Assembly: GCA_963662545.2 (NCBI GenBank)
Contig: CAXXLL010000002.1
Coordinates: forward strand, 1,056,001-1,120,000
Length of the DNA: 64,000 nt
Reading direction: 5' to 3'
From: Gammaproteobacteria bacterium
Lineage (GTDB): Bacteria; Pseudomonadota; Gammaproteobacteria; Ga0077536
The notes beneath the pieces were generated by a model. That model had not been told where the DNA came from. It was given only the letters and a program-made list of their open reading frames with translations, and ran no database searches. Of the stretch, positions 1-64,000 are shown piece after piece. The position numbers and the translations under genes were made by a program. Each line of letters begins with the position of its first letter. Within the stretch, counting starts at the first letter, position 1.

Positions 1-1758
1 GATCGTGGTCGGTGCAGTGGCCGTGACGACATCCATCGTGTGGGTGCATTTGCGTACCGCCTTGTATCACGACACCGCGCATTCACTCGAATGGCAGGGA
101 AGACTCGTAGCCCAGGAGCTGCAGGCGATGAGCGGTAAAGCGGCCGCGACGGCGCGGTACTTCGCCGCTGCGCCGCCCGTCCAATTTCTCGTCGCGGCCG
201 GGACGAACGATGAACGCGCGAGCGGGAAAACGCAACGACAGGTCACGCTGCTTGGGGATCTGCTGCGTAATGTATTTGATGTCTTCCCTTTGTACCGGAG
301 TATTCGGGTGCTCGGTCGAATCGACGGTGAATGGGCGAACGTCGCGGCCGTGGCGCGATCACCCGATGACACGCGCTCGCTAGGAAGCGGAATCGGCGTG
401 CGGCGTTGGGCGGCGGTGCTGGATGACATGAGCGTGACAGGCGAGCACCAGGTTCGCATTATCGCGCCGACCGCGGGTGCGCCGGCGGCGTTTTATGTCG
501 CGATGCCGATTCAGGTCTCGGCGTCGCCCTGGGCCGGGCTTATTGTGATCGAACTCGATTTCGCACGGGTGCTCGCCGAACTCGCGCGGTTCGAGCAACC
601 GGATGTGGTGATGCTACTGCTTGATGAGCACGGTGCGCCGCTGGCGCCAGCGGACATGCCGAAGTCCAAAAGCGAGCTTAGATCATTGATTCGACAATTG
701 GCACATACCGGCATCGAATCTGCATCGAGCAATACGTCCAGCGCGAAACGGCGTCATCTGGCCGATGGCCGGACGGCGGTCGTGCATGAACGCCGTGTGG
801 AACTTGAACCTGCGAACGGTAGCGCTTCTTTGCACCTGGTACTGGCGGCGGATCCCGAATCGACACTGATCGGTGCCCGCGCCAGCGGCCGCCAGGCACT
901 GACGGCTGCCGCCATCGTTACGGGTGTCGCGCTTCTCGTCGGTTGGTGGTTTGGTCGTGCGCTCATCGGCCCATTGCGGCACATCGCGCAGGTATCGGCC
1001 GCCTACGGAAAGGGATCCGGGCGAACTGACCTACCGGTTGCCGCGAGCGATGAAATCGGCGTCGTAGCGCGTGCCCTCAGCGATATGATCAATCAGATCG
1101 AGGCGCGCACGGCCGAGCTTGAACGCGAGGTCTCCGAGCGCACGCAGGCGCAGAGCCGGCTCGCCGAAAAAAGCGTCGAAATCGAACGCTCCAATGAGGA
1201 GCTTGGCCAGTTTGCCTACGTGGCCTCCCACGACCTGCAGGAACCGCTGCGCACGGTGACGAGCTTCGTGCAGTTATTGCGCAAAAAACATGGCGGGGAA
1301 CTCGGCGAGGACGCCGATCGTTACATTCAGCATGCGATCGACGGTTGCGACCGCATGAAATGCTTGATTAAGGACCTGCTGACTTATTCGCGCATCGGTG
1401 GCGACACTGTCGATCATCACCCGGTTGACAGTGCAGCCGTATTGGATCAATGCCTGTCCGATTTGACCACGGCGATTGACGATGCCGGCGCACAGGTGTC
1501 CACCGGTCCGCTGCCACGTGTGATTGCCGACGAGAGCCAGCTGCGCACGCTGCTTCAAAACTTGATCGTCAATGCGCTCAAATATCGCGGCGAAACCGTG
1601 CCGGAGATCTCGATCGGCGCCCGGCAAGTGGATGATGAATGCGAATTCTTCGTTACCGACAACGGAATCGGTATCGAATCCGAATATTTCGGGCTCATTT
1701 TCGGTGTATTTCAGCGCCTGCACGGACGTGGCGAATACGAAGGTACCGGTGTTGGTCT
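1..1758 (+). pseudogene. Sensor histidine kinase (periplasmic sensor + HAMP + HisKA + HATPase_c), N-terminal part; interrupted by IS66 and probably starting before the window
   Basis: H-box FAYVASHDLQEPLR, N-box LLQNLIVNALKY, G1 VTDNGIGI, F-box IFGVFQRLH. The frame is cut at G2 (GTGVGL) exactly at the IS66 left end. Confidence 0.93.
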
Positions 1759-1844
1759 GTAACCGGTCAATCCAGGCCGTTATTCACGGTCTCGGGCAGA
1801 TGGTTTAGTTTGCCAGGTTTCCCAGTCAATCGGGAGCTTGGTAA

Positions 1845-2135
1845 ATGAATGATCACGGAAAACCTCGGAACAAACGACGTAGTGCGGATGAGTGGCGTGG
1901 CCTATTAGCGGAGCAGGCACAAAGCGGTTCATCGATCCGCGCATTCTGTGCTGAGCGAGGAATTGGATATTCGACGTTCAGTAAAAGGAAGTCGAGGTCA
2001 GCGAGGGACGCTCAGATAGGGAAGGCGGAAACACGTTTCGTCGAGTTGGCCCCGTTACAACCATTAACCAATGCACAATGGGATATCGAGTTAGCGCTCG
2101 GTGATGACATCGTGCTACGTGTGTCACGGCACTGA
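1845..2135 (+). CDS. tnpA: IS66 accessory protein TnpA (HTH)
   Basis: RRSADEWRGLL..QSGSSIRAFCAERGIGYSTF, first ORF of the IS66. Confidence 0.88.
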   Translation: MNDHGKPRNKRRSADEWRGLLAEQAQSGSSIRAFCAERGIGYSTFSKRKSRSARDAQIGKAETRFVELAPLQPLTNAQWDIELALGDDIVLRVSRH

Positions 2136-2503
2136 TGTGGTCGCCCCCATCGGGTTTGCGTATATGGTTATGTCGGGCACCGACTGATATGCGTCAATCG
2201 TTCCATGGTTTATCGGCGTTGGTGCGGCAGGCGTTACACGAGGAGCCCCTCGATGGGGCACTGTACGTTTTCGTCAATCGCCGGCGTACGTTATTAAAAG
2301 CGCTGTACTTTGAGTCGGACGGATATTGTCTGTGGAGTAAGAAACTCGAACGCGGTCAGTTCCAGGTTCGGTGGAATAGCGAGGTCAAACAGCGGCTGCA
2401 ACGCAGCGAATGGCAGTGCATTATTGAAGGGATCGATCTACGCTCAGTGCGTCGATTAAAACGGTTTCGATTACCGGAAAACGATCGACGGTCAGCAGTG
2501 TAA
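2135..2503 (+). CDS. tnpB: IS66 accessory protein TnpB
   Basis: IWLCRAPTDMRQSFHGL..YVFVNRRRTLLKALYFESDGYCLWSKKLERGQF signature. Confidence 0.93.
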   Translation: MWSPPSGLRIWLCRAPTDMRQSFHGLSALVRQALHEEPLDGALYVFVNRRRTLLKALYFESDGYCLWSKKLERGQFQVRWNSEVKQRLQRSEWQCIIEGIDLRSVRRLKRFRLPENDRRSAV

Positions 2504-2521
2504 ACGGTACAATACGTACCC

Positions 2522-3901
2522 ATGAATGGGGGTTATGCAACGCCGGAAATATCACTTGATGCGGCGGTGTTACAAGCGGAAAACACAGCCCTCAAAACGC
2601 AGGTCGCCACACTCACCCAACAACTCGACTGGTTCAAACGCCAACTGTTCGGTCGCAAGTCTGAACGGCGGCTGATTGATCCCAATCCCGATCAACGGTT
2701 ACTCAATGGCTTCGAGGATGAGTCGTCATCGACGGCGGCGGTTGAGAAAGAAACGATCACTTATCAGCGGCGCAAAGGAAAGCGCCGTGGCGATGATTGT
2801 GTGACTGATCAAGGGTTACGTTTCGATGACTCGGTGCCGATTGAATGCATCCAATTGTCGGTACCTGAAGATGTCGCGGATGCGTTTGAAGCGAGCAGTG
2901 AAAAGATCACCTATCGTTTAGCGCAACGGCCGGCGGCCTATGTGGTCTTGAAGTACATCCAACCGGTAGTGAAGCGCAAAAGCGACGGTCAGATCTTCAC
3001 GATCCCGGCGCCCGATGGTCTGTGGTCCGGCTCATTGGCGGATGTGAGTGTGGTTGCGGGGATGCTGGTTGATAAGTTCGCTTATCACCTGCCGCTGTAC
3101 CGTCAACATCAACGAATGGGGCTGAACGGCATTACCGTGGCGCGGTCGAGTCTGACGCACTGGGTGCAGAAGGCAAGTGACCTGTTGAAGCCGATTTATC
3201 TGGCGCAGTTGCGGCATATCTTGTTATCGAAGACGCTGGCGATGGATGAAACGCCGATTAAGGCGGGTCGCTCGGGCAAGGGCAAGATGAACGCGGCGTG
3301 GTATTGGCCAATTTATGGCGAAGCGGATGAGATTGCGTTCACGTTTGCGCGAACCAAGGCGCGGTCGCACATCGACAAAACGTTGGTGGACTTTAAAGGC
3401 ACCTTACTAACCGATGGCGCCGCGGCTTATGCGCGTTTTGCCGCCGATCGCGGCGATGAAGTCGTGCATGCGCAATGCTGGGCGCACACGCGTCGTCAGT
3501 TCGAAAGGGCATTATCCGATAGGCCACAAAGTGCGGCGCAGGCACTTGATTTGATCGCGGCACTGTATGCCGTTGAGGCCACCATCCGTGACCAGGCAAT
3601 GGATGAAGCGGCGACCCAGACCTACCGCAGCCGGTACGCCTTGCCTGCGGTTGATGCATTTTTTGCCTGGCTTGACGAGCAACGCCAGTGCATGGGTTTA
3701 TTACCGAGTCAGCCGTTTACGAAGGCGCTGGCCTATGCAGCCGAGCGTGAGGGCGCGTTACGTGTTTACTTATCGGATGCGAGCGTCGCGATCGACACGA
3801 ATCATTTAGAGCGCGCTCTGAGACCCATTCCGATGGGCCGAAAGAATTGGATGTTCTGTTGGACTGAGGTGGGCGCTGAACACGTTGGGATCATACAAAG
3901 T
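2522..3901 (+). pseudogene. tnpC: IS66 DDE transposase TnpC, N-terminal part (interrupted by ISL3)
   Basis: LFGRKSE, DKFAYHLPLYRQ, MDETP, LLTDG, HAQCWAHTRRQF, IDTNHLERALRPIPMGRKNWMF. Ends at the ISL3 target site. Confidence 0.93.
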
Positions 3902-5286
3902 GGGTCTACGCGGATTCATGTGGGTAAATTCTGAATTAGACCAAGTGTAAACCATTGAAATCATGTAGACATTCAGAGATTTCGTATGGGGTGAAAGTGG
4001 TTTCATTTTGTGGGTAGGCTAAGGCCATGAAGAATCCCAAGTCGATCCGAGCGCTGTTTGCGTTCCCTGGTTTTACCGCCGCATCGAAATTGGTGGGCAT
4101 GTTTGGTGATCGGTATGCCCGTGTGATCCAACTCAAGAGGCGAAAAAAACAGCGATCTGTTCTCACTGTGCTCACCGGTGCCGCGGGCGTTACGACAAGA
4201 AGGTGCTGCGAGTACGAGACCTGTCAGTTGCCGGATGGCGAATCTACCTGGAGTTCGAACGCTGGCGTGTCAGTTGCCGGAGGTGCGGCGGCGTGCAGGT
4301 AGAACATCTTGACTGGCTGGCAAAGAACCCTCGCTATACGCAGCGCTTTGCCATGCAGGTGGGCAAGCTGTGCCGGGACATGCCGAACCAGGCTGTCGCC
4401 GAGAGGGAACGCCTGCACCACAGCACGGTGAAAGACCTCGATAAGCTGTACATGCAAAAGCAGGTTGAGCTGGCGGGCATGCCAGCACCCCGGGCCATCG
4501 GTATTGATGAGATCTCCATCCGCAAAGGACATAACTACCGGGTCATCGTCAGTGACCTGGATCGGGGGCGTCCTATCTGGGTCGGTGGTGAAGGTCGCAA
4601 AGAGGCTGACATCGACCTGTTTTTCCAGGCATTGGGCGAGAACAAGAGCGCTCGCATCGAACTGGCGGCGATGGACATGTGGAAGCCGTTCCGTAACTCG
4701 GTCATGAACAACGCACCGCAGGCGCGGATCATCTATGACAAGTTCCATATCATGCGCCACCTCTCAAAGGCTCTCGATGAAGTCCGGCGCCGTGAATACA
4801 AACGTCTCCGCGGCAAGGACAGGAGTTACATCAAAGGCCAGCGATATACCTTGCTCTCGCGACGCGAGAACCTGAATCTGGATGGCAGACGAGCCCTGAA
4901 AAAACTGCTCCAGGCCAACCGGCGTCTGAACACCGCCTACGTCCTCAAGGAAACCTTCGGCCAACTCTGGGACTACCGTACCGAGCGCGGCGCGCGTGCC
5001 TTTTTCGAGCGCTGGAAGGACAGTCTGAAATGGCAGCGATTGGCGCCGTATCGCAAGTTTGCTGAGCTGATTGAATCCCATTGGGATGGCATTGCTTCCT
5101 ATTGTGATGCTAAGAATAAAGTCAGTCTTGGATTGGTCGAAGGGGTCAACAACAAAATCCGGGTCCTGCAACGACGCGCCTATGGCTATCGTGATGAGGA
5201 ATTCCTCAAACTGAAAATCATTGCGGCATTTCTTCCGCCACTACCCAGAAATGCCAATATCAACCCACACGTTTCCGCGTAGACCC
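3902..5286 (+). mobile_element. ISL3-family insertion sequence
   Basis: Imperfect ~24-bp IRs GGGTCTACGCGGATTCATGTGGGT / ACCCACACGTTTCCGCGTAGACCC. 8-bp AT-rich TSD TACAAAGT at 3894-3901 and 5287-5294. Confidence 0.95.
4027..5282 (+). CDS. ISL3 transposase, probably expressed through a -1 frameshift at the A7 run 4143-4149
   Basis: ORF from 4027 plus the -1 frame gives KKTAICSHC...CRRCGG (Zn ribbon), IGIDEISIRKGHNY, AMDMWKPF, YDKFH and VEGVNNKIRVLQRRAYGYR. Confidence 0.88.
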
Positions 5287-5498
5287 TACAAAGTTTGATC
5301 TGTACTTGCCGAATACACGGCATTAATCCGTACACCTACCTGGTTGATGTACTCCAGAGGATCGCGATCCATCCGGATAGCGCAGTGGAACAACTCACGC
5401 CTCGGGTGTGGAAGACATTGTTCGCTACCCAACCGCTGCGTTCTAACTTGGCCGTCGTTACCGCAACACGAGATCAATTACCAGACGCCGCCGTTTGA
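5287..5498 (+). pseudogene. tnpC: IS66 TnpC C-terminal remnant
   Basis: QSLICTCRIHGINPYTYLVDVLQRI..LTPRVW is the typical IS66 C-terminal domain and continues the frame broken at 3901. Confidence 0.92.
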
Positions 5499-5506
5499 CC
5501 GGTTAC

Positions 5507-5683
5507 GTTGGTCTGTCCGTGTGTAAGAAAATCGTCGAAGCGCATGGCGGGCGTATCTGGGTCGAATCGACGCCGGGCCTGGGTTCGACGTTCCGCTTTA
5601 CTCTAAAGGCCGTCGCGGACCACGCTAATAATTTCGATGCGGGTGGGGCTCTCGTATCTCAAGATGAGGTGACAACAACATGA
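5507..5683 (+). pseudogene. C-terminal remnant of the IS66-interrupted histidine kinase
   Basis: [33 protein letters not shown] completes HATPase_c. Its stop overlaps the next ATG (ATGA). Confidence 0.93.
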
Positions 5684-6144
5684 ACGAACATAGCGCGGCA
5701 AGTCGCAGCGTGGACATACTCATGGTCGAGGACAATCCGGCCGACGTCGAACTCGCCATCGAGGCACTGCACGGCGCACAGATCCAAAGCAATATTCATA
5801 TCGTCGACGATGGCGTGCGGGCTCTTGAGTACCTACGCCGCGATGGCGAATACCGCGACGAACCGCGGCCGAGCCTGATCCTGCTCGACCTCAACCTGCC
5901 GCGTAAGGACGGCCGTGAGGTGCTGGCTGAACTCAAAAACGACGATGACTTGAAATCCATTCCGGTGGTCGTGCTCACGACCAGTGACGCCGATGAGGAC
6001 GTGCTCAAGAGCTATGACTTGCACTGCAATTGTTACGTCACCAAGCCGTATGATTTCGAAGACTTCGTAGGCGTCATCAAAGCCATCGAGGGCTTCTGGT
6101 TGAGCGTGGTAAAACTACCGGTGAAGGTTCGTACTCTTGCCTGA
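5680..6144 (+). CDS. Single-domain response regulator (Rcp1-like receiver)
   Basis: [39 protein letters not shown]. Coupled to the kinase. Confidence 0.93.
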
Positions 6145-6158
6145 CGGCGTTTGGATTT

Positions 6159-7424
6159 TCAACCCGACTCGCGCTGCCTTTGCACATCGATCGTGGCGGT
6201 CTTGACTGCGGCTTTGACCACCGGCACGTCTTCGCGGGCCAGCGGCTGCATGTAATCCTTGCGTGCCAGCGCGGCCTGGATGAACGGTGCGAGTTTTTTG
6301 GCTTTCACTGATTCGCGCTCGGCGACGTCCCGGGAAAAATCGGGCATCACGGTGCGGGCGAACAATTCGAGGGATTCACAGATATTCTTGTGGGAATTCC
6401 GGCCGGCCTGCTGCAGAAAGACCACCTGGTCGACGCCCGCGTCCTGCATGCTGGCGAGGTGCCGCTGCATGTCGTCCGGCGTGCCGATACCCGCGCCGTC
6501 GTATTCGCCGCGAGCGAGCGCCGCCTGGATGAGGGCGTCCGAGGCATCGCCGCGCTTTTCTTGAAACTCCTTCCAGATGTTGCTGTAGCCAGGCACGAAA
6601 TCCTCGGCTACGAGCTTCTGCTGTGAGTAACGGAAGAACTCGAAATGATCCTGGCCGCGCCGAATGGCTTCGCCGCGGTCCTCGTGCATGGAAAAGGCTG
6701 AGACCATGGCGAGCCTGGCATTGACCGACCAGCCGACCGGCACGCATTCCTCACTCTTGATGATGTCGTAGTAGATCGTCGACCAGGTCCGGGCTTCTTC
6801 CGGATCCAGGAAGGAAAAGGCGAGTGCGCCGACGCCATTGCGCGCGGCAACCTTGATCGTCTCGCGATTTGTGCACGCCATCCAGAGCGGTGGATGGGGC
6901 TTTTGCAGTGGCTTGGGGAGCACGTTGCGACACGGCATCGAAAACCCTTCACCGTCGAAGCCCGGATACGGCGTCAGCACCATCATGTTGCAGATTTGCT
7001 CGGTCGCTTCGAGCGCCATTGCACGCTTGGTCTTCGCGGGTATCCCGAAGGCACCGAGTTCTAGCCGCGTCGCCCCTTCGCCGATACCGAACTCGAGCCG
7101 CCCGTCCGAAAGCAAGTCCAAAGTCGCAAGACCCTCGGCGGTACGCGCCGGATGGTTGTATTTCGGTATGACCTGACGGATCCCGTGGCCGATCCGGATG
7201 TTCTTCGTCTTCGCTGCGGCCGCGGCGAGGAACACTTCCGGCGCCGAAGAATGCGAATACTCATCGAGAAAATGATGTTCCACCTGCCATGCAAAATCGA
7301 AACCCAAGCGGTCCGCGAGGACAACTTGTTCCAGCGCGTCCTTGAACAGGCGGTGTTCGTCGCCCTCGTTCCAGGGACGAGGGAGTTGTAATTCGTAGAA
7401 GACGCCAAAACGCATGTAAGACAC
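6159..7424 (-). CDS. LLM-class flavin-dependent oxidoreductase (luciferase-like)
   Basis: MRFGVFYELQ, ADRLGFDFAWQVEHHFLDEYSHSSAPEVFL, LDLLSDGRLEFGIG, PKPLQKPHPPLW. Confidence 0.92.
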   Translation of the reverse strand: MSYMRFGVFYELQLPRPWNEGDEHRLFKDALEQVVLADRLGFDFAWQVEHHFLDEYSHSSAPEVFLAAAAAKTKNIRIGHGIRQVIPKYNHPARTAEGLATLDLLSDGRLEFGIGEGATRLELGAFGIPAKTKRAMALEATEQICNMMVLTPYPGFDGEGFSMPCRNVLPKPLQKPHPPLWMACTNRETIKVAARNGVGALAFSFLDPEEARTWSTIYYDIIKSEECVPVGWSVNARLAMVSAFSMHEDRGEAIRRGQDHFEFFRYSQQKLVAEDFVPGYSNIWKEFQEKRGDASDALIQAALARGEYDGAGIGTPDDMQRHLASMQDAGVDQVVFLQQAGRNSHKNICESLELFARTVMPDFSRDVAERESVKAKKLAPFIQAALARKDYMQPLAREDVPVVKAAVKTATIDVQRQRESG

Positions 7425-7536
7425 TCCATTCTATCGATCCGATATTTGGTTCATACTGACTGCTGGGTCGAATTCAGTCAATTTCCCCATAAAGAAATTG
7501 CCGATTTGAGGAATTCCAGATGCAGCGAATCGAGAC

Positions 7537-8391
7537 GTGGCCGCAAGGACTGAAGAAATGAGCGCAATGAGTTCATCGGAGCAGACAGTCGTGCAGCCTG
7601 GCGACGGACTTTATCGCGCGGAAGCGGGTTTCGAATTCCCGGTCGAGAACATCACGATTACGCGGGATGAGCAGCGTCGTCTGCACGGCTGGTGTGACAT
7701 CGAACCCGAGGTATTCGGAGAAGTGGCCGACCCGACGTTCGTCGCGCGCCGTCCGATCTTGCTCAACACGGCGATGATCCGCCAGTCGCGCCCGCGCTGG
7801 GGGCAGGTGCACACCGTGCATCGCGTCACGCAGCACCGTCCGATTCGGCTCGACGAAGCGCTGGTGATGAGCGGGCGCATCAACTCGCTCGAACCGCACC
7901 CTAAAGGCGTCGTGATCAAGAGCACGTGGAACTACCGTGACGCGCGCGGAGAGATCCCTTTCATCGTCGAACCCGACGTCCTCATGGTCGACCCGGATAT
8001 AGCGCCGCCACCGAGGTCGGCGCGATCCGAACGCGATGTTGACGCTGAAAAGTATGAATTCCTTACCAAGAAACACTGCACCCCGGAATCGACGCTCGGC
8101 TATTGTGAAGGCAGCGAGAATGCGATTCACCTCGACCCCGAATATGCGCGCGGATTCGGCTTTCGCGCTCCGATCATCGCGGGCATTCAGACCGTAAACT
8201 TTCTGATGGAGCCGGTCTATCGCAAACAGCCGCCGGATACGCTCGAGCTCCACATACGGTTCCTGCGTCCTGTTTTCTGGGACGACACGCTGGTCATCGA
8301 AGGACGTACGGACGACAGCGGTGTATTGCAGGCCGTCCGTGCGCTCAACGCGGACGGCAAATGCGTTGCCGATTGCCAGCTCGCCGGTTGA
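7537..8391 (+). CDS. Double hot-dog MaoC-like dehydratase (start uncertain)
   Basis: [33 protein letters not shown]. Confidence 0.78.
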
Positions 8392-8429
8392 GATCTGACC
8401 CCCTCCACTCGGCCGTCAACGCCGACCGA

Positions 8430-9095
8430 ATGATGATGAATTGTGATCCCGCGCTCAAAGCGCGCATCAGCGCCCACCTTGCAGCGTTCACCTTGAACGA
8501 GGGCGATAAGGGGGAGGGAAAAGCGGCCGCCGTCGCGCTCGCCATCGTTGACGAGGGATTCGGCGCGGATCTGTCCGGCCTCCCCGAACATGAAAGCTGG
8601 CAATCGCGAGCCGCCCTCATTCTGACTCGGCGCTCGTTGAAGTTACGCACTCACCCGGGCCAGTGGGCTCTGCCGGGCGGCCGCGTCGACGACGGCGAAA
8701 CGCCGGAACAGACAGCGCTGCGCGAAATGCGGGAGGAAGTGGGACTCGAGCTCCGTGAGGATGCAGTCCTCGGCCGGCTCGACGATTTCATCACGCGCTC
8801 GGGATTCATGATCACCCCGATCGTGATCTGGGCCGGCCCCGGGAGCGAGCTGGTCGCGAACGAGGAAGAAGTGGATTCGATCCACCGCATTCCGGTCGCG
8901 GAGTTCCTGCGCGACGACGCCCCGTTGCTCGATCACGAGGAAGGCGAGACAGCGCCCGTCCTGCGCATGCCGATCGGCGACGCCTGGATCGCCGCGCCGA
9001 CCGCGGCGATGCTGTATCAGTTCGCCCAGGTCTGCCTGCTCGGCAACGACGTACGCGTAGCGCATTACGACCAGCCGCGTTTCGCGTGGCGGTGA
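8430..9095 (+). CDS. Nudix hydrolase, CoA pyrophosphatase type
   Basis: [43 protein letters not shown] (Nudix box with NudL-type upstream motif). Confidence 0.9.
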
Positions 9096-9111
9096 GTGGA
9101 ATTCAGCTTTA

Positions 9112-9273
9112 GGAATCTCTGAATAAGTCATGGTGCGTCTGAATTGCTCATGAAATGGTGCAGATCAAGGCACGAATCGCAGGCCATAGCGGGGACTATG
9201 GGCAAGGTTCGTAACGCCGAGCTGCGCCATTTCATGGGTCAGGCAGATGGGCCATGACTTATTCAGAGGTTTC
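9112..9273. mobile_element. 162-bp MITE, family A, copy 1
   Basis: 22-bp terminal IRs GGAATCTCTGAATAAGTCATGG / CCATGACTTATTCAGAGGTTTC, flanked by TTA/TTAA. Two more copies are present. Confidence 0.85.
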
Positions 9274-9297
9274 TTAAGTAAGGGAGATGAAGACATC

Positions 9298-10167
9298 ATG
9301 AGACTCGAAGGCAAAACGGCCGTCATCACCGGTGGCGCCAGCGGTATGGGTCGCGCGACCGTGCTGCGTTTTCTGGACGAGGGCGCGAACGTCGTAGTGG
9401 CCGATTACAACGCGGCGACGGGCGAGGAAACGATCAAACTGGCAACGGATGCGGGTCACCCCGACGCCGTGTGCTTCATACGCACCGACGTGGCGAAGGA
9501 GGCCGACATCGAGGCCATGATGCAATGCGCGCTCGATCATTACGGAGGTCTGGACATCGTGTTCAACAACGCCGGCGTCGGCGGCGCCATCGGCCCGCTG
9601 ACCGAAACCACGGTCGACTCCTGGGACTATACCTTCGACGTGCTGGCCAAGGGTGTCTTCCTCGGCATCAAGCATGCCGCGCGCATCATGCAGGCGCAGG
9701 GCGAGGGCGGTTCGATCATTAACACGGCCTCGGTTGCGGCGCTCAGCGGCGACGGTGGGCCACTGGTCTATTCGGCTGCGAAAGCGGCCGTGGTGAGCTT
9801 ATCCAAATGCGCCGCGGTCGAACTGGCACCGGATCGGATCCGGGGCAATGCGATCTGTCCGGGATTCATCAATACACCGCTGGCCGACGGCGGTAAGCCT
9901 GATCGGACGGAGGAAAAGTTCGCGAAATCGCAACCCTGGCCTGAAGCCGGGCACGGCGAATACATCGCCGGTGCCGCCCTGTTTCTCGCGACCGACGATG
10001 CACGCTTCGTGACCGGCGAAACGCTGGTGGTCGACGGCGGCCTGACAGCGGCCGGGCCGGAGTTATCCAAGAAGTTCACCGCGATCTCGGCGCGCGGCTC
10101 CGGCATGGTCGGGGTAACGCGCGGGTCGACGGGTGAAGCGCACGATCTGAGAAAGCTCGACGATTAG
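9298..10167 (+). CDS. SDR family oxidoreductase
   Basis: TGGASGMG, FNNAG, YSAAK. Confidence 0.93.
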   Translation: MRLEGKTAVITGGASGMGRATVLRFLDEGANVVVADYNAATGEETIKLATDAGHPDAVCFIRTDVAKEADIEAMMQCALDHYGGLDIVFNNAGVGGAIGPLTETTVDSWDYTFDVLAKGVFLGIKHAARIMQAQGEGGSIINTASVAALSGDGGPLVYSAAKAAVVSLSKCAAVELAPDRIRGNAICPGFINTPLADGGKPDRTEEKFAKSQPWPEAGHGEYIAGAALFLATDDARFVTGETLVVDGGLTAAGPELSKKFTAISARGSGMVGVTRGSTGEAHDLRKLDD

Positions 10168-10958
10168 CTGCCGGTGAACGCGGGCTTCCGTTTCTCGACG
10201 AAAGCCCTCACGCCTTCCCTGAAATCCCCGCGCGTCGCGCAGTCGGCGAAGCATTCGCCCTCCATTTGCAACTGCGATTCGAATTCGTTTTCGAGCGAGC
10301 GGTACAAGAGCCGCTTGGTGTTGCCGTAGACGTGAGTCGGCCCGTTCGCGAGGCGTTGGGCGAGTTTCGCGGTTTCGGCCTCGAGGGTTCCGGCCGGCGC
10401 GACGAAGTTGATGAGCCCGATGGATTGGGCCGTCGCGGCATCGAAGCGATCGCCCAGCAGGGCGATTTCCATGGCCTTCTTGATGCCGACTGCGCGCGGT
10501 AGATGAAACGTGGCCGAGCCGTCCGGGCTGGTCCCGATGTGGCAGTAAGCGAGGGTGAAAAATGCGTTCTCATCGGCAATGATGAGGTCGCTGGCCAGGG
10601 CCATGCTGACGCCGGCGCCGGCCGCCGCGCCGGCGACGCTCGCGATGATCGGTTTCGGCATGCGGCGCATGGCGAACATGATGGGGTGCAGCTCGTGTAT
10701 GCGGTGGATGAACTGCGTGCGGAGGTTTTCGGGCGATTCATCGAGCATCTGAGACATCATTTTGACATCCCCGCCGGCCATGAAATGATCCCCTGCGCCG
10801 CGTATGACTACACAGCGTACGCGATCGTCGCATTCGACATCATGCAGCGTATCGCGCAGCATCGAACGCATTTCCATGCTCAAGGCATTTCGCGCATCGG
10901 GGCGGTTGAAGGTCAGGGTGGCAACACCGGCCTGGGTGTCAACGAGTAAATCGGGCAT
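10164..10958 (-). CDS. Enoyl-CoA hydratase/isomerase (PaaG-like)
   Basis: FNRPDARNAL, FMAGGD, AAGAGVSMALASD, DFREGVRAFVEKRKPAF. Confidence 0.92.
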   Translation of the reverse strand: MPDLLVDTQAGVATLTFNRPDARNALSMEMRSMLRDTLHDVECDDRVRCVVIRGAGDHFMAGGDVKMMSQMLDESPENLRTQFIHRIHELHPIMFAMRRMPKPIIASVAGAAAGAGVSMALASDLIIADENAFFTLAYCHIGTSPDGSATFHLPRAVGIKKAMEIALLGDRFDAATAQSIGLINFVAPAGTLEAETAKLAQRLANGPTHVYGNTKRLLYRSLENEFESQLQMEGECFADCATRGDFREGVRAFVEKRKPAFTGS

Positions 10959-11073
10959 CGCGTGTCTCCTCTTTATCTTATTGTCGGGCGAATAAATCCG
11001 AAGGTTTTGCAATCGTCACGAGATAGGGCAGACTCTTAGTGTATCGCGCTGCAGGCGAACGGGGATGAGTTAC

Positions 11074-11235
11074 GGAACCTCTGAATAAGTCATGGCACAT
11101 CTGCCTGGCCCATGAAATCGCGGAGTCTTACGTTACGAACTTTGCCCATAGTCCCCGCCATGGCCTGCGATCCGTGCCTTGATCTGCACCATTGCATGAA
11201 CCATTCAGACGCACCATGACTTATTCAGAGGCTTC
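11074..11235. mobile_element. 162-bp MITE, family A, copy 2 (inverted relative to copy 1)
   Basis: GGAACCTCTGAATAAGTCATGG ... CCATGACTTATTCAGAGGCTTC. The interior is the reverse complement of copy 1. Confidence 0.85.
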
Positions 11236-11243
11236 TTAATGCT

Positions 11244-12044
11244 ATGAACTACGCGTCCATCGAAGGCTTACGGATCGCCTACGATCACCGCCGGCCCCCA
11301 TCGGGCGACGGCCGTGGCCGAGTCATCTACATACACGGCACCGGCTGTACCGGCCGTGTATTCGAACGCCATCTGGCGGCGGTCGCCGCCGCGCACGAAG
11401 TGGTCGCGATCGATTTGCCCGGGCACGGGGCGTCGGAAGGCTCGGGATTTCGCGGCGTCGCCGATCATGCGTTTTTCACCGCCGGTCTTATCGAACACCT
11501 CGGCTGGGAACGCTGCGTCGTCGCGGGTCATTCACTGGGCGGCGGCATCGCGTTGGCCATGGCGGTGTACTTCCCCGAGCTCGTCGAAGGCTTGCTGCTG
11601 ATCGATACGGGCGCGCGGTTGCGCGTCGACCCCGCGATCATCGAGGCTGCCCGGCAGACGGCGGCTGGGCGCGATGTCGCCGCGCGCGATCCGCGCCGCG
11701 GCTTCGCTGAATGCACGCCGCAGGCCGTCGTTGATGAGACCGACATCTTGCGCGGGGCATGCAACCCCGAGGTCACATACAAAGACTGGATCGCCGATGA
11801 CAGTTTCGATTTCATGAGCCGGCTGCCGGATATCTTGGTCCCGAGCCTCGCCGTATGCGGCGACGAGGACGCGTTCACGCCCGTCAAGTACCACGAATAT
11901 TTTCGCGATAAGCTGCCTGATTGCCGGCTCGAGATCATCCCCGGGGCGGGACATTGGCCGTTCGTTGAACAGCCTGAACCCTTCGATCGGTGCGTGCTGC
12001 GATTTTTGGACGAATTCGCCCGCAAGCAGGCTCCTACAAGCTGA
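11244..12044 (+). CDS. Alpha/beta hydrolase
   Basis: IHGTG, DLPGHG, GHSLGG nucleophile elbow, GAGHW. Confidence 0.92.
   Translation: MNYASIEGLRIAYDHRRPPSGDGRGRVIYIHGTGCTGRVFERHLAAVAAAHEVVAIDLPGHGASEGSGFRGVADHAFFTAGLIEHLGWERCVVAGHSLGGGIALAMAVYFPELVEGLLLIDTGARLRVDPAIIEAARQTAAGRDVAARDPRRGFAECTPQAVVDETDILRGACNPEVTYKDWIADDSFDFMSRLPDILVPSLAVCGDEDAFTPVKYHEYFRDKLPDCRLEIIPGAGHWPFVEQPEPFDRCVLRFLDEFARKQAPTS
12014..12037 (-). repeat. GTAG-family REP inside the 3' end of the hydrolase gene
   Basis: ATTCGCCCGCAAGCAGGCTCCTAC, similar to the REP pair at 27328-27397. Confidence 0.65.
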
Positions 12045-12082
12045 GAGAATTCCGATTCTTAACAACCAAGAAAGGACCCCCC

Positions 12083-12892
12083 ATGCTCGACCGTTATGCC
12101 GATTACCACGCGCTCGACCTCGATTCACCTGCGGATCGGATCCTGCGCATTTCTTTCAACAAACCCGAAACCTACAATTCACTGGACAAGGACGGACACC
12201 GCGAGCTGACCTATATCTGGCGCGAGATCGACGAGGATCCCAACGTCAGCGCCGTGATCCTGACTGGCAAGGGCAAGGCGTTTTCCGCCGGCGGTGACTT
12301 CGGACTGATCGAGGAAATGCTGGAGAAGTCCGAAGCCCGCGTGCGCTCCTGGAAAGAGGCGCGTGACCTCGTCTACAACGTCATCAATTGTTCCAAGCCC
12401 ATCGTCTCGGCGATCAACGGTGCGGCCGTCGGTGCCGGGTTGGTGGCGGGTCTGTTGGCGGACATCTCGATCGCGGGCAAATCGGCCAAGATCGTCGACG
12501 GTCATACCCGACTGGGGGTGGCGGCCGGTGATTCGGCCGTCATGAACTGGCCCTTGCTGTGTGGCATGGCGAAGGCCAAGTATTACCTTCTGCTCTGCGA
12601 GCCGATGAGCGGCGAGGAGGCGGAGCGGATCGGGATGGTGTCGCTCTGCGTCGAAGACGACGCGCTGCAGGACAAGGCGCTGGAAATCGCCGAACGGCTG
12701 CGCGACGGCGCGCCGAGTGCGATCCGCTGGACCAAGTACGCACTCAACAACTGGTACCGGATGGCGGGACCGGCTTTCGATGCCTCGACCGCGCTCGAAA
12801 TGCTCGGCTTTACCACCGACGAGGCGGTCGAGGGCGTGCGTTCGTATCGTGAGAAACGGCCACCTAAATTCGATCCGAACTCTCCCATTTGA
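12083..12892 (+). CDS. Enoyl-CoA hydratase/isomerase family protein
   Basis: AFSAGGD, KPIVSAINGAAVGAG, DGHTRLGVAAGD. Confidence 0.92.
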   Translation: MLDRYADYHALDLDSPADRILRISFNKPETYNSLDKDGHRELTYIWREIDEDPNVSAVILTGKGKAFSAGGDFGLIEEMLEKSEARVRSWKEARDLVYNVINCSKPIVSAINGAAVGAGLVAGLLADISIAGKSAKIVDGHTRLGVAAGDSAVMNWPLLCGMAKAKYYLLLCEPMSGEEAERIGMVSLCVEDDALQDKALEIAERLRDGAPSAIRWTKYALNNWYRMAGPAFDASTALEMLGFTTDEAVEGVRSYREKRPPKFDPNSPI

Positions 12893-13074
12893 TCGGCGAG
12901 TTGGACGAGGCGCCGGCCGAGTGGCGGCCGCCGGCGTAGTACCAGTGTGTTTTTTCGACCGCGCAGAATCCTTCGATGGCCAGAAGACGGCCCGCCCATG
13001 AAACTCGTTCTTGACCGTTTGTTTCCCATACAATTGTCCCGAGCCTGGCAAGAATCAAAAGGATCACGGACACC

Positions 13075-14784
13075 ATGAGCACTCGGACGATCGTCAGCTA
13101 CCTCCTCGTTACGTTCTTCGTCGCCGGACTCGCGAGCGTCGGCGCCAACGATGCCGATTCGAAGGCATCGGAGCTTGCGTCGGTTACCGCCGAACGGCTA
13201 GCGAAAGGAACGGACGACCCGTCGTCCTGGCTCATGTACGGCGGGAATTTCGAAAACTGGCGCTACAGTCCGCTCGCCGACATCAACCGCGACAACGTCA
13301 AGAAATTGCAGGCCGCGTGGCTGTTCCAGACCGGTGTCCCCGGGCAGCTCGAATCGGCGCCGATCGTCGCCGACGGCATCCTCTATTTCACCGCGTCATA
13401 CAACAATCTCTATGCGCTCGATGCCCGCACCGGCGAGAGCCTGTGGCATTACGAGCACGAGATGCCGAGCGACCTGAGGATTTGCTGTGGACCGACCAAT
13501 CGCGGCGTGGCGATCGCTGACGACAAGGTGTTCATGGCCACGCTCGACGCGCGCCTGGTGGCGCTCGACAGGGCGAGCGGTGAGGTTGTCTGGAACGTTG
13601 AGTTGGACGATTACAAAGAGGGATACAGTGCCACGGCTGCGCCCCTGGTGGTCAAGGGTCTCGTCATGATCGGGATCGCGGGCGGCGAGTACGGCGCGCG
13701 CGGTTTCATCGATGCCTTCGACGTTGCGACCGGCGAGCGGCGCTGGCGACGTTACACCATTCCCGTCGCGGGCGAGCCCGGCGTCGAAACCTGGGCCGGC
13801 GATTCCTGGAAGACGGGCGGCGGTCCGCCCTGGGTTACGGGCAGCTACGACCCGGTGAACGATCTCCTCTACTGGCCGACCGGCAACCCCTCGCCCGATT
13901 GGAACGGCGACCCGCGCGCGGGCGATAATCTATATTCCAATTCAGTCCTGGCGCTGGATCCGGATAGCGGCGAGATGAAATGGTATTTTCAGTATACGCC
14001 GCACGACGTGTGGGATTACGACGCCACCAACGGCCTCATCGTCGTCGACACGTTGCATGACGGGCAGCTTGTCCACGCGGTCGTACAGCCCAACCGCAAT
14101 GGCTATCTCTACGTGCTCGATGCCAAGAACGGTAAGTTTCTGCATGCCATGCAATATGTCGATCACTTGAACTGGGCAAAAGGGTTGGATGAAGATGGCC
14201 GTCCCATCGTCGATGAGCAATACGTGCCGATGGACGGCGGTAACCCGGAATATATCTGTCCCGGTAACGTCGGTGGTAACAACGGTTCTTTCACCTATGC
14301 TTACAGCGCGGCGACGAAGCTCGTTTACGTGCCGACCATCGAAAGCTGCGGGAAGATGGAAAAGGCGGTCACGGTGTTCGTGAACGGCACGCCGTTCTGG
14401 GGTGGCGGCCCGGGCGTCATGCAGGGTGAGGACGGCTCATCCTACGGCCACATCTCCGCGATCGATCCGGCCTCCGGTGAGGTCAAGTGGCGCTATGAAG
14501 ATCCCTATCCGCTGGTTGGCGGTGCATTGGCGACGGCCGGCGGGGTGGTATTCAGCGGCAACCAGCAAGGTTATGCGCTCGCGCTGGACGACACCACGGG
14601 TGAGGTGTTGTGGAAATTCCAGACGGGCTCCACCGTGCGCAGTCAACCAATCACCTATACGATCGACGGCCGGCAGTACGTCGCCATCGGCAGCGGCGGC
14701 GGCGGACTCGCGGTCACCCTGGTCGGTGAGGTGCCGAGGCGCACGCTCGGCAGTACGCTGGTCGTCTTCGCACTGCCCGAATAA
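13075..14784 (+). CDS. PQQ-dependent dehydrogenase (methanol/ethanol family), secreted, with lanthanide-type D-x-D motif
   Basis: Signal peptide, vicinal CC (RICCGPTNRG), GGEYG, TGNPSP, PHDVWDYDA, W-motif propeller repeats. Confidence 0.92.
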   Translation: MSTRTIVSYLLVTFFVAGLASVGANDADSKASELASVTAERLAKGTDDPSSWLMYGGNFENWRYSPLADINRDNVKKLQAAWLFQTGVPGQLESAPIVADGILYFTASYNNLYALDARTGESLWHYEHEMPSDLRICCGPTNRGVAIADDKVFMATLDARLVALDRASGEVVWNVELDDYKEGYSATAAPLVVKGLVMIGIAGGEYGARGFIDAFDVATGERRWRRYTIPVAGEPGVETWAGDSWKTGGGPPWVTGSYDPVNDLLYWPTGNPSPDWNGDPRAGDNLYSNSVLALDPDSGEMKWYFQYTPHDVWDYDATNGLIVVDTLHDGQLVHAVVQPNRNGYLYVLDAKNGKFLHAMQYVDHLNWAKGLDEDGRPIVDEQYVPMDGGNPEYICPGNVGGNNGSFTYAYSAATKLVYVPTIESCGKMEKAVTVFVNGTPFWGGGPGVMQGEDGSSYGHISAIDPASGEVKWRYEDPYPLVGGALATAGGVVFSGNQQGYALALDDTTGEVLWKFQTGSTVRSQPITYTIDGRQYVAIGSGGGGLAVTLVGEVPRRTLGSTLVVFALPE

Positions 14785-14786
14785 GC

Positions 14787-15665
14787 GTGCGCAACGCCCG
14801 TCGCCACAGGCTGGTGTTGTGCTGTGGCGTAGTAGTTTCTTTGTCGTGCTTCCTTTTCTTCGGAAACGCGTTGGCGCAGGTCGACACGCATGACCTTCAG
14901 GCACTGCGAGTCTGCCTGCTTGCCAACAACCTACCCTACGCGTCACGATCGGAAAACGCGGGATTCGATCTGGACACCGCGAGCGCCGTCGCGCGCATCC
15001 TCGAGCGGCCGTTCGAATGGGTTTGGACGGACAACCCCGCCGACATCCAGGAAATCGAAGAGAGTGACTTTCCGTTGCAGAAACTCGCGCGAGGCGACTG
15101 TGACCTCATCTTCAGCATGCCCGGACCGGCCGCCGAAACATTAGGCGGCGACGGCAGCCTCGTGCTCGGTGAGGCGTATTACGGCGCCGCTTTTGAACTG
15201 ATCGGATGCGGAAATGATCTGCCATCCGGGTTGCGCGGCTTGCGCGAACAGACCGTTGCGATCCAATCGCAGACCGTCGCGCATTTCGCGCTACTTATGG
15301 TCCAGGCGAAACCGCAGACGTATTTCGAGGTTGCCGCGGCGCTCGAGGGGATTGCCGCGGGCGAAGCGGAAGCGGGTCTGTTGTGGGGACCGGCCGCCGG
15401 TTGGCAGCTCCATCGAACGGGGAACCGCCAATGCACGCTGTCGGCGGACTATCGTCCACCGGCCGCTGTGCGCTGGAACCTGCACGCCGCGACACGAGAG
15501 GCGGACAGTGAACTTCGTCTTCGCGTCGACGCGGCGCTGCTCGACCTATCGACGACCGATCGCCTGCGCGACATCGGACGAGGCTACGGCGTACCGGTCA
15601 GGCCGCCGTTCGAGACGACCTACAGCCTCAGGGCCTTGAATGAACTGCAACGGACGGGCGAATAA
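14787..15665 (+). CDS. MxaJ/XoxJ-like periplasmic substrate-binding protein
   Basis: LRVCLLANNLPYAS...GFDLD..AVA, LWGPAAGW. Starts 2 bp after the PQQ dehydrogenase stop. Confidence 0.75.
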   Translation: MRNARRHRLVLCCGVVVSLSCFLFFGNALAQVDTHDLQALRVCLLANNLPYASRSENAGFDLDTASAVARILERPFEWVWTDNPADIQEIEESDFPLQKLARGDCDLIFSMPGPAAETLGGDGSLVLGEAYYGAAFELIGCGNDLPSGLRGLREQTVAIQSQTVAHFALLMVQAKPQTYFEVAAALEGIAAGEAEAGLLWGPAAGWQLHRTGNRQCTLSADYRPPAAVRWNLHAATREADSELRLRVDAALLDLSTTDRLRDIGRGYGVPVRPPFETTYSLRALNELQRTGE

Positions 15666-15721
15666 AGAGTACGTCGTTCACCCACGGGCGGATGAACCGT
15701 GACGCGGTCCCGTCCGTCTCA

Positions 15722-16147
15722 CTATTGCTCCGCGGTACGCGGCAAGGCCCGCAGGTCCTCGACCCAGTTCAATGCGGAACGGTGCCAGATCTGACGGCGC
15801 GGCACGAGTTCTGCGCGCTGGACAATCGTGCCTGCGCGCAATCCGTAGACCTTGGAACCTTCGTCGGTCGAAGTGGCATAAATCGCGGAACCGCATTCCG
15901 GGCAAAACGCCTGCGCCCGCTCGCGTCCACTGTCGGCGACCTTGACGTAAATCTTCAATTCGCCGGTCAACATCTCCAAGGCGTCTTCGCGAGTAAACGC
16001 GACGAACCGGTAGGCCGATCCCGAAAGAGCCTGGCAATCCGTGCAGTGACAGATGACGACCCGCTCGGGATCGATGTCCGCACGGTAGGTGATATGGCCG
16101 CAGTGGCAGCCGCCGTCAACTTGCATGGTGTTGGCCTCCATCATCAA
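15722..16147 (-). CDS. GFA / CENP-V family protein
   Basis: GGCHCG, CHCTDCQ, FCPECGS. Confidence 0.92.
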   Translation of the reverse strand: MMMEANTMQVDGGCHCGHITYRADIDPERVVICHCTDCQALSGSAYRFVAFTREDALEMLTGELKIYVKVADSGRERAQAFCPECGSAIYATSTDEGSKVYGLRAGTIVQRAELVPRRQIWHRSALNWVEDLRALPRTAEQ

Positions 16148-16457
16148 TTGTCGAAATGCGCGATATCCTTTACGTAGGGCGTTATGGGACGGAATCAGTC
16201 AGCCGAGTATAGGACGAACAATTTCACTATTTCCAGAATTCGGAGCTTGCGCAGTTATTCGTCCTATACTCCCGAATACCTATCGTCGCTTTCAGGCGAC
16301 CCCACGGGGTCGTTGTGCTGCGCATGTCACGACTTACGGCGAACCGGCCTTATTCAATACATTTGACCTTAAGGCAACTTTTGAAGGGCCTCATCGTCAA
16401 CCGTGATGATCGAACATTATGCAGAACCTAGGAGGTCGTCAGAAGGGGTAATTCATC

Positions 16458-16577
16458 ATGGATGTGTTCAATCAAGGCCTCATGGGGATGTGCCTGGGCG
16501 AGGCAATCCGCGAGGACGCTGATGGATTCACCGACGATGCGTGCGTAATTGCAGCGGACGATGGATCAGTTCCCTGA
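16458..16577 (+). CDS. Possible 39-aa acidic small peptide
   Basis: AAGGGG upstream of the ATG. MDVFNQGLMGMCLGEAIREDADGFTDDACVIAADDGSVP*, ending 25 bp before the aminotransferase start. Confidence 0.3.
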   Translation: MDVFNQGLMGMCLGEAIREDADGFTDDACVIAADDGSVP

Positions 16578-16602
16578 ACTTCCATACGCCGAGGAAACCC
16601 AG

Positions 16603-17835
16603 ATGTCCAAACTCTCGCGTCGTGGCCGGCGCCTCGTCGATTCCTCACCGATCCCACTCTACATTGCCGAGCACTTCGCACGTGCCGGTAAACCGTGGGA
16701 TCGGAAAATGCATCCCGAGGCGTACATCAACTTGTGCATCGCCGAGAACAAGTTACACAACGAAGCCCTGATCGCGCAGTTGGCTCGCTACGAGGTGCCG
16801 GCGCGCGTGCTCGGGTACGACGCGATGACCGGGAACCTGATTTTTCGGCAACGCCTCGCGTCGTTCATGGGACGTAGTTTTCTGCGGCGGGCCTTTGATG
16901 CCGATCAACTCGCTGTAGTCGCAGGTGCGGGCACGGTGCTCGAATTGCTTTGCTACGCAATATGCGATCCTGGCGATGGGGTGCTGATCCCAACGCCCAG
17001 CTACGCGGGTTTTTGGCCCGATCTCGAAACACGAGATGGGCTCAACATCGTTCCGGTGGACTGTTTGAGTGAAGATGATTTTCGACTCACGCCAGCGCGC
17101 CTGGATGCGGCAATGGAAGCGGCGGACTGTCCGATCAAGGCCCTCCTGTTCACGTCTCCAAACAATCCCCTGGGGCAGGTATACACGCGCGATGAGGTGC
17201 TGCAGATCGTCGATTTCGCGGAGCGTCGAGGCATCCAGCTAATCGTGGATGAGATTTACGCCCTGTCGGTCTTCGGGGAACGCGAATTCGTTAGTGTCGC
17301 CTCGCTTCGCCCCCAATTGGGAGACGGTGTGCACATCGTTTGGGCCTTCTCCAAGGACTTCGGTGCGAGCGGTTTGCGTTGCGGAGTGCTGATCAGCGAG
17401 AACCAAGCCGTGCTCGAGGCCGTAGGGGGTTTGGCCTACTGGTCGGCCTGCTCCAGCCACACTCAACACCTCCTATCGGAATTGGTCGCGGATGACGCCG
17501 TGGTTGACGAGCACATCGCTGGCATGCGGGTGAAGTTAGGGCAAGCCTATCGGCGCGTGACGGGTGCGCTCGATGCGCTAGACATCACCTACCTTGCTGC
17601 TGAGGCCGCCTTCTTCTTGATCTGCGATCTTCGCGCGTACCTCGCATCCCCCAGCTGGGAAGCGGAGCGCGGACTGTGGCGACGCTTCCTCGACGAGGCG
17701 AACGTCAACCTTACCCCGGGTGAAGCATGCCGCATCAACGAGCCGGGCTTTTTTCGCCTGTGCTACGCCTCCGAAAGTGGGGACGCGGTGGCCGAGGCAA
17801 TCGCCCGACTCGGGCGGGTGCTGGCGAGCTGCTAA
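16603..17835 (+). CDS. PLP-dependent class I/II aminotransferase, ACC-synthase-like
   Basis: INLCIAENKL, DPGDGVLIPTPSY, SPNNPLG, VDEIYA, VHIVWAFSKDFGASGLRCG (PLP Lys), EPGFFRLCYA. Confidence 0.88.
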   Translation: MSKLSRRGRRLVDSSPIPLYIAEHFARAGKPWDRKMHPEAYINLCIAENKLHNEALIAQLARYEVPARVLGYDAMTGNLIFRQRLASFMGRSFLRRAFDADQLAVVAGAGTVLELLCYAICDPGDGVLIPTPSYAGFWPDLETRDGLNIVPVDCLSEDDFRLTPARLDAAMEAADCPIKALLFTSPNNPLGQVYTRDEVLQIVDFAERRGIQLIVDEIYALSVFGEREFVSVASLRPQLGDGVHIVWAFSKDFGASGLRCGVLISENQAVLEAVGGLAYWSACSSHTQHLLSELVADDAVVDEHIAGMRVKLGQAYRRVTGALDALDITYLAAEAAFFLICDLRAYLASPSWEAERGLWRRFLDEANVNLTPGEACRINEPGFFRLCYASESGDAVAEAIARLGRVLASC

Positions 17836-18111
17836 GCGGCTGCCAGGTGTCGCCACGGCCTTCCGCTGCCGAGGATCTTTTCGTTCTACGCGCGATCTAA
17901 AACCGTTGCCCCCATCGTGTCCTGGTCGCGCCGGCAGGTGCAGGTGAGCCTGGGCGTCACGCAGGAATTCTTGTTAGTCGGCTCGCTTACCCCGCTAGAC
18001 GACCTGTGAGAAATAGGTGACGGTAGGCCGATCTCCTTTTCATATTTCGCGAAATGAGCGGCTTGCGTGCCGTAAACCCTGGATGGTGAATGCGATAGCA
18101 TTCGGCGCACC

Positions 18112-18891
18112 ATGATCCAGTACTTCGGCTATGGCTCGAATATGCGCCGGGTGAACCTACGCGTCAAAGGCGTTGAATCGCGTAGCTCCGAACCCGCGCT
18201 TCTCAAAGATTGGCGCCTCGCCTTCAACCTCGCACACCCGTTTCCATTCGAGGGTTGCGTTGCCAACATTGTGCCTGCGACGGGTATCGCCGTTCATGGT
18301 GCGCTCTACGCGTTCGAAGATGAATATTTGGAGTCCCTGGATCGGTTCGAGGGGCTCGGTGTGGTCTATGAGCGGCGAGAGCTGGAAGTTCGGACCTACC
18401 GAGGTGACACGAAGACGGCTTACGCCTATGTAGGAATGCCAGCGAAATTACAATCGGAGGGCAAGCCCTCGCTCCGCTACCGGAATATTCTTGTCGAGGG
18501 TGGTCGCGATGTGGGCCTTGCAGACGAATACCTAAACTGGCTGGTCAATGTTCCCGTACATCCGGCGCCGGACTATCCCCCGTTTGTTCCGCCGAAGGGG
18601 CCGGCGGAAGTATTTACGCTGGCACAACTTGCGGGGCAACCCTTACATGCCGTGCTCGCGGGCTACGTGTTCGACATGTCGGGAGCAGGTGTCGAGCATG
18701 TGATCCTGAGGTCGCTTATCAAAGACCAAGATGTCACGCTGTTTTTTTTGCAGCACATGGATTCCAGTCTCGGTACTGAGACGGCCGAAGACATCGCGCC
18801 TGATCGGCTAAGTGACGAGCAGCGGCGCTACTTGAACGATTATCTTCACGAATTCTCCCGAGTGTACTCATACGTCGGTCGTTTGGCGTAA
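18112..18891 (+). CDS. Gamma-glutamylcyclotransferase-family protein with a C-terminal extension
   Basis: YFGYGSNM, VHGALY, LDRFEG, PSLRYRNILVEG. Confidence 0.82.
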   Translation: MIQYFGYGSNMRRVNLRVKGVESRSSEPALLKDWRLAFNLAHPFPFEGCVANIVPATGIAVHGALYAFEDEYLESLDRFEGLGVVYERRELEVRTYRGDTKTAYAYVGMPAKLQSEGKPSLRYRNILVEGGRDVGLADEYLNWLVNVPVHPAPDYPPFVPPKGPAEVFTLAQLAGQPLHAVLAGYVFDMSGAGVEHVILRSLIKDQDVTLFFLQHMDSSLGTETAEDIAPDRLSDEQRRYLNDYLHEFSRVYSYVGRLA

Positions 18892-19180
18892 ACGCGCCGT
18901 TGAGGGAGTGTCCGTTCAGGAACGAATCTTATAATCTGAATGTCTAGATTTGCGCTGTCGCGGTGAGTAGGGACTCGTCACGCGCACCCTTCATTCCCCG
19001 CAAGCTCAATCGTTTCATCTTCCAACAAAGGGGTCGGTCACAAATAAATAAGCAATTGATTCTCTGTTGTCACCGACGCGTATAATTGGTAATCCGAATC
19101 GATATACAAACCTATCTGGAGACGGCATTGGATGGTGCAGAGTGCACCATTGGGCCAACCACAGCGAGAGGAGAGGGCTT

Positions 19181-20137
19181 ATGGACATACTGATCGGCCT
19201 CGGTTCGGTAATCTTCTCGCTGTTCATTACCGTGCTGTCGGTGAAACTCGTGGCTGGGTGGCTGAACGCGGAGCGCAACAGTTGGGGGCGATGCTTCGCC
19301 GCGCTGCTGCTCTCCTATGTGGTCGCCGCGATGATCGCCGGGGGCGGGTCCATCGCCGCTGCTTTGTCGCCGGGTATGGTCGGACTGGTCGTCGTGATCG
19401 TCGCTGTGATAGCGGCCATTGGTGTGCCGATCGTCATCTTCGCGCGGTTGCTCGGCACCAGTGGATTGCGTGCCTTCGGCATTTTATTGATCGCCACCGT
19501 GGTCAACATGGCGATTATCTTCGGGATCGGCATAGCGCTTGCCACCGTGCTTGGCATCGGTCTTGCCGGTCTCGTTGCGATGATTGGCATGGGCGAGTTG
19601 ATGCCGGGTATGGACAGCGGTGATGCCGAGGCGCTCGCACGCTTTGAGCGCGGCATCGATCAACTATGTGAATGCACCGAAAAAGACTGTGTCGATGCAA
19701 TAGTCCCCGAGCTTATGGATGACATGATGGCCGCCCTTGAGAGCCGCACCTTGGATACCGACCCGGCCGAGCAGGCGCGCTTCGAGGCACTGTCGGAACT
19801 CATGGACCTTTGCCAGGAGTTCGATGATGCGGCGACGCCGGAGCCCGCCGCACCGGACGCTGCGTTTACTCCCGCACCCAAACCCGCACCGGCGCCGACG
19901 GACGGTAGTGCCCCGCCTCCCGTTTACTATGCCCTGCGCGATGTCGCCATTGCTGACGCTCCGGCACACATCGGCAAGCTGGTACGCGTGACGCTTGCTG
20001 ACGGCAGTCGGGAACGCAACCGGCTGGTTGTCGTGGAAGGTGGCTCGATCACCTTAAAGCGCGACAAGTCCGAGGGCGGCGGCCATTACTCGATCGCCCT
20101 ATCGGAGATCGTGCGCATGGAGGTGTTTGACCGCTAG
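19181..20137 (+). CDS. Hypothetical membrane protein (N-terminal TM helices, acidic helical region, Pro/Ala linker, small beta domain)
   Basis: Purine-rich RBS (GAGGAGAGGG), several hydrophobic helices, PEPAAPDAAFTPAPKPAPAP linker. Confidence 0.75.
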   Translation: MDILIGLGSVIFSLFITVLSVKLVAGWLNAERNSWGRCFAALLLSYVVAAMIAGGGSIAAALSPGMVGLVVVIVAVIAAIGVPIVIFARLLGTSGLRAFGILLIATVVNMAIIFGIGIALATVLGIGLAGLVAMIGMGELMPGMDSGDAEALARFERGIDQLCECTEKDCVDAIVPELMDDMMAALESRTLDTDPAEQARFEALSELMDLCQEFDDAATPEPAAPDAAFTPAPKPAPAPTDGSAPPPVYYALRDVAIADAPAHIGKLVRVTLADGSRERNRLVVVEGGSITLKRDKSEGGGHYSIALSEIVRMEVFDR

Positions 20138-20167
20138 CCCGCGTATTTCCTCGCCGGACATCACGGG

Positions 20168-21310
20168 CTACCACAATCGTTCGGACGCGATCTTTGCGCC
20201 CGCGGCCAGCGTATTCAGTTTTTCGAAGACGATATCGGGGTCGACGCGGCCAAACTTCGCGAACGTGGCAAAGCCGCAATCGGTTCCCGCCAGCACTCTC
20301 TCCCGGCCAACGATATCGGCGAAGCGACAGATGCGTTCGGCCACATATTCCGGATGTTCGACATAATTGGTCGAAGTATCGATCACCCCCGGCATGAGTA
20401 CTTTGTCCGCGGGCAGGTCGATCTCGCTCCATACCTTCCATTCGTGGGCGTGTCGAGGGTTAGCCGCCTCGAAACTGATGACCTGCGGTCTGGCCTTGCA
20501 CAGCACACCGGCAATTTTACCGAGCGGGATATCGCGGTCGTGCGGCCCCTCGTAATTGCCCCAGCAGATATGCATACGCGACATTTCGGGGGGCACGTTT
20601 TGCAGCGCGTCGTTCAGTACCTCGACCGGTCGCTCAGCCTGTTTGACGAATTCGTCGTCGCTCAGGCCCTTGTACTGCGTGTGACGAGCCATCGCGAGAT
20701 CAGGACAGTCAATCTGGATCACGAAGCCCGCGGCGTGAATCGCCTCGTATTCCTCGCGCATCGCGCGGCCCAGGGCCTCGAGATAATCCTGTTCACTGGG
20801 ATAATACTCGTTGGGTAGAAAGGCGCTGATGACACCGGGCGAAGAAGCGTTCAGAAAACCCTCTACGGCGCTGCCGTCCTGAAGCGCGTCACGAAAATTC
20901 GCGATATCGGTTTCGAGCGGTGCGCGCGTCGTGACCGTGATTTCCCCGGTGCACATCGGGCGTTTGATCGCCGGCGCCTGATTGCGCTGCGCTGACAGTT
21001 GCATAAACGCTGGGAACCGCTCCAGATCGGCCGGCGGTTTACGCGGGCTGTCGCCCGAGAAACCGGAACAGCGGTCTTTGATATAAGTCGAATAACCGAT
21101 CTTACCCATCTCGCCGTCACTGACGATATCGACGCCGGCCTCCACTTGCCGGCGCACGATGTCGTGCACCGCGGCGCTCACCTGTTTTGCGAACGATGCT
21201 TCATCGATCGCTTCACCGGATTCGCGCTGGAGGAGAAGATCGGCGAGGCGTTCCGGGCGCGGCAGGCTGCCGACGTGTGTCGTGAGAATCCGATCTGTAC
21301 TCAAATGCAT
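20168..21310 (-). CDS. Cobalamin-independent methionine synthase II family protein (single barrel)
   Basis: ILTTHVGSLPRP, DIVSDGEMGK, MHICWGNYEGPH, GTDCGF. Confidence 0.92.
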   Translation of the reverse strand: MHLSTDRILTTHVGSLPRPERLADLLLQRESGEAIDEASFAKQVSAAVHDIVRRQVEAGVDIVSDGEMGKIGYSTYIKDRCSGFSGDSPRKPPADLERFPAFMQLSAQRNQAPAIKRPMCTGEITVTTRAPLETDIANFRDALQDGSAVEGFLNASSPGVISAFLPNEYYPSEQDYLEALGRAMREEYEAIHAAGFVIQIDCPDLAMARHTQYKGLSDDEFVKQAERPVEVLNDALQNVPPEMSRMHICWGNYEGPHDRDIPLGKIAGVLCKARPQVISFEAANPRHAHEWKVWSEIDLPADKVLMPGVIDTSTNYVEHPEYVAERICRFADIVGRERVLAGTDCGFATFAKFGRVDPDIVFEKLNTLAAGAKIASERLW

Positions 21311-21506
21311 GGTGTTTTCCGTAGGAGAGGAATCGATCCGGGGAAGAATTCAGACAGTATACGTATTTAGTCCAAACCCTCCGGCTTTCCTCTCGGTCTT
21401 TCAGGCTTCAATTCACGGTCGGTCGACTGCTGTGCTCGATTCGAGCTACGCCTAGTACGATTAGTGTCCCCAGCACGCAGTCCACTACGCGCGCTTCGAC
21501 AATCTC

Positions 21507-22010
21507 TCAGGACTTGTTGAATTCCTTGCACATATCGAAGAAATCCTTGAAATACTCGCCCACTCTGCCGCTTGAGGCGACGGAGCGCGTGTCATCCGGC
21601 AGATGCACCCGACGTACTTTGATATACCAGCGTCCGTCCACCCGTACGTAGTCGTCCTCATACCAGCCGTGCAGATTGTTGTAGATCGCTTCGGGCCGCA
21701 GCATGAATTCGTTGAGTTCGCATTTCCCCCGGGCCCGGTCGCCGTCGATGTCGATGACGAAGTTGCTCATCACGTGGTGTAAACCGGGAACGGTGCGATG
21801 CAGACCTTCCATGAACTTGATCAGCGCGGCCCTGCCCGCGACGACCAGGGAAATTTCCGGGATTTCGAAGCGGCCTTCCTCGATGAACAGCGCCGCCCAG
21901 GATTCGGGATCGCCCTTACCGTAGTCCGCGGCGAAAGCATAACGGCCGAGCAGGTCCTGAATCATGATTCGGTCGGCAGCTTCCTGGATATATTTTTCGT
22001 CTAGGCTCAT
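21507..22010 (-). CDS. SnoaL-like / NTF2 family protein
   Basis: DRIMIQDLLGRYAFAAD, HHVMSNFVIDIDGDRA, GWYEDDYVRVDGRWYI. Confidence 0.88.
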   Translation of the reverse strand: MSLDEKYIQEAADRIMIQDLLGRYAFAADYGKGDPESWAALFIEEGRFEIPEISLVVAGRAALIKFMEGLHRTVPGLHHVMSNFVIDIDGDRARGKCELNEFMLRPEAIYNNLHGWYEDDYVRVDGRWYIKVRRVHLPDDTRSVASSGRVGEYFKDFFDMCKEFNKS

Positions 22011-22137
22011 CGGATTTCTCCCTCGTCATTTGATCGTCGCAGTGGGTGTCCGCAAGTGCTGTGGCCGCAGTGGCAACCGCCGTCGACCTGCATGGTTTTG
22101 ACCTCCATCAAAGGAGACATTCGCAAACGCGCTTGCA

Positions 22138-25100
22138 TTATTCCAACTCCTCCAATAACACCTTTGCCTCATGCAGATCTTTGGTGTCAAAGCCTTCAGT
22201 GAACCAGTTGTAAATATCGGAGAGCAATTTGTGAGCTTCGGTCGTCTTCCCCTGCCGCCGCCACAGCCGGGCGAGGCTCGTTGCGGCGCGGAGTTCCCAG
22301 GATTTGGCCTGCTGGTGGCGGGCAACATCGAGCGCTTGCTGGAAACAGGCCTCCACTTCCTTTTCAATTTCAGACTGTTGACCCGCAGCTTGAGACTGTA
22401 GGGTCAGCGCACCCTTCAACCGATACAATTCCGCCTCGTACAAGCGCTCTTCGGTCTGCTCCACCAACGCCAAGGCCTCGGCCACCGTTGCCAGCCCTTC
22501 CCGAGCCTGGCCTACCGTACGTTGCGCCTCAGCTAGCAGGCCAAGATCTTGCGATCGCGCAATTGCTGTGCCTGTCGCCCGGATGGCAGCCAGGCCCTGG
22601 CGAATCTGCGCCATCCCTTCCGCGGCCTGTCCCTGGGCGGCCAGTGCCCAGCCCCGTATCACAGTTCCCCACGCCAACCAGTAAGCAAATCCTTGCTCAG
22701 TAGCGAGCGCAATGACTGCCTCAGCCCGCTCCTGGGCTGCTGGACCCTCCCGGCGAAACTCATGGACTCGGCCAGCGAAGTTCAGGGCCCAGGCCAGGCT
22801 GAAGGGGTGAAGGGACTCCCGAGCCAAGGTAATCGCCTGGTGCATTTTCTCGAGGGCTTGCTGCGGGTAGCCCAAACACCATAAATTCCAAGCGCTATAG
22901 GAGAAACATGCAACCCCCGGGTCTTGCCGATACAGGGCAACATGAGCACGGTGCTGTTGAGGGTCGTAAAGGGCCATCGCCGCTTCGAGGTGTTCGCGGG
23001 CAGAAACGAACTCTCCCATGTAGTACAGGGTGGCCCCCGTTGCCCGGTTCGCCTCCAGGAGCAGACCGGGGTCCTCCGCACCTTGGACCAAAGCGAGGAG
23101 CTGCTGTGCCTCCTCGTGCGCTGCTTTGTATTCTGCTCGTACTAAGTAAAAGTCCCACAGACCATACACCACCGGGAAGAGCTGTGGAGTCTCCCCCACC
23201 TGCTCACACAGTTCCCGCGCCCGCGTGTAGACCTGTTCCATTTCTGGTGAAGCAAAGCCCGTGGTGGCCGCTAGCGGCACTGCCAAGGCCACTTGCACGG
23301 TAAGTTCCTGCTGATTGCGCTCCAGGGTGTCGGGCAGGGTCTGGAGCATATCGAGCGCCTTGGTGAAGTGGCCAATGGCCTCGACATTCGCCGAGCGCTG
23401 CACTGCACGCTCACCCGCCTGCTGCCAATAGGGGATGGCCTGCTTGATGAGCCCGGCCTCAGTGTAGTGATGCGCAAGCAACTCGGGCTCGGTCTCGATG
23501 ATTTCGCCGAACTGCTTCTGCAGTGCGTCCGCGATCCGACCGTGGATCGGTCGCCGGCGACTTTTCAAAAGGCTTTGATAAGCGGTCTCCTGCACCAAGG
23601 CATGTTTGAACGAGTAAGTCGCATCGGGCGGGCGGCCATGCCGATACAAAAGCTCCCTATCGGTCAACTGGGCCAGCGCATCGTCGAGACCGGCAAGGTC
23701 GCCGGGTACTATCGCGGCTATCAGACTGTAGCTGAACTCACGACCGATGCAGGCACCGATCTGCGCAATCTCTTTACCCGATTCAAGCCGGTCGAGTCGC
23801 GCCATCAGGCTGTCCTGCAATGTCGCCGGGATCGCCACCATAGATTCAGCCACGCCGTGTCTCTGCCGACCTACGGCAAGGCCCGCCTCCAGCACGGTCT
23901 TGGTCAGTTCCTCGACGAATAGCGGCACCCCGTCGGTCTTGGCGACGATCTGGTCGAGCACCTCCTCGGGAAGCGCTTTGTCGCCGGTCACCTTTGCCAC
24001 CATCCGGGCGCCTTGCCGTCGGCTGAGGCGATTGAGCGAGTGCGACGTGACATGGCTGTAGCCGCCCCACGACGGTTCGAACTCCGGCCGGTAGGTGATC
24101 ACCAACAACACGGCCGCATCCTGAAGCCGGTCAACGATCGTTCCCAGCACGTCCAGCGTCGTCGGATCGCTCCAGTGAACGTCCTCGAAGATCATCAGCA
24201 CCGGGTCGTGCCGCGCGAGCCCGACTACCTGTTCGGCCAGCACCTCGAAGGTCTTTTCCTTTTGTTGCTGCGGGCTCAGATTCAAGGGCGGGTAGCGCTC
24301 CATCGGCAGCGACAGCAGGGCCGCGAACAAGGGCGCCGCTTCAGCCACGTTCTCGGTCCCCTGCGCCAACATCGCCTCCAGCTTGTCGAGCCGGGCCTCC
24401 GGCGCATCGTCGCGCGCGAAGCCCGCGGCACGTTCGAATTGATCGATGACCGGATAGAACGCGGAGTTGGTGTAATGGGGTGAGCATTGATAGCGGAGCC
24501 GGGTGTGGGGCTCGCTGGCAATCTGCTCCCGGAGCACTTGCGTGATCCGACTTTTACCGATGCCGGGCTCACCAGATAACAGCACCACCTGCCCCTCACC
24601 TTCTTTGGCCTCGGCCCAGCGCTCGAGCAGCAACGCGATTTCGCTGTCACGGCCCACCAGGGGAGTGAGCCCGCCCTGAGTGCGCGCCTCGAAGCGACCC
24701 TGGACCGCACTTTTGCGCACCACCCGCCAGGCGCGAAGCGGCTCCGCGATACCCTTGAGGTCCTGCTCGCCCAGGTCGTTGTAGTCAAAAGCACCGCCGG
24801 CGAGCCGCCGCGTCGTGGGCGCGATGATGATCTCGTCCGGCCCCGCGAGCCCCTGCATACGCGCCGCCACATTCGGTGTCTCACCCACTGCCGCCTTGGG
24901 CACCGACGCATCGCCCGCGCCAGTCTCGCCCACCACTACCGGCCCCGTCGCGATTCCGATCCGCACCTGCAAGGGGTCGGAGGCCTCGACAGTCTTGACG
25001 GCCTCGATGAGTTCCAGACCCGCGCGCACCGCTTGCCCGGCGTCGTCCTCATGTGCTTTCGGCCAGCCGAAGTAGACCATCAGTCCGTCGCCCAAATATT

Positions 25101-25512
25101 GAGCCACGTGCCCTTCGTAGCGTTCGATGACCGCCCCGGCGGCCTTTTGATAAGCCGCCAACAACTCGCGAAGATCCTCCGGGTCGAGTTTCTCCGCAAG
25201 CGCCGTCGAGCCGACGAGGTCGCAAAACATGACGGTGATCTGGCGGCGCTCGGCATCGGTTACCGCCGGTATGCCTGGTACAGCTTTTGCGACTTGCGGT
25301 GTTGATTGGCTATAGGTTTGCCCCTTATCACCCGATCGCGCGGCAATGGCGTCTAGTATGCGGATGCGATGGCCCATGACCCCGACGCCCAGCTTTTCCA
25401 AGGTCTCGTCGGACAGGCGTGACAACAGGTCCGGACCGATTTCGTTCTCTTCGAACGTATCGGCGTATTGGCCGAGACCCAGGTCATCTAGCCATTGGCG
25501 GATGTCGGACAT
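22138..25512 (-). CDS. SAM + class III nucleotide cyclase + AAA/STAND ATPase + TPR protein
   Basis: WLDDLGLGQY (SAM), ERRQITVMFCDLVGST, YLGDG, GEPGIGKS, FEDVHWSD, FKHALVQ, WELRAATSLARL. Confidence 0.93.
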   Translation of the reverse strand: MSDIRQWLDDLGLGQYADTFEENEIGPDLLSRLSDETLEKLGVGVMGHRIRILDAIAARSGDKGQTYSQSTPQVAKAVPGIPAVTDAERRQITVMFCDLVGSTALAEKLDPEDLRELLAAYQKAAGAVIERYEGHVAQYLGDGLMVYFGWPKAHEDDAGQAVRAGLELIEAVKTVEASDPLQVRIGIATGPVVVGETGAGDASVPKAAVGETPNVAARMQGLAGPDEIIIAPTTRRLAGGAFDYNDLGEQDLKGIAEPLRAWRVVRKSAVQGRFEARTQGGLTPLVGRDSEIALLLERWAEAKEGEGQVVLLSGEPGIGKSRITQVLREQIASEPHTRLRYQCSPHYTNSAFYPVIDQFERAAGFARDDAPEARLDKLEAMLAQGTENVAEAAPLFAALLSLPMERYPPLNLSPQQQKEKTFEVLAEQVVGLARHDPVLMIFEDVHWSDPTTLDVLGTIVDRLQDAAVLLVITYRPEFEPSWGGYSHVTSHSLNRLSRRQGARMVAKVTGDKALPEEVLDQIVAKTDGVPLFVEELTKTVLEAGLAVGRQRHGVAESMVAIPATLQDSLMARLDRLESGKEIAQIGACIGREFSYSLIAAIVPGDLAGLDDALAQLTDRELLYRHGRPPDATYSFKHALVQETAYQSLLKSRRRPIHGRIADALQKQFGEIIETEPELLAHHYTEAGLIKQAIPYWQQAGERAVQRSANVEAIGHFTKALDMLQTLPDTLERNQQELTVQVALAVPLAATTGFASPEMEQVYTRARELCEQVGETPQLFPVVYGLWDFYLVRAEYKAAHEEAQQLLALVQGAEDPGLLLEANRATGATLYYMGEFVSAREHLEAAMALYDPQQHRAHVALYRQDPGVACFSYSAWNLWCLGYPQQALEKMHQAITLARESLHPFSLAWALNFAGRVHEFRREGPAAQERAEAVIALATEQGFAYWLAWGTVIRGWALAAQGQAAEGMAQIRQGLAAIRATGTAIARSQDLGLLAEAQRTVGQAREGLATVAEALALVEQTEERLYEAELYRLKGALTLQSQAAGQQSEIEKEVEACFQQALDVARHQQAKSWELRAATSLARLWRRQGKTTEAHKLLSDIYNWFTEGFDTKDLHEAKVLLEELE

Positions 25513-25774
25513 CGTCCCCCCTGCGAACAGTTTACACACGGCGGATCGACTGTGCACCGCGGATGGTTGTCGCAGCCGAATGTCTGGTCGCTCTCGGGCA
25601 CAACGCGTTTCCGCAGAAACGTTTTTTTAATTGAGAATCATTAACGCCGTGCCAAGGATCGCTATGGGTCCGAAAACGGGCGTCAAACCCCCAGCCCCTA
25701 AGAAAGTCGCTACCGGCCTATCGAACTGATCAGTGAAACGACAGGAAATCGTTTCTCGACATTCCGTTAGGACA

Positions 25775-26227
25775 TCATCGGTCAGCCATTTTAACGGGCC
25801 AGATAATATGTTGCCCCGATTCGTCGTATTCGGGAAACACGGTCACGCTCACGACCTTCGCGCGCGCGATGCCGAACGTCAGGTCCAGGATCCGGTCCGT
25901 GTAATACTTTTCATCGTCGTTGATCTCGACCTCGAGATCGAGGTGCGGAAACTTCTGCAACAGGAATTTCTCACTCAGGCCGATTGGGTTGAACCTGCGC
26001 ACTAGCGTAAAAGGATGATAGGACGTGATGTGCGAAAGCCTGTATTCGTTGTCGGAATCGAAGGACAGCTCGAGTCGCATCAGGCGATAGATCCAGATCT
26101 CCGATACGGCACCGTCCTCGTGCCGGTCCTGCGCCTTCTTGTCGGGCTCTCCGAGATCGTGGGCGATCCGATCGCGGCTCGAACCGAGATTGATTTCATC
26201 GACGCCGTGGTGGGGGACTACGTCCAT
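25775..26227 (-). CDS. Hypothetical protein
   Basis: 150-aa ORF between co-oriented genes with plausible composition. Confidence 0.7.
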   Translation of the reverse strand: MDVVPHHGVDEINLGSSRDRIAHDLGEPDKKAQDRHEDGAVSEIWIYRLMRLELSFDSDNEYRLSHITSYHPFTLVRRFNPIGLSEKFLLQKFPHLDLEVEINDDEKYYTDRILDLTFGIARAKVVSVTVFPEYDESGQHIIWPVKMADR

Positions 26228-26285
26228 CTCGTGTTATGCCGGAATTACGGCATTCCATTCGTCGACGGAATCTCGATCTTCCAAG

Positions 26286-27215
26286 CTATTCGGCCCGCAC
26301 CCAGCCGTCGAGCAACGTGCGCAAAGCCGCGACGAACGCGATCGGCTGGTCGAGCATGACATGGTGCTGCGCTTCAGGGATCTCGACGATGGGGGCGTCC
26401 GGGCCCATGAGTTCGGACATGTAGTCGGCGGTGTCGCGGCTGACCAGCTTACTGTTCTGTCCGAAGATCAAACCGGCGCGGCAACGGAGTTTCTGCAGGT
26501 GCTCGTGGAAGGGCTCGCCCCAGCGCCGCGTGCCCATGGCACGGACGTCGAATTTCCAGGTCCAACCGCCATCGACCGGCTTGAGGGAGTGGCGGGCGAT
26601 GTACTCGACGATGAACGCGTTTGCGCAATCCTGCGCGGGCAGGAGCCGGAAGCGCCGCAGCGCTTCGTCGAAACTCGGATAAATGCGCTGGCGGCTCATA
26701 CCGGGCCGTGAAATCCTCCCGCTGTCATTGGGCCGTCGGATGGGGGAATCGACGATGACGGCGCCACCGATCTCCTCGCCGAAGCTCGCACCGAAGCGCA
26801 TGGTCATGTAGCCGCCGAAGGAGTGCCCGACGACGAAGGGCTTGTGCCCCAACCCGGCATCGTCGAGCACGGCGCGGATCTCCGCGGCGCGAACTTCCGC
26901 GTTGTACCCCTCGCGCTGACCGCTGTCACCCATGCCGGACAGGTCGAGCGCGGCCACCCGAAAATAGCGCGTGAAAAACGGTCCGATGAAGCGCCACCAG
27001 TTGGCGTGCGCGCCGCCGCCATGGACTAACAACAGCCCGCGACGGTCGGCGTCTTCGTCGTCACCGCGCCACAGCAGATAATGAATGGGGCAGCCTTCGA
27101 CATCGACGAAATGCGATATCACGGGCGATTCGATAGCCCAGGTGAACCAGTCGGGCATTGTTGCGTCAACGCGCAAATGGGCGGCGTCCCAGTCGGGAGT
27201 GGCTAGAGAAGACAT
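26286..27215 (-). CDS. Alpha/beta hydrolase
   Basis: VHGGGAHANWW, DLSGMGDS, GHSFGG, AQHHVMLDQP. Confidence 0.92.
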   Translation of the reverse strand: MSSLATPDWDAAHLRVDATMPDWFTWAIESPVISHFVDVEGCPIHYLLWRGDDEDADRRGLLLVHGGGAHANWWRFIGPFFTRYFRVAALDLSGMGDSGQREGYNAEVRAAEIRAVLDDAGLGHKPFVVGHSFGGYMTMRFGASFGEEIGGAVIVDSPIRRPNDSGRISRPGMSRQRIYPSFDEALRRFRLLPAQDCANAFIVEYIARHSLKPVDGGWTWKFDVRAMGTRRWGEPFHEHLQKLRCRAGLIFGQNSKLVSRDTADYMSELMGPDAPIVEIPEAQHHVMLDQPIAFVAALRTLLDGWVRAE

Positions 27216-27327
27216 TGCGGCCAGGTGTATTTGCTGTAGGGGTTCGGTCGATCCGGGAGAGGCAGTCTACTGAAAAATGCGCATGCGAGCCGAATTGAAA
27301 GCGGGCGCGTTGGTGTGGATATTGCCG

Positions 27328-27397
27328 GTTCGCCCACGAGAGGGCTCCTACGGATCCACGTGAAGTCCGATTTGTAGGAGCCCGCATGCGGGCGAAT
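27328..27397. repeat. Inverted pair of GTAG-type REP elements
   Basis: GTTCGCCCACGAGAGGGCTCCTAC (27328-27351) and GTAGGAGCCCGCATGCGGGCGAAT (27374-27397). Confidence 0.75.
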
Positions 27398-27437
27398 CAT
27401 CGTAAAGCTGTTGAGCGAATCCCGTGGCCTTCCAAGC

Positions 27438-28283
27438 TCAAACGCGCTTATACCCGAGCGCGCACCAGAACGGTTCTTGTTCACTGAAGGCAATTTTCTC
27501 CAATCCGGCGTCTGCCATCATCCGTTCGATCTGTGCTTTGGTGAACCGTTTTTCCAAACGCGTGCCAAAGCGATCGAGTGCGTCCGTACGCATCGTATAG
27601 AAGCTTTTGTCGCGATAGGCGGACAGCGGGAGCTGATCGATCGGCCGACCCCGTTTTTCCAGAACGCGCGCCGCGGTCGCGAACGGTAGGTAGACGGTGG
27701 CGGCGATGACCTGGCTCGCGGCGTATTTCAACGGGTGGGGCAGGACGGAAATCGCACGTCGCATGCCGTCGCTGACGCGCCAGATCAGTTTGAACCACAG
27801 GGGACGGTTGTCGAATGCGTAATACAGATAAAGCAGGAACGGCGCACCGGATTTGAGCTTGGCGACGCAGTTTTTGATACCAGCTAACGTGTCGGGTACG
27901 TGGTGAAGCACGCCGAGTGCGTAGCCGAAATCCATCGATTGGTCGTCCAGCGGGATGACATCGACGCCGGCTTCATGAAAGACGCAATTGGAATGCGTCG
28001 CGAGGTTTCGTTTCGCCACCTCGATTGCTGCGCGGCTTGGGTCGATGCAATGCAGGCAGCCAACGCGCGGTGCACAGAAGCGGGCCCAGCGGCCGCTGCC
28101 GCAGCCCAGATCGAAACCCTCCGCATGCGGCCCTAGTGCGTCCCACGGAAACAGCGCGAAATACCGATCGAAAATCCGTTCGAGTTCGGCCACATCGACG
28201 TTCGCCTGATCGAAGGTCGACCATTCACGGCCGAAGTCGGCGACGACGTCCGGGTCGAGATTCCCGCCGATTTGATTCGGCAT
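27438..28283 (-). CDS. Class I SAM-dependent methyltransferase
   Basis: FDLGCGSGRW, MDFGYALGVLHHVPD. Confidence 0.9.
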   Translation of the reverse strand: MPNQIGGNLDPDVVADFGREWSTFDQANVDVAELERIFDRYFALFPWDALGPHAEGFDLGCGSGRWARFCAPRVGCLHCIDPSRAAIEVAKRNLATHSNCVFHEAGVDVIPLDDQSMDFGYALGVLHHVPDTLAGIKNCVAKLKSGAPFLLYLYYAFDNRPLWFKLIWRVSDGMRRAISVLPHPLKYAASQVIAATVYLPFATAARVLEKRGRPIDQLPLSAYRDKSFYTMRTDALDRFGTRLEKRFTKAQIERMMADAGLEKIAFSEQEPFWCALGYKRV

Positions 28284-28307
28284 CGATGGTCCTTATGGCG
28301 CGGCTGC

Positions 28308-29759
28308 TCAGCCGGCGCGCGTGCCGAGCGTGCCTGCGGGGTCGAGCGCCTGCCCGATGAGATCGTAGAGATGCGCGAGTCCCGTTCCATTCTGATTTTC
28401 GGCGACGGCGCGTGTTAAATCCGGACTGTCGTGCGTGATGGCATAGCCTGCCTCGGTCAGCCGCTTCATGGTGACCAGGACTGTGTCACGCTTGGCCGTA
28501 CGATCGGCGGCGCCGTAGGGGACTTCGATGCGCAGGAACAGGGTGCGCCAGCTCAGCGCGAATTCGGCGAGAAAGCTGATATCCGTCTTGCCCAGCTCGT
28601 CCGCGACGATGCTGAACATCGTCTTCGCGTCGGTTTCTTCCATGGCGGCGGACGCTACGAACCACATCGGGTCATCGGCCGGAGCCGCATCGCTGTACGT
28701 GGGAACACCACGCATCAGCTTCGTTCGGGTCGTCCATGCTGCATCGTCGCGACCGTCTTTCGCCGAAAAGACTTTCGCGCCCGGCAGCGATCCCAGCGCG
28801 TCGCCCAACCTATCCCAGACGAATGCGACGTTGTCAGGCAGCCCATAGAGCGCGCCGTATAGATTCCAGGTACCGAGCGCTCCGGATTGGACCAGCTCAT
28901 CGACGTCGGATGCCGTCGTGTCAGTAAGCTTATCGAGCAGTGCGCGCTCCCTGTCGATATGACTGATCGCCACGGTGTTGGGGACGGTCATCTCGATCTT
29001 GAACGGCCGCAGCAATTCGACGGCAGCGCCGACCGCGGCCTCGTTCGGCAAGGTGACCATGAAGGGATGATAGGCCGGCGGCGCGGGCATGAGCCAGAGG
29101 CCGAGCTTAGACACGACGGCGAAGTCCGATCGCGAGAACAGTCCGTCCAGATAGGGCCCGAAATTATATTTGAACAACTGCCAGGTATTGTTGCTGGGCA
29201 GTGCACCCATGCCGGTACGGGTGACCGTGCCGTTGGCGAGGACGACCTCCATGCCGCATTGCATGAGCAGATGATCGCCGTACGGCGTGAAGCCGTAAGC
29301 GCGCTCGCAAATGCTGCCGCAGATGGAATGCGCGCCGTTTCGATCGCAGTCGACCCAGAACGGCAAGCCCTTGTCGTCAATGTGCGCAAGCAGACGGTCG
29401 AAGCTGACGCCGGGTTCCAGCAGTGCGCACGCCGAGTCGGTGTCGAATTCCAAGATCCGATCCATGCGAGTGAGATCCAGCAGCAACGACGGCCGCTCCA
29501 GATTGCCGACGGTTGCGCCGTTACCCGCATGGTTGGGCGTGCACCACAGGCTGTATCCGGTCTCCACCGCAAGCCTGACGAGCGCTTGTAGCTCTTCGAC
29601 CGATGCGGGCTGAACCACGGCCTGAGGCCACGCGGTATCCGGCACCCAAGGTCCGGCCAGGCGATCGATCCGGGGTGCATGGGCGTCGTCCATCGCGAGG
29701 ACCTGGCCATTGCCCAGAAGCGCTTCGGCTTTCGAGATGATCCCGTCGGTTGATCGCAT
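28308..29759 (-). CDS. VAO/PCMH-family flavoprotein, divergent copy
   Basis: LLDLTRMDRILE, LEPGVSF, GFTPYGDH, QCGMEVVLANG, FKYNFGPYLDGLF. FAD loop and C-terminus are degenerate. Confidence 0.85.
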   Translation of the reverse strand: MRSTDGIISKAEALLGNGQVLAMDDAHAPRIDRLAGPWVPDTAWPQAVVQPASVEELQALVRLAVETGYSLWCTPNHAGNGATVGNLERPSLLLDLTRMDRILEFDTDSACALLEPGVSFDRLLAHIDDKGLPFWVDCDRNGAHSICGSICERAYGFTPYGDHLLMQCGMEVVLANGTVTRTGMGALPSNNTWQLFKYNFGPYLDGLFSRSDFAVVSKLGLWLMPAPPAYHPFMVTLPNEAAVGAAVELLRPFKIEMTVPNTVAISHIDRERALLDKLTDTTASDVDELVQSGALGTWNLYGALYGLPDNVAFVWDRLGDALGSLPGAKVFSAKDGRDDAAWTTRTKLMRGVPTYSDAAPADDPMWFVASAAMEETDAKTMFSIVADELGKTDISFLAEFALSWRTLFLRIEVPYGAADRTAKRDTVLVTMKRLTEAGYAITHDSPDLTRAVAENQNGTGLAHLYDLIGQALDPAGTLGTRAG

Positions 29760-29775
29760 GCCCTTAGCGCTCCCC

Positions 29776-30174
29776 TTACTCGCCGTCGTAGTTCTGTGCG
29801 ACGTAAGCGGCGAGTGCGGCGAGTTCCTCGTCCACGATTTCGGTCGGGCGAAACGGCGGCATCATCTGCGTGCCGGAACGCACGATCTCTTCGACCGCCG
29901 CGGGCGCCAGGTCATTGCGCGCCAACAGGGCGGCCTGTCCGTCGCCCAGCCGCAACGCCAGGCGCATGGTACCGGGATGACCCGGTCCGGCGTCGTGACA
30001 GCCAGCACAATGGTGATCGTAGAGGCGCTGCCCCGAAGCACTTGGCGTGGGTGCCTGGGTGACCTGGGCGCGTACGCTTCCGGACTCATTGTCCGTGCCG
30101 GCGTCGGTCGCGGTGTCGTCGGCGCAACCCGCGATCACCGTGACCACGCTAATGATCAATAAAGAAAATCGCAT
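29776..30174 (-). CDS. Monoheme cytochrome c (PchC-like), probable lipoprotein
   Basis: IAGC lipobox, CAGCH, PGTMRL, MPPFRPTEI. Confidence 0.9.
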   Translation of the reverse strand: MRFSLLIISVVTVIAGCADDTATDAGTDNESGSVRAQVTQAPTPSASGQRLYDHHCAGCHDAGPGHPGTMRLALRLGDGQAALLARNDLAPAAVEEIVRSGTQMMPPFRPTEIVDEELAALAAYVAQNYDGE

Positions 30175-30177
30175 CGC

Positions 30178-31734
30178 TCAGGTGCTCCGCGACCGACCCG
30201 GCCAGATGCCCTGTTTGCCGGGGGACAGGATCCCGTCCGGATCGAGGGCGTCCTTGATGGCTTCGTGCGCGCGATAAAGGGCGCGGTCGTTCCAGTCGTA
30301 GGTAGCGGCGATCGCATCCATGTAATCGAGATGGGTGCGGTATTCGCCGTAGCCTTCACGGGCGGCTTCCGCGACGAGCGCGGTGAACAATTCGCGAACC
30401 TGGCGCTTGTGATCTTCGTCGGTGCGATCGAACACCAGCATCAGCACGTGATGCATGTCGCGCCAGCCGACCAGGAATTCGCCAATGTAATCGAAACCGA
30501 AGCGGTGGCAGAGATCGCGCATCACGTGGAATTGCCTGAGTGCGCCGTCGCCCGTGACCGGCGAGATCGGTGAGAAATCGATGTGCGAGCCCGGACCCAG
30601 CCAGTTCAGCAATCCGAATTCCGTCATATTGGGGATCCCGCGCATGAGTTTAGCGCGGTAATCGAAGGCCGCATCGCCGGCACGGTCTGCGGCGGAGTAA
30701 AAGCGCGCGCCCTTGACCTGGCGAAAGCTTTCCTCGATGACTTTCCAGTTGTTGTCCATGATCGGCTCGGGTCCGTACAAGGCGCCGTAGAAATTCCAGC
30801 TGCCGATCTCTAGGTCTTGAGCTATCTTGCGGCGCGCGCTTTCCGGCATCACGCCTTGGCCGTCGAAATACTGCGCCTTTGTTACTTTCACCGCCGCCTC
30901 CCAGATCAGACCGACGGTCGTCGCCGCGTTGGGGATGAGCATATTGATCTTGAGGGGCCGGGTGATCTCGGTGATCGGATGGATGTCGTCTTCTTCCGGG
31001 AACGTGATCAGGTAGGGACGGTAGCCCGGTGGTTCCGGCATCAACCAGATCCCGATTTGGGTGATGATGCCGAAATTCGATTGCGTGAAGATGCCGTCGA
31101 CCCAGGGTCCGTGACCGTATTTGTAGAGATGTTTGGACCGGGCCTGCGGTACCGTTCCCATGGCGGTGTCGACCACCGTGCCGTCGGCGAGCACCACCTG
31201 CATGCCGCATTGCGCGGTGAAGTGTTCGCCGTAGGGGGTATAGCCGACGCCACGATCGGCGAGATTGCCGAGCACACCGCCCCAGGCCGGCGCCGAAGGA
31301 TCCGACCACAATTTGAGATCGCGCGCTTGCAGATACCGGTACAGATCCTGGTAGGTCACGCCGGGTTCGACCACGGCATAGGCATGCTTCTCATTCACTT
31401 CGATGATGCGATTCATGCGCTTGAGATCGAGCACGATGCAACCCGCCTTGCGCGGCGCAGGACCGCCGTAGCCGAAATTTCGGCCGGTGGAGACCGTCCA
31501 CAATGGGATCTTCCACTTACGCGCGATCGCCAGGACCCGCTGAATTTGTTCGATGTCGAGCGGGGCAACGGCGGCCGAAGGCGCGTTGTCTTCTAATTGG
31601 CGCGGCGTGTAGGCATCCGTATAACTCGTATATCGGGCATCGTCCTGTACGATCACCGCATTGGGGCTCAGTGCGTCACGCAGTTCGCCGATGGCATTAT
31701 CGAAGTCGGCCTGTACGACGCCTTCGGGCAGCAT
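30178..31734 (-). CDS. VAO/PCMH-family FAD oxidoreductase (4-alkylphenol oxidising type)
   Basis: STGRNFGYGG, VEPGVTY, RGVGYTPYGEH, GSHIDFSP, GEYRTHL, LDPDGILSPGKQGIWP. Confidence 0.92.
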   Translation of the reverse strand: MLPEGVVQADFDNAIGELRDALSPNAVIVQDDARYTSYTDAYTPRQLEDNAPSAAVAPLDIEQIQRVLAIARKWKIPLWTVSTGRNFGYGGPAPRKAGCIVLDLKRMNRIIEVNEKHAYAVVEPGVTYQDLYRYLQARDLKLWSDPSAPAWGGVLGNLADRGVGYTPYGEHFTAQCGMQVVLADGTVVDTAMGTVPQARSKHLYKYGHGPWVDGIFTQSNFGIITQIGIWLMPEPPGYRPYLITFPEEDDIHPITEITRPLKINMLIPNAATTVGLIWEAAVKVTKAQYFDGQGVMPESARRKIAQDLEIGSWNFYGALYGPEPIMDNNWKVIEESFRQVKGARFYSAADRAGDAAFDYRAKLMRGIPNMTEFGLLNWLGPGSHIDFSPISPVTGDGALRQFHVMRDLCHRFGFDYIGEFLVGWRDMHHVLMLVFDRTDEDHKRQVRELFTALVAEAAREGYGEYRTHLDYMDAIAATYDWNDRALYRAHEAIKDALDPDGILSPGKQGIWPGRSRST

Positions 31735-31749
31735 GGACCTTTCCCTTTT

Positions 31750-32319
31750 TCAGCCGCGGCGCAGCGACCAGGACACGAGATACGCGGTGGAGCCGGTTCC
31801 TTGCGCCGGGGCAACGCCCGTCAATTGGGCCTTTTCGGTGCTGTCGGGCGAGGACAACAGAGACAGCGATGCGGCCATTGCCTCAATCCAGGATGCGGGA
31901 TTGGTCTCCACTGCGTCGCCGAGGGCATCGACGAAGCGGCCATGACCTTCCAATCGGTGCGAAAACCGGCCGCTTCGAAAATCGTGGATGCCGAGGTAAT
32001 CGCGCCTGAACGCGTATTGCAGTGCAATCTGTTCAACCAGGAAGCGATTGGAATCGAAGCTCAGGCCGAACACGAGGTCTATGCGGTGTGTGCGGAAATC
32101 ATCTTCCAGTGACGACAGGCAGCGCGAAGGATCGACGTCGATCGCTTCGACATGGCGTCCACACATTGTCGCGAACCGTCGCGTGTCGTCGCAAACAGTG
32201 TCCGTCACCACGCGCAAGCGCCGCTCTTCGCCGAAACTTCCGAGCTTGGGACCAGCAGACAAGGGCAAGCTCATTACAATCAGCGAAGACTGCAGGAATG
32301 CGCGTCGCGTCGCCGCCAA
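31750..32319 (-). CDS. Tat-signal accessory protein (PchX-like by position)
   Basis: TRRAFLQSS twin-arginine motif, C-terminal LVSWSL. First gene of the flavocytochrome operon. Confidence 0.6.
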   Translation of the reverse strand: MAATRRAFLQSSLIVMSLPLSAGPKLGSFGEERRLRVVTDTVCDDTRRFATMCGRHVEAIDVDPSRCLSSLEDDFRTHRIDLVFGLSFDSNRFLVEQIALQYAFRRDYLGIHDFRSGRFSHRLEGHGRFVDALGDAVETNPASWIEAMAASLSLLSSPDSTEKAQLTGVAPAQGTGSTAYLVSWSLRRG

Positions 32320-32402
32320 ACGACTACCCCCGGGATTAATGGTGGCAGAATTATGCCAGATTCATCGAACGATCTGGTGACCTGCTGCCCGGTTAGAATA
32401 GT

Positions 32403-33179
32403 GTGGACATGGATGAACTCCCCCTGGCGGACGAACTGAAATCATTTGCACACGGCGCGGTGAGCGCGGTGGAGGGGGCCCTCATCGTCGCCAGGATGGT
32501 GCGGCCCGACACCGATGTCGAGTGGTGCCGCGACGAATTGCGCCGCCTCGGCGGCGCGGTGGGATCCGGCGCCGCGCCGGCAGAACTCGTCGAATATCTT
32601 CGCGCACAGGGTTTCGCGGGCGCGGAGGCCTATTACGAAACCGATAACAGTTCGCTCGAGTGCGTACTCAGGACGCGGCGCGGGATTCCCATCACGCTCG
32701 CGATGGTAGTCGTCGGCACCGCGGAATGTCTCGGGATGACGGCGGTCGGGATCAATTTCCCCGGCCATTTCATGGTGTCCCTCGACGGCTGTTTGTTCGA
32801 TCCCTTCAAGATGCAGCCGATCGACGCCGCGGGGCGCCGTAAATGGCTGACCTGGAGCGGTGCCGAGGAGGAAAACGCCTTCGAGTACGCGACACCCGTC
32901 GACGTTGTTCAGCGGATGTTGAACAATCTGCGGGCCCTCGCCCGGTCGCGCGGCGATCACGAAGCGGCGCTGGAACTGACCGAATACCAGCTCATTGTTA
33001 CGCCGGATCCGTTGCCGATTCACGTCGATCGCGCCGAGTTATGGGCGGCGCTGGGCGCGATGGAGATGGCGAGGCGCGAACTCGAATGCGCCCTTGCGCT
33101 CGCGCCGGACGCCGCGCTCAGGGCGCAGCTCGAAGAGCGCCTGCTCGGGCTCGGTGCATCCGGACCCACGCTGCACTGA
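32403..33179 (+). CDS. SirB1/YchA-family transglutaminase-like TPR protein
   Basis: YYETDNSSL..VLRTRRGIPITLA, GINFPGHFMV, RMLNNLR. Confidence 0.88.
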   Translation: MDMDELPLADELKSFAHGAVSAVEGALIVARMVRPDTDVEWCRDELRRLGGAVGSGAAPAELVEYLRAQGFAGAEAYYETDNSSLECVLRTRRGIPITLAMVVVGTAECLGMTAVGINFPGHFMVSLDGCLFDPFKMQPIDAAGRRKWLTWSGAEEENAFEYATPVDVVQRMLNNLRALARSRGDHEAALELTEYQLIVTPDPLPIHVDRAELWAALGAMEMARRELECALALAPDAALRAQLEERLLGLGASGPTLH

Positions 33180-33258
33180 TCTAACATGCGTTGATAGCCC
33201 CCGCGTCTTGCGATTAGGATGTGGATCTTAAGATCACGCCAAGCGGAGGAGATGCGTA

Positions 33259-33972
33259 ATGGCCTTTGCACCCATCTATCCACACGACCCGATCGAAGAG
33301 ATCGCCGAGGACGTTTTCATGGTGCGCGGCTGTATCCGCATGAACGCCCTGATGACGATCACGCGCAACATGGCCGTCGTGCGAAACGACGGGGAGCTCA
33401 GCTTGGTCGACCCTCTTCGCCTCGACGAGGCGGGGGAAAAACAGCTCGAAGCACTCGGGCAGGTCAAGCACATGCTGCGCCTCGGCTGCTTTCACGGCCT
33501 GGACGACCCTTACTATGTCGAGCGTTACAAGCCCGCTCACTGGTGTCAGCCGGGCGGCACGACTTACACGGAACCCGCCATCGATCACGAACTGACCGCC
33601 GGCGGCGAACTGCCGTTCCCCGACGCCGAGTTGTTCTGTTTCGAAACCACGAAGCAACCCGAATCTGTCTTACTCCTGCGCAAGGGCGACGGATTACTGC
33701 TGACCTGCGACGCAATCCAAAATTACGGCGACTACCGTCACAACAACCTGCCGGCGCGATTGCTGATGCCTTTCATAGGCTTTCCCAAAACGACGCTCAT
33801 CGGTCCCCTGTGGCTCAAGGGTATGACACGCGAGGGCGGGTCGCTGAAAAGCGAGTTCGAACGCTTGCTGGATCTACGATTCGACAGTTTGCTGAGCGCA
33901 CATGGGAGTTTTCTACCGAGTGGCGCCCACGCGGCGGTAACCGCGGCGCTGAATCGAGCGTTTCCGGACTGA
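33259..33972 (+). CDS. Hypothetical protein, metallo-beta-lactamase-like (DUF4336-like)
   Basis: RNMAVVR, LGQVKH..RLGCFHGLDD, LLTCD, LLSAHG. Confidence 0.75.
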   Translation: MAFAPIYPHDPIEEIAEDVFMVRGCIRMNALMTITRNMAVVRNDGELSLVDPLRLDEAGEKQLEALGQVKHMLRLGCFHGLDDPYYVERYKPAHWCQPGGTTYTEPAIDHELTAGGELPFPDAELFCFETTKQPESVLLLRKGDGLLLTCDAIQNYGDYRHNNLPARLLMPFIGFPKTTLIGPLWLKGMTREGGSLKSEFERLLDLRFDSLLSAHGSFLPSGAHAAVTAALNRAFPD

Positions 33973-34063
33973 ATCGCGAAGAATCGACATTCGGGTTCCG
34001 CGCTTGGGCGGGACGGCCCGGCCGCGCCCGCTACGACGTCAAAAATGGAAAGGGATTCGCCGT

Positions 34064-35413
34064 TTGAGTGAGGATTCACAAGACGATGCCGTAAACGCCT
34101 CACCGGGCGTAGAAACCCAGATAGCCGAGGGCGCCGTTACGGGCCTGCAGCTTACGGTGCTCGCACTGTGCTGCACGATCAATGCCCTCGACGGTTTCGA
34201 TATCCTGGCGATCTCTTTCATCGCCGCGGAGATCGCTGACGAATGGTCGCTCGCTCCCGACGAACTCGGCCTGCTGTTCAGCGGCAGCCTCATCGGCATG
34301 ATGATCGGTGCGTTCACGATCGCGCCGCTGGCCGATCGATTCGGACGCAAGCCCGTTCTCATCGCGAGCCTCGGCTTGATCGCTACGGGCATGGTCGCGA
34401 CCAGCGGCGTGGCGTCGGCGCCCTGGCTGTTCATCGCGAGGGTGATCACGGGGTGCGGCGTCGGCGGCGTGTTACCGAACATCAATACCCTCGTCGCGGA
34501 ATACGCGCCCCTGAAACATCGCAACATGGCGATCAGTACGTTGATGATCGCCTATCCAATCGGTGCCATCCTGGCCGGCGTCATCGTCGCCTGGATAATG
34601 CCCGTATGGGGCTGGCGGGCGGTGTTTCTCGCGGGCGGTCTCGCGACCCTGGTCATTATGCCGCTGCTGTTCTTGCTGCTGCCCGAGTCCGTACATTTTC
34701 TGATCGATCGACGTCCGCGCGATGCGCTGTCGCGCGTGAATCGTATTCTCGCGCGAATGCATCTCGATCCAATCGAAGCAATGCCACCGCGCGAGGTCGC
34801 TGACGACGCGCCGCCGAGTGCGAGCGAACTGCTGGCGCCTGAATACCGGCGGCGTTTCTTGCTGCTGTTGACGGCGTTCTTCATGTGCACCTTGGTGGTG
34901 TATTTCGTGCTGAGCTGGACGCCCAAGATCATCATCGATGCGGGGATGGGTTCGGAACTCGGGATCTACGGCGGTACGATCCTGAACGCGGGCGGGATCG
35001 CGGCTACGCTCCTGATGGGTTACCTGTTCGGCCTGTACGGTTTACGCCGCGTGCTGGTCACGATTTACCTGCTGCAAGCGGGTTTGATGATCGTGTTCGC
35101 TTACGTCGTGGGCGGGCCGGTCTATCTGGTCCTGCTGATCACGGGCTTGCTGGGGGGGTGTACCCATGCCGGTATCGTGGGTCTGTACACCTGTTCGGCC
35201 TGGCTGTTCCCGACGCGTCTGCGCAGCACTGGCCTCGGCTGGGCGATCGGGCTCGGGCGGAGCGGGGCGGTGATCGGGCCTTACCTGGCCGGCCTTCTGA
35301 TGAGCTTCGGTTGGTCGCGCGAAGCGTATTTCATCGTGATGGGGACGCCCATCCTGCTCGCGGCGGTGGCGGTGTGGATGATCCCGTTTCCAAAAGTCGG
35401 CAGCTCGCATTGA
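34064..35413 (+). CDS. MFS transporter, aromatic acid:H+ symporter type
   Basis: LDGFDILAI, LADRFGRK, AEYAP, FPTRLRSTGLGWAIGLGRSG. Start uncertain. Confidence 0.9.
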   Translation: MSEDSQDDAVNASPGVETQIAEGAVTGLQLTVLALCCTINALDGFDILAISFIAAEIADEWSLAPDELGLLFSGSLIGMMIGAFTIAPLADRFGRKPVLIASLGLIATGMVATSGVASAPWLFIARVITGCGVGGVLPNINTLVAEYAPLKHRNMAISTLMIAYPIGAILAGVIVAWIMPVWGWRAVFLAGGLATLVIMPLLFLLLPESVHFLIDRRPRDALSRVNRILARMHLDPIEAMPPREVADDAPPSASELLAPEYRRRFLLLLTAFFMCTLVVYFVLSWTPKIIIDAGMGSELGIYGGTILNAGGIAATLLMGYLFGLYGLRRVLVTIYLLQAGLMIVFAYVVGGPVYLVLLITGLLGGCTHAGIVGLYTCSAWLFPTRLRSTGLGWAIGLGRSGAVIGPYLAGLLMSFGWSREAYFIVMGTPILLAAVAVWMIPFPKVGSSH

Positions 35414-35434
35414 CTCGGATCGGCGCTTACGAAG

Positions 35435-35566
35435 TTGTAAAAATTCTTGACAACCGTAGAGATCGGGCAGAATCCGGTTTAAGTATTTGAAATATCTCGT
35501 ATTTCGGAGGCGCCGGCGGTGTTTCTGCGCGGCCCGGTGCACGGAAACTGTCAAGATTTTTTACAA
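35435..35566. promoter_or_regulatory. AT-rich segment bounded by 18-bp inverted repeats, each containing TTGACA
   Basis: TTGTAAAAATTCTTGACA (35435-35452) and TGTCAAGATTTTTTACAA (35549-35566), 1 mismatch. Confidence 0.55.
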
Positions 35567-35738
35567 ATAGCGCAGGGCCCTCGTATGGGCAAGATCGCAA
35601 GGTCTTGAAAAGTGGGAAAATTACCGTTTGGCGCGTTTCTTGCAAATAAATTATGACTAAAATCAAGGCCTCGCGTGGAAATCGAGGTAGATCTGAGTGT
35701 AAAACGCCAACCCACGGCTGCCAGCAAAGGGGACGATC

Positions 35739-36536
35739 ATGACGGACAAAGACCCTCATCTCACCATCGAGAACGACGAAAACAGCGAGAAAAGTCCCCC
35801 AACTGGCGGCGACTCCGCCGGCGAGCGCCAGAAAACCTTCAGCCGCCGCGCGCTGCTGGAAGCGGGCTGGAGCGTGCCGCTGATAGCGGCCGTGCAGTTC
35901 CCGACCGACGCCTTCGCGGTGTCGATCCCGACGCACGAAGACTCCGCGGGACATTCCGACATCCCAGGGTCGCAGCACGACGACATGGCCCTCGAGCCAC
36001 ACGTGGATACCAACCCGCACGTCGACACCAGCCCGCACAGTGATGGTCCCATGCACAGCGACAGCTTCGAGCCGCATTCCGACGCGTCCACGCACGACGA
36101 TTTATTCAGTGGTCCTACCCACGTTGACATACCCTTTCATGCCGACGATCCGCCGGTGCCTCACAGCGATGGCCCCGATATTTTTCATGGGGATGCGAAC
36201 GCGCCAACGGCCGGGGGGCATGCAGACGATGCGGCCGCTCCGCACGGCGATAGCAATCCCCACTCCGACGCTTTCAATGTTCTGGTGGGACATGATGACG
36301 ACGCCGGCCACAACGACGACGTGACCCCGCACACGGATGCGTTCCATAACGACACCAACCCGCACAACGACAATACGCACAATGACGGCCTGGTGCACTC
36401 TGACTTCGGAACCCCGCACGGTGACAGCGGAACGCCGCACGGCGACACGCCAGAAGTACCGCATGATGACGTCGTGACACCGACGCATAATGATGGGGCG
36501 CCGCATAACGACCATAACGACCTGATAACGACCTGA
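35739..36536 (+). CDS. Twin-arginine-leader protein with 29 His-x-Asp repeats
   Basis: AAGGGGA RBS. Leader FSRRALLEAGWSVPLIAAVQFPTDAFA. Every His after the leader is in H-x-D. Confidence 0.85.
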   Translation: MTDKDPHLTIENDENSEKSPPTGGDSAGERQKTFSRRALLEAGWSVPLIAAVQFPTDAFAVSIPTHEDSAGHSDIPGSQHDDMALEPHVDTNPHVDTSPHSDGPMHSDSFEPHSDASTHDDLFSGPTHVDIPFHADDPPVPHSDGPDIFHGDANAPTAGGHADDAAAPHGDSNPHSDAFNVLVGHDDDAGHNDDVTPHTDAFHNDTNPHNDNTHNDGLVHSDFGTPHGDSGTPHGDTPEVPHDDVVTPTHNDGAPHNDHNDLITT

Positions 36537-36586
36537 TTGGGAACGTGCCCCACGGCGACGCCTGATATACAGAACTCGACGCGGAA

Positions 36587-36614
36587 CACGCGCCCCGGTT
36601 ATCCGGGGCGCGTG
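36587..36614. terminator. GC-rich hairpin downstream of the HxD gene, between convergent genes
   Basis: CACGCGCCCCGG-TTAT-CCGGGGCGCGTG perfect 12-bp stem. No clear U-tract. Confidence 0.55.
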
Positions 36615-36706
36615 ACGAATGATACGGAGGTCACAGCCAAGCTGTTCTCGGTACATCCATGTACCGGGAACAGACTATCGAAAAATGCCGTTTTTTTAAC
36701 AGCCCC

Positions 36707-37576
36707 TTAGGGCGCGAGTGCCTCCAGCGCGTCCCAATCGGGTCCCGGCTCGCCGTCGGGTCTGATCGCCTGGATCACGACCTGGTCCGCGCCCTTGTCG
36801 AAATATTCCTTGAGCCCCGCCTTGATCTGATCGGCGTCGCCCCAGAGCACCATTGCATCCATCAGCCGATCGCTGCCGCCGTTTTCGAGGTCGCTCTTCT
36901 CGAAGCCCAGGCGGAACCAGTTGTTGTAATAGTTCGGCAACGGCAAGTAGACGCCGAGCGCCGCACGCGCGGCGGCCCGGGCCTTAACGGGGTCGCTGCA
37001 CAGGCAAACCTTTTGCTCGCAGATGATCGCCCCCTCGGACCCCATGTATTCGCGTGACAGCGTCGCCTGCTGCGGCGTGATGTTATAGGGGAAGGTGCCG
37101 AGCGTGCGCTCCGCCGACAGCTTCGACATGTTGGGGCCGAGCGCGGCGAGTACGAGTTGCTTTTTATCGGGTGTACTGCCGAGTGCCTTCCACGCCTGGT
37201 CCATGCCATCGAGATAGGCACGCATCGTCGCCACGGGTTTCTTGTATTCGTGGCCGCGCACGTCGGCTACCAGCGGCGCGTGCGAGACGCCGAGCCCGAG
37301 CACGAAACGCCCGCCGTAGAGCGCGTTCAAGGAGTTGTGCCCCATCGCCGCGGCGGCGGGATCGCGCGCATAAATATTGGCGATGCCGCTCGCGACCTGG
37401 AGTTTCTCGCTGTGGCCGAGCAGGTAGCCGGCGATGGCGAAGGTCTCGTAGTTAAAAGCCTCGGGATACCACAAGGTCGAATAACCGAGGTCCTCGACGC
37501 GACGGGGCAGTTCCGCGCACTGGTCCGCGTCGAGTACGTCGGCGAAGGCGAAGACGCCGTATTTTCCGAATTTCAT
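36707..37576 (-). CDS. LLM-class, F420-dependent-type oxidoreductase
   Basis: SGIANIYARDP, FVLGLGVSHAPLV, LAALGPNM, YLPLPNYYNNW. Confidence 0.88.
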   Translation of the reverse strand: MKFGKYGVFAFADVLDADQCAELPRRVEDLGYSTLWYPEAFNYETFAIAGYLLGHSEKLQVASGIANIYARDPAAAAMGHNSLNALYGGRFVLGLGVSHAPLVADVRGHEYKKPVATMRAYLDGMDQAWKALGSTPDKKQLVLAALGPNMSKLSAERTLGTFPYNITPQQATLSREYMGSEGAIICEQKVCLCSDPVKARAAARAALGVYLPLPNYYNNWFRLGFEKSDLENGGSDRLMDAMVLWGDADQIKAGLKEYFDKGADQVVIQAIRPDGEPGPDWDALEALAP

Positions 37577-37609
37577 GAGATTTTTCCCTATTGATGTTTC
37601 GTTCGCGGT

Positions 37610-38311
37610 TCAGTTTGCCGCGCCGCTCCTGAACGCCTGTGCCGACAGGCCCTGTGCCGTGCCGCTCGCGTAAGCGGTATAACGGGGCACGAACCATTCG
37701 AGGTCGTGCGCGGTCGCTGCCGCGGCAGGGCGTTGGATCATCGTGTCGAGCCAGCGCCGCAGCCGCTTGCACGATGCCGGCATCGTCACCTCGCGATAAT
37801 AGTTGAATACGGGCAGGCGTTCGAAGAAGGGATACAGGGCGAGATCCGCCAGCGACAATTCCGCTCCCAGCCAGAAAGGACCTGCGCCCTGGTTCGCTTC
37901 GAGGCGGCTTTCGAGATACCGCATCCCGTCCTCGACGGCGGCGCGCAATCGTTTCCGGTCGGCCGGGTCTTGTTCGAAGAGAAGCTTGTACAAGCTCGCG
38001 AGAAAGACGTTGTCGAAATGACGAATTTCGTTACGCATCACGGCGCGGCCGCGTTCCTCGGCGGGCCTTAAGGCGGGTCCCGCAAAGCTTGCATCCAGGT
38101 ACTCGTTGATCGTCGCCGATTCCCACAGGATGAATTCGCCGTGACGGATCACGGGGACGCGTTCGGCGGGCGTCAGCTCGAGAAACCAGCCGGGCTTGTC
38201 ATCGATGTCGATCTCGATCGATTCGTGCTCAATCGCCTTTTCCCCGAGCAGTATCCGCGTGCGCTGGGCGTAGGGACAGACTTCGGCGGTATAAAACGTG
38301 AGATCGTTCAT
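37610..38311 (-). CDS. Glutathione S-transferase (omega-like, CPYA)
   Basis: VCPYAQRTRI, RVPVI, WESATINEYLD, LSLADLALYPFFER. Confidence 0.92.
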   Translation of the reverse strand: MNDLTFYTAEVCPYAQRTRILLGEKAIEHESIEIDIDDKPGWFLELTPAERVPVIRHGEFILWESATINEYLDASFAGPALRPAEERGRAVMRNEIRHFDNVFLASLYKLLFEQDPADRKRLRAAVEDGMRYLESRLEANQGAGPFWLGAELSLADLALYPFFERLPVFNYYREVTMPASCKRLRRWLDTMIQRPAAAATAHDLEWFVPRYTAYASGTAQGLSAQAFRSGAAN

Positions 38312-38362
38312 GCGGGGTCTCCAGGAATTTCACATCGGCTCGCGTCGCGATCCCCGCGACGG

Positions 38363-39172
38363 TCAGGGCTTGACGAACTTCAGGGTCATCCGATCGCTCT
38401 CGCCGATGGCAGTGTACTTATCCCTGTCCTTATCGCCCGTGCGGAAATTCGGCGGCAGCGTCCACACGCCTTCCGGGTAATCCTTGGTGTCCTTCGGATT
38501 CGCATTGACCTCACTCGAGGCAAGCCATTTGAATCCGGCGGCTGCGGCCAGGCGCTTCGCCTCGCTTTCGGCGAGATAGCCTTTCCTGGCCCACGCCTTG
38601 CCGGTCATGTGGTCTTTGCCGCGATGCGCCACGAGACCGAGGGTACCCCCGGATTTTAATGCCTCGAACATCGCCTTGAACATCGCGTCGGCGCGATCTC
38701 CCCGCACCCAGTTGTGGAGGTTGCGGAAGGTGAGCACCATGTCGGCCGATCCGGCAGGCGCAGCCCGTAGCGATGCCGGCGGCGTCAAGGCCGTCACGAT
38801 GACTTTGTCGTAGACATCAGGATGCGCGGCGAGCTTGTCCTTGAACTTCCGCGCATTTTTCCGATAGTAATCGACACCCGTGCTACCGTCGTAGTTTGCC
38901 GCGTAGAGGGTGCCTTTCTCGCGCAGGTAGGGCGCGAGCACTTCCGTATACCAGCCGCCGCCGCCCGGCCAGATCTCAACGACCGTCATGTCGGGGCGGG
39001 TGCCGAAGAACTCGAGCGTTTCGAGCGGGTGGCGAAATGTATTTCGCGCGATGTTCACGGCCGAACGGTGTTCGCCCGTGATCGCGTCCGCGAGCGTCAC
39101 GGCGTCGCCGCCAGCAGCGGATTGAGCAATCATGAACAAACCGGACATGAGCACGATCGCGTTGAACTTCAT
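38363..39172 (-). CDS. Secreted SAM-dependent methyltransferase-like protein
   Basis: Signal peptide, RHPLETLEFFG, VVEIWPGGGGWYTE, LTFRNLHNW, IGESDRMTLKF. Confidence 0.9.
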   Translation of the reverse strand: MKFNAIVLMSGLFMIAQSAAGGDAVTLADAITGEHRSAVNIARNTFRHPLETLEFFGTRPDMTVVEIWPGGGGWYTEVLAPYLREKGTLYAANYDGSTGVDYYRKNARKFKDKLAAHPDVYDKVIVTALTPPASLRAAPAGSADMVLTFRNLHNWVRGDRADAMFKAMFEALKSGGTLGLVAHRGKDHMTGKAWARKGYLAESEAKRLAAAAGFKWLASSEVNANPKDTKDYPEGVWTLPPNFRTGDKDRDKYTAIGESDRMTLKFVKP

Positions 39173-39254
39173 GAGCACGCTCCAGGGTAGACAGGCGGGC
39201 AGTATACGCATTTCGAACCGCTGAGAAACGTCCATTGTCGTCAGCACGATTCCA

Positions 39255-39650
39255 TCAGTCGCTCAGCATATAGGTGACTGTTGCCACGGCGATTTCCTCG
39301 CCGGCATCGGTCGTCACCGCGACGTGAGCGACACAGATCTTGCGTCCACGGCGGCGTACCGTCGCGGTCGCGATCAGGTCGAGCGCCGTCGCTTTGCGCA
39401 GAAAGTTGATTGAGAAGCAGACGGTCGCGCCGCGCGCGTCAGGGTCGATATCCGGATGTGACCAGAAGGCGCAGACGGCCGCGACGTCGACGAGCGAGCT
39501 GATCGCGCCGCCGTGCATGCGGTCGAGCCCGAGATAGGCCCGGTAGGGTAGGCACAGAACCGCGCGATCCTGCGCTGATTCGACCAGCTTGATGCCGAGA
39601 TGCTGCGGGTAAGGCTCGCCTTCGGCGATCGTTTTGACGCGTTCCAGCAT
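39255..39650 (-). CDS. PaaI-family thioesterase
   Basis: MHGGAISSLVD, SINFLR. Confidence 0.88.
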   Translation of the reverse strand: MLERVKTIAEGEPYPQHLGIKLVESAQDRAVLCLPYRAYLGLDRMHGGAISSLVDVAAVCAFWSHPDIDPDARGATVCFSINFLRKATALDLIATATVRRRGRKICVAHVAVTTDAGEEIAVATVTYMLSD

Positions 39651-39816
39651 GGCGAGTATTCCGCATGGCTATCGATCGTCCGATCCCGCCGCGCCGTTTC
39701 GGCCGGATCGGGATCGAAAGGCGGCCAGCCTACCATCTTCCGCGCCCGCCCATCCGCGGCGCTCGGCATGTCGGTCCGAATCGAATTGCCGCGTCGCGTC
39801 GTTTTGAGCTGCCTAA

Positions 39817-39977
39817 CAGACTGTTGAAAAACTTGTTTTTCGACAACCTGTGCCCGGCACAGGGATGTGCCGGCGTCAATCGAGCACGCTATGTGCTTGA
39901 TTGATGGAGCAAGACGGAAACCGCGTTTTCGTCTTGCGAGTTGAAAAACGATAAGGACATCGTTTTTCAACAACCTG
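39817..39977. mobile_element. 161-bp MITE, family B
   Basis: IRs CAGACTGTTGAAAAAC / GTTTTTCAACAACCTG. 4-bp duplication CTAA at 39813-39816 and 39978-39981. Confidence 0.8.
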
Positions 39978-40110
39978 CTAAGGCGCCGCGCAAGTTGAGA
40001 TGAGCGGAAACCAGTCGGGTGTCGAAAACCCTGGTTTTCAACGGCCTGTCAAACGGGCGCCGTCACCACGTCCGGCGCACGCCGCCCGTTTGTGTTGGAA
40101 ACGCTTGCCC

Positions 40111-40551
40111 CTACCACCGCCCGCCGAGGTTGTACCCGAGTACCGCCCCCAACGCGGTCGCAGCGAGATTACCGCTGCCCTTGCCAACCTGCGAGCCGGC
40201 CCAGCCGCCCAGCGCGCCGCCGATGGCCTGGCCGACCGAGGGCGCGTAGGAGCTACGGGCACCCGCGTAACGCGAGCCGTAGCCGCCGTAGACTGGTGCG
40301 GCACGATACTGGGGCGCATAGGGTTGGCCGTAAGCGTAGGATCCCTGCTGGTAAGCGGGTCCCGCGTACGGGCAATGGTGCCCTTGGCCGGATGGAAGCT
40401 GCTGTTGGTTGTAGTGGTAGTAATGGTGATGTTCGTGCTTCACCACGCCATGGTTTTCATGATCCGCCATTACGGGCGCCGCGGCCATGGACAGGCCTAG
40501 AACCGCCGCTGCACCCAGCAGTGTCGAACGTTTGCTCAGAGTGTATTTCAT
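40111..40551 (-). CDS. Secreted glycine-zipper 2TM domain protein
   Basis: AAGGAG RBS, signal peptide, GQAIGGALGGWAGSQVGKGSGNLAATALGAVLG. Confidence 0.85.
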   Translation of the reverse strand: MKYTLSKRSTLLGAAAVLGLSMAAAPVMADHENHGVVKHEHHHYYHYNQQQLPSGQGHHCPYAGPAYQQGSYAYGQPYAPQYRAAPVYGGYGSRYAGARSSYAPSVGQAIGGALGGWAGSQVGKGSGNLAATALGAVLGYNLGGRW

Positions 40552-40839
40552 CGTCGACTCCTTAAGCGTTCGAGATGTCTCGAACGAGTCTTGGTATTTC
40601 TATGAAGCATTATGCTCTGAGGCGACGGTAAGCGATGTGAGCTTAACGGCGCCTGAATCGGCGCGCGCCGTAGATTACGAGACACCCGGCGATCCCGGAA
40701 GAGTTAGCCCAATGCTTACCGACGCTTAGCCCGGGCTATTTGGTGGGTGTCCAGAATTCACCCGAGAATTTATCCAGAATTCACTCTCACGGTAGGTTCT
40801 AAAAAGGTGGGGGGAACGGGCGCCGGACCCGTTTAGCAG

Positions 40840-41630
40840 CTAGGTGGCGATTTCGGTCAGAAACTCGTCGATTGCCCGGGAGAAGCCTTGCGGATCGAGC
40901 GCCGGTTCGAAGTTCGCGCCTTTGAGTTCGACTGCCTTGGCCTGCGGGCAGGCAGCGGCGGTGTTCTTAAATCCGCAATGCAGTACGTCATCTGGCGCGG
41001 CCAGCAGCAGCATCGGACACTTCACTTTCCGATGAACAGATCGAAACGATAGTCCCAAACGCACTGGTAGACCCAGCCGCGCGCCTTCCACGCACGCAGC
41101 GATGACCAGAACTCGGTATTCATGTTTTCGATATCCAGGCTGCCGCCCAGATTGTAAATGTAGTCCCACGTGACTTTGAGGTACTCGGCATCGTGATCGG
41201 GACCAGCAGAGCCGCTGAATTGTTCGCGAAACGGTTCGACCTCCTCGGGCTTGAGCAGCGTCGGGCCGACCATCATGCAGGTCTTGACGCGCGCGGGATA
41301 CAGCGAGGCCATCTCGGCGGCCATCGCCGCCCCGGTATGATTTCCGAGCGCGTGGAAGGTGTCGATGCCCAGGGCATCGATCGCCGCCATGACGTGTCGC
41401 GTTATTTCACTGATGGAAGTGAACTCGGGTGGATCAAAGGACATGCCGAAACCTGGAAAATCGAACGCGATGCAGCGGTGCTTCTGTTGCAGGATTTCGA
41501 ATGACCTGACGTACATCACACCGCTACTGACGTTTTGGTGGAGAAAGATGATGGGGATCTGATCGTCCGGTCCGCAGTAGTAGTAATGCATTTGTCCCAG
41601 CGGGATGTCCACGTAGGCTTTCCTGATCAT
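40840..41630 (-). pseudogene. Alpha/beta hydrolase with a frameshift near 41025
   Basis: First frame FLHQNVSS..DFPGFG..GNHTG..FIGK*. Another frame continues KVKCPMLLLAAPDD..GANFEP. Confidence 0.8.
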
Positions 41631-41874
41631 TTTAATTTTTCCATTGTTGTAGGTGCGCCCGAAACGGAGTTTGATTCATACGCGCATTGCGTGCTAGCCA
41701 TAACACGCAGACGGCTAGCAAATCACGCCGTTGGCGACCGTGTACTATCCGCAAGGTGCACCCTGCCGGGTAGCGCGCGATGGAATGATGCAGAATCGGA
41801 TTTGCCCGCGCGACAAATCCAGCGACATCTCGCAGTATGGATCTGCTAACGCCGGCGCGCCGGCGGCGGGGACC

Positions 41875-43260
41875 TCAGGTTCCGAGCCTTCGCAGGGCCG
41901 GTCGCGTCATGAATTGGGAGACGAAGTCATCCTCCGGGTCGAGCACCGACTTCCAGTCGCCTCGGCATTTCAGAGCGTGATGAAAACGCGTGACGCTGTT
42001 CGTCTGCACATCGTGGCTAATCGCCCAACCCCAACTCCATTCCGGCCGCCCGTCGGTGGTCAGCATTTCATGGGTGTCGGTCTTGCGCTGACCGCCGCCT
42101 CCTTCAAATCCCTTCCAGGCTTCGCCGTGGCGATCGTAGGTAATCGCCTGCACCGTGCCCATGTTGCGCGCATCCATGAAGAGGCGGCGCTTGCTGACCG
42201 GCGCGTTGGGATAACCGATCGGTTCGCCTTCGAAAACGATGACCTCGGGGATCAGCGACTTGCCCACGTAGTAGTAGCTCTGGTCCTGCTTGCCCCCGAC
42301 TAGCGGCGGTTCCCAGTTATCGTTATCCGGCAGCCACTGGAAGTGGGTCGAAGCCAGGAAGGGTCCGCGGTGGATGATCTTGAAATTGCCCCAGGTCAAC
42401 ATGGGATCGCCCGACGCCCAGGCGTCCGATAGGTACAGGTTCATGCCCGGCATATAGGGTTCGAAACGCTGGTTGGCGGGGAAACGGCGCACCCGTTTGA
42501 ATTGCGGCAGGTAACCGAACAATTCAGGGATCCTCCGCTGGTCGTAGCTCCAGATGCTCAAAAACGCCGAGCCCTTGACGTCGATGGTATGCGTGAACAA
42601 GATGGTCTGCAGGCGCGTCTTGTCTTCGTGCCCGGACAGGTAGGGTCCCCCCGCACTGGGATGAACGAGGCCGGTGCACTGCTGCTCGACCCACACGAAA
42701 TCGTATTCGTAGCCTACTTCGCCTTCCGGTCTTACCACGAGTGCTGGAATCGCGAACAAGGATTTGTCATGGCGACCCCAACTCAAGGTGATGTTGGCGA
42801 TCGCCTCGTTGCCGGTCTGGCAGTCGGGGAAGGGCAGGCCGCCGATCCAGGGCTTGCCGTCGGTGGTATAGACGTTGCCAATATCGTCGAAAGTCGCCAG
42901 GCCCTGGTTCCTGATCGTGGCGTCGAGGAAGTAGGGCGGGTACATGGTTTCGATTTCTTTCGGCGACGGCTGAATAAAGAACTTGCGGCCGTCCTGTTTG
43001 ACTTCCTGGTATAGGATCGGGTCGACCAGGTCTTGCACGAGGTCGATTGAGTCGGCGTCCATGACGTCGCCGACCTTGACCTGGCCCTTGGTGAAGGCTT
43101 CGATATCGTGGAGTTCGTCGGGGTAAACCTTTTCGATCGAGCCTGAGCGGCATACTTCGGGCCACAGTGCGCTCAGGACGCCGGCGCTCCCTAGCCCCAT
43201 CGCCGTTTTTTCCATGAAAAGGCGGCGGCTGTAATCGAAATCGAATTTTCGGATGTGCAT
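41875..43260 (-). CDS. DUF1329-like Tat-exported protein, paralog 1
   Basis: SRRLFMEK Tat motif, WIGGLPFP, YLPQFKRVRRF, SKRRLFMDAR, YDRHGEAWK. Confidence 0.85.
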   Translation of the reverse strand: MHIRKFDFDYSRRLFMEKTAMGLGSAGVLSALWPEVCRSGSIEKVYPDELHDIEAFTKGQVKVGDVMDADSIDLVQDLVDPILYQEVKQDGRKFFIQPSPKEIETMYPPYFLDATIRNQGLATFDDIGNVYTTDGKPWIGGLPFPDCQTGNEAIANITLSWGRHDKSLFAIPALVVRPEGEVGYEYDFVWVEQQCTGLVHPSAGGPYLSGHEDKTRLQTILFTHTIDVKGSAFLSIWSYDQRRIPELFGYLPQFKRVRRFPANQRFEPYMPGMNLYLSDAWASGDPMLTWGNFKIIHRGPFLASTHFQWLPDNDNWEPPLVGGKQDQSYYYVGKSLIPEVIVFEGEPIGYPNAPVSKRRLFMDARNMGTVQAITYDRHGEAWKGFEGGGGQRKTDTHEMLTTDGRPEWSWGWAISHDVQTNSVTRFHHALKCRGDWKSVLDPEDDFVSQFMTRPALRRLGT

Positions 43261-43553
43261 AGCGATCGTTTACCGTGAAGTTAATGTGAAGGCCGTCCGC
43301 GTCACGTTTTGCGGCGGCCAGCAGGCATAGGCTAAGTGTAACGGATATTTCGACCGTGGCCAGAAACCCTCGGCGCAGGTCCGCATGACCGCAGTCTGAA
43401 AGGCCTGGAGCAGGAAATACGACCCACGAGCGGTGCAGACGTCTTGCACCCGCGTACCGAAAAGGACCGCATGTTCCCGGTCACGGTCATCTGCCATCTT
43501 GGAGCGCAGACCGAAACAATGTCAGACTTCAAAGCACCTCGAGAGTGAAGACC

Positions 43554-44315
43554 ATGACCAGAGAAAGCGACACCCTGATCGAAGAACGTCTAGGCCACGT
43601 GCTCGTGCTGACCATGAACCGGCCGGCGCGCCACCACGCCTTGAACCAGGCGCTCGCACGACGGCTGGTGGAAGCCGTCGACCGCGCCGAATCCGAATCC
43701 GAGGTTCGCGTCGTCGTTGTGACCGGCAGCGGCTCGAAGGCGTTCTGTGCCGGTCAGGACATGCTGGAACTGAGCAGCGTTGAAGCCGGGGCGGGCGATC
43801 TTGATTCTGTGTCGGCTAATATCGCGATCAATCGGTTCGCGATCACCCCGCTGCCGGTCATCGCCGCTATCAATGGGTATTGTTTCGGCGGCGGTGCGAC
43901 GCTGGCCATCGCCTGCGATATCCGTCTTGCTTGTACTTCCGCGACGTTTCGCCTGCCGGGCGCCGAATACGGTCTCGTGGTTGGAGCCGCTACCCTGCCG
44001 CGCCTAGTCGGTGCCTCGAAAGCCAAGGAACTCATCTTAACCGCGCGGAAATTCGGCGCCGAGGAAGCCCGTGAATGCGGACTCGTAAGTTCGCTGCACA
44101 AGCCGGATGCGCTGATGTCTGCCGCCATGGACCTGGCCGAAGCCATCGCCGCCAATTCCGTCGCGGCCGTACGCCAGTCGAAACGGGTGATCGATGCGGC
44201 CACTTTGTCCGCGGAAGCAGCGGCCATGGAATCCAACGCGAACCGGCACCTGCGCGGTACGCCCGAGCAGACGGAGCGCTTTCGCTCTGCGACACGCAAG
44301 GTCACCGGACGGTGA
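43554..44315 (+). CDS. Enoyl-CoA hydratase/isomerase family protein
   Basis: MNRPARHHAL, AFCAGQD, IAAINGYCFGGG. Confidence 0.9.
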   Translation: MTRESDTLIEERLGHVLVLTMNRPARHHALNQALARRLVEAVDRAESESEVRVVVVTGSGSKAFCAGQDMLELSSVEAGAGDLDSVSANIAINRFAITPLPVIAAINGYCFGGGATLAIACDIRLACTSATFRLPGAEYGLVVGAATLPRLVGASKAKELILTARKFGAEEARECGLVSSLHKPDALMSAAMDLAEAIAANSVAAVRQSKRVIDAATLSAEAAAMESNANRHLRGTPEQTERFRSATRKVTGR

Positions 44316-44413
44316 CCTCAGCTTAGAGCGATCGACAGGAAGCGGCCTCAACGCCTTGCGATCCGCGGTCTGCCTTGGTCAACGCAGGCTATTCGTTCAC
44401 TTGAGCCCCGGGT

Positions 44414-45256
44414 TCAAGCCCTTGGATCAAACGGCAACTCGGCGACAGCCTGTTCCATCCGCTTGAGATGTCCCTTGGCATCGAGGCCGCCGCCGAGCGT
44501 ACGCAGGCACAGATGACTCAAACCTAAGCGATGCCAAACGCTCACGCGATCCTGCCATTCGGCCTCGCGCGGCCCGACCACCGCGACGCCTGCTTCTATG
44601 CCGATGTCTGCGGGCCGCCGGCCGGCGTCTCGCGCTTCACGGTGGACGTCGTCTCGCAAAGCCGGAAATTCCTCCGGCGCACACAGGTTGAACCAGCCGT
44701 CGGCGAGTCGACCAATGCGGCGGCGGATGCGTTCGACGGGATTGCTGCTGGAGCCGATCCACAGCGGGATCGGCCGCTGTACCGGGAGCGGATCAAGGCC
44801 CGCTCCGGAAATCGTGTGAAAAACTCCTTCAAAATCGACACGTGGCTCGGTCCACAGGCGCTTGAGAAGTTTCATCTGTTCCTCGCAACGCGCGCCGCGC
44901 GTATGAAAATCTACGCCCATGGCTTCATATTCAAACTTGCTGTTACCGACCCCGATACCCAGCCGCAGGCGCCCGCCTGACAGAACGTCGAGCGCGGCCG
45001 CCTGCTTGGCAACGAGCACCGTCTGCCGGCACGGCAGGATGATCACCGAGGGCACGAGTTCAATGGAATCGGTGATCGCTGCGACGTAGGCCAGCAAGGT
45101 CATCGCTTCGTGTAGATAACCGCTGTCCGGGCGCAAAACCTGGTCCGGGATCCGCAAGTGTGTCAGGCCCAATCCCTCGGCGGCTTGCGCGAACGCCTTG
45201 ATCGCACCCAGATCCCCTTGCAGCTCCCGCACGGGCAGCGAGATGCCGATTTTCAC
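44414..45256 (-). CDS. LLM-class, F420-dependent-type oxidoreductase
   Basis: RQTVLVAKQAAALDVLSGGRLRLGIGVG, PLPVQRPIPLWIG. Confidence 0.9.
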   Translation of the reverse strand: MKIGISLPVRELQGDLGAIKAFAQAAEGLGLTHLRIPDQVLRPDSGYLHEAMTLLAYVAAITDSIELVPSVIILPCRQTVLVAKQAAALDVLSGGRLRLGIGVGNSKFEYEAMGVDFHTRGARCEEQMKLLKRLWTEPRVDFEGVFHTISGAGLDPLPVQRPIPLWIGSSSNPVERIRRRIGRLADGWFNLCAPEEFPALRDDVHREARDAGRRPADIGIEAGVAVVGPREAEWQDRVSVWHRLGLSHLCLRTLGGGLDAKGHLKRMEQAVAELPFDPRA

Positions 45257-45507
45257 TGATCGACTCCTTGGTTTCGTTTATTGCCGTAGTCGTTTAGGGA
45301 AGACCGAGCTCATTCTATCGGGCGGTTCATGCACGGCATAGATTTCTATTCGCCCGCATGCGCACGAACAGGGTCCGCCGTTGCATTCAGCAAAGCGCTT
45401 ATGATTAAAAGGGTTGGCGACGCGGATATCTCGTGCATGCGCAAGAGACCGGAATCGGTTCTAATTGAGATCGATTCAAAGTCGATTTAATGAGGGGAGC
45501 CCCGCCG

Positions 45508-46032
45508 ATGACCCAACCGCTTTTCACCGTTCGGCAACTGGCCTACGTCGTTCGAGATCTCGATGCCGCGCTCAAATACTGGGTGGACGTATTGAAAGTC
45601 GGGCCGTTCTTTCTCTTCGATCATTGTCCGCTGGAAAATCAACGCTATCGCGGCAAGCCGTCAAACGTCGACGTGAGCCTGGCGCTCGGCAATAGCGGCG
45701 CCCTGCAGATCGAGCTCATTTTTCAACACAACGATGAGCCGTCAGTGTACAAGGAGTTTCTCGATGCCGGCCGGATCGGTGCCCATCACTTCGGCCTGAT
45801 GCCCCCGGATTACCCCGCGTCTTGCGAACGTTACAAAGCGCTCGGACACGAAGCAGCGTTCGAATGTACGGTGGGCGGCGCGGAGTTGACTTATTTCGAT
45901 ACGGTTGATGCCATCGGACATTTCACCGAGTTGTGGGATAACGTCGAGCTGTTCAAGGATCTGTTCATGATGGTCGAGGATGCGGCGAAAGACTGGGACG
46001 GCAAGGACCCGGTCAGACCCGGGCCCCTTTGA
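45508..46032 (+). CDS. VOC / glyoxalase family protein
   Basis: QLAYVVRDLDAAL, QIELIFQH, GAHHFG. Confidence 0.88.
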   Translation: MTQPLFTVRQLAYVVRDLDAALKYWVDVLKVGPFFLFDHCPLENQRYRGKPSNVDVSLALGNSGALQIELIFQHNDEPSVYKEFLDAGRIGAHHFGLMPPDYPASCERYKALGHEAAFECTVGGAELTYFDTVDAIGHFTELWDNVELFKDLFMMVEDAAKDWDGKDPVRPGPL

Positions 46033-46132
46033 TGCGACATCTTGGGACCGGAAATCTGTGACTGGGTAGATCGTTTCCGGGCGGCTAAATGGTACTCTGG
46101 GCGCACCGCCGGAGGATTGTGGACCGTTTGAT

Positions 46133-46468
46133 ATGACCGACATCACCCGCACTGCCGAATTTCGGATCGGCCAGGTCGTCCGTCACCGCCTGTTTCCGTT
46201 TCGCGGCGTCATTTTCGATGTCGATCCCATCTTCAACAACACCGAGGAATGGTGGTTGTCGATACCCGAGGAAATGCGGCCGCGCAAAGATCAGCCCTAT
46301 TACCATCTCTTTGCGGAAAACGACGAAACGACGTACCTCGCGTACGTTTCCGAACAGAACCTGCTGACCGACGACAGCGGTGAACCCGTCGGGCATCCGG
46401 AAATAACAGAATACTTTGGCGAGTTGATCGACGGCTTCTACCAGGCGAAGAGCAACATGGGTCATTGA
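46133..46468 (+). CDS. hspQ: Heat shock protein HspQ (YccV-like)
   Basis: FRIGQVVRHRLFPFRGVIFDVDP, QPYYHL, AYVSEQNL. Confidence 0.92.
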   Translation: MTDITRTAEFRIGQVVRHRLFPFRGVIFDVDPIFNNTEEWWLSIPEEMRPRKDQPYYHLFAENDETTYLAYVSEQNLLTDDSGEPVGHPEITEYFGELIDGFYQAKSNMGH

Positions 46469-46487
46469 GCGCGGGCGTTCCGGCCGG

Positions 46488-47873
46488 CTACGTCCCGAGT
46501 CGTAGCAGCGCCTGTTTCGTCATGTAGAGGACCAGGAGGTCTTCGTCCGGGTCGAGCGCGGTCTTCCAGCCGCCGCGGCATTTTTCCGCCTGATGGATCC
46601 GCGTCACGACGTTGGTCTGGATGTCGTGGCTGATCAACCAATTAAAACTCCAGTCGAGCCGCCCGTCAGTGGTGAGGATTTCATGACCGTCGGCCCGACG
46701 TTGGCCGGCACCGGTCTCGAATCCCTTCCATGGTTCCCCGTGTCGGTCGTAGGTGATCGCCTGAATGACACCCATGTTGCGGGCGTCGACAAAAACGCGC
46801 CGCTTGCTGACCGGCGCGTTGGGGTAGCTCACCGGCTCGCCTTCGAAAATGATGACCTCGGGGATCAGTGACTTGCCCACGTAGAAGTAGCTCAGGTCCT
46901 GCTTGCCGCCGATTAGCGGGTGCGCCCAGTTATCGTTATTGGGCAGCCACTGGAAATGGGTCGAACCCAGGAAGGGGCCGCGGTGAATGATCTTGAAATT
47001 GCCCCAGGTCAACATGGGATCGCCCGACGCCCAGGCGTCCGACAGGTACAGGTTCATGCCCGGCATATAGGGTTCGAAACGCTGGTTGGCGGGGAAACGG
47101 CGCACCCGTTTCATCTGCGGCAGGTAACCGTATAACTCGGGCACCTTTCGTTGGTCATAGCTCCAGATGCTCAAGAAGGCGGAGGCCTTGACGTCGTTTG
47201 TGTGCGTGAACCAGATCGTCTGCAGGCGCGTCTTGTCTTCGTACCCGGACAGGTAGGGTCCCCCCGCACTGGGATGAACGAGGCCGGTGCACTGCTGTTC
47301 GGCCCACACGAAATCATATTCGTAGGTAACTTCGCCATCCGATCCAATGACGAGGGCCGGGAAAGCATACAAGGCCCCATCGTGGCGTCCCCAGCTCAGG
47401 GTGATGTTGGCAATCGCCTCGTTGCCGGTCCGGCAGTCGGGAAAGGGCAGGCCGCCGATCCAGGGCTTGCCTTCGCTGGTGTAGACGTTACCGATATCGT
47501 CGAAGGTCGCCAGGCCCTGGTTCCTGATCGTGGCGTCGAGGAAGTACGGCGGGTATAGGGTGTCGATTTCTTTCGGCGACGGCTGGATAAAGAACTTGCG
47601 GCCGTCCTGCTTCACTTCCTGGTAGAGGATCGGGTCGACCAGGTCCTGTATGAGGTCGATGGAGTCGGCGTCGATGACGTCGCCGACCTTGACCTGGCCC
47701 TTGGTGAAGGCTTCGATATCGTGGAGTTCGTCGGGGTAGACCTTCTCGAGCGAGCCCGAGCGGCATACTTCGGGCCACAGTGCGCTCAGGACGCCGGCGC
47801 CCCCCAGCCCCATCGCGGTTTTTTCCATGAAAAGCCGGCGGCTGTAATCGAAATCGTATTTTCGGATGTGCAT
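46488..47873 (-). CDS. DUF1329-like Tat-exported protein, paralog 2
   Basis: Same length (461 aa) as 41875-43260 and closely similar to it. Confidence 0.85.
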   Translation of the reverse strand: MHIRKYDFDYSRRLFMEKTAMGLGGAGVLSALWPEVCRSGSLEKVYPDELHDIEAFTKGQVKVGDVIDADSIDLIQDLVDPILYQEVKQDGRKFFIQPSPKEIDTLYPPYFLDATIRNQGLATFDDIGNVYTSEGKPWIGGLPFPDCRTGNEAIANITLSWGRHDGALYAFPALVIGSDGEVTYEYDFVWAEQQCTGLVHPSAGGPYLSGYEDKTRLQTIWFTHTNDVKASAFLSIWSYDQRKVPELYGYLPQMKRVRRFPANQRFEPYMPGMNLYLSDAWASGDPMLTWGNFKIIHRGPFLGSTHFQWLPNNDNWAHPLIGGKQDLSYFYVGKSLIPEVIIFEGEPVSYPNAPVSKRRVFVDARNMGVIQAITYDRHGEPWKGFETGAGQRRADGHEILTTDGRLDWSFNWLISHDIQTNVVTRIHQAEKCRGGWKTALDPDEDLLVLYMTKQALLRLGT

Positions 47874-47967
47874 AAAGACGAGTGCTGTGCAGTTTGTAGT
47901 ATGTTCCCCTCAGCGCTGTATTGGGTTGGCGCACAAGCGTGAGAATGAACCTGCCTCCAGCGTTTGC

Positions 47968-48753
47968 TTAAATCATCGTATAGCCACCGTCCACCGTCCA
48001 CGCCTGTCCGGTGACGAAACTGGACTCGTCTGACGCCAGGTATACCGCGAGGCTCGCGACTTCTTCGGGCTTGATCCAGCGCTGGTTCAAGGGGATCGAT
48101 CCTTTGAAATTCTTCTCGACGATGTCCCGCGTCAGTCCGAGAATCTCCGCGTGCCGGTCGAGAAAGCTGTCGGCAAGATCCGTTTCGACGATCCAGGGAC
48201 AGATTGCATTCGCCCGGATGTTGTAAGGCGCCATTTCCAGACCCAGACAGCGCGTCATGCCGACCACGGCGTGTTTCGATGTGTTGTAGGCGCTTTGATT
48301 GCGCGAACCCCATTTACCAGCCGTCGAGGCGATGTTCACGACCACGCCGCTGTTGCGCGCCGTCATCCGGCGCAGCACGAACTGGGTGACGTGGAGCACA
48401 CCGTAGACGTTCACCTCGATGACGTTTCTGAAATCCTCAAACGTGTAATCGACGAAAGGCGCGGCTTTGTGGATGCCGGCGTTGTTGACCAGGATATCGA
48501 TCGGGTTCGCCGCGTCGGCTTGATTCACCATCGCTTCGACGGCATCGCGGTCGACCACGTCGCAGGCGAAGCTCGACACCTCGGCGCCGTATGCGGCACG
48601 GATTTCATCGGCGGTTCGATCGAGACGTTCGCGGTCGCGCGCGTTCAATACGATGCGGGCGCCTTCCGCGGCGTAGGCTTCGGCGACGGCGCGGCCGATG
48701 CCGCGGCTGCCGCCGGTGATGAGAGCGGTTTTGTTCTTGAGTCGGTCTGCCAT
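47968..48753 (-). CDS. SDR family oxidoreductase
   Basis: TGGSRGIG, VNNAG, YNTSK. Confidence 0.93.
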   Translation of the reverse strand: MADRLKNKTALITGGSRGIGRAVAEAYAAEGARIVLNARDRERLDRTADEIRAAYGAEVSSFACDVVDRDAVEAMVNQADAANPIDILVNNAGIHKAAPFVDYTFEDFRNVIEVNVYGVLHVTQFVLRRMTARNSGVVVNIASTAGKWGSRNQSAYNTSKHAVVGMTRCLGLEMAPYNIRANAICPWIVETDLADSFLDRHAEILGLTRDIVEKNFKGSIPLNQRWIKPEEVASLAVYLASDESSFVTGQAWTVDGGYTMI

Positions 48754-48856
48754 AATTTTGAGATAGGCTCTACTGAGTACCGGGCAGCATGACGGCGAAC
48801 ATTCGAATCGCCGTGGGCGCCCGCGATGAGGCCGGGCCGAATCGAGACCTTGTCTC

Positions 48857-49480
48857 TTAAGTGACGGCTACGCTTGATTCTTCCTGCCGCGCTTTCGCGG
48901 CGATCGCGCGATAACGGGCAACATCCTCCGGCCGTGCCGGCACGTTATCCCAGTGATCGCCCTTCTCGACAGAAAACGGCCGCTGCCAGGCGGCGAACTC
49001 GAGCATGATCCCGTCGGGATCGAGAAAATAAACCGAACTGACCCAGACGCCGTCCTCCACCGCCAGGGCTGTCTGTCCGGGCGAATTGTCGTGATGCATC
49101 ATCTCGCTGACGGTGATGCCTGCATCGATCAGTTTCTGTCGATACGCTTCGATCTTGTCCGGCGCGACGTCGAAGGCAAAGTGGTTCATCGAGCCGTGCG
49201 AAGAGATCCACGCCGTCGGGTCTTGGTGAAATTCCGCCGGGTCGACCAGCTGCCTGGGATTCGACACCCCGGGGCGCCGATCTTCGGCTTCGGCGAACCA
49301 GAAAAACGCAATGCACTGTCGCCCACCCGTGTCGAAGAAGAAGTGCTGCCCCAAGCCGCCCGGCAGATCGATGGTCTTCACCAGTTCGAAGCCGAGAATG
49401 TTCGTGTAGAAATCGACCGTGCGCTGCATGTCGCGGCAGACGAGCGCGACGTGATTAAGGCCGTTAATTTCGAATTTCAT
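48857..49480 (-). CDS. VOC / glyoxalase family protein
   Basis: GLNHVALVCRDM, MNHFAF, SVYFLDPDGIMLEFA. Confidence 0.9.
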   Translation of the reverse strand: MKFEINGLNHVALVCRDMQRTVDFYTNILGFELVKTIDLPGGLGQHFFFDTGGRQCIAFFWFAEAEDRRPGVSNPRQLVDPAEFHQDPTAWISSHGSMNHFAFDVAPDKIEAYRQKLIDAGITVSEMMHHDNSPGQTALAVEDGVWVSSVYFLDPDGIMLEFAAWQRPFSVEKGDHWDNVPARPEDVARYRAIAAKARQEESSVAVT

Positions 49481-49613
49481 GTTAGGTGCCTCCTAATCGA
49501 TTGATCGATACGTTCACCCCTTGTCCCCATGGTTGCGTGACCGGCGGTTTAAAACAAGCTCGGCAGGTCGCTCATCGAGAACGGTGACCGGCGTACGCGA
49601 ATTCGCGCGGCTC

Positions 49614-50576
49614 CTAATTCCCGTCAATTTCGCCCAGGAAGCGCAGGATCTGGGCGGTCGTTTCGGTGGGTTTTTCCTCCTGGAGCCAGTGACCGGCGCC
49701 CTCGATGATTTCGACGAACCGCAGGTCGTCGAAGTCTTTCGGAAACGTCTCGCGCCAATCGGGATCGTAGAGCAGGACGTCGTCTTCCGCGCCCGCGACG
49801 AAGGCCGCGGGTTGTTTAAAACGCGCGCCCTCTAGTTCGGGTGTTATCTCGCTGTTGGCCGGGATGTTCCGGTAGTAGTTGCATGGTCCGCGAAAACCGC
49901 TCTCGCGATAGGTCTCGAGGTAATAATCGAAATCTTCCTGAGTCAGCCAGCCCGGCAGCTTGCCGGGCTCGGGCAGCACCTCGAGCAGGCCGCTCCCGCG
50001 CGGATGCTCCATCTGCCCGATCCAGCTTCCAGGCGGTGAATCGGCGGACAGGCCGTAGTAAAGAACGCGAAGGCTGCGTGCCAGGTCTTTTTCGAGCTCG
50101 GCCTCGACCACGCCCGGTTCCATGAAATACCGCCAGTACCAGAACTTGTCTTCCATCCCGGGCGGATCAACCCCATCGGGCGACAATCTCCAGAACGGCA
50201 CGCCCAGACCCATCACGGCCCGGCAAGATGATTCATGCAAAAGGGCCATATGCCAGGCGACGACGCATCCCCAATCGTGGCCGACGACGATGAATTCGTC
50301 GTAACCGAGTACCGGCGCGATGCCCGCCGCATCGGCCGCGAGGTCGCGGATGTTGTAGTCACTGACGTCCGGCGGCTTGCTGCTGCCGCCGTATCCGCGC
50401 TGGTCGGGCACGGCGAGGCGATACCCGGCGGCGACGATGGGATCGATCTGATGCCGCCACATGTACCAGCACTGCGGCCAACCGTGCAGCAGAATGACCA
50501 GCGGGCCGTCGCCTTCGACGACCGTGCGTAGGCGGACGCCGTTCGTCTCGATCATCTGGAAATTGCGATCGATCAT
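49614..50576 (-). CDS. Epoxide hydrolase (alpha/beta fold)
   Basis: LHGWPQ, PDQRGYG, GHDWG (Asp nucleophile), NYYRN, GAGHWLQEE. Confidence 0.92.
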   Translation of the reverse strand: MIDRNFQMIETNGVRLRTVVEGDGPLVILLHGWPQCWYMWRHQIDPIVAAGYRLAVPDQRGYGGSSKPPDVSDYNIRDLAADAAGIAPVLGYDEFIVVGHDWGCVVAWHMALLHESSCRAVMGLGVPFWRLSPDGVDPPGMEDKFWYWRYFMEPGVVEAELEKDLARSLRVLYYGLSADSPPGSWIGQMEHPRGSGLLEVLPEPGKLPGWLTQEDFDYYLETYRESGFRGPCNYYRNIPANSEITPELEGARFKQPAAFVAGAEDDVLLYDPDWRETFPKDFDDLRFVEIIEGAGHWLQEEKPTETTAQILRFLGEIDGN

Positions 50577-50678
50577 CGTGTTGAGCCCTTGGTGACACTT
50601 CGCTCGTGCGCTTTGGATATCGAATGTAGCGGGGGAACGGCGTCATTCCAAGGCTTGTAGTCTATTTTAGTGGCTTAA

Positions 50679-50840
50679 GGAATCTCTGAGTAAGTCATGG
50701 CACACGTGCCTTGCGCCTGAAATCGTGCAGCTCGGCGTTACGAAGCTTGCCAATAGTCCCCGCTATTGCCTGCGATTCGTGCCTTGATCTGCACGATTTC
50801 ATGCACCATTCACATGCACCATGACTTATTCAGAGGTTCC
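50679..50840. mobile_element. 162-bp MITE, family A, copy 3
   Basis: GGAATCTCTGAGTAAGTCATGG ... CCATGACTTATTCAGAGGTTCC, preceded by TTAA. Confidence 0.85.
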
Positions 50841-50880
50841 CCAATTTGCAATCGACGGCGCGAGTGGTTGAACTGGCGGC

Positions 50881-52023
50881 ATGACGCGGGAGACGATCAC
50901 CTTGGGGATGCCGATCTCGCTGAGCGGTCGCTATGCAATGCTCGGCCGACAGGTGCTGGCGGGCTTGCAATGCTACGTGCGGGCCGTCAACGCCGCGGGC
51001 GGAATCTACCTTTCGGGCTCGAAGCGCAGCTTGCCGGTCGCGCTCATCGCACATGACGACGAGGGCCGAGAGAAAAAGGCCCGGCATCTGGTCGAACGCC
51101 TGATCAATGAAGACGCTATCGACGTCTTGTTGGGGCCCTACGGCAGCGGCCTCACTTTCGCCGCGGCCGAGGCGGCGGATGCGGCCGGCATGGTTTTGTT
51201 CAATCACAGCGGCTCGGCCGATTCCATTTTCGCGCGGCAATCGCAGTGGATGGTCGGGATCATCAGCCCCGCGTCGCGGTACTTGTGCAGCGTGCTCGAT
51301 GCGCTGCGCGCGCGTGATCCCGCCGCGCGAACGATCGCGATCGTCAGCGCGGAGACGGGGTTTGCCGGCGAGGTCGCGCAAGGCGCGGTCGACTGGATCA
51401 ACAAGCAGGGCCTGGAGTTAAGCCTGCACCAGCGCTACCCCTCGGGGCTCGAGGACTTTCGCGATCACGTCGGCGTACTCAAGGAGGAACCACCCGATTG
51501 GTTACTGGGAGTCGGTCGCATAGAAGACGACGTTCGGTTCGCGCACGAACTCTGCGAAATCCGCCCTGAAGTCAAGGCTACCGCTCTCGTCGTCGCCGCC
51601 ATCGATCACTTCAGCCACGCACTCGGCGATGCTAGCGACGGGTTTCTCGCGCCTTCGCAATGGGAGCCCCAGGTACGTTATGCGGTGGACTGCGGCCCGC
51701 TGGCCAGCGAGTTCCTCGAGCGCTACCGCCAGGCATCCGCCTTGCCGCTTGACTACCCGGCCGCCCAGGCTTACGCCGGCGGCGTAATCGTTCAGCGCTG
51801 TATAGAAACCGCCGGATCGCTCGAACAGAAAGCCCTGCGCGATGCCGCACGCGGTCTGCGCTGCACGAGTTTCTACGGTCCCTTCGCCATCGACGGCGAA
51901 AGCGGACGCCAGACGGCGCATCCGATGCTCACGACGCAGTGGCAGGCAGGCGGTAAGAAGATCGTGTGGCCGCCGCCGGTGGCGGAGGCGACGATCGCTT
52001 ATCCCGGTCCTTTTCGGCAGTGA
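50881..52023 (+). CDS. LivJ/LivK-type amino-acid ABC substrate-binding protein (no signal peptide seen)
   Basis: ITLGMPISLSGRYA, VNAAGGI, LLGPYGS, QWQAGGKKIVWP. Confidence 0.85.
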   Translation: MTRETITLGMPISLSGRYAMLGRQVLAGLQCYVRAVNAAGGIYLSGSKRSLPVALIAHDDEGREKKARHLVERLINEDAIDVLLGPYGSGLTFAAAEAADAAGMVLFNHSGSADSIFARQSQWMVGIISPASRYLCSVLDALRARDPAARTIAIVSAETGFAGEVAQGAVDWINKQGLELSLHQRYPSGLEDFRDHVGVLKEEPPDWLLGVGRIEDDVRFAHELCEIRPEVKATALVVAAIDHFSHALGDASDGFLAPSQWEPQVRYAVDCGPLASEFLERYRQASALPLDYPAAQAYAGGVIVQRCIETAGSLEQKALRDAARGLRCTSFYGPFAIDGESGRQTAHPMLTTQWQAGGKKIVWPPPVAEATIAYPGPFRQ

Positions 52024-52108
52024 GGCGACGCCCACCGCACCGTGCGGGCGTCCATCACGGTGGGGGATCCGCGCGGTTTGCTATAGTGAAATCGACGCTA
52101 CCGTTCAC

Positions 52109-52271
52109 CTAGTGTGCTGTCCCGTGAAAAAGTTGCGTAAGTCGCGCCGGATTTATTGTCGCTGGCAAGGCGCAACGACGCCGTGTAGCGGGCTCTACAC
52201 AAGGAGGAGCGCGGCTGGTGGCAACTAAAGACCAGCGAATTATGAAAGTTTTTCACGGGACAGGACACTAG
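52109..52271. mobile_element. 163-bp MITE, family C, CTAG-bounded
   Basis: CTAGTGTGCTGTCCCGTGAAAAA / TTTTTCACGGGACAGGACACTAG, 23-bp IR with 1 mismatch. Confidence 0.82.
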
Positions 52272-52280
52272 GAGAGATCC

Positions 52281-52712
52281 ATGAAACTCGACGCCGCCGT
52301 GGTGACCCTGCTCATCGCGGTTCATCATGCCATCGCTTACATTCACGGCGGCGCCCATACCGATCTCGCCATCGTCATGTCGGTATTTCAGAACGCGTTC
52401 ATCTATTTCGTGATCCTCCTGGTACCGCTGGCGGGCGCCGTTCTTACCTGGATGAGCAGGCCCAGAATCGGCCTGTGGGCCGTGATCATCGGCATGGCGG
52501 GGGCCCTCATCTTTGGCGTCACCCATCACTACATGCTCGTATCCCCGGACCATATTGCTCACCTGCCGGCGGCAACGCCATACGTCCACGACACTTTCAT
52601 CTGGACGGCGGGCGCCATGGCGATGGTGGAAGGCGCGTGCGCCATGCTGGCTGCATATTTTCTCGGGCGTCGTTATCGCGACGCGACCGCCGCCTGGCCG
52701 ACGGGAGATTAG
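52281..52712 (+). CDS. Hypothetical 4-TM membrane protein
   Basis: AGGAGA RBS, hydrophobic helices with His clusters (HHAIAYIHG, HHY..PDHI). Confidence 0.78.
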   Translation: MKLDAAVVTLLIAVHHAIAYIHGGAHTDLAIVMSVFQNAFIYFVILLVPLAGAVLTWMSRPRIGLWAVIIGMAGALIFGVTHHYMLVSPDHIAHLPAATPYVHDTFIWTAGAMAMVEGACAMLAAYFLGRRYRDATAAWPTGD

Positions 52713-52820
52713 AGGTAAAAACTTGGACTCGTTCTTACAGATTGGCATCTTGGATACGACCTGACCTGATAAGTACCGTAGCATAAACACAGCACTCCGC
52801 TGTCGGGCTTTACGAGATTA

Positions 52821-52892
52821 GGGTCCGCTATACCGCCGTGAGCAGCCACGCCATGCTGCACTGCACCAGTTCGTAGTCGACCCTGAACGGAC
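52821..52892. repeat. Partial, divergent copy of the cassette-array repeat
   Basis: GGTCCGCT...AGCAGCC, TGCTGCACTGC and CGACCCTGAACGGAC match sub-sites of the 133-bp repeat. Confidence 0.6.
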
Positions 52893-52942
52893 ATCGACCC
52901 TCGACCTTCAACGGATTCGCTTCGCGGTAAGAACCAGCTTAA

Positions 52943-53467
52943 CTAACTCACGGGCATATCCGGTCTAGGACTTGTTCCAGCGAATATCGATTCGCCTGGA
53001 GGCGCGTCAAGAAGCAATTCCACTTCCTTTTGGAAATTAGCGCTAAACCACGCTTTTCTCTGTTTCCACCAAACTCTTCCGCTGGGCGTATTGAGTACTC
53101 CCGGGACCATTACCCGGTAAGTATCTTCCATGTCATCTGGGTAGTTTCTCTGCCGAATGTCGGCAAACGCTTGTTCTATAGCTTGAAGCCAAATGAGTGT
53201 CGCCAGATCAAATCGATATCGTTCTACCGGCGTGAAATTCTCGAAACGGTCGAGGTCCGCAAAGCCGTTGAGGATGATCTCAGCGATCTCTGGATCATTC
53301 GCTAAGACTGTAATAGCTGCTGCATGATCGTGGGCGGTTGCTCGTGCGTTCGCTCTGCGCGTTTCAACTGTGTGCTTTTTGATCTGGAAACCGACGTACA
53401 GCAGCGAAAAAATGACGCCAACAGCGCTAATAATCTCGGCCACTCCACTGATAGCATCCCAATTCAC
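52943..53467 (-). CDS. Hypothetical protein with one N-terminal TM helix (cassette gene 1)
   Basis: MNWDAISGVAEIISAVGVIFSLLYVGFQI, GGGAGAGG RBS, lower GC than the core genes. Confidence 0.8.
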   Translation of the reverse strand: MNWDAISGVAEIISAVGVIFSLLYVGFQIKKHTVETRRANARATAHDHAAAITVLANDPEIAEIILNGFADLDRFENFTPVERYRFDLATLIWLQAIEQAFADIRQRNYPDDMEDTYRVMVPGVLNTPSGRVWWKQRKAWFSANFQKEVELLLDAPPGESIFAGTSPRPDMPVS

Positions 53468-53534
53468 CTTTGCCTCTCCCGCTGAATAAACGATGAATCA
53501 GGATAGCGAATTCCCTCATGTGGGACGACCATTG

Positions 53535-53657
53535 CTGACCGACTCCCGCCGTGTTCTCTCAACTCGATGCTTAACGCAACTCGACGGCCGCTTATGAGCG
53601 CATTGCAGACGTAACCTAGAAAGGTGCTGCACTGCCGCGAGGGGGCCGCTGACGACC
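53535..53657. repeat. ~133-bp cassette-array repeat, copy B (split by IS1182; remainder 55343-55358)
   Basis: Collinear with 56785-56919 and 57518-57650. Confidence 0.85.
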
Positions 53658-55342
53658 CAGAGTGTGTGAAAACTCGGAATGAAGAGGAATCACGTCGAGA
53701 ACTCCTCGTCAGACGCAACGCGGCGCGGTTACGACGGCCGCGCTCGCGGTCCAATGCGATCGGTTAGTTAATGGAACATTCCTTAGAACGGCCCCAGAAG
53801 CCGGCAGTGAAGCCGTGGATCAGGGAGTTTTCGAGGCCACAGAGGGTCTCATGCCGTCATCGCTTCGATGAGCGTAGCGACACCCAGTAGATTCATCACG
53901 CGTTTCATGTTGTAAGCGAGCACGTGCAGACTCATTTCCGTACCAACGTGTTTCAGCGTGCGCATCTGGAAGTGGGTCGAACCCATCCAGGATTTGATCG
54001 TGCCAAATGGATGCTCGACCGTCTCTCGGCGGACACGCATAGGGTCAGGTTCACGATCCAATCGCGCCTGCACCGCTTCAACAACCGCTTCATGTTCCCA
54101 ACGGCTGACGCGCCGGTATCGACCCGTTGTGCATTTAGATTTGATCGGGCAGCGGGGACACGCCGAACTCCAGTAGCGCCGGATCTGCTTGCCTTTCTCC
54201 ACTCGGGTGAACCGGTAAATCAGTCGCTCACCGGCCGGGCATTCATACGCATCCTCTTCGGGTTGGTAAATGAAGTCGCGCTTGCCAAACAAGCCCTTCG
54301 CCTGGTTACCCGAGGTCTGCGGTTTCGGCAGATAGGTCGTGATGCCGGCTTTAGCGCACGCCAAGATCTCTTCGCCACTGAAGTACCCGCGATCCGCAAC
54401 GACGGTCAACTCCTTCTTATCCAGCGCCTCTTTGGCTTTCTCCGACATGTTCGACAGTTGCGCCCGGTCATGACCTACGTTCGTCACTTCATGTGCCACA
54501 ATCAGATGACTCTTCGTGTCGACCGCCGTCTGCACGTTGTACCCCACCATGCCGCTGCCACGGCCGCTCGTCGCCATCGAGCGCGCGTCCGGGTCCGTCA
54601 GTGAGACCTGATGGTCCGGCGTCTCCTCGAGCCGTACCTCGAGCTTTTTTAGGCGGCCTATCTCTTCCTTCAGTACCTCGATCTTGTCCTTCAAACGCTG
54701 CGACTTGTCACCTGACACCGCACGCTCCTGGCGGTCGGCACTTGCAATTTCCGCCAGGTACCGCTCAACGCTCTCGTCAATCTGCTGCAACCGACGTTTC
54801 AGCTTCGCCTTCGTGAAGTTCCGGTCACGGTTGTTTACCGCTTTGAACTTGCTGCCATCTATCGCCACGAAGGCTTCCGAAAACAGCTGCAGCTTACGGC
54901 ACAGCATCACGAACTCCCGGCATACCAGACGAATGGCGTCACCGTTATCTTTGCGGAAATCGGCAATGGTCTTGAAATCAGGCGCCAGACGACCCGTCAG
55001 CCACATCAGTTCCACGTTCCGCTGCGCCTCCCGTTCCAGGCGACGGCTCGATTGAACCCGGTTCAGGTAACCGTAGATATAGAGCTTCAGCATCGTCGCC
55101 GGGTGATACCCCGGTCGACCCGTCTCATGCGCATCGGTTCTGAAACTCAGACCTGACAGATCCAACTCATCGACGAACACATCGATGACCCGCACCGCAC
55201 TCTCCTCAGCGACATAATCGTCCAGACACTCGGGAAACAGCGTTGTTTGGCGGCGGTCCGCGCCTTCAATGAACCCGCTCATCAACGACTCCCCAGGACC
55301 GAAAGAGTGATCTTATCTGATGCAGAGTTTTCACACACTCTG
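53658..55342 (-). mobile_element. IS1182-family insertion sequence
   Basis: Perfect 18-bp IR CAGAGTGTGTGAAAACTC. 4-bp TSD GACC at 53654-53657 and 55343-55346. Confidence 0.95.
53849..55282 (-). CDS. IS1182 transposase
   Basis: GRPGYHPATMLKLYIYGY, SSRRLERE, PDFKTIADFR, AIDGSKF, TDPDAR, ADRGY, VEHPFGTIK. Confidence 0.95.
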   Translation of the reverse strand: MSGFIEGADRRQTTLFPECLDDYVAEESAVRVIDVFVDELDLSGLSFRTDAHETGRPGYHPATMLKLYIYGYLNRVQSSRRLEREAQRNVELMWLTGRLAPDFKTIADFRKDNGDAIRLVCREFVMLCRKLQLFSEAFVAIDGSKFKAVNNRDRNFTKAKLKRRLQQIDESVERYLAEIASADRQERAVSGDKSQRLKDKIEVLKEEIGRLKKLEVRLEETPDHQVSLTDPDARSMATSGRGSGMVGYNVQTAVDTKSHLIVAHEVTNVGHDRAQLSNMSEKAKEALDKKELTVVADRGYFSGEEILACAKAGITTYLPKPQTSGNQAKGLFGKRDFIYQPEEDAYECPAGERLIYRFTRVEKGKQIRRYWSSACPRCPIKSKCTTGRYRRVSRWEHEAVVEAVQARLDREPDPMRVRRETVEHPFGTIKSWMGSTHFQMRTLKHVGTEMSLHVLAYNMKRVMNLLGVATLIEAMTA

Positions 55343-55372
55343 GACCCATAGCCGACATCGCGATTCTCCTTA

Positions 55373-56719
55373 CTATGCGTCCCGCACCCCGAGAAGCTCC
55401 TTGGCCGCCCGCATGCCGGACCAATGGGCTTGGCCAACGGTGCTGTTGACCAAATAATCGCCAGCGAATGTGACCCGCTCCAACGGTCCAAGGTCGCGAA
55501 ATCGTTTCAACGCTTTGAGATAACCTTTGGGTCTTCGCGCTATCGCCAGGTCATTGCGCTGGATGTATTGGTCAACAATGATCGCATCGCGAATCTGTGG
55601 GAATGCCCTCGTCACTTCTTTCCAACCGTCTTCTAGCACAGCGTCCGACGACCACGCCTGGGTCTCCTTGCTGCCCCAGTTCTTCCACTGGGCGTAGACG
55701 AGCGTTCGCCCTTCACCACCAGGGCTGAACGCGACATCGGCAACTACCCTGTACCCGTCTACCGTCGGCAGCAAAACCCGCTCGGGCAGATCGTCCCGGA
55801 GCGGTTCGTCCAACAGATACCACGCGTTATGGTGGCCCGAATACGAGACACCCTCAAAGAACTGACGCCGTTCTTCGTCAATGCCGGGGAATAAGTTTAG
55901 AACCAGAGTCCCGGGCACTGCGATGACCGCGGCGTCGGCGGTGATCGTTTCGACCGCGCCGTGCCGGTTCACATCAACTTCAATATGACTTTCGAGCACC
56001 CGCAGTTGTTGGGCGATGACATGGAAGTTCAACTGCGTGCCTTCGTCGCGAACGAAATGTTCGCCGAGCGAGCGGGTCAGCTGGCCGACGCCGCGCTCCT
56101 CGAACGCCCACCAATGTTCGGCACCCCAGGTAAGGCGGCTCGCGACCAACCACAGCAGCCAGGCGAGCGAATAATCATCCTCTCCATAACCGCAAAAAAG
56201 CGACAGGCAGGGATCAAGGAAATAATCGACGAACTTTGGCGAATGTGCCCGAAAGTACTCGCACGCGTTCTGATCGTCGAATTTCGCTGCGGTCACCGGA
56301 TCCCGCGGGTCGCACGCAGCCATCTGTTTGAGCATTCGCGGCACAACTTTACCCAAAGCCAGTTTCTCTTTGACGGGGATGACATCGGATTTGATCGCTT
56401 CGAGAATATCGAAGTCGTCGAAGGATACGATACCTTTGTCCTTCAGTAGAACGTGGTAGCGTGGTCGGCTTTCAAGAAATTCTGTGCGCGGCAACGTGTC
56501 GTAGATGCCGAGTGCGGTCGCTAATTCGACCAGGTTTTCTTCCGAGCCGATGAATCCCTCAGCGCCTCGCTGCAGATACATCCCGTTCCATTTGAATGCG
56601 CGACACCGACCCCCAGCATCTTCGTTCTTCTCCAGGATCACGACTTCATGATCGCTCTCCCGCAATGTCCAAGCGGCCGACATGCCAGCCATGCCGCCAC
56701 CGATGACAATGATTTTCAT
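55373..56719 (-). CDS. FAD-dependent oxidoreductase, amine oxidase / protoporphyrinogen oxidase fold (cassette gene 2)
   Basis: IVIGGGMAGMSAA, EKNEDAGGR, FAGDYL. Confidence 0.88.
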   Translation of the reverse strand: MKIIVIGGGMAGMSAAWTLRESDHEVVILEKNEDAGGRCRAFKWNGMYLQRGAEGFIGSEENLVELATALGIYDTLPRTEFLESRPRYHVLLKDKGIVSFDDFDILEAIKSDVIPVKEKLALGKVVPRMLKQMAACDPRDPVTAAKFDDQNACEYFRAHSPKFVDYFLDPCLSLFCGYGEDDYSLAWLLWLVASRLTWGAEHWWAFEERGVGQLTRSLGEHFVRDEGTQLNFHVIAQQLRVLESHIEVDVNRHGAVETITADAAVIAVPGTLVLNLFPGIDEERRQFFEGVSYSGHHNAWYLLDEPLRDDLPERVLLPTVDGYRVVADVAFSPGGEGRTLVYAQWKNWGSKETQAWSSDAVLEDGWKEVTRAFPQIRDAIIVDQYIQRNDLAIARRPKGYLKALKRFRDLGPLERVTFAGDYLVNSTVGQAHWSGMRAAKELLGVRDA

Positions 56720-56784
56720 AGTCGCCCCATCGGTTCGTTTAAACGCCGGAGACTATACATCAGTAAGGCGGGCGGTGGCCGCTC

Positions 56785-56919
56785 CTGGCCGACTGCCGTC
56801 GTCATTGGTTAACACGTCAGTGAACGCAACTCCACGACCGCTATGGAGCGCATTGCAGACCGAATCTAGAACAGTGCTGCACTGCCGCGATGAGGCGGCT
56901 GACGGCGGGGAAAGCGGAC
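56785..56919. repeat. ~133-bp cassette-array repeat, copy C
   Basis: CTGGCCGAC...GAGCGCATTGCAGAC...GTGCTGCACTGCCGCGA...GCTGACG...GCGGAC. Confidence 0.85.
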
Positions 56920-56995
56920 CTACGGCTGGCAATCATCGCTGACAGTAACCCGAGCCGCCGGCATGCCTCGCGCTCGGCGCATGTGGTACTCGCCG

Positions 56996-57370
56996 TCACG
57001 CCTTCTCTGTGTGTCGGACGTTGTACATGAAGTACAAACTAATCAGCGTGCCTGTCACGAGAAAGATCACTACAGCTTCGATCCACCAAGGAAAAGTAAC
57101 AAGCGATATTTCGTCGTAAACAGATTGCTCACGGGCACGGAGCAGCACCCACGCTTTGACATGTACAAACGTAGTTACGCCAAACATTGAGGCAGAAAGC
57201 AGATAAACGAACGATATCATCATGCATTGGTACCGTGACAATGCTCTGCCGACGAAATATGAAACTGTGAGATAAGCAAAAGTTAGAGAAAGCCATACTC
57301 CAAGATATGTCGCCGCGACATCGGCGATGTCGGTCAATGCACCAATAACTCCAATTCCTACTTCAGTCAT
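56996..57370 (-). CDS. Hypothetical small membrane protein (cassette gene 3)
   Basis: About 3 TM helices, low GC, bounded by repeats C and D. Confidence 0.78.
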   Translation of the reverse strand: MTEVGIGVIGALTDIADVAATYLGVWLSLTFAYLTVSYFVGRALSRYQCMMISFVYLLSASMFGVTTFVHVKAWVLLRAREQSVYDEISLVTFPWWIEAVVIFLVTGTLISLYFMYNVRHTEKA

Positions 57371-57517
57371 CTCTTCATTCCCCCATAGTTAAACCAACAG
57401 GAGTAAGGATATAATTGATGTCAGGGCCAGTGGGTGGCACGCTCTTATGTCTCAAATCCTCGTTTCCGTAAAACCCAAATGAATACAAAGCTGTTCCAGA
57501 AGGGCGACCGGCCGTTT

Positions 57518-57650
57518 CTGGCCGACTATCGCCGTGCTCCCTCCACTCAATTCTTGAAGCAATCCGACGACTGCTTACGAGGGTACTGCAGACGTAATCT
57601 CTAGCTGTGCTGCACTGCGGCGATTCGGCCGCTGACGACCCACTACGGAC
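57518..57650. repeat. ~133-bp cassette-array repeat, copy D
   Basis: CTGGCCGAC...TGCAGACGTAA...GTGCTGCACTGC...GCCGCTGACGACCC...CGGAC. Confidence 0.85.
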
Positions 57651-57919
57651 CGTCGCAGTGGCTAATATGCGTTCAGCTATGCTCAATTAATGGTCAATTT
57701 CCAGACCGCTATCCTATTTATAGAAATTGGCGGCGACCCATAATTGCTACTCACCGGATGTTTGACGTGAAGTTGGGGGCAAAGGGGCGTTAATGCCGCC
57801 TATACTTTCCGTATAAATCGTATTTGGCTTTGCATTTATGGAAGGCGGTGGATACCAAACTGATTAAGTAAGCTATTTATATCGACGGTAAAATAAGTCT
57901 CATCTGAGCCCATATAAAC

Positions 57920-59362
57920 TTATGTATCGAATACTTCCAGATCAGCAAAAGTAATTTCCTCACCTTCTTCGTACATTAGAAGGTCCCCGGCGATAATGTG
58001 GGCGGCGCCTTTTAAGCATTCTAGTAAAGAGGGGTGTGGAAATATTGATTCCAGCAGGTAGGTATACGGCAACTCTCGCTCAATAATGATCGAGGCGGCA
58101 CTGACAATACCGTCAGCTTCAGGGCCCACCACGCGCACACCGAGAATTCGGTCATCACCTTTGGGCCCAACAATCAACTTGACGAAACCGGCCGCCGGTT
58201 GAATGGCGTGGGCGCGATGATTGCGCGCATAGGGGTATTTACCTATCCGCACCTCGCCGTACTTTTCCCGGGCATAGGTCTCATTAACCCCAGCGCCTGC
58301 CAGCATGGGCACGGTAAAAATGATATAGGGGATGTGGTTCATGCTCTGTGGATAATCTTGGTTGAGGATATGTGCAGCTGCGCAACGCCCCTCAGCTTCG
58401 GCAACATGAACCAGTGCCAAGTCGCTAGGTATATTTCGATTGCCGATGTCGCCTACCGCATAGATGTGCGCTACCGAGGAGCGAGTATCCAGGCCCGTGG
58501 GTATATAGCCTCGCTGGTCCAATTCGACACCGCTAGCTTCAATATTCATGGTGCCCGAGCAGGGCATGCGGCCTATGGCTAGTAATACCGTTTCGGTTTC
58601 AATCTCACCGCTGGATAATGTGGTTTTTACGCTGGTGTCCAGCAGTTCCATGCTCTGATAGCGGCTGCAGGCTATCACCTTGATTCCGCGTTTTTCAAAA
58701 GCGTTAGCCACAAAGTGGCTGAGATCTGGGTCTTCATTTGCCATGATGACCTGCTGGGTATCGACCAGGTGAACCTGGGTGCCCACGGCGTTGAACATAC
58801 TGGCGAATTCACAACCGATGATGCCGGCTCCTAGAATCAGCATCGAGCTTGGTGTGGTGCTTAGCTGGTTAACCTCATCAGAGGTAAGTACGCGCCGGCC
58901 ATCGATTTCCATGCCAGGCAGCACGCGGGGGCAGGTGCCGGTGGCGATGATAATGTTGTCAGCGCTGTAGCGGGTCCCATTGACTTCGACTGTATGGGGG
59001 TCAATAAAGCGTCCGCGCCCCTTGATGACTTCAATGCCCAAGCGCTGCAAGCGCTTTTCAAGCATTTTGGTGAGGTTTGCCGCCGATTCGGCAACCCCCT
59101 GTTGCAGTGTTTCGATTTTCAGTGGCTTGAGTTCGCCGAAGACGTGCTTGCGTAATCGAGTGTGCAAGTACTCACGGCTAATTTCAAAGCCTGCCTTGGA
59201 GCGAAAAGCTCCATCGATGCCGTAGCCCATCAGTGGGCCCTCATTAATGATGATGGCCTTCCTGCCGGCCAGTGCGAGCTTGCTTGCGGCGCTGATTCCG
59301 CCGGGGCCGCCGCCTATTACTAGTACATCGCAATGAATTGCCGTCATGGTTTTTTGTTCCAT
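57920..59362 (-). CDS. Dihydrolipoyl-dehydrogenase-like flavoprotein lacking the redox CxxxxC
   Basis: GGGPGG, IATG, LGAGIIGCEFA, IYAVGD, HPSLLE. LMGYGIDGAFRSK replaces the GGTCxxxGCIPSK motif. Confidence 0.88.
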   Translation of the reverse strand: MEQKTMTAIHCDVLVIGGGPGGISAASKLALAGRKAIIINEGPLMGYGIDGAFRSKAGFEISREYLHTRLRKHVFGELKPLKIETLQQGVAESAANLTKMLEKRLQRLGIEVIKGRGRFIDPHTVEVNGTRYSADNIIIATGTCPRVLPGMEIDGRRVLTSDEVNQLSTTPSSMLILGAGIIGCEFASMFNAVGTQVHLVDTQQVIMANEDPDLSHFVANAFEKRGIKVIACSRYQSMELLDTSVKTTLSSGEIETETVLLAIGRMPCSGTMNIEASGVELDQRGYIPTGLDTRSSVAHIYAVGDIGNRNIPSDLALVHVAEAEGRCAAAHILNQDYPQSMNHIPYIIFTVPMLAGAGVNETYAREKYGEVRIGKYPYARNHRAHAIQPAAGFVKLIVGPKGDDRILGVRVVGPEADGIVSAASIIIERELPYTYLLESIFPHPSLLECLKGAAHIIAGDLLMYEEGEEITFADLEVFDT

Positions 59363-59374
59363 CTTGGCGGAAGA

Positions 59375-60006
59375 GAATAAGCCGAATAAACACCCTTTTC
59401 CGCAATTCCACCGAGTATCGTCAGGTCATCAAACCGTCGTCAACCTGCGATTCGACGCGGTGTTGGCCTGAATTGAGCCCCTGAGCCGGCAGTAATTCTG
59501 TACATCAGGGCGATTTTTCGACGGTTCCGAGCGTCGGCACGACAGCGACTCTGCCGCGTCGCTGAGTGTCGCAGCCGCTGGTCTTACGCGCGTGGTTGCG
59601 CGTGTATCAGGCGAACCAGCGGGCCTGGGGCGGCGCCCGACACGGTGGCAAACGCGAGGCAGCTGTTGAAGTGTTTTTGCGGTCGAGGTGGGTGAGGATC
59701 TTCTCGATCACCACAGGGTCTTCGATGCAGGCGATGATCCTGACGTGGCCGCCGCAGCTCTTGCAGGTCTCGATGTCGATGTTGAAGACCCGCTTCAGGC
59801 GCTGTGCCCAGGTCGCCGCTCTTGCGCATCCCTGCGCCCGCGGCATTAGTGCATCCATGCACGTCATGGCGGCCCGGCGTTCGGCGGGCGTTAGGTCTTC
59901 AGTCGCCGCCGCGTTGGCTTTGTTGCCCTTGCCCCGTTTGGCCGGCGTCACCCGCGCACGATGCGCGCTGTTGGGGGCGAACACGCCGTGGAAGCGGGTG
60001 AGGTTG
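59375..60006 (-). mobile_element. IS91/ISCR-family remnant: transposase 3' end plus oriIS-like end
   Basis: NLTRFHGVFAPNS..R..VTP, WAQRLKRVFNIDIETC..CGG...IIACIEDPVVIEKILTHL..RAPP (59607-60006). GGAAAAGGGTGTTTATTCGGCTTATTC on the minus strand at ~59375-59401. Confidence 0.85.
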
Positions 60007-60280
60007 GCAGGTTTCTTTTTTGGCTCACCATGTCCGCAGTTGGCCGGTTGCTGCCGAAATCGTCACTGCGAAGTTTGACTGGAATGCCTTCATTAGCGGA
60101 CATCAATTCACGTGTTGGAACTGTCCGAGCAAGTTTGAACTCCGCTTTTAGTCTGTCAGATCGAGTCTGAATTTTAAAAATCAGGGGGATCGCGGTGATG
60201 GAGGTCCGCAGGCTTTCGAGCGGTATTCAAGCTTCGCGCGCAAGCGGGCGAACCTGAATACCCAATTTCGGATTGCGCCG

Positions 60281-60886
60281 CTAAATCCGCTCGGCGCGTA
60301 CTATCCACAGGGGATCGGCATTCGCCGGTGAACGATCGAGCGCCTCAGGCATGTCGAAACTGCCCGCGCGACGAACGTACTCGGCGACGAGGCGCATGCG
60401 CTCGTCCGTGCCGGATGTGTGAAACGCGCGAATGGCCTTCGTGTGGAAACAGCGATGCGACATGCTCACGACGACCTGCCCGCCGGGGCGCAGGACGCGG
60501 GCTATGTCGGCAAAAACATCCAGGGGACGGATTAGGTATTGGATCGACACCGCGATAAACACGAAGTCGAAGCGCGCAGCATCCCATGGCAGTGAGGGAT
60601 CGTGATTTAAATCGTGGACGACTTGTTCTCCCAGCCGTGGATTGCCGTCCAGTTCCGCCGCGTTCATGCCGAGGCCCGCGACGTGTCCGAGTTCCGGTTC
60701 TTCGGGCAGATGCGAAACCCAGGACGACATGAGATCGAGCACGTCGGCACCGCTGAATAAGATCTCGCTATAAAAAGAAGTGAGCGCAGCGATGGTGGCG
60801 TCATCGATGTGCGTTACGAAGCGGGGCTGGATGTAAAACAGTGCATCGGGCGTTTCGTCGAGTCGCTCGAACATCGTCGGCGACAT
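60281..60886 (-). CDS. SAM-dependent methyltransferase family protein
   Basis: PRFVTHIDD, VLDLMSSWVSHLP, GLGMNAAEL..NPRL, VSIQYL. Confidence 0.9.
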   Translation of the reverse strand: MSPTMFERLDETPDALFYIQPRFVTHIDDATIAALTSFYSEILFSGADVLDLMSSWVSHLPEEPELGHVAGLGMNAAELDGNPRLGEQVVHDLNHDPSLPWDAARFDFVFIAVSIQYLIRPLDVFADIARVLRPGGQVVVSMSHRCFHTKAIRAFHTSGTDERMRLVAEYVRRAGSFDMPEALDRSPANADPLWIVRAERI

Positions 60887-61139
60887 TGGCGTTCCACCTC
60901 GGCGCGTCAATGAATTCGTGCATCGCAACCGCGCGGTCACGGCGGATATCGCACTGCATCCAACGCGAGCTGCGCGGGGACTTCATTGCCAGATCTATTG
61001 CGCCAAGATCGATCGGTTGAACTATCGGGCCCGCAGCCAGTAGCGCGGTTGTGAAAGTTGTTGACGTGGACTCTACGGTCGCTGTTCACTCGATAGCTGA
61101 TGTGGACATCATTTATTGAAATTACCGTTCTGTATGATG

Positions 61140-61721
61140 TTACGGTAGGCACGGCTTTTGCGGCCCGCTCTTCTGCTGTTCGCTCTCGATTTCTTGTACA
61201 AGGGTTGCATAGGCGCCCGCCGAGATGAGTCTACGAGCTTCTTCGACGAATGATCGGCAATCACTAAGCCTTTGCGGGGTCCTGTGGACACGGGGCGTTT
61301 GCTCGAGAAAATTCGCCATCTCAATTTCAATGAGTGCTTGAAGCACCTCCACTTGGATCGTTATTAGGCGCCCGTGGCGTTCATCCCTTACACGAATCGG
61401 GCGTTTGTTGATGTTCGTTTGAAACGTTCTGCGGTCGCAAACGCAGAACAGGTAAGCGAGATCTTCAGAGGTGGAGCCGATTACGCGGCGAACCTTCGAT
61501 CTCTGCTCCAATTCCGCCGAAGCGACACGGAAGCTTCGCGTACCGTAAATACTATGGAAAAGGCCGGCGACGCACGTCTCCGTGGGATTTCCCCACGACG
61601 CAAGAATGTCGTGCGTCTGAATCAAATGACGCACCAATACGTCGCCGGAGTGCGGATTCGTATCTGCACCGAACTCCTTAAGAAGCTCTAGATACTCTTC
61701 ACTGATCATCGAACGTGCCAT
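61140..61721 (-). CDS. DUF6817-like (HD-fold-like) protein
   Basis: PHSG..L.RHL..T..IL..WG, AGLFHSIYGT. Confidence 0.78.
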   Translation of the reverse strand: MARSMISEEYLELLKEFGADTNPHSGDVLVRHLIQTHDILASWGNPTETCVAGLFHSIYGTRSFRVASAELEQRSKVRRVIGSTSEDLAYLFCVCDRRTFQTNINKRPIRVRDERHGRLITIQVEVLQALIEIEMANFLEQTPRVHRTPQRLSDCRSFVEEARRLISAGAYATLVQEIESEQQKSGPQKPCLP

Positions 61722-61802
61722 GGCGACGACGACTCTGATGCCTCACCGAAAGTATTGACCGAGGGCGTAACGCTGACCTACTCGCCAAGAACGGCTCCGA
61801 CG

Positions 61803-61931
61803 GTACTGTCAAGTTAACTGATTTCATGGAGATTTCACTGACCGTGACGCCACCTAAGTTGCTGATTCGTGGTCCTGGCTAGAATAAATTTTGCTTCGAA
61901 AATGAGCAAATTCTAGTTAACTTGACAGTAC
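61803..61931. repeat. 129-bp element bounded by perfect 17-bp inverted repeats (MITE-like)
   Basis: GTACTGTCAAGTTAACT (61803-61819) / AGTTAACTTGACAGTAC (61915-61931), AT-rich interior. Confidence 0.7.
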
Positions 61932-61960
61932 GCTTACTCATGATCGGGATCAATTATCCT

Positions 61961-63004
61961 TCAGGTTGCGAGCAGGTCGCGGAGGTTGTCGTCGATCGCC
62001 TGCTTGTCTTTTTCGTCCATGCAGAACATCGTGAAATGGGCCCACAGCGAATCGATCAGCCGGTACTCACAATCCGGAATCAAGTCGGCTTCCGCCTTGC
62101 AGTCCGCCGGCGGAAAAAACATGTCGTTGCCGAATGGCATGACAAAGGTCCGGGCCTTGATGCGCCCGAGGGCGGCGGCGAGGTCCCCGTCGGTATGCAG
62201 GCTTACGTCGCCGTGTCGCCACTTCCATGCCATGCAGATGAGGTTGTTCGGATCCATGGGCGCGAAATAGGCCTCCCAGAACCCCGTGACGAATTCGTCG
62301 AGGGTCGAGAAATCGAGGCCGCGCCACACTTCTTGTCTGTAGAACTCGGGGCAAAGCCCCATCACCGACCAGATCTCGGCGTGCCGGCGCAAGCCGAGGT
62401 GGACCGCGTTGGGTTCGGTATAGAACCCGCCGTTCCAGGCCGGGTCGGATTTGATCGTGTTCTCGTGGGCGCGCACGAACAGGTAGTCGTGCGGCGTTGT
62501 CTTGGCGGTGCCGGCGAAGGGCGCGGCCCGCTTTACCATGTCGGGGTAGCGCACCGCCCATTCGTAGGTCTGTTCCGCACCCATCGACCATCCGAGTACC
62601 AGTTGTAACTCGGAGATCCCGAACACCTCGGTTACCAGGCGATGCTGGGCCTGGACGTCGTCGCCGATCATGACGTTCGGAAACGCACCCATGTTGTGCG
62701 GCGGTGGCGTGTTGCTCGGTGAGGACGAAAAGCCGTTGCCGAACTGGCCCGGCAGGATAATGAAATACTTCGAAGGATCCAGCGCACGACCTTCGCCGAT
62801 GAAGATCTCCATCGACTTCGACGTGCCGGACCACATATGCGGAAAGAGGATCGCGTTGTCCTTGGCTTCATTCAGTGTGCCGTGGGTGCGATAGGCGAGC
62901 CGGGCGTGCTGGAGGGTTTCACCCTGAATCAGGGAGAGGTCTCCGAGTTCGAGGTATTTATGCGGACCCAGCGTGTCTTCCGAGTAATAGGCATTGTCGA
63001 TCAT
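61961..63004 (-). CDS. Homoserine O-acetyltransferase-like alpha/beta hydrolase
   Basis: RLAYRTHGTLNEAKDNAIL, GNGFSSSPSN, GWSMGA, DMFFP, WAH. Confidence 0.88.
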   Translation of the reverse strand: MIDNAYYSEDTLGPHKYLELGDLSLIQGETLQHARLAYRTHGTLNEAKDNAILFPHMWSGTSKSMEIFIGEGRALDPSKYFIILPGQFGNGFSSSPSNTPPPHNMGAFPNVMIGDDVQAQHRLVTEVFGISELQLVLGWSMGAEQTYEWAVRYPDMVKRAAPFAGTAKTTPHDYLFVRAHENTIKSDPAWNGGFYTEPNAVHLGLRRHAEIWSVMGLCPEFYRQEVWRGLDFSTLDEFVTGFWEAYFAPMDPNNLICMAWKWRHGDVSLHTDGDLAAALGRIKARTFVMPFGNDMFFPPADCKAEADLIPDCEYRLIDSLWAHFTMFCMDEKDKQAIDDNLRDLLAT

Positions 63005-63205
63005 GATCTTTCCTCCAAACTTGTCATTAGCGTTGTTCTCTTCTGACGTACATCCGGGGCGTGTCGACTACGAAAATACGGTTGATAAGAAATTATCAGG
63101 AACGCTCGTATCGAACTCGATTCGTCTCCGCGCATCGAAGCGCATTGCACGTCCCGATACGGTGTTGCTATTTTTGGGTATACAGTACCCTAAGGGAGGT
63201 CGATT

Positions 63206-64000
63206 ATGGCAGTCCGAGTAGAGAAAAGCGGTGCGGTCACCACCGTCATTCACAGCCGGCCGGAAGTGCGCAACGCGATGGATCCGGAGAGCGCTGATGC
63301 ACTAAACGAAGCCTTTTTGGCTTTCGAGGGAGATCCCGAGTCCAGTGTCGCCGTCTTCTGGGGCGAGGGCGGTGCTTTCTGCGCGGGGTGGGACTTGAAA
63401 TTCGCGAGTATGCTGGAGGGGCGGGAGCATCCCCTTGAAGATCTGGATTTTCCGGTGGGCGACGGCGCGATCCCGCGCGGCCCGATGGGCCCGAGCCGGC
63501 TCAACCTGTCGAAACCCGTGATCGCGGCGGTGGCGGGGCCGGCCGTTGCCGGGGGGTTCGAGCTCGCGCTGTGGTGCGACATTCGGATCATGGAAGAGAG
63601 CGCCTACTTCGGCGTTTATTGCAGGCGCTGGGGGATCCCCTTGATCGACGGCGGCACCGTGCGCCTGCCGCGCCTGGTGGGGCAGGGACGCGCGCTGGAA
63701 ATCATCCTGACAGGGAGAAAGGTTCCGGCGGATGAAGCGCTGCGGATCGGCGCCTGCGAGAAGGTCGTTGCCGATGGGACGGCGCGCGAAGCGGCGGAAG
63801 AGATGGCGCTCGCGATCGCGCGGTTTCCCCAGGTTTGCATGCGCGCGGACCGACGTTCGGTTCATTTGCAGCATGGCCTTTCGTTGGGCGAGGCGCTCCG
63901 CAGTGAATGGACCACGAGCGTCGGCGTCGTCGCCAGCGAAGGTGTTGCCGGTGCGACGCGTTTCAGCGGCGGCAAGGGCCGGCACGGCGATTTCGGGGAT
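63206..64000 (+). CDS. Enoyl-CoA hydratase family protein (runs off the window end; missing from the ORF track)
   Basis: AAGGGAGG RBS, MAVRVEKSGAVTTVIHSRPEVRNAMD, AFCAGWD, KPVIAAVAGPAVAGG, CRRWGIPLIDGG. Confidence 0.9.
   Translation, partial: MAVRVEKSGAVTTVIHSRPEVRNAMDPESADALNEAFLAFEGDPESSVAVFWGEGGAFCAGWDLKFASMLEGREHPLEDLDFPVGDGAIPRGPMGPSRLNLSKPVIAAVAGPAVAGGFELALWCDIRIMEESAYFGVYCRRWGIPLIDGGTVRLPRLVGQGRALEIILTGRKVPADEALRIGACEKVVADGTAREAAEEMALAIARFPQVCMRADRRSVHLQHGLSLGEALRSEWTTSVGVVASEGVAGATRFSGGKGRHGDFGD

Follow-up and report, generated by a model that had tools for sequence, protein, structure and literature searches.

A ~135-bp three-dyad repeat as a candidate recombination site between integron-like gene cassettes in a sponge-associated gammaproteobacterium

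To our knowledge, the stockpiling of single promoterless genes in ordered arrays is well understood only for integrons, and current integron detection, as far as we know, rests wholly on intI and the attC fold. A locus in the genome of a sponge-associated Gammaproteobacteria bacterium (Ga0077536) raises the question of whether a repeat of another kind can separate mobile cassettes. The stretch analysed comprises 64,000 nt of contig CAXXLL010000002.1 (referred to as the window), and a preliminary description of it proposed an integron-like array divided by a repeat of three palindromes. The answer favoured here, with about even confidence, is that this ~135-bp repeat is a composite recombination site between mobile cassettes of an integron-like system, served by a putative enzyme acting in trans.

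The array contains the four minus-strand open reading frames originally listed (52943-53467, 55373-56719, 56996-57370 and 57920-59362). A repeat search returned a 134-nt direct-repeat family with members at 53526-53659, 56776-56909 and 57509-57642 (72-77% identity), and these three collinear copies agree with the earlier coordinates. The lower GC content ascribed to the array holds at 57-58 kb (46%) and 53-54 kb (53%) but not elsewhere, where it is 54-58% compared with ~58% for the genome. The array opens with a left end element, E_L (52709..52886, plus strand), which has eight copies in the genome. The gene of cassette 1 (52943..53467, minus strand) encodes a 174-aa protein with an N-terminal TM helix and no Pfam match. 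It belongs to a divergent paralogue family of 18 members found in many cassettes (BLASTP matches 16 cassette ORFs of the family), and some members, together with one Atlas cluster, show a weak likeness to DUF6082. The left part of repeat copy 1 (53526..53657, plus strand; profile match of 108.5 bits at C2:1109536-1109657) comprises dyads A and B and the left half of dyad C as far as GACGACC. The centre of this dyad C is occupied by an IS1182-family IS (53658..55342, minus strand; transposase at 53849-55285, NF033551, 466 bits, cutoff 270). The IS is 1685 bp long, has 24-nt inverted ends, interrupts the repeat at 53657/55343 with a 4-bp target duplication, GACC, at 53654-53657 and 55343-55346, and is present in at least 13 near-identical copies in the genome. 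Beyond it, the right half of dyad C (55343..55365, plus strand; GACC-CAT-AGCCGAC) completes the consensus of an uninterrupted copy, GACGACCCAnAGCGGAC.

Cassette 2 carries a gene for a flavin amine oxidase-like oxidoreductase (55373..56719, minus strand; Pfam Amino_oxidase, 5.4e-28), whose NCBIfam matches are all under their cutoffs. It is followed by repeat copy 2 (56777..56919, plus strand), made up of dyad A (56777-56800, or C2:1112777-1112800 in contig coordinates), dyad B (56836-56860), TGCTGCACTGC and a variant dyad C with a 12-nt spacer (56894-56919). Cassette 3 encodes a 124-aa membrane protein without a Pfam or NCBIfam match (56996..57370, minus strand) and is followed by repeat copy 3 (57509..57650, plus strand; dyad C at 57627-57650). 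The last module (57651..60017, minus strand) contains an 83-bp small repeat (57725-57807), a pyridine nucleotide-disulphide oxidoreductase gene (57920-59362, minus strand; Pfam Pyr_redox_2) and the remnant of an ISCR-family transposase (about 59377-60006, ORF 59607-59984). The remnant matches NF052416 with 86.5 bits across its last 110 residues, which confirms the family assigned to it at first sight. The supposed link to the repeat did not stand, as the remnant is cargo of the last module and was duplicated with it: positions 57587-60046 recur at C3:930693-933152 with 99.6% identity, there at the end of another array. A right end element, E_R (about 60018..60177, plus strand; six genome copies), closes the array.

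The partial repeat copies reported at the two ends of the array are real, but they belong to two distinct elements, E_L and E_R. E_L opens with the TIR-like TGTAAAAACTTGGACTCG, and its inner ~80 nt are a compact version of the repeat, with an A-like part, TGCTGCACTGC and a C-like part ending in GTCGACCC. Among the first five E_L copies examined, three have an IS or MITE at the identical point, GTCGACC/C. E_R opens with the dyad-A-like GTCCGCAGTTGGCCGG and contains TAGCGGACATC; its other end (..GAGTCTGAnTTTTTA) repeats the E_L terminus in inverted form. The two elements are paired around arrays of 1.3 to 33 kb, and in one pair (C2:246924-251603) a 7-bp direct repeat, CGTTAGA, flanks the two ends on the outside. 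The window array lies inside a TIR-bounded carrier that runs from E_L to E_R. Two other arrays adjoin tRNA-linked P4-type integrases.

Each copy of the repeat contains three 24-25-bp dyads (A, B and C) built on the half-site GnCCGCT, with centres about 53-60 bp apart and a total span of ~130 bp. The consensus of dyad A is GTCCGCT-ctt-GGCC-gag-AGCCGCC and that of dyad C is GGCCGCT-gac-GACC-can-AGCGGAC. In sequence logos each position of the left arm (G-n-C-C-G-C-T) is conserved at 52-65% in dyad A and at 87-100% in dyads B and C. The two arms show a complementarity of 4.0/7 in dyad B and 3.9/7 in dyad C against 0.25-3.4 in slid controls, and a weaker one in dyad A (2.8/7 against 1.0-2.2). The three-palindrome description is borne out, and its invariant motif corresponds to TGCTGCACTGC, which is conserved across the family. 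The sequence blocks flanking dyad B are unlinked (Mantel r -0.08 to 0.06), whereas the two halves of the A-to-B interval are linked (Mantel r 0.34, p 0.002). The body between the dyad A and C centres is ~113 bp long.

A genome-wide profile search found 121 copies of the repeat (matches at E<=0.01), 76 of them full length. Ten clusters hold 113 of the 121 copies, leaving about eight singletons, and some eight of the ten clusters are strand-uniform or nearly so (39/39, 17/17, 9/9, 9/9, 11/12, 4/4 and three clusters of 3/3). The largest uniform cluster extends over 136 kb. With this many matches and a shared orientation within clusters, the family is not a product of chance. It does not behave like an ordinary scattered REP or MITE. 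Orientation is independent of GC skew, as plus and minus clusters occur within one positive-skew domain of C2. The preliminary description also proposed a profile scan of related genomes; it found the repeat in both of the two further species of the genus (G001 and G002), in 0 of 22 further genomes from the family and in 0 of 16 further families from the class.

The repeat does bound cassette-like modules, as had been proposed, and homologous cassettes with junctions at dyad centres are shared by different arrays and by other species. Shared cassettes start at the centre or in the right half of dyad C and end at the centre of dyad A. Left boundaries fall at profile positions 120-135, from the C centre to AGCGG, in 13 of 19 cases. 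In 10 of 22 cases the right boundary follows TTGGCCG in the middle of dyad A, at positions 7-9, although some of these ten are the same event counted at duplicate loci and two mark MITE ends. The number of events is small, and duplicated segments supply several of them. Three cross-species cases are independent of each other, and manual alignments were also made. These are C2:1627053-1628831 against G001 (boundaries at profile positions 124 and 9), C2:2584869-2588135 (also C3:11970-13512) against G002 (121 and 9) and the window cassette between copies 2 and 3 against G001 (132 and 7). The last of these, cassette 3, aligns with G001:C14 at 88-97% identity from AAAGCGGAC to ..CTGGC/CGAC; its copy in G001 lies in a different array, directly after an E_L-like element. 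The repeat bodies differ on both sides of all three cross-species cassettes, and neither here nor between arrays was the ~113-bp A-to-C stretch inherited along with the cassette. Further boundaries at profile positions 14, 58, 66, 72, 78, 88, 108 and 112-119 are not restricted to A and C, and homologous exchange would produce such a spread likewise. A genome pattern search found few body-less cassette junctions, there was no sign of an excision product or of gain or loss between strains, and the one orthologous site in G002 represents a microhomology deletion that extends beyond the element. The cassette content resembles integron cargo, with 14 of 20 sampled ORFs lacking a Pfam family. The co-orientation of genes that had been noted is a local accident, as ORFs genome-wide amount to 88 kb against the repeat direction and 78 kb along it.

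The preliminary description attributed shuffling to a tyrosine recombinase or HUH enzyme, but no recombinase of the tyrosine, serine or HUH type co-occurs with the repeat in the three carrier species. At E<=1e-40, neither G001 nor G002 has the tyrosine recombinase linked to IS91, which three repeat-free genomes do have, and the IS91-family elements that carry it are themselves cargo. A small recombinase of ~200 aa is likewise absent from G001 and G002. P4-type integrases, which many relatives without the repeat possess, were not found in G002, where the only two tyrosine recombinases found are XerC/D-like. No serine recombinase or resolvase was found in G001 or G002, and the host genome has one Resolvase gene, which is broken. 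The host dif is canonical (C2:2180004, two mismatches to the E. coli consensus). A search for dif-like sites allowing up to seven mismatches returned only this AT-rich site, to which the GC-rich dyads are unrelated. Gene capture by ISCR/IS91, in which captured DNA adjoins an ISCR end (oriIS or terIS), was considered and rejected, as the single ISCR remnant is confined to the last module and the tyrosine-recombinase IS91 elements were not found in G001 or G002.

In the mechanism suggested by the junctions, the array would work like an integron cassette array without attC and without a tie to an integron integrase. The positions of the cassette junctions speak for this, as do the IS and MITEs, which insert at the same A and C centres. 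DNA would be broken and rejoined by a sequence-specific enzyme acting in trans, in the middle of each outer dyad (A and C) and perhaps also of B. A cassette would then span one C centre to the next A centre and carry both exactly complementary arms, AGCGGAC and GTCCGCT, and the ~113-bp body would assort independently of the cassettes. A fuller version of this proposal is more tentative. It holds that a second, integrase-independent cassette system operates beside the normal integron, in which cassettes alternate with ~113-bp linkers bounded by attL/attR-like hybrid dyads, a putative sequence-specific enzyme or host protein exchanges DNA at the outer dyad centres, and arrays ride on TIR carriers and tRNA islands. 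Such exchange would allow cassettes and linkers to shuffle independently within and between species.

The strongest competing explanation, which we nevertheless consider unlikely, is that the repeat is REP/BIME-like, intergenic and without a dedicated enzyme, and that it accumulates in genomic islands where homologous recombination and gene conversion shuffle the genes, the junctions being edges of homology. The failure to find a co-occurring recombinase and the break points elsewhere inside the repeat are in keeping with this, as are the intergenic position of the copies and the restriction of the family to one genus, which is also seen in REP families. Insertions provide a further likeness. 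IS1182-family IS and 162-bp MITEs occupy the dyad C centre in 40 of 121 copies and the dyad A centre in 13 of 121, with a 4-bp duplication at these centres (orientation of IS_A relative to the repeat, 12 to 2), and IS that target REP sequences have been reported (PMC1525189). On the other hand, a single orientation over 136 kb and in eight further clusters is unexpected for REP/BIME, the copies are clustered rather than scattered, and none of the seven Y1_Tnp (RAYT-type) loci lies at a repeat copy. Additionally, the three cross-species right junctions fall within 3 nt of TTGGCCG, and the homology on the cassette side is only ~15 nt and moderately conserved, which is short for homologous exchange.

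The insertions also bear on a less probable possibility, namely that the ~113-bp body is a miniature transposable element inserted between accessory genes in the middle of a palindromic target of 24 bp, GTCCGCT-N10-AGCGGAC, in the same way as the IS and MITEs; A and C would then be junctions between target and element rather than recombinase core sites. MITEs are recognised by terminal inverted repeats and an identical target-site duplication and occur in either orientation. The body has inverted ends of ~10 bp (GAGAGCCGCC and GGCGGCTGAC), the cassette-side arms GTCCGCT (A) and AGCGGAC (C) are exact complements, and the body-side arms AGCCGCC and GGCsGCT are near-complements in the logos. Moreover, IS and MITEs with similar first bases (CAGAG.. 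and GAGAG..) enter the identical centres, and bodies are not inherited with cassettes. Yet the 4-mer bordering the body is GGCC on the left in 89-94% of copies and GACC on the right in 86-100%, so the flanks are not a target duplication, and orientation is uniform within arrays despite the palindromic target. Empty targets are few, the pattern search having returned almost only dyads of known copies, and no long autonomous version with the body ends was seen. The IS1182-family transposase is represented in G001 by one copy with a stop and was not found in G002.

The relation to attC is clearer. The attC site is an imperfect palindrome that has RYYYAAC...GTTRRRY boxes and whose single strand forms a long hairpin, and some IS target it. 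The host genome has two intI genes above cutoff (462 and 461 bits), a genuine integron (C2:985-997 kb) and at least 39 canonical attC sites; none of these lies inside a repeat cluster. The intI nearest to the window (C2:996723) lies at a distance of ~112 kb, next to a canonical array of its own, and the window itself has no Phage_integrase match, in line with the integrase-free array first described. As was also first stated, the repeat is neither attC nor CRISPR. It has no RYYYAAC/GTTRRRY pair, and its folding z is -1.4 to -2.7, compared with -8 to -10 for canonical attC of the same genome (-9.7/-8.1). A candidate long-range helix of copy 3 is 52% Watson-Crick across 73 copies with no covariation, and alifold gave no consensus structure for the family. 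Thus, despite the arrays of small, mostly unknown genes split by a ~130-bp repeat, the two intI genes and an IS targeting that recalls attC, the idea that the repeats are unusual attC of one host integron integrase, and the arrays CALINs that lost it, is close to refuted by the missing boxes, the weak fold without family-wide pairing, the separate clusters, the mixed gene orientation, the lack of intI over cutoff in G001 and G002, which both carry the repeat, and cassettes that do not retain their repeat.

The composite-site reading, if correct, has several consequences. Since the repeat is distinct from the attC of the host integron, it may mark a second, undescribed means of capturing genes, known to date from a single genus of sponge-associated bacteria; a double junction with separately assorting cassette and linker would be a new site logic, and the missing enzyme would become a concrete target. 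The 121 repeats exceed the attC junctions of the host genome (at least 39) about threefold, and tools of the IntegronFinder type should miss the junctions that they bound. Should a plainer reading prove right, the repeat family would still be a clear example of a 24-bp dyad whose centre attracts several IS and MITE families.

Comparison with known systems places the arrays nearest to integrons, sedentary chromosomal integrons and CALINs, with which they share many small, mostly unknown accessory genes, a one-way repeat of ~120-135 bp, cassettes common to arrays and species, and sites that are hot spots for IS. They differ in having no adjoining intI, no R boxes, no long-hairpin fold, three equal dyads instead of one imperfect palindrome, and genes in either direction. 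An integron cassette retains its own attC through a single crossover at R', whereas cassettes here break at both ends of the repeat, so that the repeat does not travel with its cassette. Integron mobilisation units and MITE-bounded integrons offer a further parallel. The window array likewise lies between end pieces with inverted termini, and one unit elsewhere has the 7-bp flanking direct repeat, but E_L and E_R resemble two halves of one element rather than two MITE copies, and the array inside them is not an integron. REP, BIME and REPIN sequences are scattered, intergenic, of mixed or paired orientation, and flank a RAYT (Y1 HUH) gene. As targets of specific IS (PMC1525189), REP/BIME share with the present repeat a genus-specific, intergenic, palindromic character and fixed-position insertions by several IS and MITE families; the present repeat is clustered, strand-uniform, without a RAYT link, and marks the ends of mobile modules. 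The res site of the Tn3 family has three dimer-binding subsites over ~120 bp beside a serine resolvase (or TnpI/TnpS) gene, with one copy per transposon. The three imperfect dyads described here are similarly laid out, but they are nearly equal in length, number 121 copies, apparently exchange at the two outer sites and have no resolvase gene nearby. Finally, pdif modules of Acinetobacter plasmids and IMEX are Xer-dependent, with sites that would be expected to be similar to the host dif (11-6-11), and pdif sites alternate in orientation. Like these modules, the cassettes are bounded by short dyad sites and have no recombinase gene of their own; the dyads are not dif-like and all copies point one way, unlike pdif. 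A host enzyme acting in trans, as in the pdif modules, would account for the fact that no recombinase was found.

Repeat finding gives three copies of a 134-nt direct repeat, 72-77% identical, at positions 53526-53659, 56776-56909 and 57509-57642 of the window. Four minus-strand ORFs lie between and beside these copies in the ORF list (52500-60500 read), bearing out the array drawn in the preliminary description. The ORFs encode a 174-aa membrane protein (cassette gene 1, 52943-53467), an amine-oxidase-like flavoprotein (cassette gene 2), a 124-aa membrane protein (cassette gene 3, 56996-57370) and, in the last module, a pyridine nucleotide-disulphide oxidoreductase. The genes had also been described as lower in GC, which is true at 57-58 kb (46%) and 53-54 kb (53%) but clearly so nowhere else. 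Copy 1 is split by a 1685-bp IS (53658-55342) whose ends are 24-nt inverted repeats and which duplicated 4 bp, GACC; its transposase belongs to the IS1182 family (466 bits, cutoff 270). The ISCR remnant reported at the array end is genuine: ORF 59607-59984 aligns with the C-terminal 110 residues of an ISCR-family transposase (86.5 bits), and a second copy of the last module, remnant included, closes an array at C3:887-931 kb (C2, where the window spans 1056001-1120000, and C3 are contigs of the source genome). Cassette gene 1 and 18 cassette ORFs genome-wide form a divergent paralogue family (20-35% identity) that fills about one in five cassettes. Its members are 110-216 aa long (mostly 150-200 aa), start MNW(D/E)AIGAI.., have one TM helix and a C-terminal WW motif, and show only a weak DUF6082 likeness in Pfam. 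An 83-bp element at 57725-57807 has 91.6% copies adjoining an IS91-family element (C3:9627-9708) and at C2:2590397-2590478.

The source genome assembly (5.58 Mb, three contigs) contains 121 copies of the repeat, 76 of them full length, as detected with an nhmmer profile built from the three window copies (one iteration, E<=0.01). Same-strand copies number 39 of 39 in the cluster at C2:613-749 kb, 17 of 17 at C3:887-931 kb, 9 of 9 in two clusters, 11 of 12, 4 of 4, and 3 of 3 in three clusters; two clusters are mixed in orientation, and eight copies stand alone. If orientation were random, the largest cluster would arise with a probability of 2^-38. The array observation is far beyond chance. 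Replication-linked orientation, through ssDNA or HUH-type insertion, is rejected since plus and minus clusters both lie within one positive-skew domain of C2. The co-orientation of genes holds within the window but is local, because genome-wide both gene directions occur between copies (88 kb opposed to the repeat direction, 78 kb with it). Identical contig ends (C2:2589905-2591134 and C3:8971-10200) and 10-kb array segments (C2:2578-2588 kb and C3:910-919 kb) are present, and some array copies may be assembly duplicates. GC skew suggests that C2 and C3 belong to a single chromosome with its origin near C3:1.72 Mb and dif at C2:2180004.

The repeat contains three dyads: A (consensus GTCCGCT-ctt-GGCC-gag-AGCCGCC), B (GACCGCT-tac-GAGC-gcat-TGCAGAC) and C (GGCCGCT-gac-GACC-can-AGCGGAC; sequence GGCCGCTGACGACCCAnAGCGGAC). 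A variable stretch of ~30 nt that falls into subfamilies follows A, and a conserved core, ..GTGCTGCACTGCCGCGA-nnn-, follows B. The three-site description is upheld, as the left arms of all three dyads read GnCCGCT and the right arms complement it imperfectly. The arms of B score 4.0/7 for complementarity and those of C 3.9/7, compared to 0.25-3.4 in slid controls; A is weaker (2.8/7 compared to 1.0-2.2). The outermost arms, GTCCGCT of A and AGCGGAC of C, are exact complements, as are the inner arms where C reads GGCGGCT; thus A and C resemble two hybrid junctions of the attL/attR type. We infer that they would have arisen from palindromic sites GTCCGCT..AGCGGAC and GGCsGCT..AGCCGCC. A search for empty junctions with GTCCGCT-N10-AGCGGAC returned 60 matches (10 in the control), almost all of them dyads of known copies, and the pattern GGCSGCT...AGCSGCC is not enriched (188 compared to 187 in the control).

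Modules move between arrays. All-against-all comparison of inter-repeat segments, together with manual alignments, finds a given module in separate arrays and beside changed neighbours. Manual alignment shows one shared module of 2.1 kb at 95.7% identity and another pair in which homology ends directly 3' of GGCCGACTGC; a third aligned module starts with AGCGGTC and ends with CGACCC. Cassette 3 of the window (gene 56996-57370) recurs at 88-97% identity in G001, one of two other species of the genus, where it starts with AAAGCGGAC directly after a sequence like the left end element of the window array and ends with ..TGGC. Break points were located with a change-point script that compared 96 oriented units with each other and with 17 foreign loci; it was used in place of BLAST-only tallies, which are confounded by IS flanks. 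Ten of 22 right boundaries fall at profile positions 7-9, right after TTGGCCG at the centre of A, and 13 of 19 left boundaries fall at positions 120-135, between the centre of C and the point where AGCGG begins, with several rows repeating one event via duplicated source-genome segments or overlapping loci and two position-8 rows being MITE ends. A conservative count gives three cross-species cassettes with both ends at the A/C points (124/9, 121/9 and 132/7). Taken as a whole, the evidence favours sequence-specific exchange at the A and C centres, a reading to which we give about an even chance.

Other boundaries lie at positions 14, 58, 66, 72, 78, 88, 108 and 112-119, two of them within dyad B and some representing another MITE inserted in the body (the ~113 bp between the centres of A and C). 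The alternative that modules are traded by homologous exchange among a REP-like repeat family is considered unlikely, though it deserves some weight. Mantel tests on distances between copies show that the two halves of the A-B stretch are correlated (r 0.34, p 0.002) and that the 5' flank is weakly correlated with the left A-B block (r 0.13, p 0.002), while blocks across B or the conserved TGCTGCACTGC core, and the 3' flank, are uncorrelated (r -0.08 to 0.09). The boundary positions and the Mantel results together argue that the body is not inherited with either neighbouring cassette.

The same two centres receive mobile elements. An IS or MITE occupies a single point, GACGACC|C.., at the centre of C in 40 of 121 copies; the elements fall into four or five families that share related ends (..TGTGTGAAAAC), among them a 162-bp MITE. 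A related end directly abuts GGCC at the centre of A in 13 of 121 copies. The IS family found in the window is inserted in one orientation relative to the repeat 12 times and in the other twice. A second alternative is that the body is itself a MITE-like unit set in a palindromic target, which we regard as rather improbable, more so than homologous exchange. The element at 52108-52272 is a member of a MITE-like family, ~163 bp long, whose inverted arms of 41 nt start TCACCTAGTGTGCTGTCCCG; the family has at least six copies in the source genome and dozens in G001 and G002 (the latter being the second other species of the genus), and one member is inserted in a repeat body at CTAG (C2:710864-712137). 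Another MITE-like element of ~170 bp at 50668-50845, with 55-nt inverted arms and at least 27 genome copies at 84-92% identity, is absent from the orthologous G002 site, where the flanks abut directly (C50:17465/17463).

The partial repeat copies of the preliminary description are real sequences but are parts of two end elements, E_L on the left and E_R on the right of the window array. TGTAAAAACTTGGACTCG opens E_L (52709-52886), whose other end is a compact A..C-like site. In E_R (about 60018-60177) an A-like site comes first and the E_L terminus, inverted, comes last. Sensitive BLAST finds eight copies of E_L and six of E_R in the genome, and pairs in the right order and orientation surround arrays of 1.3, 1.9, 4.7, 7.5 and 33 kb. 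CGTTAGA flanks the 4.7-kb unit on both outer sides. Two other arrays begin 1.5-2 kb after P4-type integrase genes adjoining tRNA-Met and tRNA-Lys.

By BLAST, both other species of the genus carry the repeat; 22 further genomes of the family and 16 further families of the class gave no hit. A single contig of G001 carries at least 14 copies that share one orientation, and three consecutive copies occur in G002. A 20-base pattern retrieved three contigs from a species collection, all with full copies by profile and one being a G001 contig, and four from a metagenome collection (two true copies and two chance matches). Runs in which the window occurs derive from sponge, sediment and marine metagenomes and from coded organisms. 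The four public runs compared are all contigs, and joints such as 55359>56777 and 53658>57565, whose sides of 26-40 letters sit inside repeated sequence, are no evidence of excision; neither a circular nor a deleted form was observed. One run from a separate study has a contig covering 55322-57602 in window order. G002 lacks window positions 52439-60270 (7.8 kb), and the gap is flanked by GCGGGCG words (52431-52438 and 60233-60240, compared to G002:C50:15852-15872). The loss also takes flanking host sequence and truncates the membrane-protein ORF at 52281-52712, indicating a microhomology deletion and not excision; the gap is therefore silent on site-specific loss.

The preliminary description proposed a tyrosine recombinase or HUH enzyme acting in trans, and among the recombinases of the source genome, G001 and G002 none tracks the repeat. 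In the clusters, the Xer-like recombinases are encoded by the leading gene of IS91-family elements, which precedes a Y2/Zn_Tnp_IS91 transposase; these recombinases were not found in G001 or G002 and are present in three repeat-free relatives. A ~200-aa recombinase adjoins two arrays and within the genus occurs in the source genome only, and P4-type integrases are common across the family. Neither G001 nor G002 has an intI above cutoff or a serine recombinase, and G002 shows just two tyrosine recombinases, both XerC/D-like. Full copies of IS1182-family transposase genes number 17 in the source genome, with one in G001 and none in G002. The dif site is canonical. Gene absence in these two species is weak evidence, given that G001 has a completeness of 89% and G002 is split into 150 contigs, so that mobile genes of G002 may be unassembled. 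The IS91-family elements with a Xer-like gene ahead of the Y2 transposase (C3:6584-9421, C3:920803-923640, C2:623520-627523 and C2:1616900-1619000) have a right end ..CCCTTAAC followed by AnAGCGGACAT-like sequence, and an inverted dyad-A-like site in the left end region. They may use the same sites.

That the repeat is an attC site is close to excluded, as the preliminary description had held. Two integron integrases are encoded in the source genome (462 and 461 bits; cutoff 265). Its canonical attC sites number at least 39: they lie at C2:985-995 kb and C3:1917-1949 kb, with a single site at C3:1524816 close to the second intI and a handful of others in small groups, and every one is outside the new-repeat clusters. 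The array upstream of the intI at C2:996723 has a different, 122-nt repeat (CCTAACG...GTTAGGC). Canonical attC folds into an almost perfect hairpin (z -9.7 and -8.1), whereas copies 2 and 3 of the new repeat give z -1.4 to -2.7. The canonical integron (C2:985000-997700) consists of intI and at least 11 attC sites of 122 nt with minus-strand cassettes; another large attC cluster (C3:1917000-1950000, at least 22 sites) lies 390 kb away from the second intI, and a single attC is found 2.3 kb upstream of that gene. At C2:1631268-1631330, a truncated new-repeat copy is followed within about 30 nt by GCTTGTTAGGTGGCG, resembling the GTTRRRY end of canonical attC, and this may be a junction of both array kinds. 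A structured RNA is rejected, as Rfam gives no match at E<=1, alifold gives no consensus structure and mutual information across the copies reveals subfamily structure only. In 73 distinct copies, the long-range helix that is predicted for copy 3 pairs only 52% of cells, with covariation absent, and a stem of 5' GTCCGCT with 3' AGCGGAC, inspected by eye only, gave nothing.

The part of the literature consulted gave no account of the new repeat or of a non-attC three-dyad cassette array, and no described system with such an arrangement of sites is known to us. The systems with which the repeat was compared are res, pdif, IMU and IS30-type palindromic targets.
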